In this document: positions 1-42,338 of the stretch, one piece after another
Numbering within the stretch: the stretch's first letter is position 1
Layout of the letters: each line of letters starts with the position of its first letter
DNA from: a virus
Virus genome (UHGV): UHGV-0127092
DNA: 42,338 nucleotides
Strand: one strand, 5' to 3'
The notes under the pieces: model-generated
The model's database searches: none
What the model was told of the DNA's origin: nothing
Seen by the model: only the letters and a program-made list of their open reading frames with translations
Translations under genes and position numbers: made by a program

Positions 1-49
1 CACATTAAAGTACACAATATTTGTGCCCTTCTCTGTTTCTTTCCCGTTA

Positions 50-598
50 TCAGCTAGCTGGAAACTTTTTATACAGAGTTGAGAGCCCTACTCCATACGT
101 TTTTGATACGCTTTGTCGTGATTCACCGGTTGCCATCCGCTCCCCCATTTCCCGCCATTGCTCATCCGTGAACTTAGGCCTGCGACCACCAACTCGCCAT
201 TTTGCCCTGGCTACGGCCAGCCCTGCTAAGGTACGTTCGCTATTAAGATCAGATTCATATTGTGCTGCGGAAAGGATGTTACGAAAGTTATAGCGGCCGC
301 TGGCTGTTTTGAGATCCACGCCATCGGTAATACTGCGGAAGTTGATACCCTTTTCCTGTAACTGCTGGAACATCAACAGCGCATGCAGAACGTTGCGGCC
401 TATCCTGTCCAGCTTCCACACCACCAGTGTATCGCCCGCATTCAGAGTCCGCAGAAGCTTTTTGAGCGCTGGCCGGTTCGCTACCGTCCCGCTCATTTTT
501 TCTTCAAAAACCTGTTCACATCCTGCGCGTTCGAGTGCTTGGCGCTGGAGATCTGTATTTTGGTCATTTGTTGACACCCTTACATAGCCAATTTGCAT
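50..598 (-). CDS. Serine recombinase, DNA invertase of the Hin/Gin/Pin/Cin family
   Basis: N-terminal MQIGYVRVSTNDQ catalytic-serine motif, LVVWKLDRIGR, C-terminal HTH (GLSTLYKKF), about 180 aa. Start moved from track 607 (GTG) to ATG at about 598, preceded by GGGTGA. Confidence 0.9.
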   Translation of the reverse strand: MQIGYVRVSTNDQNTDLQRQALERAGCEQVFEEKMSGTVANRPALKKLLRTLNAGDTLVVWKLDRIGRNVLHALLMFQQLQEKGINFRSITDGVDLKTASGRYNFRNILSAAQYESDLNSERTLAGLAVARAKWRVGGRRPKFTDEQWREMGERMATGESRQSVSKTYGVGLSTLYKKFPAS

Positions 599-603
599 AT
601 TTT

Positions 604-906
604 TCACCCAGTTATTTCTGCAAAAAAATCAGGTGAAGTTATCGGCCAGGCCGCTCGAGAGCAATCTATAAAACGTCCGTTTGGATTGAACATCAGCCAC
701 GTCTTGTCATCGCTGTGGTCTGTCGAAGCGTCACGGAAGCAACGGGAATAGCGTGCAATCCACTGATTCGCCTCTGCATTAGAAAGATGCCAGTTCACTT
801 TCTCCAGCTCTCTGACGAAATCAGACGTTCTCACAGACCTGCGGCCTGACCTTTCATGCACTATTGCTGCCCGGAAGGCTAGCTCCATATCTGAACGACG
901 CGGCAT
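604..906 (-). CDS. Hypothetical protein, candidate SOS-regulated gene translationally coupled to the invertase
   Basis: ORF on minus strand; stop TGA lies 5 nt upstream of the invertase ATG; LexA-box-like palindrome 19-38 nt upstream of the proposed ATG (MPRRSDMELAF...). Track start 948 would place the palindrome inside the ORF. No family recognised. Confidence 0.5.
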   Translation of the reverse strand: MPRRSDMELAFRAAIVHERSGRRSVRTSDFVRELEKVNWHLSNAEANQWIARYSRCFRDASTDHSDDKTWLMFNPNGRFIDCSRAAWPITSPDFFAEITG

Positions 907-924
907 AAAGTTACTCACAACAAA

Positions 925-944
925 TACTGTATATACATACAGTA
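925..944. promoter_or_regulatory. Candidate LexA operator (SOS box) TACTGTATATACATACAGTA
   Basis: CTG-N10-CAG palindrome with AT-rich spacer; one mismatch to the E. coli LexA consensus TACTGTATATATATACAGTA; sits just upstream of ORF 604-906. Confidence 0.6.
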
Positions 945-1266
945 TCATTCACTCCGGCGTTTGTTCAAGATGGGGTGAGCAAAAAGCCATCTAAGCGGGC
1001 TGTTTGCTTGTTATAGAGAAGGTAAGTCGCTCAACCAACTACAAGTTGCATCCTATTTTTAACTTGAGGTTTTACTAAAACCACGACCGACTAATCAGTT
1101 ATCTACTAAATCTTTTTTCCTTAGCGTATTACAAACAGTGTAATAAATTAAAAACGTATAGAGAAAAGCAGAAGCTTTTCACTGATATGCCCTTCTAATT
1201 CAAGCTGCCGCAGCCCGCTTTCACTCTCAATGCAGCTGCGGCATTACTCTTGAAGTTGATTTGCTA

Positions 1267-2508
1267 TCACTTTTCGCCAAGCAATTTAATCAATGTGCGA
1301 AGTTCTTCAATCTCCCTTTGTTGATACTGAACAACTCCGAGAAGGTCCATTACTATGGGGTTAGTATCTACAGATGGGCGATCCCGGTACACTGGTTTAT
1401 AAGGTCGACCAACTTCATCAAGCTCACTGTCGCTGTATTCCGCCTCTGGGTCAATTTCACGGTTATGCTTTATGTATTGAGGCGCAACAAGCTCAGTTTC
1501 TTCCGCAATGATACCGAAACGGATCCTGTGCAGATCATCGTCAATATATTTAAAGTTAACCATCTTAAGCGACATTATTCGATTAAGAGCTTCTTTTAGA
1601 TCGGCTTCTGCAATGTCCTCTTTGTACTGCAGCCCAGATGTCCCCTGCAATGCAAGCGTTCCACTAGTATTAGGGAAATATACGGTCGTTGATCCAGTAG
1701 TAAGAGCGTCACCTCGTCTCCAAACATAAAGAGTACCCTCCTTTTGTTCCAGGCCTATTCGTTTGCCGATCACATCTCCAAGATTGTAGTCTCGTAAAAC
1801 CAAACTGGGATAATTCGCTGATGTAGTGAATCCTTCGTTAATTCCATATGCCGTTATTTTACTTGTAAAAGTTTTTAGTCCAGTTATTTCTTCTGTATTA
1901 TCTATCCCTACAGCTTTAATATTCTTTCTGGCATCAGTATCATTTTTGGCTCCAGTCCCTCCCATGCTTATTGGAATTAGCCCGGAACTATCAACTAATT
2001 CAAGATTTTTGCGAGCCTCAGCCGCTGTCTTTGCGCCGGTCCCCCCCTGGGCAATACTCAGTGCTGTAGTTAACCCTTTCAGCTCTGTGATATCGCTATT
2101 TGCCCCTTTGCGGGCGAGACCACCAATGGCCGGAATGCTGAGGCTGGTGCCGTTGATTGTCACAGTGACCAACTGGTTCGCTGAGGTGCTGGCGAACGTC
2201 TCCCATGCTCCAATGTTCTCGTCATACTCGTTAATGAGCTGCGACATACTTTGCGCCAGGCCATCGACGGAGAGGCTGTCGGTAACGAGGATGCCGTACT
2301 TCTGTCCGCTCAGTGCCGGTGACGCAGCTGGGGTAACGGTTAACGATGTGCCGCTGTTGATAGCGGTAATCTGAAACATCTGGACCGGGTTAGAGAGCAC
2401 AATAATGGTCTGGCTCACGCGAATCTGGCTGGCCGGTGCCGTCCAGTTTGTGCCCGTCCCGGTGGCGGTATTTCCATTAATGGCGATGGTGCCGGTGTTA
2501 TAAAGCAT
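1267..2508 (-). CDS. Side tail fiber protein with C-terminal intramolecular chaperone (peptidase S74-like) domain
   Basis: Repeated GGTGAK...ARKN motifs typical of tail fibers; C-terminal MSLKMVNFKYIDDD...GIIAEETELVAPQYIK...LLGVVQYQQREIEELRTLI resembles the endosialidase-chaperone domain. ATG at about 2508 preceded by GGAGA. Confidence 0.8.
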   Translation of the reverse strand: MLYNTGTIAINGNTATGTGTNWTAPASQIRVSQTIIVLSNPVQMFQITAINSGTSLTVTPAASPALSGQKYGILVTDSLSVDGLAQSMSQLINEYDENIGAWETFASTSANQLVTVTINGTSLSIPAIGGLARKGANSDITELKGLTTALSIAQGGTGAKTAAEARKNLELVDSSGLIPISMGGTGAKNDTDARKNIKAVGIDNTEEITGLKTFTSKITAYGINEGFTTSANYPSLVLRDYNLGDVIGKRIGLEQKEGTLYVWRRGDALTTGSTTVYFPNTSGTLALQGTSGLQYKEDIAEADLKEALNRIMSLKMVNFKYIDDDLHRIRFGIIAEETELVAPQYIKHNREIDPEAEYSDSELDEVGRPYKPVYRDRPSVDTNPIVMDLLGVVQYQQREIEELRTLIKLLGEK

Positions 2509-2523
2509 ATTTTCTCCAGGCAA

Positions 2524-2547
2524 TAAAAAAACCCCGCCGGAGCGAGG
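2524..2547 (-). terminator. Rho-independent terminator (minus strand) after the lipoprotein gene
   Basis: Minus-strand RNA CCUCGC-UCCG-GCGGGG followed by a U7 tract; read directly from sequence. Confidence 0.6.
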
Positions 2548-2568
2548 TTTATGTTTAAGCGTAGTGGG

Positions 2569-2802
2569 TTATTTGCAGGTTGTTTCGGTAAATGTATTCG
2601 CACTTACCCAGCGCCAGCTGAAAGGATATCCAGCCCGGTACTGCGTCTGGTTGTTTTGTTTACGCACACCGTAAATCTGAACCGTAGTTTCCTGACCGCC
2701 AACGATTGCAGTGCCGCTGCAAACTGGTTCCTGTTTCTCAATTACGCCAGCGCATCCTGTAAGCATGACAGCGCCTGCCATGCAGATAATCAGTTTTCTC
2801 AT
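2569..2802 (-). CDS. Small lipoprotein, possible Cor-like superinfection-exclusion protein (moron)
   Basis: 77 aa, signal peptide with lipobox LTGC, sits between the J-associated genes and the tail fiber gene with its own terminator. Cor assignment rests on size and context only. Confidence 0.6.
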   Translation of the reverse strand: MRKLIICMAGAVMLTGCAGVIEKQEPVCSGTAIVGGQETTVQIYGVRKQNNQTQYRAGYPFSWRWVSANTFTETTCK

Positions 2803-2913
2803 TTTGATAGTATCCAGAGGAATTCAGTATCTTAGACGATACCAATACAATTCTGGTGGGTATAATTGATTGGATAGATCAATATTATGTTATTGATCGC
2901 TAAAAACGATCAA

Positions 2914-3588
2914 TCAATCATAGGCCGCTGTATTTATGGCGGTTAATGAAATGCCAGTATTCGTTCCCCCTCCAGGTGAACCTGCCCCAGTGGAGGTCCC
3001 CCCTGCGTTTATCCTCGTATTGGCCCCGTCAAACCTGCATGAAGAATAAGCATTTATCGTGTAGATAGTCGGAGGCTGGGTTGAATTATTCACAATGATG
3101 GTCTGACCCAACTGAGCAGGTGCAACGGCCCATGACCCGCTCAGCGTCTGGTCAATATTTATCCCGCCGTTTGCACCAGGCGTGCCAACCGTCTGCAGGT
3201 CTGATAGCACACGGGACTCATTAGTTAACACAAGCTTTCCGCTCGCATCCCATATTGCCAAACCCCATTTCGGTAATATCTGCGGGAATATGGCAAAAAC
3301 GTACGCCGTTAAAGTGAAACTTTGGTTGTAGGGATTAACACCAGCAACATACACATTACCGCCGTTCCTGTAAGACATAACCGGAGTGGGCTGTGCTGTA
3401 TTGGTGGTTTTGATAAAAACCATCACTGGGTAATCAGCGTTTAAAGCGATATTTTGAGCAACCTGCTGAGAACTGCCATTCGCGGATGAATTGAAGGTAT
3501 ACTTCCCGTAAAGACAGAAAGGCGTTGATTGTGGCGTTACAAAGGGATTCCCGTTATCCATTAATATCATCGCGCCAAATTCGGCCAT
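2914..3588 (-). CDS. Hypothetical tail-associated protein (Gly/Thr/Asn-rich)
   Basis: 224-aa ORF translationally coupled (1-nt overlap) to the upstream 100-aa ORF, downstream of J. Confidence 0.5.
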   Translation of the reverse strand: MAEFGAMILMDNGNPFVTPQSTPFCLYGKYTFNSSANGSSQQVAQNIALNADYPVMVFIKTTNTAQPTPVMSYRNGGNVYVAGVNPYNQSFTLTAYVFAIFPQILPKWGLAIWDASGKLVLTNESRVLSDLQTVGTPGANGGINIDQTLSGSWAVAPAQLGQTIIVNNSTQPPTIYTINAYSSCRFDGANTRINAGGTSTGAGSPGGGTNTGISLTAINTAAYD

Positions 3589-3890
3589 TATGCTTTCTCC
3601 ATGAAAACGACCACCTCACATTTAGAGGCCGGGTAATTACCCAGGCCCACAGAAGAGGCTGCGGTTACGGTTATTGTGTTCCCTGACGCGACAATGCTCC
3701 TCCCTACGCTGTTACCTCCTTCATCAAGTGAGAGCGCAAAACCGACCTTCATTCCTGAGGGTACAGTGAAAGACCAGCTGCCGGAGTTTTGTCCGGCGGC
3801 AAGTTGTATACGTCCAACAACGGAAACGGGCTTGATTCCGTAGTTGTTGGGGTTTCCCGAAGCATCCCAGGTCTGTATTCCATAAGCCAT
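3588..3890 (-). CDS. Hypothetical tail-associated protein
   Basis: 100-aa ORF starting 2 nt after the J stop codon; tightly coupled to J. Confidence 0.5.
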   Translation of the reverse strand: MAYGIQTWDASGNPNNYGIKPVSVVGRIQLAAGQNSGSWSFTVPSGMKVGFALSLDEGGNSVGRSIVASGNTITVTAASSVGLGNYPASKCEVVVFMEKA

Positions 3891-3891
3891 A

Positions 3892-6800
3892 TCAGAACAC
3901 CCCCGTTAATCGGCCAACCTGCACTCTCAGAACGTTGTTGCCATCCTTGACGCTGATTGTCTGGTTGGTCTGCTTCATGGCTCCCTCCCCAGCTGTCGAA
4001 CCGTAGTTCTCAAACGTCCCGGACTTATCCAGTTTCCAGCCAACAGAGCCGGCAACATAATTGTTCGACTGGATGTAATTGCCAATTTTTGCATTGCTTA
4101 TGGTCCCGTCGCCAATGACTGTATCCCTGATAATGGCCTGGCCATTCTGGATAACGAACGGCAGTGTTACAGTCCCGCCGACCATAGTAGTCACGGCGAA
4201 ACGGTCTGCCAGGAAGATTACCTGTGACTGCATGCCGGAGGGTGTATTTTGAACCCCAATACCCATCCCGGCAGCGTAATACTGCCCGTTACTGGACACC
4301 CCCACCTTGATGTTATACATCGCGCTGAGGTTACCGTTTACATCTGCTATAGCCTGTGCGTTGACGTTTATCGCTGCACTGTTTTCGCCTGATTTAACAG
4401 TCAGAGTGTTGATTTTTGTTGCCGAAGCCTGGGTGAAATCAGCAAGAGTTTCTGTCAGGTCCGTTGAGTTAGAGATATTGCCACCAGCTTCTGCATCCAG
4501 TGTGACCAGCGCGCGTGCGACCGCCTGGCTGGTATCGGCAATCGTAGTATCCACTCTGTCTATACTGGCACTGTTCCCGGCGTTCGTGGCGGTCTGCGAG
4601 CGACGGCTTACCACCTGCGCCAGCCCATTCTGAATAATCGCGATTGCCGAGTTCTTCACTCCTCCCGTCATGCCGTCCATCGACACAGAAATCTCGTCGA
4701 TCTTCACTTCGGCCTGAGCCAGCCCGTCAGCGTTCTCCAGGATGTCTTTCGCTTGCTGCTCCAGTTCGTCGTTGGCCTGTTTGATATCGTTAGCCATGCC
4801 AGCAATTTTTTCATTGCTGTCCACAGCGTTCTCGATCAGGTCTTTGAACGTATCGGAGCCTTTCATGTCCTCCAGGATCACATCTGTGATGTCGGAAACA
4901 TCGATGCTGGCCTGTCCTCGCACCCATTCTGTGTACCCTGATTCGTTGCCGCTGCGGTCCACCAGCTGAGCGCGGTACCAGAAAATCTGCCCAGCCTTGA
5001 GGCCCATCTGCTGATATTTGCGCTGCGGATAAGGCACATCGGCCAGCAGCATTGCATCATCTTCGCTACCGGTCAGGCTGTACTGAATTTCCGTCTTCAG
5101 CGTGTCGTCGGTATTCGCCGGGAATCCCCAGTTCAGCTCGATGCCGAAATCCACATTTTCAGAAGCGATGAAGCCAACCGGCTTCGGTGGATTGCCCACT
5201 TTACCCGTAAGATTTACTTCTGGTGATGTCGCCCACACTGATGAAACGTCGCTGGCGTTCACCGCCCTGACGCGGACCAGATAGCGACCCGAGTAGATAC
5301 CCTGCACTTCAAAGCCGAGAGAAGACGTTCGTGGCACACTAATCCAGTTGCCGCTGTCACGCCGCCATTCCGCCTCGTACGCAACTGCACCCTGAACAGC
5401 ATCCCAGGCAACGCGCATGGTGGTAATCGCAATGTTCTGGTTAACCGTAGAGTAACTGTCTACGACGATATTTCCTGGGGGAGCCTGAACCCCTGGCGGA
5501 ATGACACTGACTGGCCGCTCGTCCAGTCTTGCGCCGGTATCAACAGCGGAATAGATATCAGGGTTGTAAGTCGTCCCGGTGACCTCGAAAGTACCGTCGT
5601 TGTTGTCCCGCGTTCCCGTAACACGGAAAAGCGCTATAAACAGATCGTCAGAGTCCACACCCCAGTTACATTCAGCCTCCGGCGTTTCGCTGTATGGTGT
5701 GGTGACAGTGACTGTGTTTCCGTTAACGGCCTGGACGGTTCTGGCCTGAGCTGTGCCTGACGGAAGATTCAAAAACAGCCTGTTACCGGCTTTCACATCA
5801 GCAGCGCGATCGAGGGTTATGTTGCGGCCGTTAACCGCACTCACCCTGCCGCCGATAGTTCTTCCGGCCAGCTCGTTAGCAGCCACGCCGATCACCTCAC
5901 CAACAGGGGGGACGTCCATGCCTGTGCTGAAGGTCACCACCTCGCCGATACCGTTGGTAAGCAGCGCCCAGCGCCCCCGCCGGTTTGCCTCTGACTGCCT
6001 GGTGCAGCCGATCGCAGTCATTTCGAGCTGACGATAATCGAAGCGCATGGCCAGATCGCTATCGTAAACAGGCTCAGGCGTATCTTTGTAGTGGTTGGCA
6101 GGGTCTGACCAGTTCACCAGCGCGGCAGTGTTTCGGGTGGTTTCACTCGGGTCCGCAAAGGTAAATTTACCCTCAACTACGCTGGCGTGGTTATAGATAT
6201 GCCACACATCGCGGGGCATATCAGCCAGGACATACATCTTATTGTCACCCCAGTACGTCATGCCGCGAAATATACCCGCCAGATCACGAAGTACGGTCCA
6301 GGCGTCATTACGGTCCTGGATATAAACGTTGCAACGAAAACGCGGCTCCGTCCCGCTGCCGCCCTTGCCGTCTGGTACCAGCTGATCGCAATACTGGGCG
6401 ATGCGATAAAGTTCCCACTTGTCTATCTGAGTCGCATCGATTCTTTGCCCCAGCCCGAAACGCTCGTTCAGAATGATGTCGTAATAAATCCAGGCTGGGT
6501 TATCCGTCCATGCCCATTTAAACACACCTTCCCATGTACCAGAGTAAGTGCGGGTTTCAGGATCGTAGGTATCAGGTACACGGATGATTCTCCCCTTCGG
6601 ATTGCACACAACCTGAGGAATGCCATTAGGGAACTGCTTTGCGTCAAACTCTACATACAGCAGCGCTGTGTTAACGTAGCGAAGTTTGGCGTCAATAATT
6701 TCAGTTACAGCTACAACGCGCATGGTGTCCACGATATTCACGCTCGTGGAATCCGGCGTGATTCTGCGAACCCGTAACTGCCAGCCAGTCGAGGATTTTG

Positions 6801-7353
6801 GAAGGTTAACGCGGTGACTGCGCTCATAAAGCGACGTGGTTTTGTCATCGACAGCACCGTTAACCACCGTTTCATACGGCCCGCCATCTACCGACAGATC
6901 GATAGCATACTCGACGCGGGTGCCGACTTTGTCGCCGTTGTTTTTCTGGAGCAAGAGAGTTGGCCATCCCAGGCGAATTCGCAGCGCAGAGAGCTGCGTG
7001 TTGGATACCGCGCGCACGTACGGCACAGCCTGTTTCAGCTCGTATGAAACCTGAAGTTCGTTTTCAATGCCGGGGAAGCCCTGAATGTAGTCCTGGTCCT
7101 GAGTACCGGAACGGAACTCATATTTCACATTATTGAAGTTATAACTTCCGTCGGCGTTCTGAAGAGGCGTGTACGAAGATGAGTCACCAAGAAAAATGTT
7201 TTTACCATCAAGCCCGCCAGCGAACTCACCCTCTCCAAGCGCAATCAGCACCTTTGCCCTTGCAATGGACTGAATGCTGTCCGGTGCTTCAACGGGTGTT
7301 CGGGTCTGATTGCTGCCACCTTTACCGCGGCCTTTGATGATCGTCGTCGTCAT
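3892..7353 (-). CDS. J: Host specificity protein J (central tail fiber / tail tip)
   Basis: 1153 aa; conserved lambda gpJ blocks (TEIID, NTAL, YSGTWEG.FK.AW, DKWELYRIAQYCDQLVPDGKGG..EPRF.CNVY); follows the I-K-L-M genes. Confidence 0.9.
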   Translation of the reverse strand: MTTTIIKGRGKGGSNQTRTPVEAPDSIQSIARAKVLIALGEGEFAGGLDGKNIFLGDSSSYTPLQNADGSYNFNNVKYEFRSGTQDQDYIQGFPGIENELQVSYELKQAVPYVRAVSNTQLSALRIRLGWPTLLLQKNNGDKVGTRVEYAIDLSVDGGPYETVVNGAVDDKTTSLYERSHRVNLPKSSTGWQLRVRRITPDSTSVNIVDTMRVVAVTEIIDAKLRYVNTALLYVEFDAKQFPNGIPQVVCNPKGRIIRVPDTYDPETRTYSGTWEGVFKWAWTDNPAWIYYDIILNERFGLGQRIDATQIDKWELYRIAQYCDQLVPDGKGGSGTEPRFRCNVYIQDRNDAWTVLRDLAGIFRGMTYWGDNKMYVLADMPRDVWHIYNHASVVEGKFTFADPSETTRNTAALVNWSDPANHYKDTPEPVYDSDLAMRFDYRQLEMTAIGCTRQSEANRRGRWALLTNGIGEVVTFSTGMDVPPVGEVIGVAANELAGRTIGGRVSAVNGRNITLDRAADVKAGNRLFLNLPSGTAQARTVQAVNGNTVTVTTPYSETPEAECNWGVDSDDLFIALFRVTGTRDNNDGTFEVTGTTYNPDIYSAVDTGARLDERPVSVIPPGVQAPPGNIVVDSYSTVNQNIAITTMRVAWDAVQGAVAYEAEWRRDSGNWISVPRTSSLGFEVQGIYSGRYLVRVRAVNASDVSSVWATSPEVNLTGKVGNPPKPVGFIASENVDFGIELNWGFPANTDDTLKTEIQYSLTGSEDDAMLLADVPYPQRKYQQMGLKAGQIFWYRAQLVDRSGNESGYTEWVRGQASIDVSDITDVILEDMKGSDTFKDLIENAVDSNEKIAGMANDIKQANDELEQQAKDILENADGLAQAEVKIDEISVSMDGMTGGVKNSAIAIIQNGLAQVVSRRSQTATNAGNSASIDRVDTTIADTSQAVARALVTLDAEAGGNISNSTDLTETLADFTQASATKINTLTVKSGENSAAINVNAQAIADVNGNLSAMYNIKVGVSSNGQYYAAGMGIGVQNTPSGMQSQVIFLADRFAVTTMVGGTVTLPFVIQNGQAIIRDTVIGDGTISNAKIGNYIQSNNYVAGSVGWKLDKSGTFENYGSTAGEGAMKQTNQTISVKDGNNVLRVQVGRLTGVF

Positions 7354-7406
7354 ATCGCGTCCATAAAAGAAGCCACCGTCAGGTGGCTTGAAATGGGTAG
7401 TTTGGT

Positions 7407-7994
7407 TTATTGCTGATCTTCTGCATAAATCCCGGCTGAGATAATCGCACCGCCTATTTCCCTCTGTCCGTAAAGCAAAGGAACGGGGTTACCGGATGCC
7501 GTAGTATTGACGGGTCCGCCAAACGCATAGGAAGGCTTATTATCTGGGTCCTGTCGCATCCTCAGACCAGCAACCTGAGGGGAAAGCATTTGCACTACAC
7601 CACCCACAGCCATAGAACCAGCTGCGGCATATAGCGCCATTTGTGTACCTGCTGCCCATCCTATTGGGTTCCACCAGGTAAAAGCCGCAATTGCGGCGGC
7701 AGTAACAATTTGAAAGAGGCCCGCCCTTTTACTGCCGCGTATTACAGGGATAATGCGAAGTTCATCGCCAGGTCCAAGAAGATCAAACTCTTCCTTTCCT
7801 ATGTTTATTTGGTTTCGGAAGATGACAAAGTCCAGCCCCTTCGCTCTGGTCTCACGCAGGTAGGCATCAAATCCATCAATTGTGTTAGATAGCGCCCTGA
7901 ATACCTCACTGGCAGACGTTAACGCGCGGCGGTGGGTCCTGCCAAATCGCTGAGCCATTGAACCGCTGAGTTTGATAACGGTTTTTCTTTCCAT
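7407..7994 (-). CDS. I: Tail assembly protein I
   Basis: Lambda gpI-like: RFGR near N-terminus, hydrophobic Gly/Ala-rich core, C-terminal PVPLLYGQREIGG motif. Confidence 0.8.
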   Translation of the reverse strand: MERKTVIKLSGSMAQRFGRTHRRALTSASEVFRALSNTIDGFDAYLRETRAKGLDFVIFRNQINIGKEEFDLLGPGDELRIIPVIRGSKRAGLFQIVTAAAIAAFTWWNPIGWAAGTQMALYAAAGSMAVGGVVQMLSPQVAGLRMRQDPDNKPSYAFGGPVNTTASGNPVPLLYGQREIGGAIISAGIYAEDQQ

Positions 7995-8704
7995 TACATC
8001 AAATCCTTATAACGCAGAATTTTGATGGTACGGTCACGGTAATAACCACCGTAGGGAATACGCTGGCTTAGCTGGCCATACATGTGATGCAGTAGCATGT
8101 TGCCATCAAGCAAAATCCCGGCATGGTTCGGGACGGTGGACTGTACCTGCATGATAACCATGTCACCGGGCTGAGCTGGACCGTCGTACTCACGGAAACC
8201 GCATTCCTGCCAGTTGTCCATATAGAGGTTTTCACCCTGCTCCCACCAGTGCCGATCTACGCTGTAGTTGGGCAGTTCAATGCCGTGTTCGATGCGGAAA
8301 TAGTCCATAATGAGAGACCAGCAGTCTGCATGCCCGAGTACAAACTGGCGCCCTGTGAGGGGACGGTCTCCGCGAGGCATGACGGTGCGAATGTCGCCCT
8401 CAGGCCACGATGCAATAATCCAGGGCAGTTCCGTGGCATCACACATCAGCATGTCGAGTTCACTCGGCTGGGTTGTTGCCCCGTCGCCGGGGTGACTGTG
8501 GACGATCGCCACCACAGTTCCCTGCTCTTCGGCGGCCGCATAATCCTCAGGATTGAGTTCAAATTGCTCAGTCGGCGACTCAGCATTATTTTTGCAGGGG
8601 ATGTATTTCTCCACCCGCCCCTTCTGAATAACCACGCCACAGCACTCCTCGGGGAAGGATGCGGCGGCATGCGCCAGAATGGCGCTAACTGTTTTGTCGC
8701 GCAT
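7994..8704 (-). CDS. K: Tail tip assembly protein K (MPN/JAMM plus NlpC/P60 domains)
   Basis: HSHP JAMM-like motif and C-terminal Cys/His region; position between L and I. Confidence 0.8.
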   Translation of the reverse strand: MRDKTVSAILAHAAASFPEECCGVVIQKGRVEKYIPCKNNAESPTEQFELNPEDYAAAEEQGTVVAIVHSHPGDGATTQPSELDMLMCDATELPWIIASWPEGDIRTVMPRGDRPLTGRQFVLGHADCWSLIMDYFRIEHGIELPNYSVDRHWWEQGENLYMDNWQECGFREYDGPAQPGDMVIMQVQSTVPNHAGILLDGNMLLHHMYGQLSQRIPYGGYYRDRTIKILRYKDLM

Positions 8705-8706
8705 GA

Positions 8707-17460: not shown

Positions 17461-18114
17461 TTAAAATTTGATGTTTTTCAGTGCATCCAGTGCGGTACTC
17501 ACTTCATCAACATCACGCTGTGAAAGTGAGCCATAACCCCCGGCCATGAATGCTTTAGCCTGGGTGCGTGAGAGCCCAACATCGCGCAGGACTCGTTCAA
17601 TACTTTTTTGAGAAGGGATTTCTCCGCGGGAAAATGCGCTTTTGACATCACTTACCCGCGCTTCATCGTTCGACGGAAACGTTACGAGACTGACTTCCCA
17701 CAGGTCGATCTCTTTGAGAAGGAACACGCCCTTAACACGGTCGTACTCCCAGTCTTTCAGCATGTAACCAATAGAAAGGCCGGTTAAAGAACCGGCCTTC
17801 ATGTGGGCGTGTGCGCGTTTCGAAAGGGGATCGTCATCAATGAGTAACCGGCCTTTAACATAAAGGCCAACCTCATCTTCTTTCATCTCAGTGTAAATAC
17901 CGATGGGTTCATCCATACGGTGCTGCCAGAGTAATGCAGGGAGAGCATTCTTTTCTTTCCATGCCTGAAGGGAGGCCGAAAAAGCGCCTGGCACAACAAC
18001 ATCATCGTAGCTGTCCTTTACGCCAAAAACAGAGCCATAGCCTTCAAACTCCCCGCTGTCGCTGACAGACTTTAGCTGTAGCGGAATATCCAGCCGCTGT
18101 TTAGTCATCGGCAT
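17461..18114 (-). CDS. Prohead protease, HK97 family (peptidase S78)
   Basis: GYGSVFG..DSYDDVVVPGAF motif; between portal and capsid. Confidence 0.85.
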   Translation of the reverse strand: MPMTKQRLDIPLQLKSVSDSGEFEGYGSVFGVKDSYDDVVVPGAFSASLQAWKEKNALPALLWQHRMDEPIGIYTEMKEDEVGLYVKGRLLIDDDPLSKRAHAHMKAGSLTGLSIGYMLKDWEYDRVKGVFLLKEIDLWEVSLVTFPSNDEARVSDVKSAFSRGEIPSQKSIERVLRDVGLSRTQAKAFMAGGYGSLSQRDVDEVSTALDALKNIKF

Positions 18115-19330
18115 TATGTTGTTCCTCGGTTGTTTTGTTCTTGCTGCTGTCTGACGGCTTCGTCGTCATGTTCATTGGCGTAAGGTAAATATCTCCTCCT
18201 GCGCGTGGGTTAAGTTCTTCAAGCTCCCGGCAGTCATTTGGTGAGTAAATCCCCCAGTTAATGCCTGTTGAATACGCCTCAAATCGCGACTTCATATCCC
18301 CGCGCAGCAATGCGCCGGCATTGAATTTTGCGTAGTACACACCCTGCTTTGATTCCTTCACCAGCCCGATGTTGATTCGCTGCTCAATGCGGGTCATGTA
18401 CGGAACGAGTGAATAATTGATAAACCCCATGCCGAGGTTTTCAATATTGTTAAACGTCGAGCGGTCAGTGTTCTGCACCATATGCATCGGCACCCGGAAC
18501 AGGCGGCATATTTCCTCCAGCTGGAATTTCCTGGTCTCAAGGAACTGACTGTCTTCCGCATTGAGCGCCATCGACTTCCAGTCCAGTCCCATTTCTAGAA
18601 TCATTGGTCGGTGCGCGTTGCTCAGCCCGAGGTGACGGTCCTCAAAATCCTTTTTCAGCCTTGCGTAAGCAGCATCAGTGAGCGTTTGCTCAGTGCGGAG
18701 TACGCCGGAGGTAACCGCGCCATTTGAGAACAACCGCGCCCCATGTTCCTCTGTTGCCATTCCCAGAGATATTGCTTCTCTTGCATAGGCTATAGGGTTC
18801 AGTCCCACCAGCCCGTCAAAGGTAAGCGTCCTGACATGCCAGATATCATCCTGCCCAAGCACGTCTGTTGAGCCATCGGGGAATGTTACCTGGTAAACCG
18901 GTTGCCACTGGCTGTTAAGCTTTGGTTCAACACACCCTGGGTCAATGGGAAGAAGCTCCACCACCTCGCCAAGCGCTTTAACTTTGTAGGCGTAAAAATT
19001 ACCGCGAAGACAAAGACAGACAATGACCAGTTCCCAGAACTCCTGAGGGGTCATGTAATCATTTGGCTTCATCGTCAGTAATTTATGCAGCCTTTCGGAA
19101 GTCGCTTTTTGTTTACTGTTTCCGGTTATCTTGTACAGGTTACAGGGCAGCATGCCCATCGACTCAGCAAGAACCCTGATACAACCGAAAACCGCTGTAA
19201 GCCGCATGGCTTTCTGGCTACTTATCCTTTTCCCTGTATAGGTGTCGTAAGTCATTCCCACTGCTTCAGCGAGTTCTGCCGGAGTAGTGACAGGGGCGTC
19301 ACTTTTTTTGAACATTCCGGGGAAAAACAT
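18101..19330 (-). CDS. Portal protein, HK97 family
   Basis: 409 aa; position after terminase large subunit. Confidence 0.85.
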   Translation of the reverse strand: MFFPGMFKKSDAPVTTPAELAEAVGMTYDTYTGKRISSQKAMRLTAVFGCIRVLAESMGMLPCNLYKITGNSKQKATSERLHKLLTMKPNDYMTPQEFWELVIVCLCLRGNFYAYKVKALGEVVELLPIDPGCVEPKLNSQWQPVYQVTFPDGSTDVLGQDDIWHVRTLTFDGLVGLNPIAYAREAISLGMATEEHGARLFSNGAVTSGVLRTEQTLTDAAYARLKKDFEDRHLGLSNAHRPMILEMGLDWKSMALNAEDSQFLETRKFQLEEICRLFRVPMHMVQNTDRSTFNNIENLGMGFINYSLVPYMTRIEQRINIGLVKESKQGVYYAKFNAGALLRGDMKSRFEAYSTGINWGIYSPNDCRELEELNPRAGGDIYLTPMNMTTKPSDSSKNKTTEEQHNADD

Positions 19331-19515
19331 CAGTCAGTCCCCCCTCGCAATGTTTTCCCGGCCAGCGAAAGCGTGCGGGAAACCAGCCATGACCAGATAA
19401 GGCAAAGCATACCGGCACTGATTAAGCCTCCTGGCGGATAAATCATCCATACACCAAACGAAAGCAAAATAGCGCCCATCACCCCGATCAGTGGGGCGAG
19501 AATCATCAGGATCAT
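19330..19515 (-). CDS. Small membrane protein translationally coupled to portal
   Basis: 61 aa, two hydrophobic segments; its stop overlaps the portal ATG (TGATG). Confidence 0.4.
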   Translation of the reverse strand: MILMILAPLIGVMGAILLSFGVWMIYPPGGLISAGMLCLIWSWLVSRTLSLAGKTLRGGTD

Positions 19516-19525
19516 AACTGCCTCT

Positions 19526-21283
19526 TTATAATGAACGGACGCCGTAACTTTCCAGATGGTCAGAGAGGCTGTCCTGTTGTTCGCCGCCGTTTACAAGCAT
19601 GCGGCTCATTGCGGTAAACAAGGCGGCAGGCCCGTCTATTTTCGCTTCTGGCGTGGATTTGTTCGGAAAGATATTGTCGTTTTTGTCAGGCTTGACGGTG
19701 ACGTTAGACATCATCCAGTTCATTACAGGGTGATTGCTGTGATGGAAGCGCCCGCCGTAAACCAGCGATTCAACCTCCTTCATTGACTCAGAAAAGTTTC
19801 TGACCGTTTGCGGAACTTCCACCAGCGGCACGCCCTCTTCTGCCAGTGCCAGGCTAAACTGCGTTGCACTCCACGGGTCGAACCCGGTTTCCTTCAGGTT
19901 TTCGCCGCTAATCCATTCCAGAAAATCAGCTTTAATCTGCGCATGATCGATAACATCACCGTCGGTCAGTTCCAGCTTCCCAAGCTCAGCCCATTTGCGA
20001 TACATCTGCGCCATTTGAGCGGAACATTTTTCCAGCCGCCCTTCGGGTAACCAGAATTTAAAGTCGGCATGCGCGTGACCGTTGTCTGCCCGCCAGAGTT
20101 TTACTGCTGCGCAAATATCAATCTTGTGGGCCAGATCCACGCCAGCCCACATCGGGTAGGTTTTCAGCTCATGACGGGGGGCTATAAACTCACATTTTTC
20201 CCACTTAATCATGTCCATCCAGGCTGACTCAGCGGTCACCCAGATATTCATGTGTTTGGTGAAAAAGTTAACCCTGGCGGAAACTTGTTCTTTGGCCTTC
20301 TTAGCCAGTCGGCGAAGGTCATCCCAGCGCTTACAGATTCCGAGTCCGGGGTTAGCCTTTTGCCAGACCGTTTCATCAAACGGATCATCATCTTTATCCA
20401 GGGTGAAGATGATGGCGAAAAAGGTGTCATCCTTCACCGCGCCTTCCACTTCGCTGTTATAGCCACGCAGCACCTTAATGGCATAATCGCGCAGCTCGTA
20501 ACAAATCCCTTCTTTGTTAAACCCGGCTGTCGTTATGCCAAACAGAAGAGACTGCAATCGTGCGCCGGTTGCAGTCTCCAGAACGTCCCAGACATCACGG
20601 GTTTTATGCGCATGAAGTTCGTCGACGATGCCACAATGGATATTGAGACCATCAAGATTGTTGGCATCAGAAGAAAGCGGTTCAAACTTGGATGCTGTCT
20701 GCTCCTGGTAGATCGCCAGTTTATTGAATTCAAACAGTCGCCCCAGTGTGGGTTTCGCTTTTTTAACCATGTTTTTCGCATCTTCAAAAACGATGCGAGC
20801 CTGATCCCGCGTTGTCGCTGCGGAATAAACCTCTGCCCCACCCTCACCATCGGCGCCAGCCATATAAAGACCAACGCCAGAGGATAATGTCGATTTAGCA
20901 TTTTTACGGGCAACTTCGTTATATGCCGTGCGAAACCTGCGGACCATCACCGGACGACCGCTGCCATCATTACGCAGCACAACTTCGCCTGTTTCTTCAT
21001 TTACCAGAGGTATAACAAAACCGAATATGTTGATCAGAATGAAAACATGCCAGTCCATCAACTCAATCGGCTGGCCTGCCAGTGCTCCTTTAACATGAGG
21101 CACGAATTTATAGAAATTGAGGATGTGCTGTGCGCGGGGCTCGCTGAAATAGATGCCACGTTCTTCACCGTGCTTCAGATCATCAAGAAATCGCTGACAG
21201 GAAAGACGGACAAATTCACAGGCAATAACCTCCCCGGCAACGACGCGTTCGGCGTAACGTATGCCATCAGTAACTTTTGCCAT
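19526..21283 (-). CDS. Terminase large subunit
   Basis: 585 aa; ATPase and nuclease regions typical of TerL; follows the small subunit with a 1-nt overlap. Confidence 0.9.
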   Translation of the reverse strand: MAKVTDGIRYAERVVAGEVIACEFVRLSCQRFLDDLKHGEERGIYFSEPRAQHILNFYKFVPHVKGALAGQPIELMDWHVFILINIFGFVIPLVNEETGEVVLRNDGSGRPVMVRRFRTAYNEVARKNAKSTLSSGVGLYMAGADGEGGAEVYSAATTRDQARIVFEDAKNMVKKAKPTLGRLFEFNKLAIYQEQTASKFEPLSSDANNLDGLNIHCGIVDELHAHKTRDVWDVLETATGARLQSLLFGITTAGFNKEGICYELRDYAIKVLRGYNSEVEGAVKDDTFFAIIFTLDKDDDPFDETVWQKANPGLGICKRWDDLRRLAKKAKEQVSARVNFFTKHMNIWVTAESAWMDMIKWEKCEFIAPRHELKTYPMWAGVDLAHKIDICAAVKLWRADNGHAHADFKFWLPEGRLEKCSAQMAQMYRKWAELGKLELTDGDVIDHAQIKADFLEWISGENLKETGFDPWSATQFSLALAEEGVPLVEVPQTVRNFSESMKEVESLVYGGRFHHSNHPVMNWMMSNVTVKPDKNDNIFPNKSTPEAKIDGPAALFTAMSRMLVNGGEQQDSLSDHLESYGVRSL

Positions 21284-21780
21284 CAGTCCCTCGAATTTAG
21301 AAATTGACTTAACAGATCATCATCGTCTGGTTTGTCTTTACTGACCTTAGACCTGCTGGAAGGAGTCATACCAAACTCCGCTAACATCGCGCGAAGTCGC
21401 TTCCAGGCATCAGCTTTCATCATGGCTGCCGGATGCGGCTTGATCATGCGTATTTCACGTTCTTTCCCTTCATCAGCATCATCATCGCTGTATACCGCAT
21501 AGGTATAACCTTCCCGATCCAGCGTTTCACAATGATGGCGGTATTCCGTATATGCCTCTACCAGCAACTCCAGAGCCCTGGCATCCAGCTGAGATATGAC
21601 GCCAATGGCATCAAGTTCTTCGGCCATCCGCTTAAACCAGTACTTCCCCTGCTTGTCGAAATGCTTGGGAACTGGGGGGACCCCTTTAGGTGGCTGCGGC
21701 TCGTTTTTGTTGATTGGTCGTTTGGAAGGGTTACCCCTCACCAAACGCAGATGGGTAGGGGTTTTCGGCGGTCCTGACAT
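21283..21780 (-). CDS. Terminase small subunit (P27 family)
   Basis: 165 aa; basic N-terminus and conserved ALELLVEAYTEY-like region; downstream of an HNH endonuclease gene as in HK97-like phages. Confidence 0.75.
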   Translation of the reverse strand: MSGPPKTPTHLRLVRGNPSKRPINKNEPQPPKGVPPVPKHFDKQGKYWFKRMAEELDAIGVISQLDARALELLVEAYTEYRHHCETLDREGYTYAVYSDDDADEGKEREIRMIKPHPAAMMKADAWKRLRAMLAEFGMTPSSRSKVSKDKPDDDDLLSQFLNSRD

Positions 21781-21936
21781 AATCGAAAACTCCTATTAAT
21801 CATCGGCTTGGGGACCCCAAAAAAAGTTTTCTAACCTGCGGCGATGTGAAGAAAGGCTAGGCGGCGGTCCTTTTGGCGCCAGGTTACAGGGATTTGACCT
21901 CCCCCTCCCCTCCACATCCGTTGATGGTAATCATTA

Positions 21937-22287
21937 TCATTTGAAGCGTTCACGCCCTGTTTTCGAGCGGTGGCAAGGCCAGCACAGGCTTTCAAGGTTC
22001 GAATCATCATCGGTACCCCCATGAGCCTTAGCCTTGATATGGTCAACGGTTGTGGCCGCGACAGCGCGTCCAGTACGCAGGCAGTTCTGACACAGATGAT
22101 TATCACGCTTCAGGATGCGCGCGCGCTTGATATCCCACTTGCCGCCGTAACCACGCTCATGGCGGCTCTTACCCTGCTGGTGCTGTTGCCAGCCCTCATT
22201 TCGATGCTGCTCACAGTAGCCTGAACGGTCCGTAGTCGTACCGGGACAACCTCTCTTGCGACATGCGCGAGGGATTAACGCTGGCAT
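21937..22287 (-). CDS. HNH endonuclease
   Basis: DHIKAKAHGGTDDDSNLESLCWPCH HNH motif; adjacent to the terminase genes. Confidence 0.85.
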   Translation of the reverse strand: MPALIPRACRKRGCPGTTTDRSGYCEQHRNEGWQQHQQGKSRHERGYGGKWDIKRARILKRDNHLCQNCLRTGRAVAATTVDHIKAKAHGGTDDDSNLESLCWPCHRSKTGRERFK

Positions 22288-22290
22288 GGT

Positions 22291-22467
22291 TCAATCCTCA
22301 CGGAACCGTAGAGCGATTGAGTTCAGCATCTGCTGTAAGTCTTGGGCTTTCTCCATCGCCCATGCCGCTGGCTCCGGTCGTTGACTTTGCACAGGTGGCG
22401 GCGACTTGCAGGCGCTTACGCCCAGCAGAAACATCAGCACGGAGACTTTCGATAGTCGCGTTAGCAT
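22291..22467 (-). CDS. Outer-membrane lipoprotein spanin Rz1 (o-spanin), overlapping Rz in +1 frame
   Basis: Signal peptide with lipobox VSAC followed by Pro-rich [12 protein letters not shown]; start chosen at MLTRLSK. Confidence 0.6.
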
Positions 22468-22696
22468 CAGCAAGCTCCTTTGTGTATTTGGCATCCAGTG
22501 CAGCGACATCACGCTGGCGGGTCTGCATGTCTTTAATGGTGGCGGTCGCCAGGAGGAGTTTCTCAGTGGCCTTATCGCGCTGGTCTCTGTAAGTGATGGC
22601 GTTGTCGCGGTAGTGGTTCACGAAGAAAGCCAGTGCGCCGATTAACGCCAGCACCAGCAACTGCAGCCAGTAACGCTTAACCAGTGCGCTAATCAT
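22298..22696 (-). CDS. Inner-membrane spanin Rz (i-spanin)
   Basis: N-terminal transmembrane helix, coiled-coil periplasmic domain; 4-nt overlap with the lysozyme gene. Confidence 0.7.
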
Positions 22697-23133
22697 GACA
22701 GGAACAGAGCTCGCTCTGCCTCCCGCCGACGTGTCAGCCCATTCAGCACCTTCCCACCAGCTTTATTCCAGCGCAGGAACTCATCGGCTGCACCAGCGTA
22801 ATCTCCGGCGTTGAGTTTTCGCAGGAGAGTCGATGTCGACAATGACCGCGCACCGAGGTTATACGTGAACGACACCAGGGCATCGAATTGCCCCTGAGTC
22901 AGGCCAACTTTAACCAGTCGTGACACGTCACTTTCGTAACTGACCATTCCTGTCTTCAGCAGGCGTTCTGCCGTTTCCTGCTTAATTGTCATCCCGGCAC
23001 GGATTGGTTTCCCGTCGACGGGCTGAGTCCAGCCATAACCGATCGTCCAAACGCCGACGCTGTCCTGATAGGCAGTGAGCTTGCAACCTTCGAACTCTTT
23101 GATCAGGGCAATGCCTTTATCACTGGTTTGCAT
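22693..23133 (-). CDS. Endolysin, lysozyme (glycoside hydrolase family 24)
   Basis: [24 protein letters not shown] motif with catalytic Glu; between holin and Rz. Confidence 0.85.
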
Positions 23134-23437
23134 TCTTCATCCCCGTCAAGCGTTCCCAGAAATAGGTCAGAGCCACTGAACCCATCGCCCCGCTAATGCC
23201 GGACGTGACAAGGATCATGTGAAAACTCAACCCACTCTCCACGCTTATCAACCCGCCAATCAAACCGGTAAAGCCGGAGACAGCGATCTGTGCCAGCGCG
23301 TTTATCCAGCTCCATGTCGCTTTATTCTGCTTTACGTCGATCAGGTAGCGAACTAAACCGCCCCAGCATGCAATGCCGAGCAGGACTAACCAGGACAGGC
23401 CTACAATTTTGTGGTCGTCATTCATACGCTTTGCCAT
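23120..23437 (-). CDS. Holin with possible dual start (MAKRM)
   Basis: Hydrophobic helices; ATG at about 23437 preceded by GGAGGTG; second in-frame Met four codons downstream. Track start 23506 is probably too long. Confidence 0.7.
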   Translation of the reverse strand: MAKRMNDDHKIVGLSWLVLLGIACWGGLVRYLIDVKQNKATWSWINALAQIAVSGFTGLIGGLISVESGLSFHMILVTSGISGAMGSVALTYFWERLTGMKNANQ

Positions 23438-23510
23438 ATCACCTCCGAAGGAACGGGGTGCTGTTTGTGTAGAGTGGAAGGATGCCAGGAAACAACGACC
23501 GGACATCGCA

Positions 23511-23539
23511 AATAAAAAAGCCCCGCACGATGGCGAGGC
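23511..23539 (-). terminator. tR'-like intrinsic terminator between Q and holin
   Basis: Minus-strand RNA GCCUCGC-CAUCGU-GCGGGGC followed by U6. Confidence 0.55.
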
Positions 23540-23593
23540 TCTTAATTCTTTGTCGACCTACGAAGCTATGGCGACGATATCATATTTACATGA

Positions 23594-23622
23594 AATATAT
23601 GCTATTTAATTGACTTTTGCAA
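23594..23622 (-). promoter_or_regulatory. Candidate late promoter (pR'-like): TTGCAA-17-TATATT
   Basis: -35 at 23617-23622, -10 at 23594-23599 on minus strand, overlapping the 3' end of the Q gene, about 50-70 nt upstream of the terminator. Confidence 0.45.
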
Positions 23623-24295
23623 TACCATGCCGCGAAAAAGTCGTTTTTTGTTGTGAACGTGATCGAGAAACCGTCAGCAAAGCTTGTCTGTCCAATCCTT
23701 GGAAAATTTCCCCCATAGCCCGCCAGTAGCCAGAATAGTTATGGCTCCAGTTATCGGGTTTAATTCCGATCATAGAAGCTGGCGCATAACGTAAGCAGCC
23801 TTCCCTGCCTGAAATATCCGCTTTTTCATTCTGAGCCGCCAGCCAGATGAGCTGACGCAGGCGATCTACCGTTTTCTTTGCAATGCGCACACCTGCAAAT
23901 TGTTGGTTGAATTGCTCCCACGCCCAGCGGACAATCGTCTCCTGGAGCTCCCAGCAGATATTGTCGCTGTAGGTCCAGAGCAACCATGCTCTCTGATGGT
24001 CTTCCAGAGACAGGACAGCGCGGCGCCATGATGCGGTGCCGAACTCTACCGGACTCACCAGCGCGATTGACGAGCCCTTGGCGCGTGACTGACTGCCGCT
24101 CATCGGCGGGCCGTCGGGGTTAACCATGCGCTTTTTCTGCGCGTCATAGACTTTCTTCCGCCCCCGGCTGCGCGCCGTCGCGGTGAATTGCGCGTTCTCG
24201 GCGAAAGCGACCAGCTGCCCTTTCGTCGCCCCGCTGAGGTCTGCGGTCGCCACAATGAGCTGCTGACGTACGTATTCCAGTTGCTGACTGTTCAT
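23606..24295 (-). CDS. Putative late-gene antiterminator Q
   Basis: 229-aa ORF directly upstream of the promoter-terminator-holin arrangement and downstream of the nin genes. Assigned by position; family not confirmed. Confidence 0.55.
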   Translation of the reverse strand: MNSQQLEYVRQQLIVATADLSGATKGQLVAFAENAQFTATARSRGRKKVYDAQKKRMVNPDGPPMSGSQSRAKGSSIALVSPVEFGTASWRRAVLSLEDHQRAWLLWTYSDNICWELQETIVRWAWEQFNQQFAGVRIAKKTVDRLRQLIWLAAQNEKADISGREGCLRYAPASMIGIKPDNWSHNYSGYWRAMGEIFQGLDRQALLTVSRSRSQQKTTFSRHGIAKVN

Positions 24296-24404
24296 GCGGC
24301 TTCCTTCTGTGGCTGGTTGGTTTTGGTCTGGCTGTGCTTTGCTACTGGTGGCATGTTGGCGCGCTTTACGCTTTCTGCCTGGTACCGGATAATCTGGTCA
24401 CGTG

Positions 24405-24788
24405 TCATTCATCCACCCTCTCGTTCTGCCAGAGAGGAAGTGGTGACTTATCCCCGGCGCGGCGAATGCGTGACTTGGCGTTCTTCTCAATCTGAATGAG
24501 CTTCTCGATATTCTGACGGCGCTGCTTTTCTTCCCGGCGGAGATATTTCACGCTTTCCCAGTAGCGAGACTCCTGGTCGCAAAGTGTCATCAGGTAGTCG
24601 AATGGATCGATTAGCGTTTCGCATTTCCGGCAGCGTAGCGTTCGCTCTTTTCCGTTTATCGATACAGCAGAGTGCAGACACATGACCTTTTGGCCTTCGC
24701 GCTGAATGACCAGCCCATCCTGCAGGTCGTTATTCTTTGACGGGAAAGCGACAACCTTGCCCAGTTCAATTTCGGTTTCTGTGCTCAT
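24405..24788 (-). CDS. Hypothetical protein (Cys-containing, basic C-terminus)
   Basis: 127-aa ORF, 4-nt overlap with ninG. Confidence 0.5.
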   Translation of the reverse strand: MSTETEIELGKVVAFPSKNNDLQDGLVIQREGQKVMCLHSAVSINGKERTLRCRKCETLIDPFDYLMTLCDQESRYWESVKYLRREEKQRRQNIEKLIQIEKNAKSRIRRAGDKSPLPLWQNERVDE

Positions 24789-25426
24789 GCGGCCTCCCGC
24801 TGTTTCAGTGCTTTGAGCTTGGCGCGGTACTCATCGCGGATCCGGATGAAGTCTTCCCGGCGGTAGTTGGTCATTTCATGGGGCCCGTTGAGCCAGTTGA
24901 CGTATCCCTGACCGTAACGAGCGACCAACCCAGCTTCGTATTGCTGCGCCACGGTCGCCTCTTTGGCGGTGTACTTGCCAGCTCCGGCATTACAGGATTT
25001 GCACTGCTTATGGGCGTTGCGTTCTTCAAAGCGCAGTTCAGGGTAAGCACCTACTGTCTTGAAATGGCCGCAATCCCACTGGCCACCATGCAGATCAGGC
25101 GGATTGGTCTCGCCGCAGCTGATGCATGGCAAATCGGCGTCGCGCGCACGGATAAAGGCGTTGAAAGCTTTCTGAGCCTGAGCCTTGTAGTATCCGTCTG
25201 GCCTGAGCTCTGCCAGCCGCTCCTTGCGGCGTTTGCGCCCGTCCTTCTCAGCCTCTTTTTGCTCCTTGATGCGCTTAGCCGCGGCTTTCACCTTCTCCTT
25301 CTTGCGTTCTTCCATTGCGAGGATTGCGCCGTGTTCCGGGCAGCACCAGCGGATCCGGATGTCGTGGAATTTCGGCACGAAGTATTCACCGCATACTTTG
25401 CACTTACGGCGGGATGGTTTACGCAT
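24785..25426 (-). CDS. ninG: NinG (Rap-like) recombination protein
   Basis: Strong similarity to recalled lambda NinG: CK.C..F, AFNAFIRARD.DLPCISCG, ELRFEERNAHKQC.SCN; GGAGG RBS. Confidence 0.8.
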   Translation of the reverse strand: MRKPSRRKCKVCGEYFVPKFHDIRIRWCCPEHGAILAMEERKKEKVKAAAKRIKEQKEAEKDGRKRRKERLAELRPDGYYKAQAQKAFNAFIRARDADLPCISCGETNPPDLHGGQWDCGHFKTVGAYPELRFEERNAHKQCKSCNAGAGKYTAKEATVAQQYEAGLVARYGQGYVNWLNGPHEMTNYRREDFIRIRDEYRAKLKALKQREAA

Positions 25427-25589
25427 GCTTCCTCCGTGCCGCGAGTCGCAGCCATTTCTGATCCACCAGGCGGGCGGTGTAGCCCTTCAGGGTCGGGATG
25501 TCGGACGGCTTAACCGCTGGCTTACGCTGGCGGCGCGCCGGAACGCGGAAGATTTCATTGGTGATGACGCGTGCGAGAGGACTACCCAC
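25419..25589 (-). CDS. Small NinE-like ORF (hand-translated; not in ORF track)
   Basis: About 56 codons from a GTG (GGAGGG 6 nt upstream) overlapping the ninB stop, ending in an ATGcgTAA overlap with the ninG start; basic. Coordinates approximate. Confidence 0.3.
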   Translation of the reverse strand: MGSPLARVITNEIFRVPARRQRKPAVKPSDIPTLKGYTARLVDQKWLRLAARRKHA

Positions 25590-26031
25590 GGGAAGCCCTC
25601 CACTCTTGCGCCCAGGCGATGCGCTTACTGGATGCTTCGGAGAACTTCACTCCGCGGTCGGTTCCGAACCAGTAAATCGCCTCGATGACGTCTACCATGT
25701 AGCGCTTGCTGGATTTGGATGTGCGGACGCCGAAATAAACGCGTCCGCCGTTGATGCCCGGCGCGGATTTCTGCTCCTGGTTATGGGTCTGATTCACCAG
25801 AACGGTGATGAGGTCCTTCCATTCCTCGCGGGTCAGCTTTTCGCCGTGCCAGACTACCTGGTCAGACAGGTCTTTCAGCAGCGGCCACATCAGGCGATTC
25901 TGCTTGTCGGTGCGGGTCTCTTCCCGGGCCTCGACCACCATCGGCGCACGAGGATTTACCGGCAAGGTGCGAATGTACGCGATGAGGTTCTCTTTAACGG
26001 TGTCGTTAACGATGCAGTAGTGCTGCTTCAT
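25582..26031 (-). CDS. ninB: NinB (Orf) recombination mediator
   Basis: DKQNRLMWPLLKDLSDQVVWHG and GVKFSEASSKRIAWAQEW match recalled lambda NinB blocks; start at MKQHYC. Confidence 0.8.
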   Translation of the reverse strand: MKQHYCIVNDTVKENLIAYIRTLPVNPRAPMVVEAREETRTDKQNRLMWPLLKDLSDQVVWHGEKLTREEWKDLITVLVNQTHNQEQKSAPGINGGRVYFGVRTSKSSKRYMVDVIEAIYWFGTDRGVKFSEASSKRIAWAQEWRASRG

Positions 26032-26212
26032 ACGCCACCTCCGAGAGGTAACGCAGAATGCAGAAAATCGCAGGTGCATTTCTGCATCTGTGACAAGGTG
26101 AGGAGTTCAGATTGTGGTCGCATTTAAGTCCCCTTAAATGCGAAGAAGTCTGCCAGGGTTGTTCAGGCCGTCAGCAAAGAAAGTATGGACGGTTGATTCA
26201 ACAAAATCAACT

Positions 26213-26237
26213 AAAGAAAAAGGCCTCCGAAGAGGCC
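26213..26237 (-). terminator. tR2-like intrinsic terminator upstream of the nin genes
   Basis: Minus-strand RNA GGCCUC-UUCG-GAGGCC followed by UUUUUCUUU. Confidence 0.55.
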
Positions 26238-26279
26238 ATGGCTCTCGATATGGGGATTCCCATATCGCTTGTATGGTAG

Positions 26280-26522
26280 CTATGTCAACTCAGGCAGTTT
26301 GAAGCCAGCCATGTCTTCTGCCCGGATGGGAGGTGACAGGCAGTCAGCAAAGACCAGTGAACCATCGAGCAAGATAACGAAACTCCACCCTCTGAACAGG
26401 CTGGCGCTACACCAGTCGGCCTTAAGCGGCACATCTGGCATCCTGTCCGGGAAGGTTGGGTAATGCCCTGCAAGCCACTCCATGGCGTCGCAGCGGTTGA
26501 TGGTGTAATTGTCGTACATCAT
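26280..26522 (-). CDS. Hypothetical protein
   Basis: 80-aa ORF, 4-nt overlap with the upstream gene. Confidence 0.45.
   Translation of the reverse strand: MMYDNYTINRCDAMEWLAGHYPTFPDRMPDVPLKADWCSASLFRGWSFVILLDGSLVFADCLSPPIRAEDMAGFKLPELT

Positions 26523-42338: not shown

What the first reader, a model, noticed from the sequence alone, without database searches (positions are those of the whole stretch)
1..1266. Hin/Gin/Pin-type invertase next to the side tail fiber gene but without a recognisable invertible tail-fiber segment
In Mu, P1 and e14 the invertase flanks a segment carrying alternative tail-fiber C-termini and tfa genes bounded by about 26-bp crossover sites. Here the tail fiber gene looks complete with its own chaperone domain, no tfa gene or alternative C-terminal cassette is visible, and I could not find a convincing pair of hix/gix-like sites. 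Sequence-level oddities in the interval are a perfect palindrome GGTTTTACTAAAACC at about 1068-1082 and an imperfect palindrome TTATCAGCTAGCTGGAAA at about 42-60 overlapping the invertase 3' end. The invertase may act on a segment beyond the window, on a small switch, or be orphaned.
Basis: partly seen in the sequence, partly recalled or inferred. Interest (0 to 1): 0.5.

Follow-up and report, generated by a model that had tools for sequence, protein, structure and literature searches.

The report
Orphaned phi80-type tail-fibre invertase
The invertase is the intact last gene of a phi80-like E. coli prophage that has lost the flippable tail-fibre segment its relatives still carry, leaving one hybrid crossover site fused to a DNA-damage-inducible gene; this is an ordinary decayed form of a known system.

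Summary
A Gin/Pin-type serine invertase (50-598, minus strand) lies next to a complete side tail fibre gene (1267-2508) that has its own S74 chaperone domain. There is no tfa gene, no alternative cassette and no pair of crossover sites.

Nothing is hidden outside the window. The prophage ends about 75-90 bp before base 1, at the phi80 attachment site in yciI, and tonB and trp follow.

Homology to relatives that have a true invertible fibre segment ends at this core. Homology to a LexA-controlled gene family (phrog_3893) ends at the same core from the other side. So the invertible segment was replaced by an exchange at the 2-bp core, giving a chimeric ORF (604-906).

The exact same invertase protein flanks a 2.3-kb segment that is inverted between sibling isolates CX15 and CX21, so the enzyme is probably active. 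Here it has no partner site, and more than 20 assemblies are colinear.

phi80 itself shows the same kind of decay. Interest is low to moderate.

The parts
50..598 (-). pinL-type serine DNA invertase gene, 182 aa, intact, with catalytic Ser9
   Evidence: Pfam Resolvase + HTH_7. 56% identical to Mu Gin over 181 aa. 99% identical to mEpX1 Pin and 85% to phi80 PinL. RefSeq protein WP_016247139.1 is the same accession in W619 (which carries this arrangement), YPE10, CX15 and CX21.
664..689 (.). Single hybrid crossover site ATCTATAAAACG|TC|CGTTTGGATTGA, core at 676-677. The outer half (664-675) is the genuine invertase-proximal half-site. The inner half (678-689) is the 3' end of the SOS gene.
   Evidence: AAACNNNNGTTT occurs only twice in the window. 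The site ranks 1st or 2nd of 42,313 positions on the site matrix. It has the same geometry as Mu gixR. Homology breakpoints from both sides meet at the core.
604..906 (-). Chimeric ORF of 100 aa. Residues 1-77 are a phrog_3893 SOS-gene product. Residues 78-100 are read-through of the invertase leader. The stop codon lies 5 nt before the invertase ATG.
   Evidence: phrog_3893 matches residues 1-77 at 7e-32. Natural homologues are 79 aa and end ..NPNGG/NPNGRL. tblastn matches split at residue 76/77. PGAP does not annotate the ORF.
925..944 (.). LexA box TACTGTATATACATACAGTA, 19 nt upstream of the ORF start and pointing towards the ORF and the invertase
   Evidence: Direct reading. It is conserved upstream of homologues in L004 and L018.
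945..1266 (.). AT-rich spacer with no detectable gene or relative. It contains the 15-bp palindrome at 1068-1082.
   Evidence: No ORF longer than 24 aa, no Rfam match, no similar DNA outside this arrangement.
1267..2508 (-). Side tail fibre gene, 413 aa, with a C-terminal intramolecular chaperone
   Evidence: Peptidase_S74, phrog_1980, PGAP 'tail fiber domain-containing protein'.
1990..2015 (.). Degenerate positional homologue of the fibre-internal (left) crossover site, ATCAACTAATTC|AA|GATTTTTGCGAG, inside the motif AAEARKNLEL. Its core does not match 676-677.
   Evidence: It aligns with L003 ACTTCCTAAACC|GA|GGCTTGTGCGAG and the CX15 left site. The relatives' fibre homology stops here. Matrix score is 8-9 against 20-27 for working sites.
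1..30 (.). 3' part of a stem-loop (GGGCACA..TGTGCCC followed by a T run) just after the invertase stop, probably a terminator. Its first three bases lie before the window.
   Evidence: Seen whole in L002 and in phi80 L006.

Best explanation
The window is almost a whole phi80-like (HK022/mEpX1-type) prophage integrated at yciI, and the invertase is its last gene. In relatives the same enzyme inverts a 1.5-2.3 kb segment carrying alternative tail-fibre C-termini, between a site inside the fibre gene and a site about 65 bp upstream of the invertase gene.

In this lineage that segment has been replaced by a fixed block: an S74-chaperone fibre C-terminus, a 320-bp spacer, and a LexA-controlled phrog_3893 gene. 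The right-hand joint lies exactly in the 2-bp core of the invertase-proximal site. The other parent was a weak quasi-site with the same GA core at the natural 3' end of the SOS gene. I infer that the invertase made the joint itself, either by deletion or by exchange between two molecules. The event removed the HumD/UmuD'-like partner gene and the fibre cassettes.

What remains is one hybrid site and no usable partner, so nothing inverts in cis. The invertase is an intact orphan. By position it is now the second gene behind an SOS promoter; this last point is inferred and untested.
For: Location and family
- The phi80 attP and pinL layout is.

Relatives with complete systems
- YPE10 has two sites flanking opposed fibre cassettes.
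- mEpX1 is similar.
- CX15 and CX21, with the identical invertase protein, differ by inversion of bases 5171-7495, and the end points are the sites.

The joint
- Homology to the pin family runs 1->682.
- Homology to phrog_3893 genes runs 944->676.
- Diagnostic bases 675 and 678 confine the joint to core bases 676-677.
- The L018 parent-type site is TCAATCCAAACG|GA|GGGATATGAGAT.

No partner site
- Matrix scans of the window and of the 12 kb beyond its start find none.
- The left-site homologue at 1990-2015 is degenerate and has core AA.

No inversion seen
- Three genomes, one UViG and 17 metagenome/Logan contigs carry the arrangement; the three genomes, the UViG and the ten contigs fetched were compared and are all colinear.

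Precedent
- phi80 has a lone site, fibre pseudogene fragments, a LexA-box gene and a pinL that stops 10 codons early.
Against: - That the invertase itself made the joint is inferred only from the position of the joint. Fibre genes and crossover sites are general hot spots of mosaicism.
- The quasi-site is weak (matrix score 6.8).
- Gin-type enzymes normally disfavour deletion.
- All copies of this arrangement are nearly identical, so colinearity reflects recent common descent as much as stability.
- Assemblies report only the majority orientation, so rare inversion cannot be excluded.
- Neither SOS control nor co-transcription of the invertase has been shown.
Confidence: 0.8

Rival explanations
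1. A small cis switch: the invertase flips about 390 bp between the 664-689 site and a site overlapping the 1068-1082 palindrome, reversing the LexA promoter and the SOS gene.
For: TATTTTTAACTT|GA|GGTTTTACTAAA at 1054-1079 has a core that is inverted relative to 676-677, and one half resembles a gix half-site.
Against: The full-site score is -2.1 to 0.3, about rank 200 in the window, against 20-27 for working sites. The two good half-sites of the palindrome lie tail to tail, not head to head. No inverted isoform exists in 21 or more assemblies, and the inner-flank 23-mer (GGCTGATGTTCAATCCAAACGGA) was found joined only to the native sequence: one viral contig, colinear, and no metagenome contig. 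Palindromes of this size are near chance frequency.
Confidence: 0.03
2. A standard system whose alternative cassette and second site lie just outside the window.
For: None beyond the fact that the window starts 49 bp after the invertase stop codon.
Against: The att core overlaps the end of yciI about 75-90 bp before base 1, and tonB, yciABC, ompW and trp follow. No site is found in those 12 kb; the best score is 6.9. In relatives the segment lies on the fibre side of the invertase, not the att side.
Confidence: 0.01
3. Not idle but acting in trans: the intact invertase, perhaps induced by the SOS response, works on crossover sites of other prophages in the same cell. This is compatible with the best explanation for the cis locus.
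For: The gene is intact and identical to one next to a segment that flips. It lies 5 nt downstream of a LexA-box ORF, and no terminator is predicted between them. W619 has two more pin-like places. Cross-complementation among Gin, Cin, Pin and Hin is established knowledge, cited from memory.
Against: The other W619 loci were not located, and e14 is absent from icd. One contig carries Q79* in the invertase. phi80's copy is truncated. Both suggest weak selection. There are no expression data.
Confidence: 0.2
4. The joint at the core is a coincidence: the block was imported by homologous or illegitimate recombination, not by the invertase.
For: The left boundary (about 1990-2027) lies in a conserved fibre motif where homologous exchange is plausible. 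The block 1-1800 is found with two fibre N-termini that differ by about 7%, so it does move by homologous exchange.
Against: The right-hand joint is confined to the 2-bp core, both parents carry GA there, and there is no flanking homology beyond AAAC. Mosaic boundaries in seven other loci fall at the same site.
Confidence: 0.15

Closest known systems
phage phi80 / Lula pinL region (NC_021190)
   Same: Same attachment site and same gene order: J, two small ORFs, cor, fibre, LexA-box moron, lone crossover site, pinL, attP. The invertase is 85% identical. The invertible segment has decayed to pseudogene fragments.
   Different: - The phi80 site has core AA/TT.
- Its SOS gene is dinI-like and points away from pinL.
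- A hairpin (IR3) separates the site from pinL.
- phi80 pinL stops 10 codons early.
- Here the invertase is full length, and the SOS gene is fused to the site and points into the invertase gene.
Complete PinL systems: phage mEpX1, and E. coli YPE10, CX15 and CX21 prophages at yciI
   Same: Identical or 99% identical invertase, the same outer half-site and leader, and the same fibre N-terminus and upstream tail genes.
   Different: These relatives have two or three good sites (scores 20-27) and opposed fibre C-terminal cassettes, and one pair of isolates shows the inversion. The window has one hybrid site (score 13.7) and a single fixed fibre.
Mu Gin/G segment, P1 Cin/C segment, e14 Pin/P segment
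   Same: A small serine invertase with Ser9 and a C-terminal HTH. A 26-bp dyad site with a 2-bp core lies 45-66 bp upstream of the invertase gene, and the fibre gene lies upstream of that.
   Different: - No second site, no Sv/U-type cassettes and no tfa gene.
- The PinL clade differs from Gin and PinE at helix-E residues 104, 106, 108 and 114.
- It also differs at the three DBD residues reported as the Fis contact patch (E150, E153, R154 instead of Q, R, L).
Cin/Gin recombination at quasi-sites (Iida and Hiestand-Nauer, 1980s; recalled from memory, not read here)
   Same: An exchange between a genuine site and a poorly matching site that shares the central dinucleotide.
   Different: That work was experimental. 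Here it is only inferred from a fossil joint.

Membership tests
Gin/Hin/Cin/Pin serine DNA invertase (the protein) | Small serine recombinase: N-terminal catalytic domain with the nucleophilic Ser, and a C-terminal HTH | tested here: met
   Pfam PF00239 + PF02796. Ser9, Arg7 and Arg42 are present. Gapless alignment to Gin 3UJ3 over residues 1-181, E 4e-62.
Gin/Hin/Cin/Pin serine DNA invertase (the protein) | Basic helix-B residues (Hin 47, 48, 51) that contact the enhancer | tested here: met
   K46, K47 and R50.
Gin/Hin/Cin/Pin serine DNA invertase (the protein) | Fis contact patch Q151/R154/L155 (Hin numbering), reported as conserved in Hin, Gin and Cin | tested here: not met
   E150, E153 and R154 here and in the whole PinL clade. 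Gin and PinE have Q, R, L. The numbering offset to Hin is assumed from the shared N-terminal motif.
Invertible tail-fibre segment system (G/C/P-segment type) | Two crossover sites in inverted orientation with identical 2-bp cores | tested here: not met
   One site at 664-689 with core TC. The left-site homologue at 1990-2015 is degenerate and has core AA. No other candidate has a matching core and a score above 10.2.
Invertible tail-fibre segment system (G/C/P-segment type) | Alternative fibre C-termini (with or without tfa) on opposite strands between the sites | tested here: not met
   One fibre gene and no ORF longer than 24 aa in 945-1266. The feature is present in relatives.
Invertible tail-fibre segment system (G/C/P-segment type) | Both orientations observed | tested here: not met
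   Three genomes, one UViG and ten fetched contigs (of 17 that carry the arrangement) are colinear. Relatives CX15 and CX21 do differ by an inversion. Read-level data were not available.
Invertible tail-fibre segment system (G/C/P-segment type) | Fis-bound recombinational enhancer within the 5' part of the invertase gene | tested here: inconclusive
   The first 120 nt are 67-87% identical to gin in 30-nt bins (mean 75%), against 33-73% (mean about 55%) in the rest of the gene. Fis-like motifs sit at equivalent positions 29 and 101, but the spacing does not match what I recall for the known enhancers.
phi80-like prophage | Integration at the yciI attB, and phi80/HK022-type tail, cor and fibre order with pinL next to attP | tested here: met
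LexA-regulated phrog_3893 / HumD-like SOS moron | LexA box, a 79-aa gene, then an overlapping UmuD'-like S24 gene | tested here: not met
   The LexA box and residues 1-77 are present. The natural stop codon and the S24 gene are missing and are replaced by the invertase leader and gene.

The most novel reading that the evidence does not exclude
An intact PinL invertase that lost its own substrate has been captured as the second gene of a LexA-controlled operon. DNA damage would then raise invertase levels and drive recombination in trans at crossover sites or quasi-sites of other prophages, coupling host-range switching or prophage mosaicism to the SOS response. The PinL clade also departs from Gin/Hin at the Fis contact patch and at helix-E regulatory residues. 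That could relax the usual requirement for inverted sites in cis, and would explain the multi-site arrays and the deletion-type joint seen here.
Probability: 0.1. Interest if true: 0.6.

Novelty: new member of a known kind. Interest (0 to 1): 0.3.

Why it matters
- It closes the question raised: there is no hidden cassette or cryptic switch, and the invertase is an orphan of a well-known tail-fibre switching system.
- The base-precise joint is a clean natural example of invertase crossover sites acting as seams for phage mosaicism, an idea already in the literature (PMC3945230).
- It warns annotators that 'invertase next to a fibre gene' does not imply phase-variable host range.
- Two things might deserve an experiment: the placement of the invertase behind an SOS promoter, and the PinL clade's divergence at Fis-related residues.

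Tried and rejected
- **Palindrome 1068-1082 as a crossover site.** Rejected. Its half-sites are arranged tail to tail, the matrix score is -2.1 to 0.3, and palindromes of this size are near chance frequency.
- **Palindrome 47-64.** Rejected. It is coding sequence conserved in phi80.
- **Generic inverted-repeat search of the window.** Nothing relevant near the locus.
- **Other matrix hits.**
  - 29529 has core AC.
  - 41769 has core CC, lies inside int and is conserved in phi80.
  - 36100 has core GA but scores 8-10 and lies 35 kb away.
  - All three are taken as chance or as incompatible cores.
- **Search for other junctions.** Exact-pattern scans of viral and metagenome contigs with the inner flank of the site found only the native arrangement.
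- **Donor of the 945-1266 spacer and the fibre C-terminus.** Not found in the phage or E. coli collections.
- **Rfam, promoter and terminator scans of 1-3000 and 1-1400.** Nothing above threshold.
- **Fis-site comparison with gin.** Inconclusive.
- **The Lula/phi80 genome paper (PMC3510586).** Not held in the library, so phi80 facts come from its GenBank annotation.
- **Looking for e14 in W619 as a possible target in trans.** Absent at icd. The two other pin-like places were not located.

Full report
**1. What is in the interval**

The minus strand of 1-2600 reads, in the phage late direction:
- a side tail fibre gene (2508->1267, 413 aa, Peptidase_S74 at aa 296-345);
- a 320-bp AT-rich spacer;
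- a perfect LexA box (944->925);
- a 100-aa ORF (906->604);
- five bases later, a 182-aa serine recombinase gene (598->50).

The recombinase has the Resolvase and HTH_7 domains. It matches PHROG 125 'DNA invertase'. It aligns without gaps to Mu Gin over residues 1-181 at 56% identity, with Ser9 present.

The two palindromes exist, one at 1068-1082 and the other at 47-64 rather than 42-60. Neither is more than chance or coding sequence would give.

**2. Where the window comes from and what lies beyond it**

Bases 1-2600 are 100% identical to three complete E. coli chromosomes. In W619 the invertase is the last prophage gene, and the next genes are yciI, tonB, yciABC, ompW and trp.

The closest phages are mEpX1, mEp237, HK225 and phi80. 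All have an invertase next to attP, and the phi80 attachment site is at yciI. The att core overlaps the end of yciI about 75-90 bp before window base 1.

A site matrix finds nothing in the 12 kb beyond the window start. The idea of a cassette just outside the window is refuted.

**3. What the same invertase does in relatives**

Strain YPE10 carries a prophage at the same site with the same RefSeq invertase protein (WP_016247139.1). Next to the invertase are two opposed 'tail fiber domain' cassettes, bounded by two sites:
- ATCTATTAAACG|TC|GGTTTAGGAAAC, proximal to the invertase;
- GTTTCCTAAACC|GA|CCTTTATTCAAC, inside the fibre gene.

mEpX1 is similar.

Sibling isolates CX15 and CX21 again have the identical invertase protein. 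They differ by inversion of a 2325-bp segment whose end points are the crossover sites, and a third site lies inside the segment. So this exact enzyme sits beside DNA that really flips.

**4. The site that was missed**

At 664-689 the window has ATCTATAAAACG|TC|CGTTTGGATTGA.
- The motif AAACNNNNGTTT occurs only twice in 42 kb.
- The site ranks first on a matrix built from relatives' half-sites. It ranks second when its own half-site is left out of the matrix and Mu gix is added.
- It lies 66 bp upstream of the invertase ATG. Mu gixR (TTCCTGTAAACC|GA|GGTTTTGGATAA) lies 45 bp upstream of gin, in the same polarity.
- Its outer half scores like a working half-site (10.4-13). Its inner half is poor (3.3). 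The total of 13.7 compares with 19.7-27.0 for working sites.

**5. The joint**

Homology to YPE10, mEpX1 and seven Enterobacter or Buttiauxella loci runs from base 1 to 682-684 and then stops.

From the other side, homology to a LexA-controlled gene family runs from 944 down to 676. This holds for a 94%-identical Logan contig (L018) and for a 74%-identical E. coli locus (L004).

Read on the minus strand:
- window: ..TTCAATCCAAACG GA CGTTTTATAGATTGC..
- L018: ..TTCAATCCAAACG GA GGGATATGAGATGGG..
- YPE10: ..GTTTCCTAAACC GA CGTTTAATAGATTGC..

The base before the core comes from the SOS-gene parent and the base after it from the invertase parent. The exchange is therefore confined to the 2-bp core, and both parents carry GA there.

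In their natural context the family members are 79 aa, end ..NPNGG or ..NPNGRL, and overlap the start of a HumD/UmuD'-like S24 gene. In the window the ORF reads on for 23 codons through the invertase leader, and the S24 gene is gone. tblastn independently splits the ORF at residue 76/77.

Both parental sites have the same polarity. The event was therefore a deletion, or an exchange between two molecules, and not an inversion. That the invertase catalysed it is an inference from the position of the joint. Exchange of fibre modules at invertase sites has been proposed before (PMC3945230). Cin-mediated recombination at quasi-sites is recalled from memory only.

**6. The other boundary**

All relatives' fibre N-termini lose homology to the window at about 1990-2027. 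That point aligns with their fibre-internal site:
- L003: ACTTCCTAAACC|GA|GGCTTGTGCGAG
- window 1990-2015: ATCAACTAATTC|AA|GATTTTTGCGAG, inside the motif AAEARKNLEL.

So 678-2003 occupies the place of the invertible segment. Its left 'site' is degenerate (score 8-9) and its core does not match 676-677. Inversion there would also cut the only fibre gene.

**7. No second site and no inversion**

The palindrome candidate at 1054-1079 scores -2.1 to 0.3. Other high-scoring positions have incompatible cores (AC at 29529, CC at 41769 inside int) or are weak and 35 kb away.

The arrangement is carried by three genomes, one IMG/VR contig and 17 metagenome or Logan contigs. The genomes, the IMG/VR contig and the ten fetched contigs were compared with the window and are all colinear. 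Exact-pattern scans with the inner flank of the site found no other junction.

The block 1-1800 is identical even where the fibre N-terminus differs by about 7%. It therefore moves as a unit by homologous exchange. One contig has Q79* in the invertase.

These copies are nearly clonal, and assemblies show only the majority orientation. Rare inversion is not excluded.

**8. Comparison with what is known**

phi80 itself shows the same decay. Its GenBank record annotates pinL, a lone site region, an internal fragment of a tail-collar protein, a LexA site with a dinI-like gene, and then the fibre. Its lone site is ATATTTGAAAGG|TT|GGTTTGGGAGAA. Its pinL stops 10 codons early and so loses the end of the HTH.

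The window is another member of this kind, with an intact invertase and a different SOS moron fused at the site.

The protein is a Gin/Pin-family invertase, but the locus fails the defining features of an invertible-segment system.

One side observation concerns the whole PinL clade, including members that do invert. It differs from Gin and e14 PinE in two places:
- at helix-E positions 104, 106, 108 and 114;
- at the three DBD residues reported as the conserved Fis contact patch, which are E, E, R here instead of Q, R, L.

The helix-B basic residues are kept.

**9. How it most likely works now**

- Shown: an intact invertase gene, one hybrid site, no partner site, and a LexA box 330 bp upstream that points into the ORF and the invertase, with no predicted terminator between them.
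- Inferred: nothing inverts in cis. The invertase may be transcribed with the SOS gene. It may act in trans on other Pin-type segments. W619 has two more pin-like places that I did not locate, and it has no e14 at icd.

**10. Verdict**

The finding is real, but it is explained as a decayed form of a known system. Interest is 0.3.

Noticed in passing
L019 (CX21) 7477-7502 compared with L020 (CX15) 7477-7502: After the inversion, the fibre-side site in CX21 reads ATCTCCTAAACC|AA|GGTTTGTGCGAG, where CX15 has core GA. A changed core could lock the segment. It could also be an assembly error.
   Followed up: no
L020 5164-7502; L012 2525-3390: Relatives have more than two sites. CX15 has three. A Buttiauxella MAG has two in direct orientation, 824 bp apart. 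These are shufflon-like variants of the PinL system.
   Followed up: partly
window 50-598 and alignment A1: The whole phi80 PinL clade differs from Gin and PinE at helix-E residues (N104, R106, I108, Y114) and at the reported Fis contact patch (E150, E153, R154). This raises the question of whether these invertases need Fis. The window protein also has W134 where mEpX1, phi80, Gin and PinE have Gly.
   Followed up: partly
L006 (phi80) 5080-5598: phi80 pinL ends at ..YGVGL, 10 codons short of the family, because of a TAA at the position of window base ~82. It loses the end of the HTH and is probably inactive.
   Followed up: partly
window 41769-41794: A site-like dyad, AGAACCTAAACG|CC|CGTTTGCACAGC, lies inside the integrase gene and is conserved in phi80 and mEpX1. 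Its core is incompatible with 676-677, so it is probably coincidental.
   Followed up: partly
window 604-906; L004 4663-5224; L018 687-1341: A 79-aa phrog_3893 gene followed by a HumD/UmuD'-like S24 gene, behind a LexA box, recurs as an SOS moron at prophage ends. PGAP names the 79-aa protein 'DNA polymerase V' although no Pfam or NCBIfam model matches it. PGAP leaves the window's chimeric ORF unannotated.
   Followed up: partly
window 31173-33528: Just downstream of the S24-type CI repressor gene (31173-31940) lie two AT-rich ORFs of 159 and 310 aa that look like a moron, possibly defence genes. A LexA-like box at 32237-32256 lies inside the first ORF and is probably chance.
   Followed up: no
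window 1-30 (extends 3 bases before the window): A stem-loop, GGGCACA..TGTGCCC, with T runs on both strands lies between the invertase stop and attR. It looks like a two-way terminator and is conserved in phi80 and YPE10.
   Followed up: no
L027 353-589: One metagenome-derived contig with this arrangement has L17F and Q79* in the invertase. This is a possible sign of relaxed selection, or a sequencing error.
   Followed up: no

What the first reader, a model, noticed from the sequence alone, without database searches (positions are those of the whole stretch)
604..1000. Near-consensus LexA box upstream of an unknown gene that is translationally coupled to the DNA invertase
TACTGTATATACATACAGTA at about 925-944 differs from the E. 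coli SOS-box consensus at one position and lies 19-38 nt upstream of the most plausible ATG of a roughly 100-aa unknown ORF. That ORF's stop is 5 nt from the invertase ATG. If the box is functional, both genes would be DNA-damage inducible, which is unusual for Hin/Gin/Pin-type invertases. The unknown protein could be an antirepressor-like or SOS-effector protein; the cI here still carries a self-cleavage domain, so this would be an additional SOS input.
Basis: partly seen in the sequence, partly recalled or inferred. Interest (0 to 1): 0.7.

Follow-up and report, generated by a model that had tools for sequence, protein, structure and literature searches.

The report
SOS-box gene fused to orphan invertase
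The LexA box is real and belongs to a widespread but unstudied phage gene that normally sits in front of a UmuD'-like gene; in this prophage a rare recombination at the invertase's own crossover site replaced the UmuD'-like gene with the invertase, so the arrangement is a recombination scar and not a designed operon.

Summary
TACTGTATATACATACAGTA lies at 925-944, one mismatch from the SOS-box consensus, and is unique in the window (0 of 100 shuffles). It ends 18 nt before the ATG at 906. The ORF stop at 604-606 lies 5 nt before the pin ATG at 598.

Residues 1-77 of the ORF belong to phrog_3893, a 79-aa Enterobacteriaceae prophage family with 515 clusters that NCBI names "DNA polymerase V". In 87 distinct related loci, 68 carry a perfect CTGT-N8-ACAG box 12-23 nt (in two loci 42 nt) before the ATG. 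Nearly all have a TTGAxx -35 hexamer 17-18 nt upstream of the box. In almost every locus the next gene is a translationally coupled UmuD'/HumD-like gene.

In the window, homology to that module stops at base 676. Homology to more than 100 pin loci starts at the same point. Both boundaries fall inside the 2-bp core "GA" of a 26-bp Din-type crossover site. The ORF is therefore a chimera with a 22-23-aa foreign tail, and pin is an orphan with no partner site. Only 3 of 5426 complete E. coli genomes have this junction.

SOS-driven read-through into pin is plausible but accidental. I found no support for an antirepressor.

The parts
925..944 (-). LexA (SOS) box, TACTGTATGTATATACAGTA on the coding (minus) strand
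   Evidence: It has 1 mismatch to the consensus, is unique in the window, and 0 of 100 shuffles matched. A box at the same position occurs in 68 of 87 distinct homolog loci.
963..968 (-). Candidate -35 hexamer TTGAAC, 18 nt upstream of the box. The first six bases of the box (TACTGT, 939-944) would be the -10.
   Evidence: Read from the sequence. Of 64 distinct box-bearing relatives, 50 have a TTGAxx-like hexamer 17 nt and 11 have one 18 nt upstream of the box. The strict consensus scan found no promoter, so this is inferred.
676..906 (-). Part of the ORF derived from phrog_3893 (MPRRSD...FNPNG), ending at the A of the crossover core
604..675 (-). Foreign 22-23-aa tail (R)FIDCSRAAWPITSPDFFAEITG plus the stop codon. 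This is the native pin leader read in an accidental frame.
   Evidence: The sequence is about 98% identical to the non-coding leader between IR-R and pin in mEpX1, YPE10 and LLS. pLDDT in this part of the model is 51-65.
664..689 (-). Hybrid 26-bp Din-type crossover site TCAATCCAAACG-GA-CGTTTTATAGAT. The left half comes from the phrog_3893 gene. The core GA (677-676) and the right half come from IR-R.
   Evidence: Three-way comparison. G678 is specific to the left parent and C675 is specific to the right parent. The site consensus is given in PMC4134206. No second site exists in the window.
604..609 (-). pin Shine-Dalgarno GGGTGA, which overlaps the ORF stop codon TGA
   Evidence: Read from the sequence. 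It is identical in native pin loci.
50..598 (-). pin-type serine DNA invertase, 182 aa, intact
   Evidence: Pfam Resolvase 1e-38 plus HTH_7 1.6e-9. phrog_125 DNA invertase 1e-74. The same protein accession, WP_016247139.1, is annotated in W619 and in YPE10, and YPE10 still has an invertible tail-fibre segment.
945..1266 (.). AT-rich non-coding spacer between the tail-fibre gene and the box. It has no relatives outside the three genomes.
   Evidence: No ORF of 30 aa or more. blastn finds it only in W619, PS3Tanimalfeces2 and CUWW10, and nothing in the phage collection. Homology to L007 begins exactly at the box edge.
1267..2523 (-). Upstream tail-fibre gene with a C-terminal S74 chaperone domain. 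It has no constant/variable junction site.
   Evidence: Pfam Peptidase_S74. PGAP calls it a tail fiber domain-containing protein. No crossover-like site lies in it.

Best explanation
The box is the operator of a LexA-repressed sigma-70 promoter. The proposed elements are -35 TTGAAC at 968-963, an 18-nt spacer, and -10 TACTGT inside the box. This promoter belongs to a conserved prophage moron whose canonical form is: LexA box, then a 79-aa winged-helix protein (phrog_3893), then a translationally coupled UmuD'/HumD-like gene.

In this prophage lineage a single recombination joined the 3' end of the phrog_3893 gene to the IR-R crossover site of a phi80/mEpX1-type tail-fibre inversion cassette. 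The gene's conserved N-P-N-G codons (AATCCAAACGGA) mimic a Din-invertase half-site plus the core GA. The exchange fell within the 2-bp core, most likely catalysed by the invertase itself acting on a quasi-site. This event removed the UmuD'-like gene and the whole invertible segment.

The result is: LexA-controlled promoter, then a chimeric phrog_3893 protein with a 22-23-aa nonsense tail, then 5 nt, then an intact pin gene with its native Shine-Dalgarno.

After DNA damage, LexA cleavage should derepress the promoter, and transcripts should read through into pin. Pin has no pair of sites to invert in cis and could only act in trans on other prophages.

Shown here: the box, the family membership, the conserved promoter geometry, the chimeric junction at the core, and the absence of a partner site. 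Inferred: LexA binding, read-through, and catalysis of the junction by Pin.
For: Box.

Family membership: phrog_3893 at E=7e-32, with 515 clusters, nearly all 79 aa.

Conserved architecture: 68 of 87 distinct loci have a perfect CTGT-N8-ACAG box, most often 17-19 nt before the ATG. A -35-like hexamer lies 17-18 nt before the box in 61 of 64 box-bearing sequences. The downstream gene is UmuD'/HumD-like in 87 of 94 loci. Pin follows only in the window, its identical IMG/VR copy L020, and HK225. The HumD assignment rests on NF051876 at 8.8e-49.

Junction: L007 is 94% identical to the window from the box to base 676 exactly, and there it continues with its natural end and a 127-aa S24 gene. More than 100 pin loci match window 1-684/685. 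Genuine IR-R sites read TTTCCCAAACC-GA-CGTTTTATAGA, whereas the window reads ..CCAAACG-GA-CGTTTTATAGA.

Other points: Din sites are 26 bp with exchange at the central dinucleotide, and quasi-site use by Cin is documented (PMC4134206 and its reference to Iida & Hiestand-Nauer 1987). No second site is present. No terminator or significant hairpin lies between the ORF and pin. Pin is intact.
Against: There are no binding or expression data.

The strict promoter scan found nothing, and the proposed -10 (TACTGT) is weak.

The left half of the quasi-site matches genuine half-sites only in CCAAAC plus the core. Microhomology-mediated illegitimate recombination could therefore give the same junction.

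L007 is a 94% relative, not the true parent.

Serine invertases rarely perform deletions or intermolecular exchanges.

PGAP does not call the ORF.

Pin may have its own promoter in the retained leader, which would make any SOS input minor.
Confidence: 0.7

Rival explanations
1. One reading: a purpose-built SOS operon in which an antirepressor-like or SOS-effector protein and the invertase are co-regulated and translationally coupled.
For: A near-consensus box, a 5-nt gap and no terminator. LexA-controlled small antirepressors outside the immunity region exist in Gifsy phages, 186 and N15 (PMC3121763). A second, independent phrog_3893-to-pin juxtaposition exists in phage HK225.
Against: The arrangement is in 3 of 5426 E. 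coli genomes, and the HK225 type is in 2 of 5426. The junction lies in the crossover-site core, and the ORF tail is the native non-coding pin leader. There is no similarity to the presumed Gifsy-1 GfoA (hhalign probability 0.1%). The usual partner gene is UmuD'-like. The window's repressor has an S24 domain.
Confidence: 0.07
2. The junction is real but was made by RecA-independent microhomology-mediated or short-homology recombination between CCAAACnGA sequences, not by the invertase.
For: The two parents share CCAAAC and GA around the junction. HK225 shows that a phrog_3893-to-pin fusion can arise away from the crossover core, 45 nt to the left of its site. The outer half-site positions match poorly.
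Against: The exchange point falls in the 2-bp GA block and not in the longer 6-bp CCAAAC block: the product keeps the left parent's G678. By my estimate, this outcome is certain under invertase catalysis and only about 30% likely under a microhomology model. The site is the enzyme's own substrate, and identity of the central dinucleotide is the known requirement for quasi-site use (reference 50 in PMC4134206).
Confidence: 0.2
3. The box and ORF are an inert relic. The promoter is dead or the chimeric protein is unstable, and pin is expressed only from its own leader promoter.
For: PGAP does not call the ORF. The tail is predicted at low confidence. The Shine-Dalgarno before ATG 906 is weak (GTGAG). 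No promoter passes the scan.
Against: The box, the -35 spacing and the ORF are all intact. The box is closer to consensus than many boxes in relatives. The close relative L007 has the same leader sequence in front of an intact operon.
Confidence: 0.12

Closest known systems
Phage HK140 gp27-gp28 (and E. coli prophage loci L003, L004, L007): LexA box, 79-aa phrog_3893 protein, UmuD'/HumD-like protein
   Same: The same gene family, the same box position, the same -35 spacing and the same location between the tail-fibre genes and attP.
   Different: In the window the last 1-2 codons and the whole UmuD'-like gene are replaced by the IR-R half-site, the pin leader and pin.
Phage HK225 gp28-gp29
   Same: A LexA box (TACTGTATATACATACAGTC), then a phrog_3893 homolog extended to 99 aa, then an orphan DNA invertase, then a phi80-type attP. 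There is no invertible segment.
   Different: It is an independent event. The proteins are about 40% identical. The junction lies 45 nt to the left of a different crossover site (core AA). The gap to the invertase is 59 nt, and the box is shared with a divergent dinI.
Din-family invertase systems (Gin/Mu, Cin/P1, Pin/e14, pinL of phi80) and Cin quasi-site recombination
   Same: An invertase with Resolvase and HTH_7 domains, a 26-bp site with a 2-bp core, and exchange at the core with a sequence sharing the central dinucleotide.
   Different: Only one hybrid site is left, so no inversion is possible in cis. The recombination event here was a deletion or an intermolecular joint. Pin now sits behind an SOS promoter, which I have not seen described for this family (from my own knowledge).
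P1 lxr/humD locus
   Same: A LexA site about 19 nt before a pre-processed UmuD' homolog (P1 annotation). HumD function is described by McLenigan et al. 1999, cited in PMC4713147.
   Different: P1 has no small gene between the box and humD. lxr is divergent and larger. The window has no humD at all.
LexA-controlled antirepressor operons (Gifsy dinI-gfoA-irsA; 186 tum; N15 antC)
   Same: A small gene outside the immunity region under a LexA box (PMC3121763).
   Different: No sequence similarity to Gifsy-1 STM2621.1n. The usual partner gene is UmuD'-like. The window's repressor is of the self-cleaving type.

Membership tests
SOS regulon / LexA operator | 20-nt palindrome matching TACTGTATATATATACAGTA with intact CTGT and ACAG arms | tested here: met
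   19 of 20 positions match, and 0 of 100 shuffles gave a match.
SOS regulon / LexA operator | Operator overlaps the promoter of the regulated gene | tested here: inconclusive
   A TTGAAC hexamer lies 18 nt upstream. The same geometry is found in 61 of 64 relatives. However, the strict scan finds no promoter and the transcription start is unmapped.
SOS regulon / LexA operator | Box conserved at orthologous loci | tested here: met
   68 of 87 distinct loci have a perfect core 12-23 nt (two at 42 nt) before the ATG.
SOS regulon / LexA operator | LexA binding and damage inducibility | not testable with these tools
   This needs EMSA or ChIP and expression assays.
phrog_3893 (79-aa protein that NCBI names 'DNA polymerase V') | Profile match over the whole domain | tested here: met
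   E=7.2e-32, residues 1-77 of 79. All 14 invariant columns of the 43-sequence alignment A2, whose first row is the window protein, are conserved in it.
phrog_3893 (79-aa protein that NCBI names 'DNA polymerase V') | Native C-terminus NPNGG[LIR] followed by a stop, total length 79 aa | tested here: not met
   The window reads NPNGR plus 22 foreign residues, 100 aa in total.
phrog_3893 (79-aa protein that NCBI names 'DNA polymerase V') | Translationally coupled UmuD'/HumD-like gene downstream | tested here: not met
   The downstream gene is pin. Relatives have UmuD'-like genes in 87 of 94 loci.
Din-family DNA inversion system | Serine invertase with Resolvase and HTH_7 domains | tested here: met
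Din-family DNA inversion system | Two inverted 26-bp crossover sites flanking an invertible segment | tested here: not met
   There is a single hybrid site at 664-689. No other match occurs in 42 kb at up to 6 of 26 mismatches, and no matching inverted repeat was found.
Din-family DNA inversion system | Alternative tail-fibre C-termini inside the segment | tested here: not met
   The adjacent tail-fibre gene is a single S74-chaperone type. Compare YPE10 and LLS, which have them.
Din-family DNA inversion system | Fis-dependent enhancer in the invertase gene | not tested
   The pin CDS is 99.6% identical in DNA to the YPE10 copy and carries the same protein accession, so it is presumably retained.
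LexA-controlled antirepressors (GfoA/GftA type) | Sequence or profile similarity to GfoA | tested here: not met
   hhalign probability 0.1% against Gifsy-1 STM2621.1n. Tum and AntC were not tested.
LexA-controlled antirepressors (GfoA/GftA type) | Cognate repressor lacks a self-cleavage domain | tested here: not met
   The window's repressor at 31173-31940 has Peptidase_S24 at 5e-19.

The most novel reading that the evidence does not exclude
The fusion makes Pin a DNA-damage-inducible invertase acting in trans. When the SOS response fires, and with it prophage induction, Pin is overproduced and flips the tail-fibre segments of co-resident prophages, such as the two other pin-type loci in strain W619. 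Host-range switching would then be coupled to induction.

Separately, phrog_3893 plus its UmuD'-like partner may be an uncharacterised SOS-modulating pair, a winged-helix factor working with a non-catalytic UmuD' mimic, present in hundreds of enterobacterial prophages.
Probability: 0.12. Interest if true: 0.7.

Novelty: new variant of a known kind. Interest (0 to 1): 0.4.

Why it matters
First, it gives a clean natural example of a serine invertase, or at least its crossover site, creating a mosaic joint in a lambdoid phage. The exchange can be mapped to the 2-bp core.

Second, it points to a conserved, mis-named and unstudied SOS-controlled phage operon (LexA box, winged-helix protein, UmuD'-like protein). 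The function of this operon bears on how prophages tune SOS mutagenesis or RecA activity.

Third, if read-through is real, it would be the first Din-type invertase wired to the SOS response, although by accident and in very few strains.

For annotation, the 79-aa family should not be called "DNA polymerase V", and the ORF in these three genomes is currently unannotated.

Tried and rejected
- Pfam, NCBIfam and PADLOC gave nothing for the ORF or its homologs.
- The antirepressor idea: there is no similarity to the gene after dinI in Gifsy-1.
- P1 lxr as a homolog: lxr is divergent from humD and unrelated in arrangement, and P1 was not among the 40 of 47 tblastn hits that were listed.
- A partner crossover site or inverted repeat in the window: none.
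- A terminator or structured RNA between the ORF and pin: none, z=-0.75. Rfam found nothing in 1-1300.
- BFVD fold search: the only significant hit, K7P7N3 (99 aa, 36% identity), is probably HK225 gp28.
- Divergent dinI as part of the canonical module: present in only 9 of 92 loci, so it is not general. There is no dinI remnant in 945-1266.
- The longer start at ATG 948: rejected, because it lies upstream of the box and the proposed -10, and all homologs start at MPR.
- A pin promoter in the 599-675 leader could not be identified by eye or by the scan. This remains open.
- The P1 genome paper (PMC523184) is not held.

Full report
OBSERVATION

The sequence TACTGTATATACATACAGTA lies at 925-944. 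It differs from the E. coli SOS-box consensus TACTGTATATATATACAGTA at one position. It is the only match with up to 3 mismatches in the 42-kb window, and none of 100 dinucleotide-preserving shuffles gave a match. The relaxed core CTGT-N8-ACAG occurs twice against 0.67 expected, so the significance rests on the full 20-mer.

The adjoining ORF is on the minus strand. The mechanical ORF runs 948 to 604. All homologs begin MPR..., which places the start at ATG 906, 18 nt after the box. The ATG at 948 lies upstream of the box and the likely -10. The stop codon TGA is at 606-604 and is followed, after AAAAT, by the invertase ATG at 598. PGAP also starts the recombinase there but does not annotate the upstream ORF.

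CONTEXT

The window is a lambdoid prophage of the mEpX1/HK022/phi80 kind. It is inserted beside yciI at the phi80 attachment locus in E. coli W619, PS3Tanimalfeces2 and CUWW10. Read on the minus strand, the order is: J, two small tail-associated genes, cor, a tail-fibre gene with an S74 chaperone domain, 320 nt of unique AT-rich spacer, the box, the ORF, pin, and then the host gene yciI. The repressor at 31173-31940 carries a Peptidase_S24 domain.

WHAT THE ORF IS

Residues 1-77 match PHROG family 3893, which has unknown function and a 79-position profile, at E=7e-32. Pfam, NCBIfam and PADLOC give nothing. A profile search finds 515 protein clusters. Almost all are exactly 79 aa, all named sources are Enterobacteriaceae, and NCBI names them "DNA polymerase V". 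That name is evidently borrowed from the neighbouring gene. The longer members are N-terminal mis-calls or frameshifts.

THE CANONICAL MODULE

I collected 94 loci, 87 of them distinct, from E. coli genomes, GTDB genomes, IMG/VR and phage records.
- A perfect CTGT-N8-ACAG lies within 60 nt upstream of the start in 68 of 87 distinct loci. The 20-mer ends 12-23 nt before the ATG, most often 17-19 nt, and in two loci 42 nt. A few more loci have one arm mismatch.
- The commonest box is TACTGTATATAAAAACAGTA. From memory, this is the E. coli umuDC operator.
- Of 64 distinct box-bearing sequences, 61 have a TTGAxx hexamer 17-18 nt upstream of the box, even where the surrounding sequence is unrelated. 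This implies a sigma-70 promoter whose -10 is the first arm of the box (TACTGT).
- The window fits this pattern: TTGAAC at 968-963 and an 18-nt spacer.
- The next gene starts within a few bases of the stop codon, typically TGAnATG. In 87 of 94 loci it is UmuD'-like. It is either the 127-129-aa HumD type (NF051876 at 8.8e-49) or a 102-108-aa derivative (phrog_3469).
- The exceptions are four loci with no downstream ORF called (three cut by a contig end, plus L085), and three with an invertase: the window, its identical IMG/VR copy L020, and phage HK225.
- A divergent dinI shares the box only in the HK140/HK225 subgroup, 9 of 92 loci.

In P1 the LexA site sits directly before humD, with no small gene between them.

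THE JUNCTION

More than 100 E. coli prophages and the phages mEpX1, LLS, phi80, HK225 and mEp237 match the pin side of the window. The longest matches all stop at 684/685. There the genuine loci carry IR-R of a tail-fibre inversion cassette, which reads (G/A)(T/C)TTCC(C/T)AAACC-GA-C(G/A)TTT(T/A)ATAGAT. This fits the 26-bp Din-family crossover site with exchange at the central dinucleotide (PMC4134206).

On the other side, the closest relative of the ORF is L007. It is 94% identical in DNA, comes from a Logan assembly, and encodes protein P0002. It aligns to the window from the first base of the box to base 676 and no further. In L007 the gene then ends ...AACGGA-GGGATATGA, and a 127-aa S24 gene follows one base later.

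The window reads TCAATCCAAACG-GA-CGTTTTATAGAT (689 to 664). G678 is the left-parent base, because genuine sites have C there. C675 is the first base specific to the right parent. The exchange therefore occurred within the two bases GA (677-676), which is the core where serine invertases cut.

The left half-site mimic exists because the conserved C-terminal residues N-P-N-G are encoded by AAYCCRAACGGA throughout the family.

The simplest history is a crossover between a phage carrying the phrog_3893-humD moron and a collinear phage carrying a tail-fibre inversion cassette plus pin, or a deletion within one genome. The exchange was probably catalysed by the invertase at a quasi-site that shares the core dinucleotide. 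Such events are documented for Cin (Iida & Hiestand-Nauer 1987, cited).

Microhomology-mediated recombination cannot be excluded. It would, however, more often have resolved within the longer CCAAAC block, giving C at 678.

The window has no second site and no invertible segment. Pin itself is intact and carries the same protein accession as the YPE10 copy, which still has its invertible segment.

CONSEQUENCES FOR THE ORF AND FOR PIN

The last 22-23 residues of the ORF, (R)FIDCSRAAWPITSPDFFAEITG, are the native non-coding pin leader read in an accidental frame. A run of 23 open codons has roughly a one-in-three chance of occurring (my estimate). The stop codon lies inside pin's own Shine-Dalgarno, GGGTGA. 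The 5-nt "coupling" is therefore a by-product of the junction.

No terminator-like site was found anywhere in the scanned 500-1400 region, which includes the stretch from the box to pin. The junction RNA is not unusually structured (z=-0.75). A transcript from the LexA-controlled promoter should therefore continue into pin. Whether pin also keeps its own promoter in the 77-nt leader could not be decided.

HOW COMMON IT IS

The junction is present in 3 of 5426 complete E. coli genomes, in one IMG/VR contig, and in a protein cluster seen on 9 contigs.

Phage HK225, and 2 of 5426 genomes, carry an independent fusion of a distant family member (about 40% identity) to a different pin allele. Its junction lies 45 nt to the left of a site with core AA, and the gap to pin is 59 nt.

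Both modules normally sit between the tail-fibre genes and attP, so recurrent juxtaposition is not surprising.

W619 has two further pin-like loci, CUWW10 has one and PS3Tanimalfeces2 has none. Targets for Pin in trans therefore exist in only some hosts.

RIVAL READINGS

I found no support for an antirepressor. There is no similarity to the gene after dinI in Gifsy-1 (hhalign probability 0.1%). The usual partner gene is UmuD'-like. The resident repressor is of the self-cleaving type. A dead-relic reading is possible but is not favoured, because the box, the -35 spacing and the reading frame are all intact.

VERDICT

The box is very probably a genuine LexA operator. The "unknown gene" is a 3'-fused member of a conserved SOS-controlled phage family. 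Its link to the invertase is a rare recombination scar at the invertase's own crossover site.

This is a new variant of known kinds: an SOS-regulated phage moron and an orphan Din invertase. It has moderate interest, mainly for the base-resolved quasi-site joint and for flagging the unstudied phrog_3893/UmuD'-like operon.

Noticed in passing
window 944/945, and L007 at 679: The left boundary of homology between the window and its closest relative L007 falls exactly at the outer edge of the LexA box. Upstream sequences are unrelated, yet both supply a TTGAxx -35 hexamer at the correct spacing. The conserved box may itself act as a recombination linker between SOS-regulated morons.
   Followed up: partly
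L003, L004, L007, L009 and most of L012-L099: NCBI names the 79-aa phrog_3893 proteins 'DNA polymerase V', although they have no polymerase or UmuD similarity. The name seems to have been transferred from the adjacent UmuD'-like gene. Many of those UmuD'-like partners are 102-108 aa and match HumD/UmuD only in the first 25-40 residues.
   Followed up: partly
L008 (HK225) 4240-4660: Phage HK225 has an independent fusion of a phrog_3893 homolog (gp28, 99 aa) to an orphan invertase. It retains about 45 nt of a former invertible segment to the left of a crossover site CTCCCAAACC-AA-CCTTTT, and its LexA box is shared with a divergent dinI.
   Followed up: yes
family loci, e.g. L026-L068: The commonest operator in the family is TACTGTATATAAAAACAGTA. 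From memory, this is identical to the E. coli umuDC SOS box, which hints that the phage operon's regulatory region and its umuD'-like gene derive from a host umuDC locus.
   Followed up: no
window 32239-32254: A second CTGT-N8-ACAG (CTGTAATTTTATACAG) lies inside a DUF6932 ORF (32120-32599). It is within the chance expectation of 0.67 per window, so it is probably not an operator.
   Followed up: partly
window 23517-23590 (-) and 36409-36506 (-): There are Rfam matches to the Salmonella island sRNAs isrJ (65 bits, gathering score 37) and isrB (36.5 bits, gathering score 35, borderline) within the prophage.
   Followed up: no
window 34806-35474 and 36548-39454: The early region encodes an Nmad5 (nucleotide-modification-associated) domain protein and a 968-aa exonuclease VIII-like protein with a PDDEXK (DUF3799) C-terminus.
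   Followed up: no
NZ_CP122503.1, between locus tags QC808_RS12765 and QC808_RS12775: Locus tag RS12770 is skipped exactly where the chimeric ORF lies. This suggests that a gene call there was dropped in a re-annotation.
   Followed up: no

What the first reader, a model, noticed from the sequence alone, without database searches (positions are those of the whole stretch)
2524..2913. Cor-like lipoprotein moron between J-associated genes and the tail fiber, with a GATC-rich palindrome in its upstream region
A 77-aa lipoprotein (lipobox LTGC) has its own intrinsic terminator downstream. Its upstream region holds three GATC sites within about 35 bp (about 2877, 2895, 2908) and a perfect inverted repeat GATCAAT-N8-ATTGATC (about 2877-2898), suggesting Dam-methylation-sensitive or regulator-bound control. 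Small outer-membrane lipoproteins at this position in phi80/N15-type phages exclude superinfecting phages by blocking their receptor.
Basis: partly seen in the sequence, partly recalled or inferred. Interest (0 to 1): 0.5.

Follow-up and report, generated by a model that had tools for sequence, protein, structure and literature searches.

The report
Cor exclusion gene with methylation-sensitive switch
The small lipoprotein gene is the well-known phage phi80 Cor gene, which blocks the FhuA receptor against other phages. The GATC cluster in front of it is a strongly conserved control element of the same build as known Dam/OxyR epigenetic switches, and I found no paper that describes this for cor.

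Summary
The 77-aa ORF (2569-2802, minus strand) is 100% identical to phage phi80 Cor. It passes NCBIfam NF047972 'phage exclusion lipoprotein Cor' with 140.9 bits against a cutoff of 31. It lies between the gp22/gp23-like genes downstream of J and the tail fibre, and it has its own terminator. The gene is already known.

The GATC triple is not significant by count: 110 of 300 simulated windows have one. Its conservation is what matters. In 54 of 62 distinct cor upstream regions, from E. coli, Enterobacter, Pseudocitrobacter, Buttiauxella and Rahnella, all three GATCs keep the same register while the spacers vary.

The 39-bp block 2873-2911 is the best match to the OxyR binding consensus in the whole window. 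Its GATC spacing (18+13) equals that of the Mu mom operator, and agn43 has 19+13. Its arms ATTGATCG-N7-CGATCAAT are identical to the OxyR(A) half-site of P22 gtr.

The same cassette, in fixed register with a -35 and an extended -10, precedes at least 38 other distinct contexts in lambdoid and P2-like phages.

My best reading is that cor transcription is set by competition between Dam methylation and OxyR. The OxyR role, the sign of regulation and any bistability are inferred, not shown. No paper I found links cor to Dam or OxyR.

The parts
2569..2802 (-). cor coding sequence: 77 aa plus stop, the precursor of an outer-membrane lipoprotein.
   Evidence: 100% identical to phi80 Cor. PHROG_1119 E = 7e-37. 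NCBIfam NF047972 140.9 bits against a cutoff of 31.
2752..2802 (-). Signal peptide (aa 1-16) and the lipidated Cys17. The lipobox LTGC occupies 2752-2763. Ala at position +2 implies sorting to the outer membrane.
   Evidence: Read directly from the sequence. The phi80 record annotates the same signal peptide and acylated Cys. The sorting rule is established knowledge.
2522..2550 (-). Intrinsic terminator of cor: stem AAACCTCGC/GCGGGGTTT, loop TCCG, then a T-run.
   Evidence: Found by the scan. RNA fold -17.6 kcal/mol, z = -2.84. Annotated as a terminator in phi80, mEp213 and mEp390.
2836..2844 (-). Predicted extended -10 element TGgTATCGT. The predicted transcription start is near 2828.
   Evidence: It matches the position annotated in the phi80 record. 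TTGnTAnnGT is conserved in all cor groups, with per-site diversity 0.12 against 0.35 in the promoter spacer. The same register is seen in non-cor cassettes. The start site has not been determined experimentally.
2860..2865 (-). Predicted weak -35 element TTATAC, 18 nt upstream of the -10 hexamer and 11 nt downstream of GATC box 3.
   Evidence: Per-site diversity is 0.098. A -35-like hexamer at the same 11-nt distance from box 3 is visible in most of the 72 distinct cassettes I read. The phi80 record places its -35 one base away.
2873..2911 (.). OxyR-type operator. It consists of two 17-bp half-sites 22 bp apart, GATCGTTTTTAGCGATC (2895-2911) and GATAGATCAATATTATG (2873-2889). It contains all three GATCs and lies about 45 to 83 nt upstream of the predicted start.
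   Evidence: It matches the Toledano consensus at 16 of 20 positions and is the unique top of 84,604 positions; the next best is 13. With the 17-bp motif the half-site scores 15/17 and the tetramer 28/34, both unique tops. Its architecture aligns with the agn43 and mom operators.
2908..2911 (.). GATC 1, the site farthest from the promoter, in box ATTGATCG (sense strand).
   Evidence: Located. Conserved in register in 54 of 62 distinct cor upstream regions. Box diversity 0.067.
2895..2898 (.). GATC 2, in box CGATCAAT, which is shared by both palindromes.
   Evidence: Located. It is the most conserved block, with diversity 0.004. It is retained even in the HK022-type variants.
2877..2880 (.). 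GATC 3, the site nearest the promoter, in box ATTGATCT.
   Evidence: Located. Box diversity 0.018.
2892..2914 (.). Palindrome ATTGATCG-N7-CGATCAAT. Its last base is the first base of the stop codon of the upstream gp23-like gene.
   Evidence: Read from the sequence. Its arms are identical to the P22 gtr OxyR(A) half-site ATTGATCGGTAACAACGATCAAT (Broadbent et al. 2010, PMC2909390).
2877..2898 (.).
   Evidence: Read from the sequence. The arms are kept in all but a few of the 60 relatives (HK022 type and L031 each alter one arm), while 20 different N8 spacers occur among them.
2914..3588 (-). Upstream neighbour, a gp23-like gene of 224 aa whose stop codon abuts the operator.
   Evidence: PHROG_425 E = 1e-80. 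It corresponds to phi80 gene 23.
1267..2523 (-). Downstream neighbour, the tail fibre with a C-terminal Peptidase_S74 chaperone domain.
   Evidence: Pfam PF13884 E = 5.8e-9 and PHROG_1980 E = 1e-73.

Best explanation
This is the phi80-type cor moron, a self-contained transcription unit inserted between the gp22/gp23-like genes downstream of J and the tail-fibre gene.

Shown by sequence identity plus literature: its product is a 77-aa prelipoprotein. It is cleaved and lipidated at Cys17 and sent to the outer membrane. There, according to published work on phi80, N15 and mEp167 Cor, it inactivates the FhuA ferrichrome transporter, so FhuA-dependent phages cannot infect.

Inferred: transcription starts from a weak-35, TG-extended-10 sigma-70 promoter. 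Immediately upstream of that promoter lies a 39-bp operator that contains three Dam sites.

I propose that the operator binds the host LysR-type regulator OxyR only when its GATCs are unmethylated, and that bound OxyR in turn shields them from Dam. This is how agn43, Mu mom, P22 gtr and opvAB work. After each replication, competition between Dam and OxyR would set the transcription state of cor. That could give heritable ON and OFF lineages of lysogens, trading phage exclusion against the loss of ferrichrome uptake.

The sign of regulation is not determined. I lean slightly towards OxyR as an activator, for three reasons. The site abuts a poor -35. The four quarter-sites sit on adjacent helical turns. 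The HK022-type alleles have lost two GATCs by changes that leave the OxyR consensus untouched, yet they keep an intact cor gene.

My confidence by step is: Cor identity about 0.99; the operator is a selected, protein-bound element about 0.85; OxyR is the binding protein about 0.6; bistable phase variation about 0.4.
For: Cor identity rests. Published function is summarised in PMC11436027 and bioRxiv 10.64898/2026.03.26.714494.

Operator conservation was measured on loci retrieved by protein similarity, so the set is not biased towards the DNA motif. All three GATCs keep their register in 54 of 62 distinct upstream regions. Per-site diversity is 0.004-0.067 in the three boxes, 0.20-0.40 in the N7 and N8 spacers, and 0.33-0.35 in the 5'UTR and promoter spacer. 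Eleven different N7 and 20 different N8 spacers occur.

OxyR likeness is supported in several ways:
- The site matches ATAGnTnnnAnCTAT-N7-ATAGnTnnnAnCTAT at 16 of 20 positions and is the only site above 13 in the window. The validated sites score 14 (agn43), 13 (mom) and 13 (gtr).
- With the motif GATAGBYHWDRVCTATC (quoted in PMC5908139), the half-site at 2895-2911 scores 15/17 and the tetramer 28/34. Both are unique tops. agn43 scores 26, mom 22, and the cor relatives 22-29.
- Within N7, position 2 is always T or C and position 6 always A or G, in 60 of 60 cor cassettes and 38 of 38 non-cor cassettes. These are exactly the Y and R of that motif, and the search pattern did not impose them.

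The architecture matches validated operators. The GATC spacing of 18+13 is identical to Mu mom, and agn43 has 19+13. The arms ATTGATCG-N7-CGATCAAT are identical to the P22 gtr OxyR(A) half-site, where OxyR binding is abolished by Dam methylation.

The module is portable. The same 38-nt cassette, then 11 nt, a -35, 17-18 nt and a -10, precedes divergent cor genes, other small membrane proteins in the cor slot, and genes of P2-like phages. This points to a host factor rather than a phage-specific one.
Against: There is no experimental evidence for OxyR binding, for undermethylation or for bistability at cor.

The raw GATC cluster is not statistically unusual.

The second OxyR half-site is weak outside this allele. 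The third quarter-site (ATAA here) is TGAT in phi80 and is not conserved across cassettes, and the fourth is mostly CnnT. What is invariant is the 7-mer ATTGATC/GATCAAT, and the OxyR consensus does not require its ATT flank.

The promoter and the transcription start are predictions. The mEp213 record places a -10 elsewhere.

Classical work describes phi80 and N15 lysogens as converted to T1 and phi80 resistance at the population level. This statement is from my own knowledge. It limits how large an OFF fraction could be.
Confidence: 0.6

Rival explanations
1. The three GATC boxes form a real, selected operator, but the reader is not OxyR. One possibility is another host factor that recognises ATTGATC/GATCAAT, for example a different LysR-type protein such as HdfR, which reads GATC clusters at the Salmonella std operon. 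Another is that Dam or SeqA acts directly on promoter activity through the methylation state.
For: The invariant unit is the 7-mer ATTGATC/GATCAAT in alternating orientation, not the ATAG/CTAT quarter-sites. The third and fourth OxyR quarter-sites are poorly conserved. The inverted repeat GATCAAT-N8-ATTGATC is kept in all but a few of the 60 relatives. Transcription factors other than OxyR, namely Fur, HdfR, Lrp and CRP, are known to generate GATC methylation patterns (PMC7708049).
Against: The ATTGATCG-N7-CGATCAAT arms are identical to a half-site shown to bind OxyR in a methylation-sensitive way in P22 gtr. The N7 spacer follows the Y and R constraints of the OxyR motif. The GATC spacing equals that of two validated OxyR operators. 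The GATC spacings of 13 and 18 bp are not in helical phase; I take in-phase spacing to be what SeqA prefers, which is my own knowledge and was not tested here.
Confidence: 0.22
2. The GATC cluster has no regulatory role. It would be a chance cluster, or a conserved 'boundary' sequence kept because it mediates recombination and moron shuffling between phages, and cor would be expressed constitutively from its own promoter.
For: A GATC triple within 35 bp or less arises in 37% of simulated windows. The cassette sits exactly at module junctions in mosaic phages.
Against: Box positions are 5 to 100 times less variable than the spacers between them and than the 5'UTR, and this holds across five host genera. 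Recombination-driven conservation would preserve the spacers too. The N7 spacer shows symmetric Y/R constraints. The fixed register to the -35 and -10 elements across unrelated downstream genes indicates a promoter-coupled function.
Confidence: 0.08
3. The element is a Fur or iron-responsive operator, which would be logical because Cor blocks an iron-siderophore receptor. GATC methylation would overlap Fur binding, as in the EAEC sci1 type VI secretion switch.
For: There is a functional rationale, and a precedent exists for a Fur/Dam switch (cited in PMC7708049). The region is AT-rich.
Against: The best match to the 19-bp Fur box in the cor upstream region is 11 of 19. More than 300 positions in the window score as well or better. 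The 62 relatives score 10-13. The best-matching stretch falls in the variable N8 spacer.
Confidence: 0.03

Closest known systems
Cor of phages phi80, N15, mEp167 and HK022 (phage exclusion lipoprotein Cor, NCBIfam NF047972, PHROG_1119)
   Same: The protein is identical to phi80 Cor. It has the same lipobox, the same genomic slot between gp23 and the tail fibre, and the same downstream terminator.
   Different: Nothing differs at the protein level. The surrounding phage is a different mosaic: no phage record covers more than about 42% of either half of the window.
agn43 (flu) Dam/OxyR phase-variation operator of E. coli
   Same: Both have three GATCs inside a single OxyR site. The spacing is 19+13 in agn43 and 18+13 here. 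They share the strings GATCAAT and ATyGATCG-N7-CGATC. Methylation blocks the OxyR repressor at agn43 (PMC2909390).
   Different: The agn43 operator lies downstream of the promoter, where OxyR acts as a repressor, and is in the opposite orientation relative to the gene. The cor operator lies upstream and abuts the -35. There is a one-base difference in one spacer.
Phage Mu mom upstream region (Dam/OxyR control)
   Same: The GATC spacing GATC-N14-GATC-N9-GATC is identical. Both operators lie upstream of the promoter of a phage accessory gene. Control of mom by Dam and OxyR is stated in PMC2909390.
   Different: The orientation relative to the gene is inverted. The flanks differ: GATCGAAT and AGATCGAT in mom against GATCAAT in cor. 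mom also needs the phage C activator. Whether mom phase-varies is not known.
P22 and Salmonella gtr operon Dam/OxyR switch
   Same: Both control a phage lysogenic-conversion, anti-superinfection function. The half-site arms ATTGATCG-N7-CGATCAAT are identical. OxyR binding at gtr is shown to be abolished by methylation.
   Different: gtr has four GATCs in two pairs and three half-sites (A, B, C) spaced 32 bp apart, giving alternative activating (AB) and repressing (BC) occupancy. cor has three GATCs in one 39-bp site with half-sites 22 bp apart.
T5 Llp lipoprotein
   Same: Both are small outer-membrane lipoproteins that inactivate FhuA. Predicted Cor structures share the Llp architecture (bioRxiv 10.64898/2026.03.26.714494).
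   Different: Sequence identity is only 18-25%, and Cor gave no PDB sequence match at E up to 10. Llp belongs to a lytic phage and is expressed early. I did not examine whether it has a GATC cassette.

Membership tests
Cor phage-exclusion lipoprotein | Sequence membership in the curated family model. | tested here: met
   NCBIfam NF047972 (equivalog) 140.9 bits against a cutoff of 31. PHROG_1119 E = 7e-37. 100% identity to phi80 Cor.
Cor phage-exclusion lipoprotein | Signal peptidase II signal peptide with a lipobox and an outer-membrane sorting residue. | tested here: met
   The sequence MRKLIICMAGAVMLTG|C has Ala at +2, read directly from the sequence. The phi80 record carries the same annotation.
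Cor phage-exclusion lipoprotein | Autonomous moron downstream of J and its accessory genes, with its own terminator. | tested here: met
   Gene order. Terminator. Relatives are syntenic.
Cor phage-exclusion lipoprotein | Excludes FhuA-dependent phages and impairs ferrichrome uptake. | not testable with these tools
   Known for the identical phi80 protein from the literature. It needs plating assays.
Dam/OxyR epigenetic operator (agn43, mom, gtr, opvAB class) | At least two GATC sites lie inside the regulator binding site. | tested here: met
   Three GATCs lie inside the 39-bp site 2873-2911.
Dam/OxyR epigenetic operator (agn43, mom, gtr, opvAB class) | Match to the OxyR consensus, with four quarter-sites at 11-bp intervals or two 17-bp half-sites. 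| tested here: met
   16 of 20 positions and 28 of 34, both unique tops in the window and both equal to or above the validated agn43, mom and gtr sites. One caveat: the second half-site is weak in many relatives.
Dam/OxyR epigenetic operator (agn43, mom, gtr, opvAB class) | The site overlaps or abuts the promoter of the regulated gene. | tested here: inconclusive
   The site ends 7 nt upstream of the predicted -35. The register is conserved in most of the 72 distinct cassettes I read. The promoter and start site are predictions only.
Dam/OxyR epigenetic operator (agn43, mom, gtr, opvAB class) | The GATCs are conserved among homologous loci. | tested here: met
   54 of 62 distinct protein-anchored upstream regions keep all three. 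Diversity profile.
Dam/OxyR epigenetic operator (agn43, mom, gtr, opvAB class) | OxyR binds unmethylated DNA but not methylated DNA, and the GATCs are undermethylated in one lineage. | not testable with these tools
   This needs EMSA or footprinting and methylation assays, or SMRT/Nanopore 6mA data from lysogens.
Dam/OxyR epigenetic operator (agn43, mom, gtr, opvAB class) | Heritable ON/OFF expression that depends on dam and oxyR. | not testable with these tools
   This needs single-cell reporter assays.
pap-type Lrp/Dam switch | Two GATC boxes about 102 bp apart, together with a PapI-like co-regulator. | tested here: not met
   There are only three GATCs within 35 bp, and the next ones are more than 1 kb away. 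The pap signature is described in PMC2909390.
Fur/Dam switch | A Fur box overlapping the GATC sites. | tested here: not met
   The best Fur-box match is 11 of 19, which is unremarkable.
T5 Llp family | Detectable sequence similarity to Llp. | tested here: not met
   No PDB chain matched at E up to 10. The literature reports 18-25% identity with a similar predicted fold. I did not compare folds here.

The most novel reading that the evidence does not exclude
The cor upstream element is one instance of a portable, roughly 80-bp 'epigenetic promoter cassette'. It consists of ATTGATCG-N7-CGATCAAT-N8-ATTGATC, then 11 nt, a -35 and an extended -10. Temperate enterobacterial phages, both lambdoid and P2-like, would place it in front of many different morons. 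Through competition between Dam and OxyR it would make prophage accessory functions, including receptor blockade by Cor, phase-variable or responsive to oxidative stress. For Cor this would mean that lysogen populations hedge between phage exclusion and ferrichrome iron uptake.
Probability: 0.35. Interest if true: 0.75.

Novelty: new member of a known kind. Interest (0 to 1): 0.5.

Why it matters
Cor itself is textbook material. Its regulation, however, has been treated as that of a simple constitutive moron. If the conserved three-GATC operator really is a Dam/OxyR switch, superinfection exclusion through FhuA would be heterogeneous within a lysogen population. That would add a trade-off between phage resistance and iron uptake to the short list of Dam/OxyR phase-variable traits (Ag43, gtr, opvAB).

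It would also explain why some natural alleles, such as the HK022 type, have lost GATCs. Because the same cassette precedes many unrelated, mostly uncharacterised small membrane proteins in lambdoid and P2-like phages, it could serve as a sequence signature for finding epigenetically switched prophage genes. It would also matter in practice for phage typing and phage therapy with FhuA-dependent phages.

Tried and rejected
- Pfam gave no hit for Cor or for the gp22/gp23-like proteins. PHROGs and NCBIfam were needed.
- The significance of the GATC cluster by count was tested and rejected. An earlier dinucleotide-shuffle script timed out.
- The sigma-70 scan proposed a promoter inside the GATC cluster (TTGATC-18-CATAAT, 2913-2884). 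I rejected it because its -10 falls in the variable N8 spacer.
- A third OxyR half-site 22 or 32 bp further on either side, as in gtr, was looked for by eye and not found.
- The Fur box was tested and rejected.
- A phage-encoded Dam was considered. The phi80 damL pseudogene has no homologue in the window.
- P2 fun(Z), another moron that blocks T5, has no cassette.
- A PDB sequence search with Cor found nothing. I did not run structure prediction because a 2026 preprint already compares Cor and Llp models.
- Literature searches for cor with OxyR, Dam or GATC found nothing. Wallecha et al. 2002 (PMC135096) is not held.
- 'Cor' hits in several papers were word-start artefacts.
- The column-conservation run on motif-selected cassettes was circular. 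I replaced it with the protein-anchored set.
Full report
1. THE OBSERVATION

- The minus-strand ORF 2569-2802 encodes 77 aa, MRKLIICMAGAVMLTGCAGV..., with a positively charged n-region, a hydrophobic core and the lipobox L-T-G-C.
- An intrinsic terminator follows it. The stem is AAACCTCGC/GCGGGGTTT, the loop is TCCG, and a T-run follows, at 2550-2522. As RNA it folds at -17.6 kcal/mol, z = -2.84 against shuffles.
- GATC occurs at 2877, 2895 and 2908, and nowhere else between 1768 and 4699.
- GATCAAT-N8-ATTGATC at 2877-2898 is a perfect inverted repeat.
- I add a second palindrome, ATTGATCG-N7-CGATCAAT at 2892-2914, which shares the middle box. Its last base is the first base of the stop codon of the upstream gene. 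The 111-bp intergenic region is therefore fully occupied.

By count alone the cluster is not remarkable. It is the tightest GATC triple in the window, but 110 of 300 third-order Markov simulations of the window contain a triple within 35 bp or less.

2. WHAT THE GENE IS

The protein is 100% identical to Cor of phage phi80 and to Cor of mEp043, mEp213 and HK225. It matches PHROG_1119 'Cor superinfection exclusion protein' with E = 7e-37. It matches the NCBIfam equivalog NF047972 'phage exclusion lipoprotein Cor' with 140.9 bits against a cutoff of 31.

The DNA of 2402-3100 is 99% identical to HK140 and mEp237 and 94% identical to phi80. In all of these the gene is annotated as cor, flanked by a gp23-like gene and the tail fibre, with a terminator. 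The locus occurs, at 86-100% identity, in 45 of 5,426 complete E. coli genomes, always on the chromosome.

The window as a whole is a mosaic lambdoid prophage or phage. No single phage record covers more than about 42% of either half.

The literature attributes FhuA inactivation and exclusion of FhuA-dependent phages to Cor of phi80, N15 and mEp167 (PMC11436027; bioRxiv 10.64898/2026.03.26.714494). Cor has no sequence match in the PDB. The 2026 preprint reports that predicted Cor structures share the architecture of T5 Llp at 18-25% identity. The gene is therefore already known.

3. THE GATC CLUSTER IS A CONSERVED OPERATOR

I retrieved cor loci by protein similarity, so the set is not selected for the DNA motif. 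It comprises 12 loci from GTDB species genomes, 80 from IMG/VR and several GenBank phages.

These give 62 distinct 135-nt upstream regions. Of these, 54 carry all three GATCs in the same register: -109, -96 and -78 from the ATG, shifted as a block by 1-4 nt in a minority (for example -106, -93 and -75 in most Rahnella loci). The hosts include Enterobacter, Pseudocitrobacter, Buttiauxella and Rahnella, and in Rahnella Cor is only 61% identical.

In a MAFFT alignment of these sequences, mean pairwise diversity per site is as follows:
- Box 1: 0.067
- N7 spacer: 0.20
- Box 2: 0.004
- N8 spacer: 0.395
- Box 3: 0.018
- Predicted -35: 0.098
- Promoter spacer: 0.35
- Predicted -10: 0.12
- 5'UTR: 0.33

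Eleven different N7 spacers and 20 different N8 spacers occur between boxes that hardly vary. This is the footprint of selection on protein-contacted boxes and on a promoter, not of recent common descent.

The lytic T1 cor gene and the Stx2-86 cor-like gene lack the element.

Natural variants exist:
- HK022-type alleles have lost GATC 1 and GATC 3 (GATTG and TTATC).
- Two IMG/VR alleles have each lost one site.
- One allele has a 45-bp deletion that removes box 3 and the -35.

4. WHAT KIND OF OPERATOR IT IS

I fetched three experimentally established Dam/OxyR operators and compared them.
- agn43 has GATC spacings of 19+13 and shares the strings CGATCAAT and ATCGATCG-N7-CGATC.
- Mu mom has spacings of 18+13, identical to cor. 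Among the loci examined, GATC-N14-GATC-N9-GATC occurs only in mom and in cor.
- The P22 gtr OxyR(A) half-site is ATTGATCGGTAACAACGATCAAT. Its 8-bp arms are identical to the cor palindrome. Broadbent et al. showed that OxyR binds there and that Dam methylation abolishes binding (PMC2909390; the sites are also listed in PMC7708049).

Against the classical consensus ATAGnTnnnAnCTAT-N7-ATAGnTnnnAnCTAT, the site 2874-2910 matches at 16 of 20 specified positions. It is the only one of 84,604 positions in the window above 13. agn43 scores 14, mom 13 and gtr 13.

Against the 17-bp motif GATAGBYHWDRVCTATC (quoted in PMC5908139), the half-site 2895-2911 scores 15/17. The two-half-site model at 2873-2911 scores 28/34. 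Both are unique tops in the window. The cor relatives score 22-29, agn43 26 and mom 22.

An independent detail supports the same assignment. Within N7, position 2 is only T or C and position 6 only A or G, in 60 of 60 cor cassettes and 38 of 38 non-cor cassettes. These are the Y and R of the OxyR motif, and my search pattern did not impose them.

There are weaknesses. The third quarter-site is ATAA here but TGAT in phi80, and it is not conserved. The fourth is mostly CnnT. The invariant unit is the 7-mer ATTGATC/GATCAAT, and the consensus does not require its ATT flank.

A Fur box is not present: the best match is 11 of 19. The pap-type layout of two boxes about 102 bp apart is absent. The window has no phi80-type dam gene, so the methylase would be host Dam.

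5. PROMOTER GEOMETRY AND PORTABILITY

The phi80 GenBank record predicts a cor promoter whose elements map to a -35 at 2861-2866, an extended -10 at 2836-2844 and a start at 2828. The mEp213 record places a -10 elsewhere. Both are predictions.

Conservation favours the phi80 version. TTGnTAnnGT is present in every group.

Of these, 65 are cor loci, one is gtrA, and 54 are other contexts. Most of the 54 again carry the full three-GATC layout.

Across 72 distinct cassettes the 38-nt length of the three-box layout is constant, although the search pattern allowed 37-39. In most of them, read by eye, it is followed 11 nt later by a -35-like hexamer (TTATAC, TTATCA, TTTGAA or TTATAA), and 17-18 nt after that by a -10 that is often TG-extended.

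The downstream genes include the following:
- Divergent cor genes.
- Unrelated 99-100-aa membrane proteins in the same slot before the tail fibre.
- In P2-like phages, between the tail-fibre assembly gene and the tail-sheath gene, a 47-aa protein, in one case followed by UmuD/UmuC-like genes.
- A 40-aa transmembrane peptide.
- Cys-rich membrane proteins of 76-84 aa.
- A Ner-like repressor.

Most of these have no PHROG family. Use of the cassette by phages with different regulatory circuits argues for a host-encoded reader.

In the window the operator spans about -83 to -45 relative to the predicted start, immediately upstream of a poor -35.

6. MECHANISM

Shown or established: Cor is a lipoprotein moron with its own terminator. 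The identical protein blocks FhuA.

Inferred: a sigma-70 promoter with a weak -35 and an extended -10 is governed by an operator whose occupancy by OxyR and whose methylation by Dam exclude each other, as at agn43, mom, gtr and opvAB. After replication, the outcome of that competition would fix cor in one of two states. Because Cor abolishes ferrichrome uptake, a bistable switch would hedge between phage exclusion and iron acquisition.

The sign of regulation is open. I lean towards activation, for three reasons:
- The site abuts a weak -35, as a class I activator site would.
- The quarter-sites lie on four adjacent helical turns.
- The HK022-type alleles removed two GATCs by substitutions that are neutral for the OxyR consensus, yet they retain an intact and widespread cor gene.

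Repression, as at agn43 and mom, is not excluded. A link to oxidative stress, in which OxyR limits iron import, is speculation.

7. COMPARISON, NOVELTY AND VERDICT

The gene is a member of the Cor family: all testable defining features are met. The operator meets the sequence-level criteria of the Dam/OxyR class. The biochemical and phenotypic criteria cannot be tested here.

Full-text searches found no paper that links cor to OxyR, Dam or GATC. Older subscription literature is not covered.

I therefore file the finding as a known gene with a probable new member of a known kind of epigenetic operator. The added observation is that the operator is a portable cassette used by many phage morons. 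Interest is 0.5: ordinary for Cor, moderately surprising and directly testable for the regulation.

Noticed in passing
IMG/VR loci L107-L226 (for example L115, L108, L155, L160, L112, L113, L195, L219): The three-GATC cassette ATTGATCG-N7-CGATCAAT-N8-ATTGATC, followed by a -35 and a -10 in fixed register, precedes many genes other than cor. These include small membrane proteins in the cor slot, a 47-aa protein (with UmuD/UmuC-like genes in L160), a 40-aa transmembrane peptide in another family of contigs (L115 type), Cys-rich membrane proteins and a Ner-like repressor. The 47-aa protein lies between the tail-fibre assembly and tail-sheath genes of P2-like phages. In the L112 type the cassette lies about 244 nt before the tail-sheath gene with no obvious ORF in between.
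   Followed up: partly
L015, L084, L085, L089 (HK022, HK75, HK542 and mEpX1 type); L031; L033; L092: Natural operator variants exist. The HK022-type alleles have lost GATC 1 and GATC 3 by single substitutions that leave the OxyR consensus unchanged. Two alleles have each lost one GATC, and one of these changes creates a perfect GATAG. One allele has a 45-bp deletion that places the palindrome next to the -10. These are candidate 'locked' switches.
   Followed up: partly
window 50-607 (minus strand), 604-948 (minus strand), inverted repeat 91-107 / 1147-1163: A Hin/Gin-type serine invertase (Resolvase plus HTH_7 domains) and a 114-aa ORF of unknown function (PHROG_3893) lie just beyond the tail-fibre gene. 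A 17-nt imperfect inverted repeat contains ATCAAAAACG, which resembles a hix or gix half-site. One arm lies inside the 3' end of the invertase gene. There may be an invertible segment, but its layout is atypical and the window ends at base 1.
   Followed up: partly
L227 16111-16996 (phi80 damL); window: phi80 carries a frameshifted Dam-methylase pseudogene (damL), annotated as possibly restorable by slippage. The window phage has no homologue of it (blastn and tblastx both negative). A phage-borne Dam next to a GATC-controlled cor gene in phi80 could be relevant to the switch.
   Followed up: partly
L001 1286-1634 (phi80 FN582354 record): The phi80 record annotates a second moron, gene 25, on the opposite strand inside the 5' part of the tail-fibre gene. 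It has its own promoter, and its terminator overlaps the cor terminator, which suggests a bidirectional terminator. I did not check whether the window keeps this ORF.
   Followed up: no
window 21920-21944: This is the best Fur-box-like sequence in the window: 16 of 19 on the plus strand and 15 of 19 on the minus strand. It lies at the 3' end of an HNH-endonuclease-like ORF (21937-22287, minus strand), just upstream of what is probably the small terminase gene. It is probably coincidental or related to cos.
   Followed up: no
L007 (contig JAYRLR010000035.1, labelled as a Mucilaginibacter MAG): A 1.2-kb contig in a Bacteroidota MAG carries an enterobacterial-type cor gene (75% identity) with the full three-GATC cassette. 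This is most likely a binning contaminant.
   Followed up: no
L018 (Aeromonas phage pAEv1818), L019 (Erwinia phage Midgardsormr38): More distant cor loci have different GATC layouts. pAEv1818 keeps ATTGATCG-N7-CGATCG at -76 and -63 and has a third GATC at -108. Midgardsormr38 has GATC-N5-GATC. The cor ORF of pAEv1818 is not annotated in its record.
   Followed up: no

What the first reader, a model, noticed from the sequence alone, without database searches (positions are those of the whole stretch)
2914..3890. Two unknown proteins translationally coupled to J, between J and the lipoprotein moron
A 100-aa and a 224-aa ORF follow J with 1-2-nt junctions; both are Gly/Ser/Thr/Asn-rich like receptor-interacting tail proteins. 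They occupy the position of lom/stf-associated accessory genes in lambda and may contribute to host range.
Basis: inference. Interest (0 to 1): 0.35.

Follow-up and report, generated by a model that had tools for sequence, protein, structure and literature searches.

The report
Tail-tip receptor module after J
The two small genes after the tail-tip gene J are real, conserved phage genes (phi80 gp22/gp23 family) that most likely form the detachable tip that recognises the FhuA receptor; others have already proposed this, and it has never been shown by experiment.

Summary
On the minus strand a 100-aa ORF (3588..3890) and a 224-aa ORF (2914..3588) follow J. There is a 1-nt spacer after J, and the two ORFs overlap by 1 nt (TAATG). 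Both are under purifying selection (dN/dS 0.05-0.12).

The window is phage mEp237 (99.9% identical). The ORFs are phi80/N15 gp22 and gp23, T1 ST32/ST31, PHROG 557/425.

They are not membrane proteins, despite their database names. There is no signal peptide or transmembrane segment, and the AF2 models are soluble beta-sandwiches.

J here lacks the C-terminal receptor-binding domain of lambda and HK97 J. It ends in a 45-aa tail that is co-conserved with the pair (73% identical to T1 J there, 34% just upstream).

The pair co-occurs almost one-to-one in about 350 phage records, next to the FhuA-blocking lipoprotein Cor. In the literature it is found only in FhuA-dependent phages.

Best reading: a detachable FhuA-recognition module, with gp23-like as the RBP and gp22-like as adaptor or chaperone. 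This has been proposed in silico since 2021-2026 and is untested. It is ordinary in kind; interest is modest.

The parts
3588..3890 (-). 100-aa gene, homologue of phi80/N15 gp22 and T1 ST32 (PHROG 557). Single beta-sandwich. Probable adaptor or chaperone of the tip module.
2914..3588 (-). 224-aa gene, homologue of phi80/N15 gp23 and T1 ST31 (PHROG 425). Two-lobed all-beta fold. Probable FhuA receptor-binding protein.
3892..4029 (-). Last 45 codons plus stop codon of J: a conserved C-terminal tail that replaces the receptor-binding domain of lambda/HK97 J. Proposed docking platform for the two proteins.
   Evidence: Identity to T1 J is 73% in the last 45 aa against 34% in residues -200..-76. 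Identity to the LptD-type Oekolampad J is 27% in the last 45 aa. Lambda and HK97 J continue about 110-150 aa further.
3120..3220 (-). Recombination breakpoint zone inside the 224-aa gene (about aa 123-156). It separates a J-proximal part from a C-terminal part that travels with cor.
   Evidence: phi80 and HK022 are about 100% nt-identical from window 4320 to 3220, then 36-78%. mEp237 and mEp043 are 99-100% identical from 3119 to 2530. For aa 151-224, {mEp237, phi80, mEp043} share 91-99% against 51-53% to HK022. This mirrors cor, at 100% against 79%.
2569..2802 (-). cor: a superinfection-exclusion lipoprotein that blocks FhuA. It is the cognate exclusion gene of the module and a moron with its own promoter in phi80.
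   Evidence: NCBIfam lamb_exclu_cor at 9e-42. PHROG 1119 at 7e-37. Promoter, transcription start site and terminator are annotated in phi80 FN582354. Terminator-like hairpin at 2550..2529.

Best explanation
The two ORFs encode the distal, separable receptor-recognition module of the tail tip of a FhuA-dependent lambdoid phage (mEp237).

J here carries no receptor-binding domain of its own. It ends in a short conserved tail.

The 224-aa protein (gp23-like) is the receptor-binding protein. Its conserved N-terminal ~27 residues and its conserved central segment (aa 91-150) attach it to the end of the J trimer, possibly together with the 100-aa protein. Its variable, well-folded beta-sandwich surfaces, above all the exchangeable C-terminal ~70-100 residues, contact FhuA.

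The 100-aa protein (gp22-like) is made in fixed proportion through the overlapping stop/start. It is an obligatory partner: either an adaptor between the three-fold J tip and the single RBP, or an assembly chaperone.

Cor, transcribed separately just downstream, then shuts FhuA against related phages.

Shown here: gene reality and selection, family membership, lack of membrane features, the truncated and co-conserved J tail, the fold match to a solved RBP, co-occurrence and mosaic boundaries.

Inferred: presence in the virion, docking on J, FhuA binding, and the division of labour between the two proteins.
For: (1) Same operon and strand as J, with a 1-nt spacer and a 1-nt overlap. The ORF1/ORF2 overlap is conserved in 7 of 7 phages (in mEp043 with my GTG start rather than the annotated one), whereas cor is on the opposite strand in T1 and Teewinot.

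(2) J lacks the 110-150-aa C-terminal RBD of lambda and HK97. HK97, a LamB user by my own knowledge (Cumby 2015), has neither ORF nor cor.

(3) The last 45 aa of J are co-conserved with the pair across lambdoid phages and T1: 73% against 34% upstream, and only 27% in the LptD-type Oekolampad J.

(5) The N-terminal motif is shared with that RBP family: FGAMILMDNGNP against AGILIDYNDGRP, hhalign P 9e-4.

(6) ORF1 and ORF2 relatives occur in 346 and 350 phage records with the same genus counts for the commonest genera.

(7) Literature. All 10 BASEL phages with the pair use FhuA (PMC13164509). The locus allele predicts the receptor (PMC8594841; bioRxiv 10.64898/2026.04.02.716166). AF2-multimer places the JLBYU60 homologue as a monomer on the J trimer and against FhuA (PMC12309495). 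mEp237 is excluded by Cor+ lysogens (PMC9311878).

(8) In the conservation map, the conserved segments are those with low monomer confidence and the variable segments are confidently folded. Breakpoints fall at a domain boundary.
Against: There is no experimental evidence for any family member: no virion proteomics, no binding assay and no solved structure.

The T1 cryo-EM structure did not resolve the J C-terminus or anything beyond it (PMC11945409).

Sequence similarity to the solved RBP family (DUF6453) is not significant overall (hhalign E 0.044; no Pfam hit). The link therefore rests on a predicted structure, a short motif and position.

The motif windows were chosen after looking at the sequences, so their P-values are nominal.

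The 100-aa protein is more conserved than expected for a receptor contact, and its role is open.

Linkage of the ORF2 C-terminus with cor could simply reflect adjacency, and it is based on four phages.

The conserved J tail could itself contact FhuA.
Confidence: 0.65

Rival explanations
1. Both proteins are assembly factors for the J tip or the side fibres. They would work like lambda Tfa or intramolecular chaperones: needed to build a functional tip but absent from the virion. The conserved J tail would then be the real FhuA binder.
For: The 100-aa protein is very conserved (78% mean column identity). The J tail is co-conserved with the pair. T1 cryo-EM saw no extra density. No proteomic evidence of presence in the virion was found.
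Confidence: 0.15
2. They are membrane proteins that work with Cor in superinfection exclusion. [quoted passage not shown]
For: They are always next to cor and are found only in FhuA users (PMC13164509). PHROG and RefSeq names say so.
Against: There is no signal peptide, lipobox or TM segment: maximum 19-residue Kyte-Doolittle hydropathy is 1.14 and 1.18, against 2.02 for Cor. The AF2 models are soluble beta-sandwiches. The genes sit in the late tail operon abutting J, while cor has its own promoter and is on the opposite strand in T1 and Teewinot. Membrane-affinity estimates for homologues are low (PMC12309495). Lysogens need Cor, not late genes.
Confidence: 0.05
3. They are virion tip proteins, but they recognise something other than FhuA, such as an LPS core sugar. 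The lectin-like fold would fit this. They would serve as a first or auxiliary receptor step, while another component engages FhuA.
Against: The lectin matches are weak and are generic beta-sandwich hits. The allele at this locus tracks the protein receptor without exception in the published screens. The best structural relative binds a protein receptor.
Confidence: 0.1

Closest known systems
phi80 gp22/gp23, N15 gp22/gp23, HK022p24/p25, T1 ST32/ST31 (PHROG 557 and 425)
   Same: Same family by sequence: 94% and 91.5% aa identity to phi80, 57% and 55% to T1. Same lengths, same order after J, same 1-nt overlap, same neighbouring cor.
   Different: Nothing essential. mEp237 carries a mosaic: an ORF2 C-terminus and cor of the phi80/mEp043 type, with a J tail, ORF1 and ORF2 N-terminus that are 6-9% diverged from phi80 and HK022.
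LptD-binding RBP of small siphophages (Oekolampad bas18_0025 / Rtp44; Pfam DUF6453; PDB 9RPT)
   Different: One protein of 321 aa instead of 100 + 224, encoded on the opposite strand. The receptor is LptDE, not FhuA. No significant overall sequence similarity. A different J tail (27% identity in the last 45 aa).
T5 pb5 plus Llp
   Same: Same logic: a single-copy RBP, encoded separately from the trimeric central fibre, binds FhuA, and a small lipoprotein blocks FhuA from the periplasmic side (PMC9586334; PMC12685063).
C-terminal receptor-binding domain of lambda / HK97 J
   Same: Same job at the same physical place, the very tip of the central fibre.
Lambda Lom
   Same: Occupies the slot between J and stf.
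   Different: Lom is a signal-peptide outer-membrane beta-barrel moron. These proteins have no export signal, are not morons and have an unrelated fold.

Membership tests
phi80 gp22 / T1 ST32 family (PHROG 557) | Full-length sequence match to the family profile, about 100 aa | tested here: met
   PHROG 557 at E 3.1e-36, residues 1-99 on profile positions 1-100 of 100. 160 relatives, mostly exactly 100 aa.
phi80 gp22 / T1 ST32 family (PHROG 557) | Lies between the J homologue and a gp23-like gene, with stop/start overlap | tested here: met
   The overlap with the next gene is seen in 7 of 7 phages (in mEp043 with a GTG start that differs from the annotation).
phi80 gp23 / T1 ST31 family (PHROG 425) | Full-length sequence match to the family profile, about 212-230 aa | tested here: met
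   PHROG 425 at E 1.3e-80, residues 1-224 on profile positions 1-224 of 224. 123 clusters in 1.84 billion representatives, nearly all stand-alone proteins of 205-240 aa.
'Bona fide RBP locus' downstream of gpJ (Maffei et al. 2021) | Directly downstream of a J homologue that lacks its own receptor-binding domain | tested here: met
'Bona fide RBP locus' downstream of gpJ (Maffei et al. 2021) | Accompanied by a cognate superinfection-exclusion lipoprotein | tested here: met
   Cor at 2569..2802, NCBIfam 9e-42.
'Bona fide RBP locus' downstream of gpJ (Maffei et al. 2021) | The allele matches the phage's terminal receptor | tested here: inconclusive
   From the literature only. All 10 BASEL phages with the pair use FhuA. 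T1, phi80, N15 and HK022 use FhuA. mEp237 is excluded by Cor+ lysogens. HK97, which uses LamB by my own knowledge, lacks the pair. No direct receptor assay for mEp237 was read.
'Bona fide RBP locus' downstream of gpJ (Maffei et al. 2021) | The protein is in the virion and binds the receptor | not testable with these tools
   No proteomic, binding or structural data found for this family.
DUF6453 (PF20051), LptD-type RBP | Match to the Pfam model or a family profile | tested here: not met
   No Pfam hit at E <= 0.1. hhalign of the two family alignments gives E 0.044, probability 1.2%.
DUF6453 (PF20051), LptD-type RBP | Same fold | tested here: met
Outer-membrane / membrane-associated protein (database names) | Signal peptide, lipobox, TM helix or beta-barrel | tested here: not met
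   Maximum 19-residue hydropathy is 1.14 and 1.18. N-termini are MAYGIQTWDASG and MAEFGAMILMDN. Cor scores 2.02 and has a lipobox. The models are compact beta-sandwiches.
Lom-like moron | Own promoter and terminator, exported outer-membrane barrel, expressed in the lysogen | tested here: not met
   The genes abut J with no spacer for a promoter, and there is no export signal. The promoter-like sites found lie after the ORF2 stop and would serve cor.

The most novel reading that the evidence does not exclude
The 100-aa protein and the two halves of the 224-aa protein would be three diverged copies of one ~100-residue beta-sandwich module. Each copy opens with a G-x3-(W)D-x2-G hairpin. Together, as a 1:1 heterodimer, they would form a pseudo-three-fold cap on the trimeric J tail. 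This would resolve the 3-to-1 symmetry mismatch between the fibre and monomeric FhuA. The 321-aa LptD-type RBP (about 100 + 224) would be the fused single-chain version. If so, the supposedly 'unrelated' RBP alleles of small siphophages and lambdoid phages share one plug-in interface, and that interface could be exploited to retarget phages.

Evidence so far:
- The motif is shared between the ORF1 N-terminus and the ORF2 centre (P 1.6e-6).
- The motif is weakly shared with both positions in DUF6453 (P 9e-4 and 4e-3).
- The strand order is colinear.
- Both models hit the same trimer-forming H-type lectins.

Against it: all other domain-to-domain profile comparisons are non-significant, and no multimer model could be run.
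Probability: 0.15. Interest if true: 0.6.

Novelty: already known. Interest (0 to 1): 0.3.

Why it matters
T1 and phi80 have been known since the 1940s-70s to need FhuA (TonA) and TonB. Even so, the phage protein that touches FhuA has never been identified by experiment. This gene pair is the prime candidate.

If confirmed, it would give a small soluble RBP for structural work on energy-dependent (TonB-coupled) phage adsorption. It would explain how receptor specificity and its matching exclusion gene move together between temperate and virulent phages. It would also offer a compact cassette (J tail + two genes + cor) for retargeting phages.

[quoted passage not shown] The FhuA-type protein shares a fold and an N-terminal motif with the solved LptD-type RBP.

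Tried and rejected
- Pfam and NCBIfam gave nothing for either ORF.
- Sequence searches of the PDB with both family profiles gave nothing usable: 0 hits for one, and one hit at E 0.38 for the other.
- A profile-profile link between the ORF2 family and DUF6453 was not significant overall. The same held for ORF1 against DUF6453.
- I tested the internal-repeat, three-module idea by hhalign of sub-alignments. Only ORF1 against the ORF2 C-half reached P 5e-5, driven by the short motif. All other pairs had P 0.01-0.4. The idea is therefore kept only as speculation.
- The 1794-aa repeat protein P0462 hit by the ORF2 profile looks like a repeat-amplified chance match.
- Rfam found nothing above threshold in 2400-4100.
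- The small plus-strand ORFs of 40-55 aa inside the region have no support and lie antisense to genes under purifying selection.
- A literature search for virion proteomics or host-range mutations of this family found none. Wietzorrek 2006 (PMC1367250) is not held.
No multimer prediction tool was available.

Full report
**Observation.**
- On the minus strand, J (3892..7353, 1153 aa; Pfam FNIII-A_GpJ, Phage-tail_3 and Phage_Tail_Tip) ends in TGA. One base later comes the ATG of a 100-aa ORF (3588..3890).
- The TAA of that ORF shares a base with the ATG of a 224-aa ORF (2914..3588).
- Both starts have Shine-Dalgarno-like sequences 7-9 nt upstream.
- Downstream lie a 111-nt spacer and then the lipoprotein gene 2569..2802. 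This gene is Cor, the FhuA-blocking exclusion protein (NCBIfam 9e-42).
- Next comes a side tail fibre gene with a Peptidase_S74 chaperone domain.
- G+S+T+N content is 39% in both ORFs against 30.5% in J.

**Are the genes real, and what are they?**
- The window is phage mEp237: 99.9% nt identity over 2500-4000, with HK225 and HK140 at 99% and phi80 at 88.7%.
- In the curated phi80 record the two genes are gp22 (100 aa) and gp23 (224 aa).
- The same pair is N15 gp22/gp23, HK022p24/p25 and T1 ST32/ST31. It also occurs in Dhillonvirus phages such as Teewinot.
- PHROG 557 and 425 match at 3e-36 and 1e-80 over their full lengths. Pfam and NCBIfam have no model for either.
- All seven copies compared are intact. 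dN/dS is 0.05-0.12 wherever dS is not saturated.
- tblastn finds the small protein in 346 phage records and the large one in 350. The genus counts match for the commonest genera: 178 Escherichia, 111 Klebsiella, 22 'Enterobacteria', 8 Shigella and so on. The two genes are therefore an obligate pair.
- An exhaustive HMMER scan of 1.84 billion representatives finds 123 clusters. Nearly all are stand-alone proteins of 205-240 aa.

- Neither has a signal peptide, lipobox or hydrophobic segment. The maximum 19-residue hydropathy is 1.14 and 1.18, against 2.02 for Cor.
- The AF2 models are compact all-beta proteins (pLDDT 82.9 and 85.7, pTM 0.69 and 0.83).
- The suggestion in the KanT1 paper that they assist Cor in exclusion (PMC13164509) is therefore unlikely.
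- It is made less likely still by gene layout. The pair stays co-directional with J, while cor has its own promoter in phi80 and lies on the opposite strand in T1 and Teewinot.

**J lacks a receptor-binding domain.**
- I aligned the last 110-200 residues of J from the window, phi80, HK022, T1, Oekolampad, HK97 and lambda. Lambda and HK97 J run on for about 110-150 residues after the conserved GW(K/R)L-K-G motif. That extension is the LamB-binding domain of lambda J (established knowledge).
- J of this window, phi80, HK022 and T1 stops 45 residues after the motif.
- Those 45 residues are 73% identical between mEp237 and T1, although the preceding 125 residues are only 34% identical. The LptD-using Oekolampad J is 27% identical there.
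- HK97 has no gp22, gp23 or cor; stf follows J directly.
- So the J tail, the two genes and cor form one module that moves between temperate and virulent phages.

**Fold.**
- That RBP (321 aa, Pfam DUF6453) is encoded immediately after J in Oekolampad, next to a 73-aa gene that by analogy with Rtp45 is its exclusion lipoprotein. It was shown by cryo-EM and mutants to bind LptD. Its tail-proximal part is disordered in the map (PMC12685063).
- Overall sequence similarity between the two families is not significant.
- Their N-termini, however, are each family's most conserved stretch, and they resemble each other: FGAMILMDNGNP against AGILIDYNDGRP, hhalign P 9e-4 on N-terminal windows. I chose those windows after seeing the sequences.
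- In my model the first 20 residues are the least confident (pLDDT 51-53) although they are among the most conserved. This is what one expects of a segment that orders only on a partner.
- BFVD holds 18 structural relatives (E <= 1e-3, TM 0.4-0.64). They are uncharacterised proteins of 200-310 aa from Xanthomonas, Pectobacterium, Acinetobacter, Proteus and Pseudomonas phages. The fold is therefore widespread.

**Conservation map and mosaicism.**
- In the 224-aa family the conserved blocks are aa 11-30, 91-150 and 211-224. These include the parts with the lowest monomer confidence.
- The variable blocks are aa 31-90 and 161-210. These are confidently folded.
- The 100-aa family is much more uniform (0.75 against 1.27 bits mean entropy; 78% against 61% mean column identity).
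- Sliding-window nucleotide identity shows a breakpoint inside the large gene. phi80 and HK022 are about 100% identical from the last ~140 codons of J through ORF1 to about codon 120 of ORF2, then fall to 36-78%. mEp237 and mEp043 are 99-100% identical from about codon 156 of ORF2 through cor.
- The C-terminal 74 residues form two alleles that follow the cor alleles. {mEp237, phi80, mEp043} share 91-99%, with cor at 100%. Against HK022 the figures are 51-53% and 79%.
- This fits a J-proximal attachment part and a distal exchangeable part inherited with the cognate exclusion gene. With four phages and adjacent genes, though, it is only suggestive.

**Link to FhuA.** This rests on the literature.
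- Maffei et al. matched alleles of the locus downstream of gpJ to terminal receptors without exception (PMC8594841).
- In BASEL, all 10 phages that carry the pair use FhuA (PMC13164509).
- Matusiak et al. modelled the JLBYU60 homologues. They found that AF2-Multimer prefers the 23-kDa 'hand-like' protein, as a monomer, capping the J trimer and contacting FhuA (PMC12309495).
- mEp237 itself is reported to be excluded by Cor-producing mEp167 lysogens (PMC9311878 citing Uc-Mass 2004).
- None of these papers, nor the T1 cryo-EM structure, which lost the J C-terminus (PMC11945409), shows either protein in a virion or bound to FhuA.
- The PDB holds no sequence relative.

**Mechanism proposed.**
- J supplies the hub and fibre and ends in a docking tail.
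- The 224-aa protein is the FhuA-binding tip. It is attached through its N-terminus and conserved centre.
- The 100-aa protein is co-translated with it. It is an adaptor or chaperone.
- Cor blocks FhuA in lysogens.
- I put 0.65 on the module being the virion's receptor-recognition device with the large protein as RBP.
- The rivals are: assembly factors with J as the true binder (0.15), an auxiliary glycan-binding role (0.10) and an exclusion-related membrane role (0.05).

**A speculative extension.**
- A G-x3-WD-x2-G motif opens the 100-aa protein (YGIQTWDASG) and the second half of the 224-aa protein (WGLAIWDASG). hhalign gives P 1.6e-6 for this pair.
- A looser version opens the 224-aa protein itself and occurs at two positions in DUF6453.
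- The strand order of the 100-aa model parallels each half of the 224-aa model.
- 100 + 224 is about 321 residues, the length of the LptD-type RBP.
- The three modules might therefore form a pseudo-three-fold cap on the J trimer.
- The remaining domain-to-domain profile comparisons are not significant, and no multimer model could be made. I give this 0.15.

**Verdict.**
- The genes are already deposited, belong to a well-populated family, and have been proposed several times in print as the FhuA-specific RBP module.
  - the fold and N-terminal-motif link to the solved LptD-type RBP, a link the 2026 KanT1 analysis reported as absent;
  - the co-conserved truncated J tail;
  - rejection of the 'membrane protein' names;
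  - a breakpoint map.
- The open experimental question, which protein of T1/phi80-type phages binds FhuA, remains worth answering. It is not newly raised by this finding.

Noticed in passing
window 50..607 (-), next to 1267..2523 (-): A serine recombinase/invertase gene (Pfam Resolvase 1e-38 plus HTH_7) sits just beyond the side tail fibre gene, which carries a Peptidase_S74 chaperone domain. This is the arrangement of Gin/Cin/Pin-type fibre-switching systems, but no invertible segment or inverted repeats were looked for.
   Followed up: partly
window 2530..2819 (cor and its flanks): cor is about 100% nucleotide-identical to phi80 and mEp043 (dS 0), while the adjacent 224-aa gene has dS 0.9 to phi80. 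This indicates a recent exchange of the cor moron, with one breakpoint inside the 224-aa gene at about 3120-3220.
   Followed up: yes
window 7370..7389 (-), between I (7407..7994) and J: A terminator-like hairpin lies in the I-J spacer, at the place where phi80 carries the lipoprotein moron MorF with its own promoter and terminator. It is possibly a remnant or an empty moron site.
   Followed up: no
L010:6001-6639 and proteins P0043, P0047, P0052, P0055, P0057, P0060: Enterobacter chromosomes hold decayed prophages. In the one locus I read (L010), only int, a repressor, a cro-like gene, the 3' two-thirds of the 224-aa gene, cor and stf remain. Several such proteins have unrelated N-termini joined at the same point (...NQSFTLTAY). 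Whether this reflects one ancestral deletion or a recombination hot spot was not resolved.
   Followed up: partly
protein P0388 (337 aa): An ORF joins the FNIII region of a J protein directly to residues 53-224 of a gp23-like protein. This is probably a deletion in a defective prophage, not a natural J-RBP fusion. Its context was not examined.
   Followed up: no
phage records MG065637, MG065687, MG065641, MG065648 and four more: Eight records labelled 'Campylobacter phage' carry this E. coli T1-like J-gp22-gp23 locus at 50-69% protein identity to the window, the same level as coliphages. They look like mislabelled or contaminant assemblies.
   Followed up: no
window about 2893..2913 (-), just after the stop of the 224-aa gene: An inverted repeat, TTGATCG-N7-CGATCAA, sits immediately after the stop codon and overlaps a promoter-like site found in the scan. 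It has no T-run, so it is not a typical terminator. It could be an operator or RNA hairpin ahead of cor.
   Followed up: no
RefSeq/PHROG annotation of window 2914..3890: The names 'outer membrane protein' (PHROG 557) and 'membrane associated protein' (PHROG 425, filed under 'moron, auxiliary metabolic gene and host takeover') have propagated to hundreds of phage records. They have no support in the sequence or the predicted structure.
   Followed up: yes

What the first reader, a model, noticed from the sequence alone, without database searches (positions are those of the whole stretch)
23425..23622. Late-gene control region: promoter overlapping the Q stop, short leader terminator, and holin with MAKRM dual-start motif
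A TTGCAA-17-TATATT promoter on the minus strand overlaps the 3' end of the putative Q gene and is followed within about 50-70 nt by a strong intrinsic terminator, matching the pR'/tR' logic of Q-dependent antitermination. The holin ORF behind it starts MAKRM, giving two in-frame Met codons separated by Lys-Arg, as in the lambda S107/S105 antiholin/holin pair.
Basis: partly seen in the sequence, partly recalled or inferred. Interest (0 to 1): 0.45.

Follow-up and report, generated by a model that had tools for sequence, protein, structure and literature searches.

The report
Phage-82-type late gene switch
This is the ordinary late-gene on-switch of a lambda-like prophage, of the well-studied phage 82 type: an always-on promoter, a built-in pause site, a stop signal that the phage Q protein overrides, and a lysis-timer gene with two start codons. 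The only extra is that its short leader RNA belongs to a small-RNA family (IsrJ) first described in Salmonella.

Summary

**Promoter and Q.** The minus strand carries TTGCAA-17-TATATT (23622-23594), with the Q stop codon inside the spacer. Q belongs to the phage 82 family (PF06323) and is 54.6% identical to 82 Q over its full length. The phage 82 Q gene itself ends with the same TTGCAA.

A sigma70-dependent pause element, TGaTATCGT at +6..+14, followed by CGCC, sits in the same register as in 82 pR'. It predicts a pause near +25.

**Terminator and leader RNA.** An 11-bp hairpin plus T-run (23543-23510) would end a leader RNA of about 75 nt. That RNA matches Rfam isrJ over the full model (65 bits; gathering score 37).

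**Comparative support.**
- 84 of 86 related loci keep the elements in register.
- 83 of 85 keep a terminator, with many different stems.

**Holin.** The holin (PF16083, three hydrophobic segments) starts MAKRM.
- All 60 distinct homologous start regions keep two in-frame starts.
- Each lineage has a hairpin over the ribosome-binding site, like the lambda S sdi element.

**Verdict.** New member of a known kind. Function rests on homology and has not been measured here.

The parts
23606..24295 (-). Q antiterminator gene, phage 82 family (229 aa)
   Evidence: PF06323 at E 2.7e-71 over the full profile. phrog_304 'anti-termination protein Q-like'. 54.6% identical to phage 82 Q over residues 1-229. 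PF06323 is the Q82 family according to PMC9388147. No solved structure matches it.
23617..23622 (-). -35 hexamer TTGCAA of the late promoter pR', inside the last Q codons
   Evidence: Seen. TTGCAA is present in 55 of 56 distinct related sequences. The same hexamer sits at the end of the phage 82 and phage 434 Q genes.
23600..23616 (-). 17-nt promoter spacer AAAGTCAATTAAATAGC(A); holds the Q stop codon TAA (23606-23608) and, by position, the presumed Q-binding element
   Evidence: In 82 pR' the QBE lies between -35 and -10, within -31..+30 (PMC4914094). The spacer is strongly conserved. Q binding here is inferred, not tested.
23594..23599 (-). -10 hexamer TATATT
   Evidence: Seen. Relatives have TACATT, CATATT, TATATT or TATACT at the same spacing.
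23587..23587 (-). Predicted transcription start (+1, A)
   Evidence: It lies 7 nt after the -10 hexamer. This placement puts the -10-like pause hexamer at +9..+14, as described for 82 pR' (PMC5001585; alignment). The Rfam isrJ model starts 3 nt upstream, at 23590.
23570..23582 (-). Sigma70-dependent pause element: TG (+6,+7), -10-like TATCGT (+9..+14), G+C-rich CGCC (+15..+18). The predicted pause is at about +25 (T at 23563).
   Evidence: It is in register with the 82 pR' features (extended -10-like element, +15-17 GCC, U at +25). TG and TA are kept in 84 of 86 loci, and positions 1, 2, 3 and 6 of the hexamer are conserved. Pausing itself was not tested.
23552..23575 (-). Leader hairpin HP1 (+13..+36), GUCGcC...GuCGAC
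   Evidence: It is part of the Rfam isrJ consensus structure and of the minimum-energy fold. Other leader types form a hairpin at the same place from unrelated sequences. Its role is unknown.
23510..23543 (-). Intrinsic terminator tR': 11-bp stem, 6-nt loop, TTTTTTATTT
   Evidence: Seen. 83 of 85 related loci have a hairpin plus T-run ending at +48..+93 (one at +259), in about 39 stem variants, several of them unrelated.
23517..23590 (-). Short leader RNA, a member of Rfam RF01393 isrJ
   Evidence: 65.1 bits against a gathering score of 37, E 2e-11, model positions 1-75 of 75. The Gifsy-1 isrJ lies behind the same promoter.
23440..23460 (-). sdi-like hairpin CACCCCG-ttcctt-CGGaGGTG, whose 3' arm is the Shine-Dalgarno sequence GGAGG (23442-23446)
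   Evidence: It appears in the minimum-energy folds. L025 has two compensatory pairs (CGC/GCG). Other lineages use CCGAT/ATCGG or CCCC/GGGG stems at the same site. Lambda S has TCCCC-ttatt-GGGGG 6 nt before its ATG AAG ATG. The energy is not better than that of shuffles (z -0.6 to -0.8).
23120..23437 (-). Holin gene. The Met1 form is 105 aa (ATG 23435-23437) and is the presumed antiholin. The Met5 form is 101 aa (ATG 23423-23425) and is the presumed holin.
   Evidence: PF16083 at E 6e-21 and phrog_785 'holin'. Three hydrophobic segments at about 11-33, 44-66 and 70-93; N-terminal net charge +1 versus -1. The dual start is kept in 60 of 60 distinct homologous start regions. PGAP annotates the 101-aa form.
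22291..23133 (-). Rest of the lysis cassette: endolysin (22693-23133), Rz (22298-22696) and embedded Rz1 (within 22291-22512)
   Evidence: PF00959, PF03245 and PF06085. The HNH, TerS and TerL genes follow on the same strand.

Best explanation
This is the late-gene control region of a lambda-like prophage, of the phage 82 type. The nearest full match is an E. coli chromosome.

**Transcription.**
1. Host sigma70 RNA polymerase starts at the promoter TTGCAA-17-TATATT, probably all the time, including in the lysogen.
2. Sigma70 stays on the polymerase and re-binds the promoter-like sequence TGaTATCGT at +6..+14. This halts the enzyme near +25.
3. Without Q, the polymerase moves on and stops at the hairpin plus U-run. 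It releases an RNA of about 75 nt with two hairpins, of the IsrJ family.
4. When Q has been made from the early operon, it binds the DNA between -35 and -10 and the paused polymerase. It then travels with the polymerase, which ignores this and later terminators and transcribes the roughly 23-kb lysis and morphogenesis operon.

**Translation of the first late gene.**
- The holin mRNA is read from two AUGs four codons apart.
- The longer product (MAKRM...) carries two extra positive charges that hold the first membrane helix in. It acts as an inhibitor.
- The shorter product (MNDDHK...) is the active holin.
- A hairpin that covers the ribosome-binding site sets the ratio of the two, and so the lysis time.

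**Shown here:** the sequence elements, their homology to phage 82, and their conservation.
**Inferred:** start site, pausing, Q binding, readthrough, use of both starts, and the opposing functions of the two products.
For: **Q and promoter.**
- Q is PF06323, the Q82 family, and is homologous to 82 Q over its full length.
- The 82 and 434 Q genes end with the same TTGCAA.
- E. coli 82-like phages align in register, and their sequence fits the published 82 pR' numbering: -10-like element with extended -10, GCC at +15-17, U at +25.

**Conservation.**
- The -35, TG and TAxxxT elements are kept in 84 of 86 loci.
- The non-coding promoter plus leader is 91% identical (median), against 77% for the adjacent Q coding sequence, in 64 distinct loci.
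- 83 of 85 loci have a terminator, built from many different stems.
- No other promoter-like site lies between the terminator and the holin.

**Leader RNA.**
- It is a full-length isrJ match.
- IsrJ is a 74-nt RNA seen by primer extension and northern blot in Salmonella (PMC2330248; PMC4825925).
- The Gifsy-1 isrJ sits directly behind TTGCAAAACTGGATTAA-...-TATATT.
- Short late-promoter RNAs are known for phage 82 (PMC7547250).

**Holin.**
- Family, hydropathy and N-terminal charge all fit.
- The dual start is kept in 60 of 60 distinct start regions, with synonymous changes in the Ala and Lys codons.
- Hairpins over the ribosome-binding site recur with different stems and match the layout of lambda sdi.
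- The lambda mechanism is described in PMC3359269 and PMC9636201.
Against: - Nothing was measured in this phage.
- The promoter and terminator pattern counts are not above the shuffle expectation on their own.
- The exact +1 is inferred; the Rfam isrJ model begins 3 nt earlier.
- The window has CGC at +15-17 where phage 82 has GCC, and A at +5 where relatives have C.
- The start-region hairpin is no more stable than shuffled sequence (z -0.6 to -0.8). My test of ribosome-binding-site pairing gave 0.61 against 0.59 for controls.
- AUG2 lies 15-16 nt from the GGAGG core, which is long for efficient initiation.
- The holin is not detectably similar to lambda S by BLASTP (E 0.042), so the antiholin role is argued by analogy.
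- In Salmonella, IsrJ levels depended on HilA, which a purely constitutive promoter does not explain.
Confidence: 0.85

Rival explanations
1. The promoter, leader and terminator form a stand-alone small-RNA gene (IsrJ) whose main job is to regulate host genes in trans through Hfq. Late genes would be driven mainly by another promoter, or by readthrough from the early operon.
For: - The leader is a full-length isrJ match.
- In Salmonella, IsrJ is treated as an independent sRNA with a virulence phenotype.
- The leader sequence beyond the pause site, and a 5' hairpin, are conserved.
- StxS shows that a pR' leader can be a working sRNA.
Against: - The two roles are not exclusive.
- The RNA sits exactly where every Q82-type phage has pR'/tR', behind a Q gene and in front of the lysis genes.
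- No other promoter-like site lies between the terminator and the holin.
- The pause element, which an sRNA has no need for, is the best conserved part.
Confidence: 0.1
2. Only one holin start is used. MAKRM is simply the N-terminus of a single product (or Met5 is the only start, as PGAP annotates), and lysis timing is set without an antiholin isoform.
For: - PGAP calls the 101-aa form, while other pipelines call the 105-aa form.
- The ribosome-binding site is very close to AUG1 (3-4 nt) and far from AUG2 (15-16 nt).
- The hairpin energy is not significant.
- Variants without a strong basic residue exist: MAERM, and (L)AIHM with a TTG start.
Against: - Both in-frame starts are kept in 60 of 60 distinct start regions across several genera, while the following residues vary: NDDHK, QDKES, PDKDP.
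- The extension nearly always carries K or R.
- The Serratia-type members read MKMPDK behind a CCCC/GGGG hairpin, almost the same layout as lambda S.
Confidence: 0.25
3. The hexamers are a chance match, and the hairpin merely ends the early (Q) transcript.
For: The pattern scans are not enriched over shuffles. A terminator after Q would also stop unmodified early transcription.
Against: - The elements are conserved position by position in more than 80 loci whose Q proteins are only 54-72% identical.
- The region is homologous to the experimentally defined 82 pR'.
- IsrJ has its own mapped transcript in Salmonella.
Confidence: 0.03

Closest known systems
Phage 82 late control region (Q82, pR'82 with its QBE and sigma70-dependent pause at +25, and tR'82)
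   Same: - Same Q family (PF06323; 54.6% identity).
- The -35 TTGCAA lies inside the end of the Q gene.
- 17-nt spacer.
- Extended -10-like pause element at +6..+14, followed by a G+C-rich triplet.
- T at +25.
- Short terminated leader RNA.
- Late genes lie downstream.
   Different: - The -10-like hexamer is TATCGT followed by CGC. E. coli 82-like phages have TATTTT followed by GCC, and phage 434 has TATGTT.
- The spacer, and hence the presumed QBE, differs at several positions.
- The leader body and terminator stem are of the IsrJ type.
IsrJ sRNA of Salmonella Gifsy-1 (Rfam RF01393)
   Same: Full-length covariance-model match. Same promoter hexamers and spacing, same initial transcribed sequence, and the same two-hairpin shape. 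IsrJ is 74 nt; the RNA here would be about 75 nt.
   Different: - In Gifsy-1 the promoter is separated from the Q-like gene antQ by an inserted c4/isrK/antirepressor module.
- Only a 17-nt remnant of an 82-type Q gene end remains in front of the Gifsy-1 promoter.
- The papers I read describe IsrJ as an island sRNA linked to HilA and invasion, not as a late-promoter leader.
- No expression or Hfq data exist for this prophage.
Lambda pR' / 6S RNA / tR' and lambda Q
   Same: Same logic: constitutive promoter, sigma70-dependent promoter-proximal pause, a QBE in the promoter, and a terminated short RNA that Q overrides.
   Different: - The lambda Q protein family (PF03589) is unrelated in sequence.
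- The lambda pause is at +16/17, with the -10-like element at +1..+6.
- The lambda leader is 194 nt.
- In lambda about 400 nt separate tR' from S; here about 75 nt separate tR' from the holin.
Lambda S dual-start holin/antiholin (S107/S105) with the sdi stem-loop
   Same: - Class I layout with three hydrophobic segments.
- Two in-frame Met codons separated by basic residue(s).
- The shorter form has an acidic N-terminus.
- A C-rich/G-rich hairpin lies immediately upstream and includes the ribosome-binding site.
   Different: - Different Pfam family: PF16083 (LydA type), not the lambda S family, with no significant BLASTP similarity.
- The extension is four residues (MAKR, +2 charge) rather than two (MK, +1).
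- The short C-terminal tail carries few charges.
- Use of both starts is untested.
StxS sRNA from the pR'/tR' of Shiga-toxin phages
   Same: It is a short RNA made by termination at tR' during lysogeny. It binds Hfq and acts in trans, which sets a precedent for a second role for this leader.
   Different: The leader sequence is different, and the RNA is processed by RNase E from a longer precursor. No target or Hfq evidence exists for the present RNA.

Membership tests
Q82-type late control region | Q protein of Pfam family PF06323, homologous to phage 82 Q | tested here: met
   E 2.7e-71 over profile positions 1-216 of 220. 54.6% identity over 229 aa to X92588 Q. The family assignment follows PMC9388147.
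Q82-type late control region | Sigma70-type promoter at the 3' end of Q, on the same strand | tested here: met
   TTGCAA-17-TATATT. The layout is the same in phages 82 and 434 and is conserved in 55 of 56 distinct sequences.
Q82-type late control region | -10-like pause element with extended -10 in the initial transcribed region, followed by a G+C-rich segment | tested here: met
   TGaTATCGT CGCC lies at +6..+18, in register with the 82 description. Only the sequence was tested.
Q82-type late control region | Sigma70-dependent pause at about +25, and Q binding to a QBE between -35 and -10 | not testable with these tools
   This needs in vitro transcription and footprinting. The spacer is conserved, but it also encodes the Q C-terminus and stop codon.
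Q82-type late control region | Intrinsic terminator shortly downstream, followed by late genes on the same strand | tested here: met
   The hairpin plus T-run lies at +45..+78. 83 of 85 relatives have one. Holin, endolysin, Rz/Rz1 and terminase follow.
Q82-type late control region | Q-dependent readthrough of the terminator | not testable with these tools
   This requires a reporter assay or in vitro transcription.
Rfam RF01393 isrJ | Covariance-model score at or above the curated gathering score, over the whole model | tested here: met
   65.1 bits against 37, model positions 1-75 of 75.
Rfam RF01393 isrJ | Expressed as a stable RNA of about 74 nt that binds Hfq | not testable with these tools
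   This was shown only for Salmonella IsrJ (PMC2330248).
Dual-start class I holin (lambda S type of regulation) | Small membrane protein with three transmembrane segments at the head of a lysis cassette | tested here: met
   PF16083 and phrog_785. Kyte-Doolittle hydropathy peaks at 11-33, 44-66 and 70-93. Endolysin and Rz/Rz1 follow.
Dual-start class I holin (lambda S type of regulation) | Two in-frame start codons separated by a few codons that include a basic residue, conserved among homologues | tested here: met
   MAKRM here. 60 of 60 distinct start regions keep two in-frame starts, and nearly all have K or R between them.
Dual-start class I holin (lambda S type of regulation) | RNA stem-loop (sdi) at the ribosome-binding site that partitions initiation | tested here: inconclusive
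   A hairpin is present in every lineage, with different stems and two compensatory pairs in L025. The layout matches lambda. The folding energy is not better than that of shuffles.
Dual-start class I holin (lambda S type of regulation) | Both products made, with opposing holin and antiholin activity | not testable with these tools
   This needs toeprinting, immunoblots and start-codon mutants.
Lambda S protein family (sequence homology) | Significant sequence similarity to lambda S | tested here: not met
   BLASTP gave E 0.042 over 34 residues. Pfam assigns the protein to PF16083, not the lambda S family.

The most novel reading that the evidence does not exclude
The pR' leader of about 75 nt is an IsrJ-family RNA. 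That would make IsrJ, treated in the Salmonella papers I could read as a stand-alone island sRNA, the terminated leader of a phage-82-type late promoter. In this E. coli prophage the RNA would be made constitutively in lysogens and could regulate host genes through Hfq, as StxS does. The 5' hairpin, which is maintained by different sequences in different leader types, would be part of that second function, or of pause escape or Q loading.
Probability: 0.3. Interest if true: 0.5.

Novelty: new member of a known kind. Interest (0 to 1): 0.25.

Why it matters
For annotation, the region can be labelled with confidence. The labels are: Q82-type antiterminator, pR' with pause element, tR', IsrJ-family leader RNA, and a dual-start holin whose true first start is four codons upstream of the PGAP call.

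The broader point is modest. The Rfam isrJ family appears to be one subtype of Q82-type late-promoter leaders. This ties a Salmonella 'virulence sRNA' to a standard phage switch and suggests that many enterobacterial lysogens make such RNAs.

The set of about 90 aligned natural variants of the 82-type pause element and QBE region could also help work on the one Q family that still lacks a structure.

Tried and rejected
- **Start-region hairpin energy.** I compared it with shuffles (z -0.6 and -0.8). I also compared the pairing probability of the ribosome-binding site with controls in which the upstream 28 nt were shuffled (0.61 against 0.59). Both tests were uninformative, because any C-rich upstream stretch pairs with GGAGG. 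The sdi-like claim therefore rests on comparison only.
- **CII-type TTGY-N6-TTGY site (paQ).** The 434 record annotates such a site on the opposite strand over the -35. The window has only 3 matches, all far away, against 9.3 expected, so I dropped the idea.
- **Long holin ORF starting at 23506 (MSGRC..., 128 aa).** I rejected it. Its ATG follows the terminator T-run directly and has no ribosome-binding site. The equivalent upstream extensions in homologues are unrelated to one another.
- **Solved structures for Q.** None were found.
- **Full-text search for the leader sequence.** No hits. The supplement with the 82 pR' template sequences is not held, so the 82 numbering was transferred through 434 and 82-like E. 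coli phages.
- **Exact-match search of genome contigs for the leader.** No hits.
- **BLASTP of the holin against lambda S.** Not significant.
- **Rfam on other Q82-type leader types.** These do not reach the isrJ threshold, so isrJ covers only one subtype.

Full report
**What is in the sequence**

All features lie on the minus strand.
- An ORF of 229 aa (24295-23606) ends ...GGT ATT GCA AAA GTC AAT TAA.
- TTGCAA (23622-23617) lies inside its last codons. A 17-nt spacer contains the stop codon, and TATATT (23599-23594) follows.
- A hairpin, AAGAGCCTCGC-CATCGT-GCGGGGCTTTT (23543-23516), is followed by more T's up to 23510.
- An ORF then begins ATG GCA AAG CGT ATG (23437-23423), directly preceded by GGAGGTGAT.
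- The consensus scan finds this promoter (9/12) and this terminator, and no other promoter-like site on that strand between Q and the holin.
- The counts themselves are not above the shuffle expectation: 2 promoter-like sites against 1.7 expected, and 2 terminator-like sites against 4.2 expected. The pattern match alone therefore proves nothing.

**Gene identities**
- The upstream ORF is a Q antiterminator of Pfam family PF06323 (E 2.7e-71, full profile).
- The downstream ORF is a PF16083 'LydA-type' holin.
- It is followed by a PF00959 endolysin, Rz with embedded Rz1, an HNH endonuclease and the terminase genes.
- NinB and NinG precede Q.
- The window is a whole lambda-like prophage. Its late operon runs on the minus strand from here to the left end.
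- The closest full match to the Q-holin region is an E. coli chromosome, at 99.8% identity.

**Which Q system**
- PF06323 is the phage 82 family, one of three unrelated Q families (PMC9388147).
- The window Q is 54.6% identical to phage 82 Q over all 229 residues, and 52% identical to phage 434 Q. No solved structure matches it.
- The phage 82 Q record ends ...AATATTGCAAAACTGGATTAA, and phage 434 continues TTGCAAAACTGGATTAAAAGCCA-TATACT. A promoter whose -35 hexamer sits inside the last Q codons is therefore the normal 82-type layout and not a peculiarity of this phage.

For 82 pR' the literature describes four features (PMC5001585):
- a -10-like pause-inducing sequence with an extended -10 motif;
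- a G+C-rich 'discriminator' GCC at +15-17;
- an A+T-rich stretch;
- a pause at +25/26, with U at +25.

The QBE is described as lying between -35 and -10, within -31..+30 (PMC4914094).

E. coli 82-like phages read TATATT-TCATGC-AAATCTGATATTTTGCCGATTTTGT. This fits the published numbering if +1 is the A located 7 nt after the -10 hexamer.

In the same register the window reads AAATATGATATCGTCGCCATAGCTTCG. That gives:
- +1 at 23587;
- TG at +6/+7;
- TATCGT at +9..+14 (23579-23574);
- CGCC at +15..+18;
- T at +24 and +25 (23564, 23563).

**Comparative test**
- I fetched 80 viral loci (Q 67-100% identical) and 17 genomic loci from Enterobacter, Citrobacter, Lelliottia, Atlantibacter and Franconibacter, plus phage records.
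- In 84 of 86 loci the TG and TA of the pause element are in register. The -35 hexamer is TTGCAA in 55 of 56 distinct sequences.
- The -10-like hexamer varies only at its tolerant positions: TATCGT, TATGCT, TATTGT, TATAGT, TATTTT, TATGTT.
- In 64 distinct loci with this leader type, the non-coding stretch from -35 to +46 is 91% identical to the window (median). The adjacent Q coding sequence is 77% identical.
- 83 of 85 loci have a hairpin plus T-run ending between +48 and +93 (one at +259). These come in about 39 stem variants, several of them unrelated in sequence.
- Downstream of the terminator the sequences diverge completely. Many relatives carry tRNA genes or other cargo there. The window has none and reaches the holin after about 75 nt.

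**The leader RNA is a known RNA family**
- An Rfam scan gives a full-length match of 23590-23517 to RF01393 isrJ: 65.1 bits against a gathering score of 37, E 2e-11.
- IsrJ was found in Salmonella Typhimurium as a 74-nt RNA in the Gifsy-1 prophage. It was detected by primer extension, and its levels were lower in a hilA mutant. Its deletion reduced invasion and effector translocation (PMC2330248).
- In Gifsy-1 the Q-like gene antQ is followed by a c4-a1b1/isrK/C4/antirepressor module.
- Immediately after the antirepressor stop codon comes TTGCAAAACTGGATTAA-AACGGC-TATATT-TTATGT-AAATCTGATATCGTCGCC... This is a remnant of an 82-type Q gene end, then the promoter, then isrJ.
- IsrJ is therefore the terminated leader of a Q82-type late promoter.
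- I found no such statement in the papers I could read. The StxS paper cites IsrK and the short late RNAs of lambda, 21, phi80, 82 and P22, but does not mention IsrJ. I cannot exclude that the link is made elsewhere.
- The isrJ model recognises only this leader subtype. Other Q82-type leaders do not reach its threshold.

**Leader structure**
- The leader folds into a single-stranded 5' end, a hairpin HP1 (+13..+36), an A-rich linker and the terminator hairpin.
- In the other long leader types a hairpin forms at the same position from different sequences: AUGCUGCC/GGCGGCAU, UUUUGCC/GGCAAAA and UGCCA/UGGCA. In each case the 5' arm lies over the pause element.
- The short 434-type leaders lack HP1.
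- I have no tested explanation for HP1.

**The holin start**
- The protein has three hydrophobic segments, at about 11-33, 44-66 and 70-93.
- The Met1 form begins MAKRMNDDHK (net charge +1). The Met5 form begins MNDDHK (net charge -1). Lambda S107 and S105 have 0 and -1.
- Among 120 cluster representatives the N-termini read MAKRM, MKRM, MKM, MAKHM, MAKNM, MATRM and similar. Many are annotated from the second Met. PGAP calls the 101-aa form in the E. coli match.
- I examined 178 homologous start regions at the DNA level, of which 60 are distinct. All 60 keep two in-frame starts 2-4 codons apart, and nearly all have K or R between them. The Ala and Lys codons change synonymously, and the residues after the second Met differ between lineages.
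- Each lineage also has a hairpin whose 3' arm is the ribosome-binding site:
  - CACCCCG-ttcctt-CGGaGGTG here, with CGC/GCG in L025 (two compensatory pairs);
  - CCGAT-cttcc-ATCGG in a second lineage;
  - CCCC-gtaatt-GGGG in front of ATG AAA ATG in Serratia-type members.
- Lambda S has TCCCC-ttatt-GGGGG-taagac-ATG AAG ATG. This is the sdi element that sets the S107:S105 ratio (PMC3359269; PMC9636201).
- The predicted hairpin is not more stable than shuffled sequence, so this point rests on comparison only.
- By sequence the protein is not a lambda S homologue.

**Verdict**

The element is a phage-82-type late switch: Q82-family antiterminator, pR' with QBE position and sigma70-dependent pause element, tR', and an IsrJ-family leader. 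It is followed by a dual-start LydA-type holin with an sdi-like hairpin.

Every functional step is inferred from homology and conservation. That covers the start site, the pause, Q loading, readthrough, and the use and opposing roles of the two holin starts.

It is a new member of a known kind. The small added value is the link between the Rfam isrJ family and Q82-type late-promoter leaders, together with the set of natural variants of the 82-type pause region.

Noticed in passing
window 23507-23520; L264 2281-2396: The closest E. coli match (strain 1218KP, 99.8%) has about 101 extra nt between tR' and the holin. The extra stretch ends in a second hairpin plus T-run and is flanked by the same 14-nt repeat, CTTTTTTATTTGCG. 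The window has one copy of the repeat, so it looks like a deletion between direct repeats (or an insertion in the other genome). Several viral and genomic loci carry the longer form with two tandem terminators.
   Followed up: partly
L265 (Gifsy-1) 3278-4221: In Gifsy-1 a P1 immI-like module (c4-a1b1, isrK, C4 RNA, antirepressor anrP) sits between antQ and the late promoter. Right after the anrP stop codon lies a 17-nt remnant, TTGCAAAACTGGATTAA, identical to the end of the phage 82 Q gene. It is followed by TATATT and isrJ. IsrJ is thus the pR' leader, displaced from Q by an inserted module.
   Followed up: yes
window 23552-23575; leaders of L006, L083, L084: A 5' hairpin in the leader RNA overlaps the pause element with its 5' arm. 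It is formed by unrelated sequences in different Q82-type leader types and is absent from the short 434-type leaders. Its function is unknown.
   Followed up: partly
window 24405-24788 (-): A 127-aa ORF lies between NinG and Q. It has no Pfam match and hits phrog_1621, a family of unknown function. It contains Cys pairs (C..C and CRKC) that suggest a zinc ribbon. The E. coli relative has Lar and a small ORF at this position instead.
   Followed up: no
L005, L013, L057, L067, L084, L085, L250, L254, L265, downstream of tR': Many relatives carry one to three tRNA genes or other cargo between tR' and the lysis genes, as Shiga-toxin phages do. The window has no tRNA gene at all.
   Followed up: partly
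window 23120-23506 (-); proteins P0003, P0010, P0011, P0065, P0066, P0089: Public annotations of this holin disagree on the start. Forms of 101 aa (Met5, PGAP) and 105 aa (Met1) both occur, along with spurious forms of 142-179 aa that run back through the terminator region.
   Followed up: yes
window 21937-22287 (-): An HNH endonuclease gene lies directly upstream of the small and large terminase genes.
   Followed up: no
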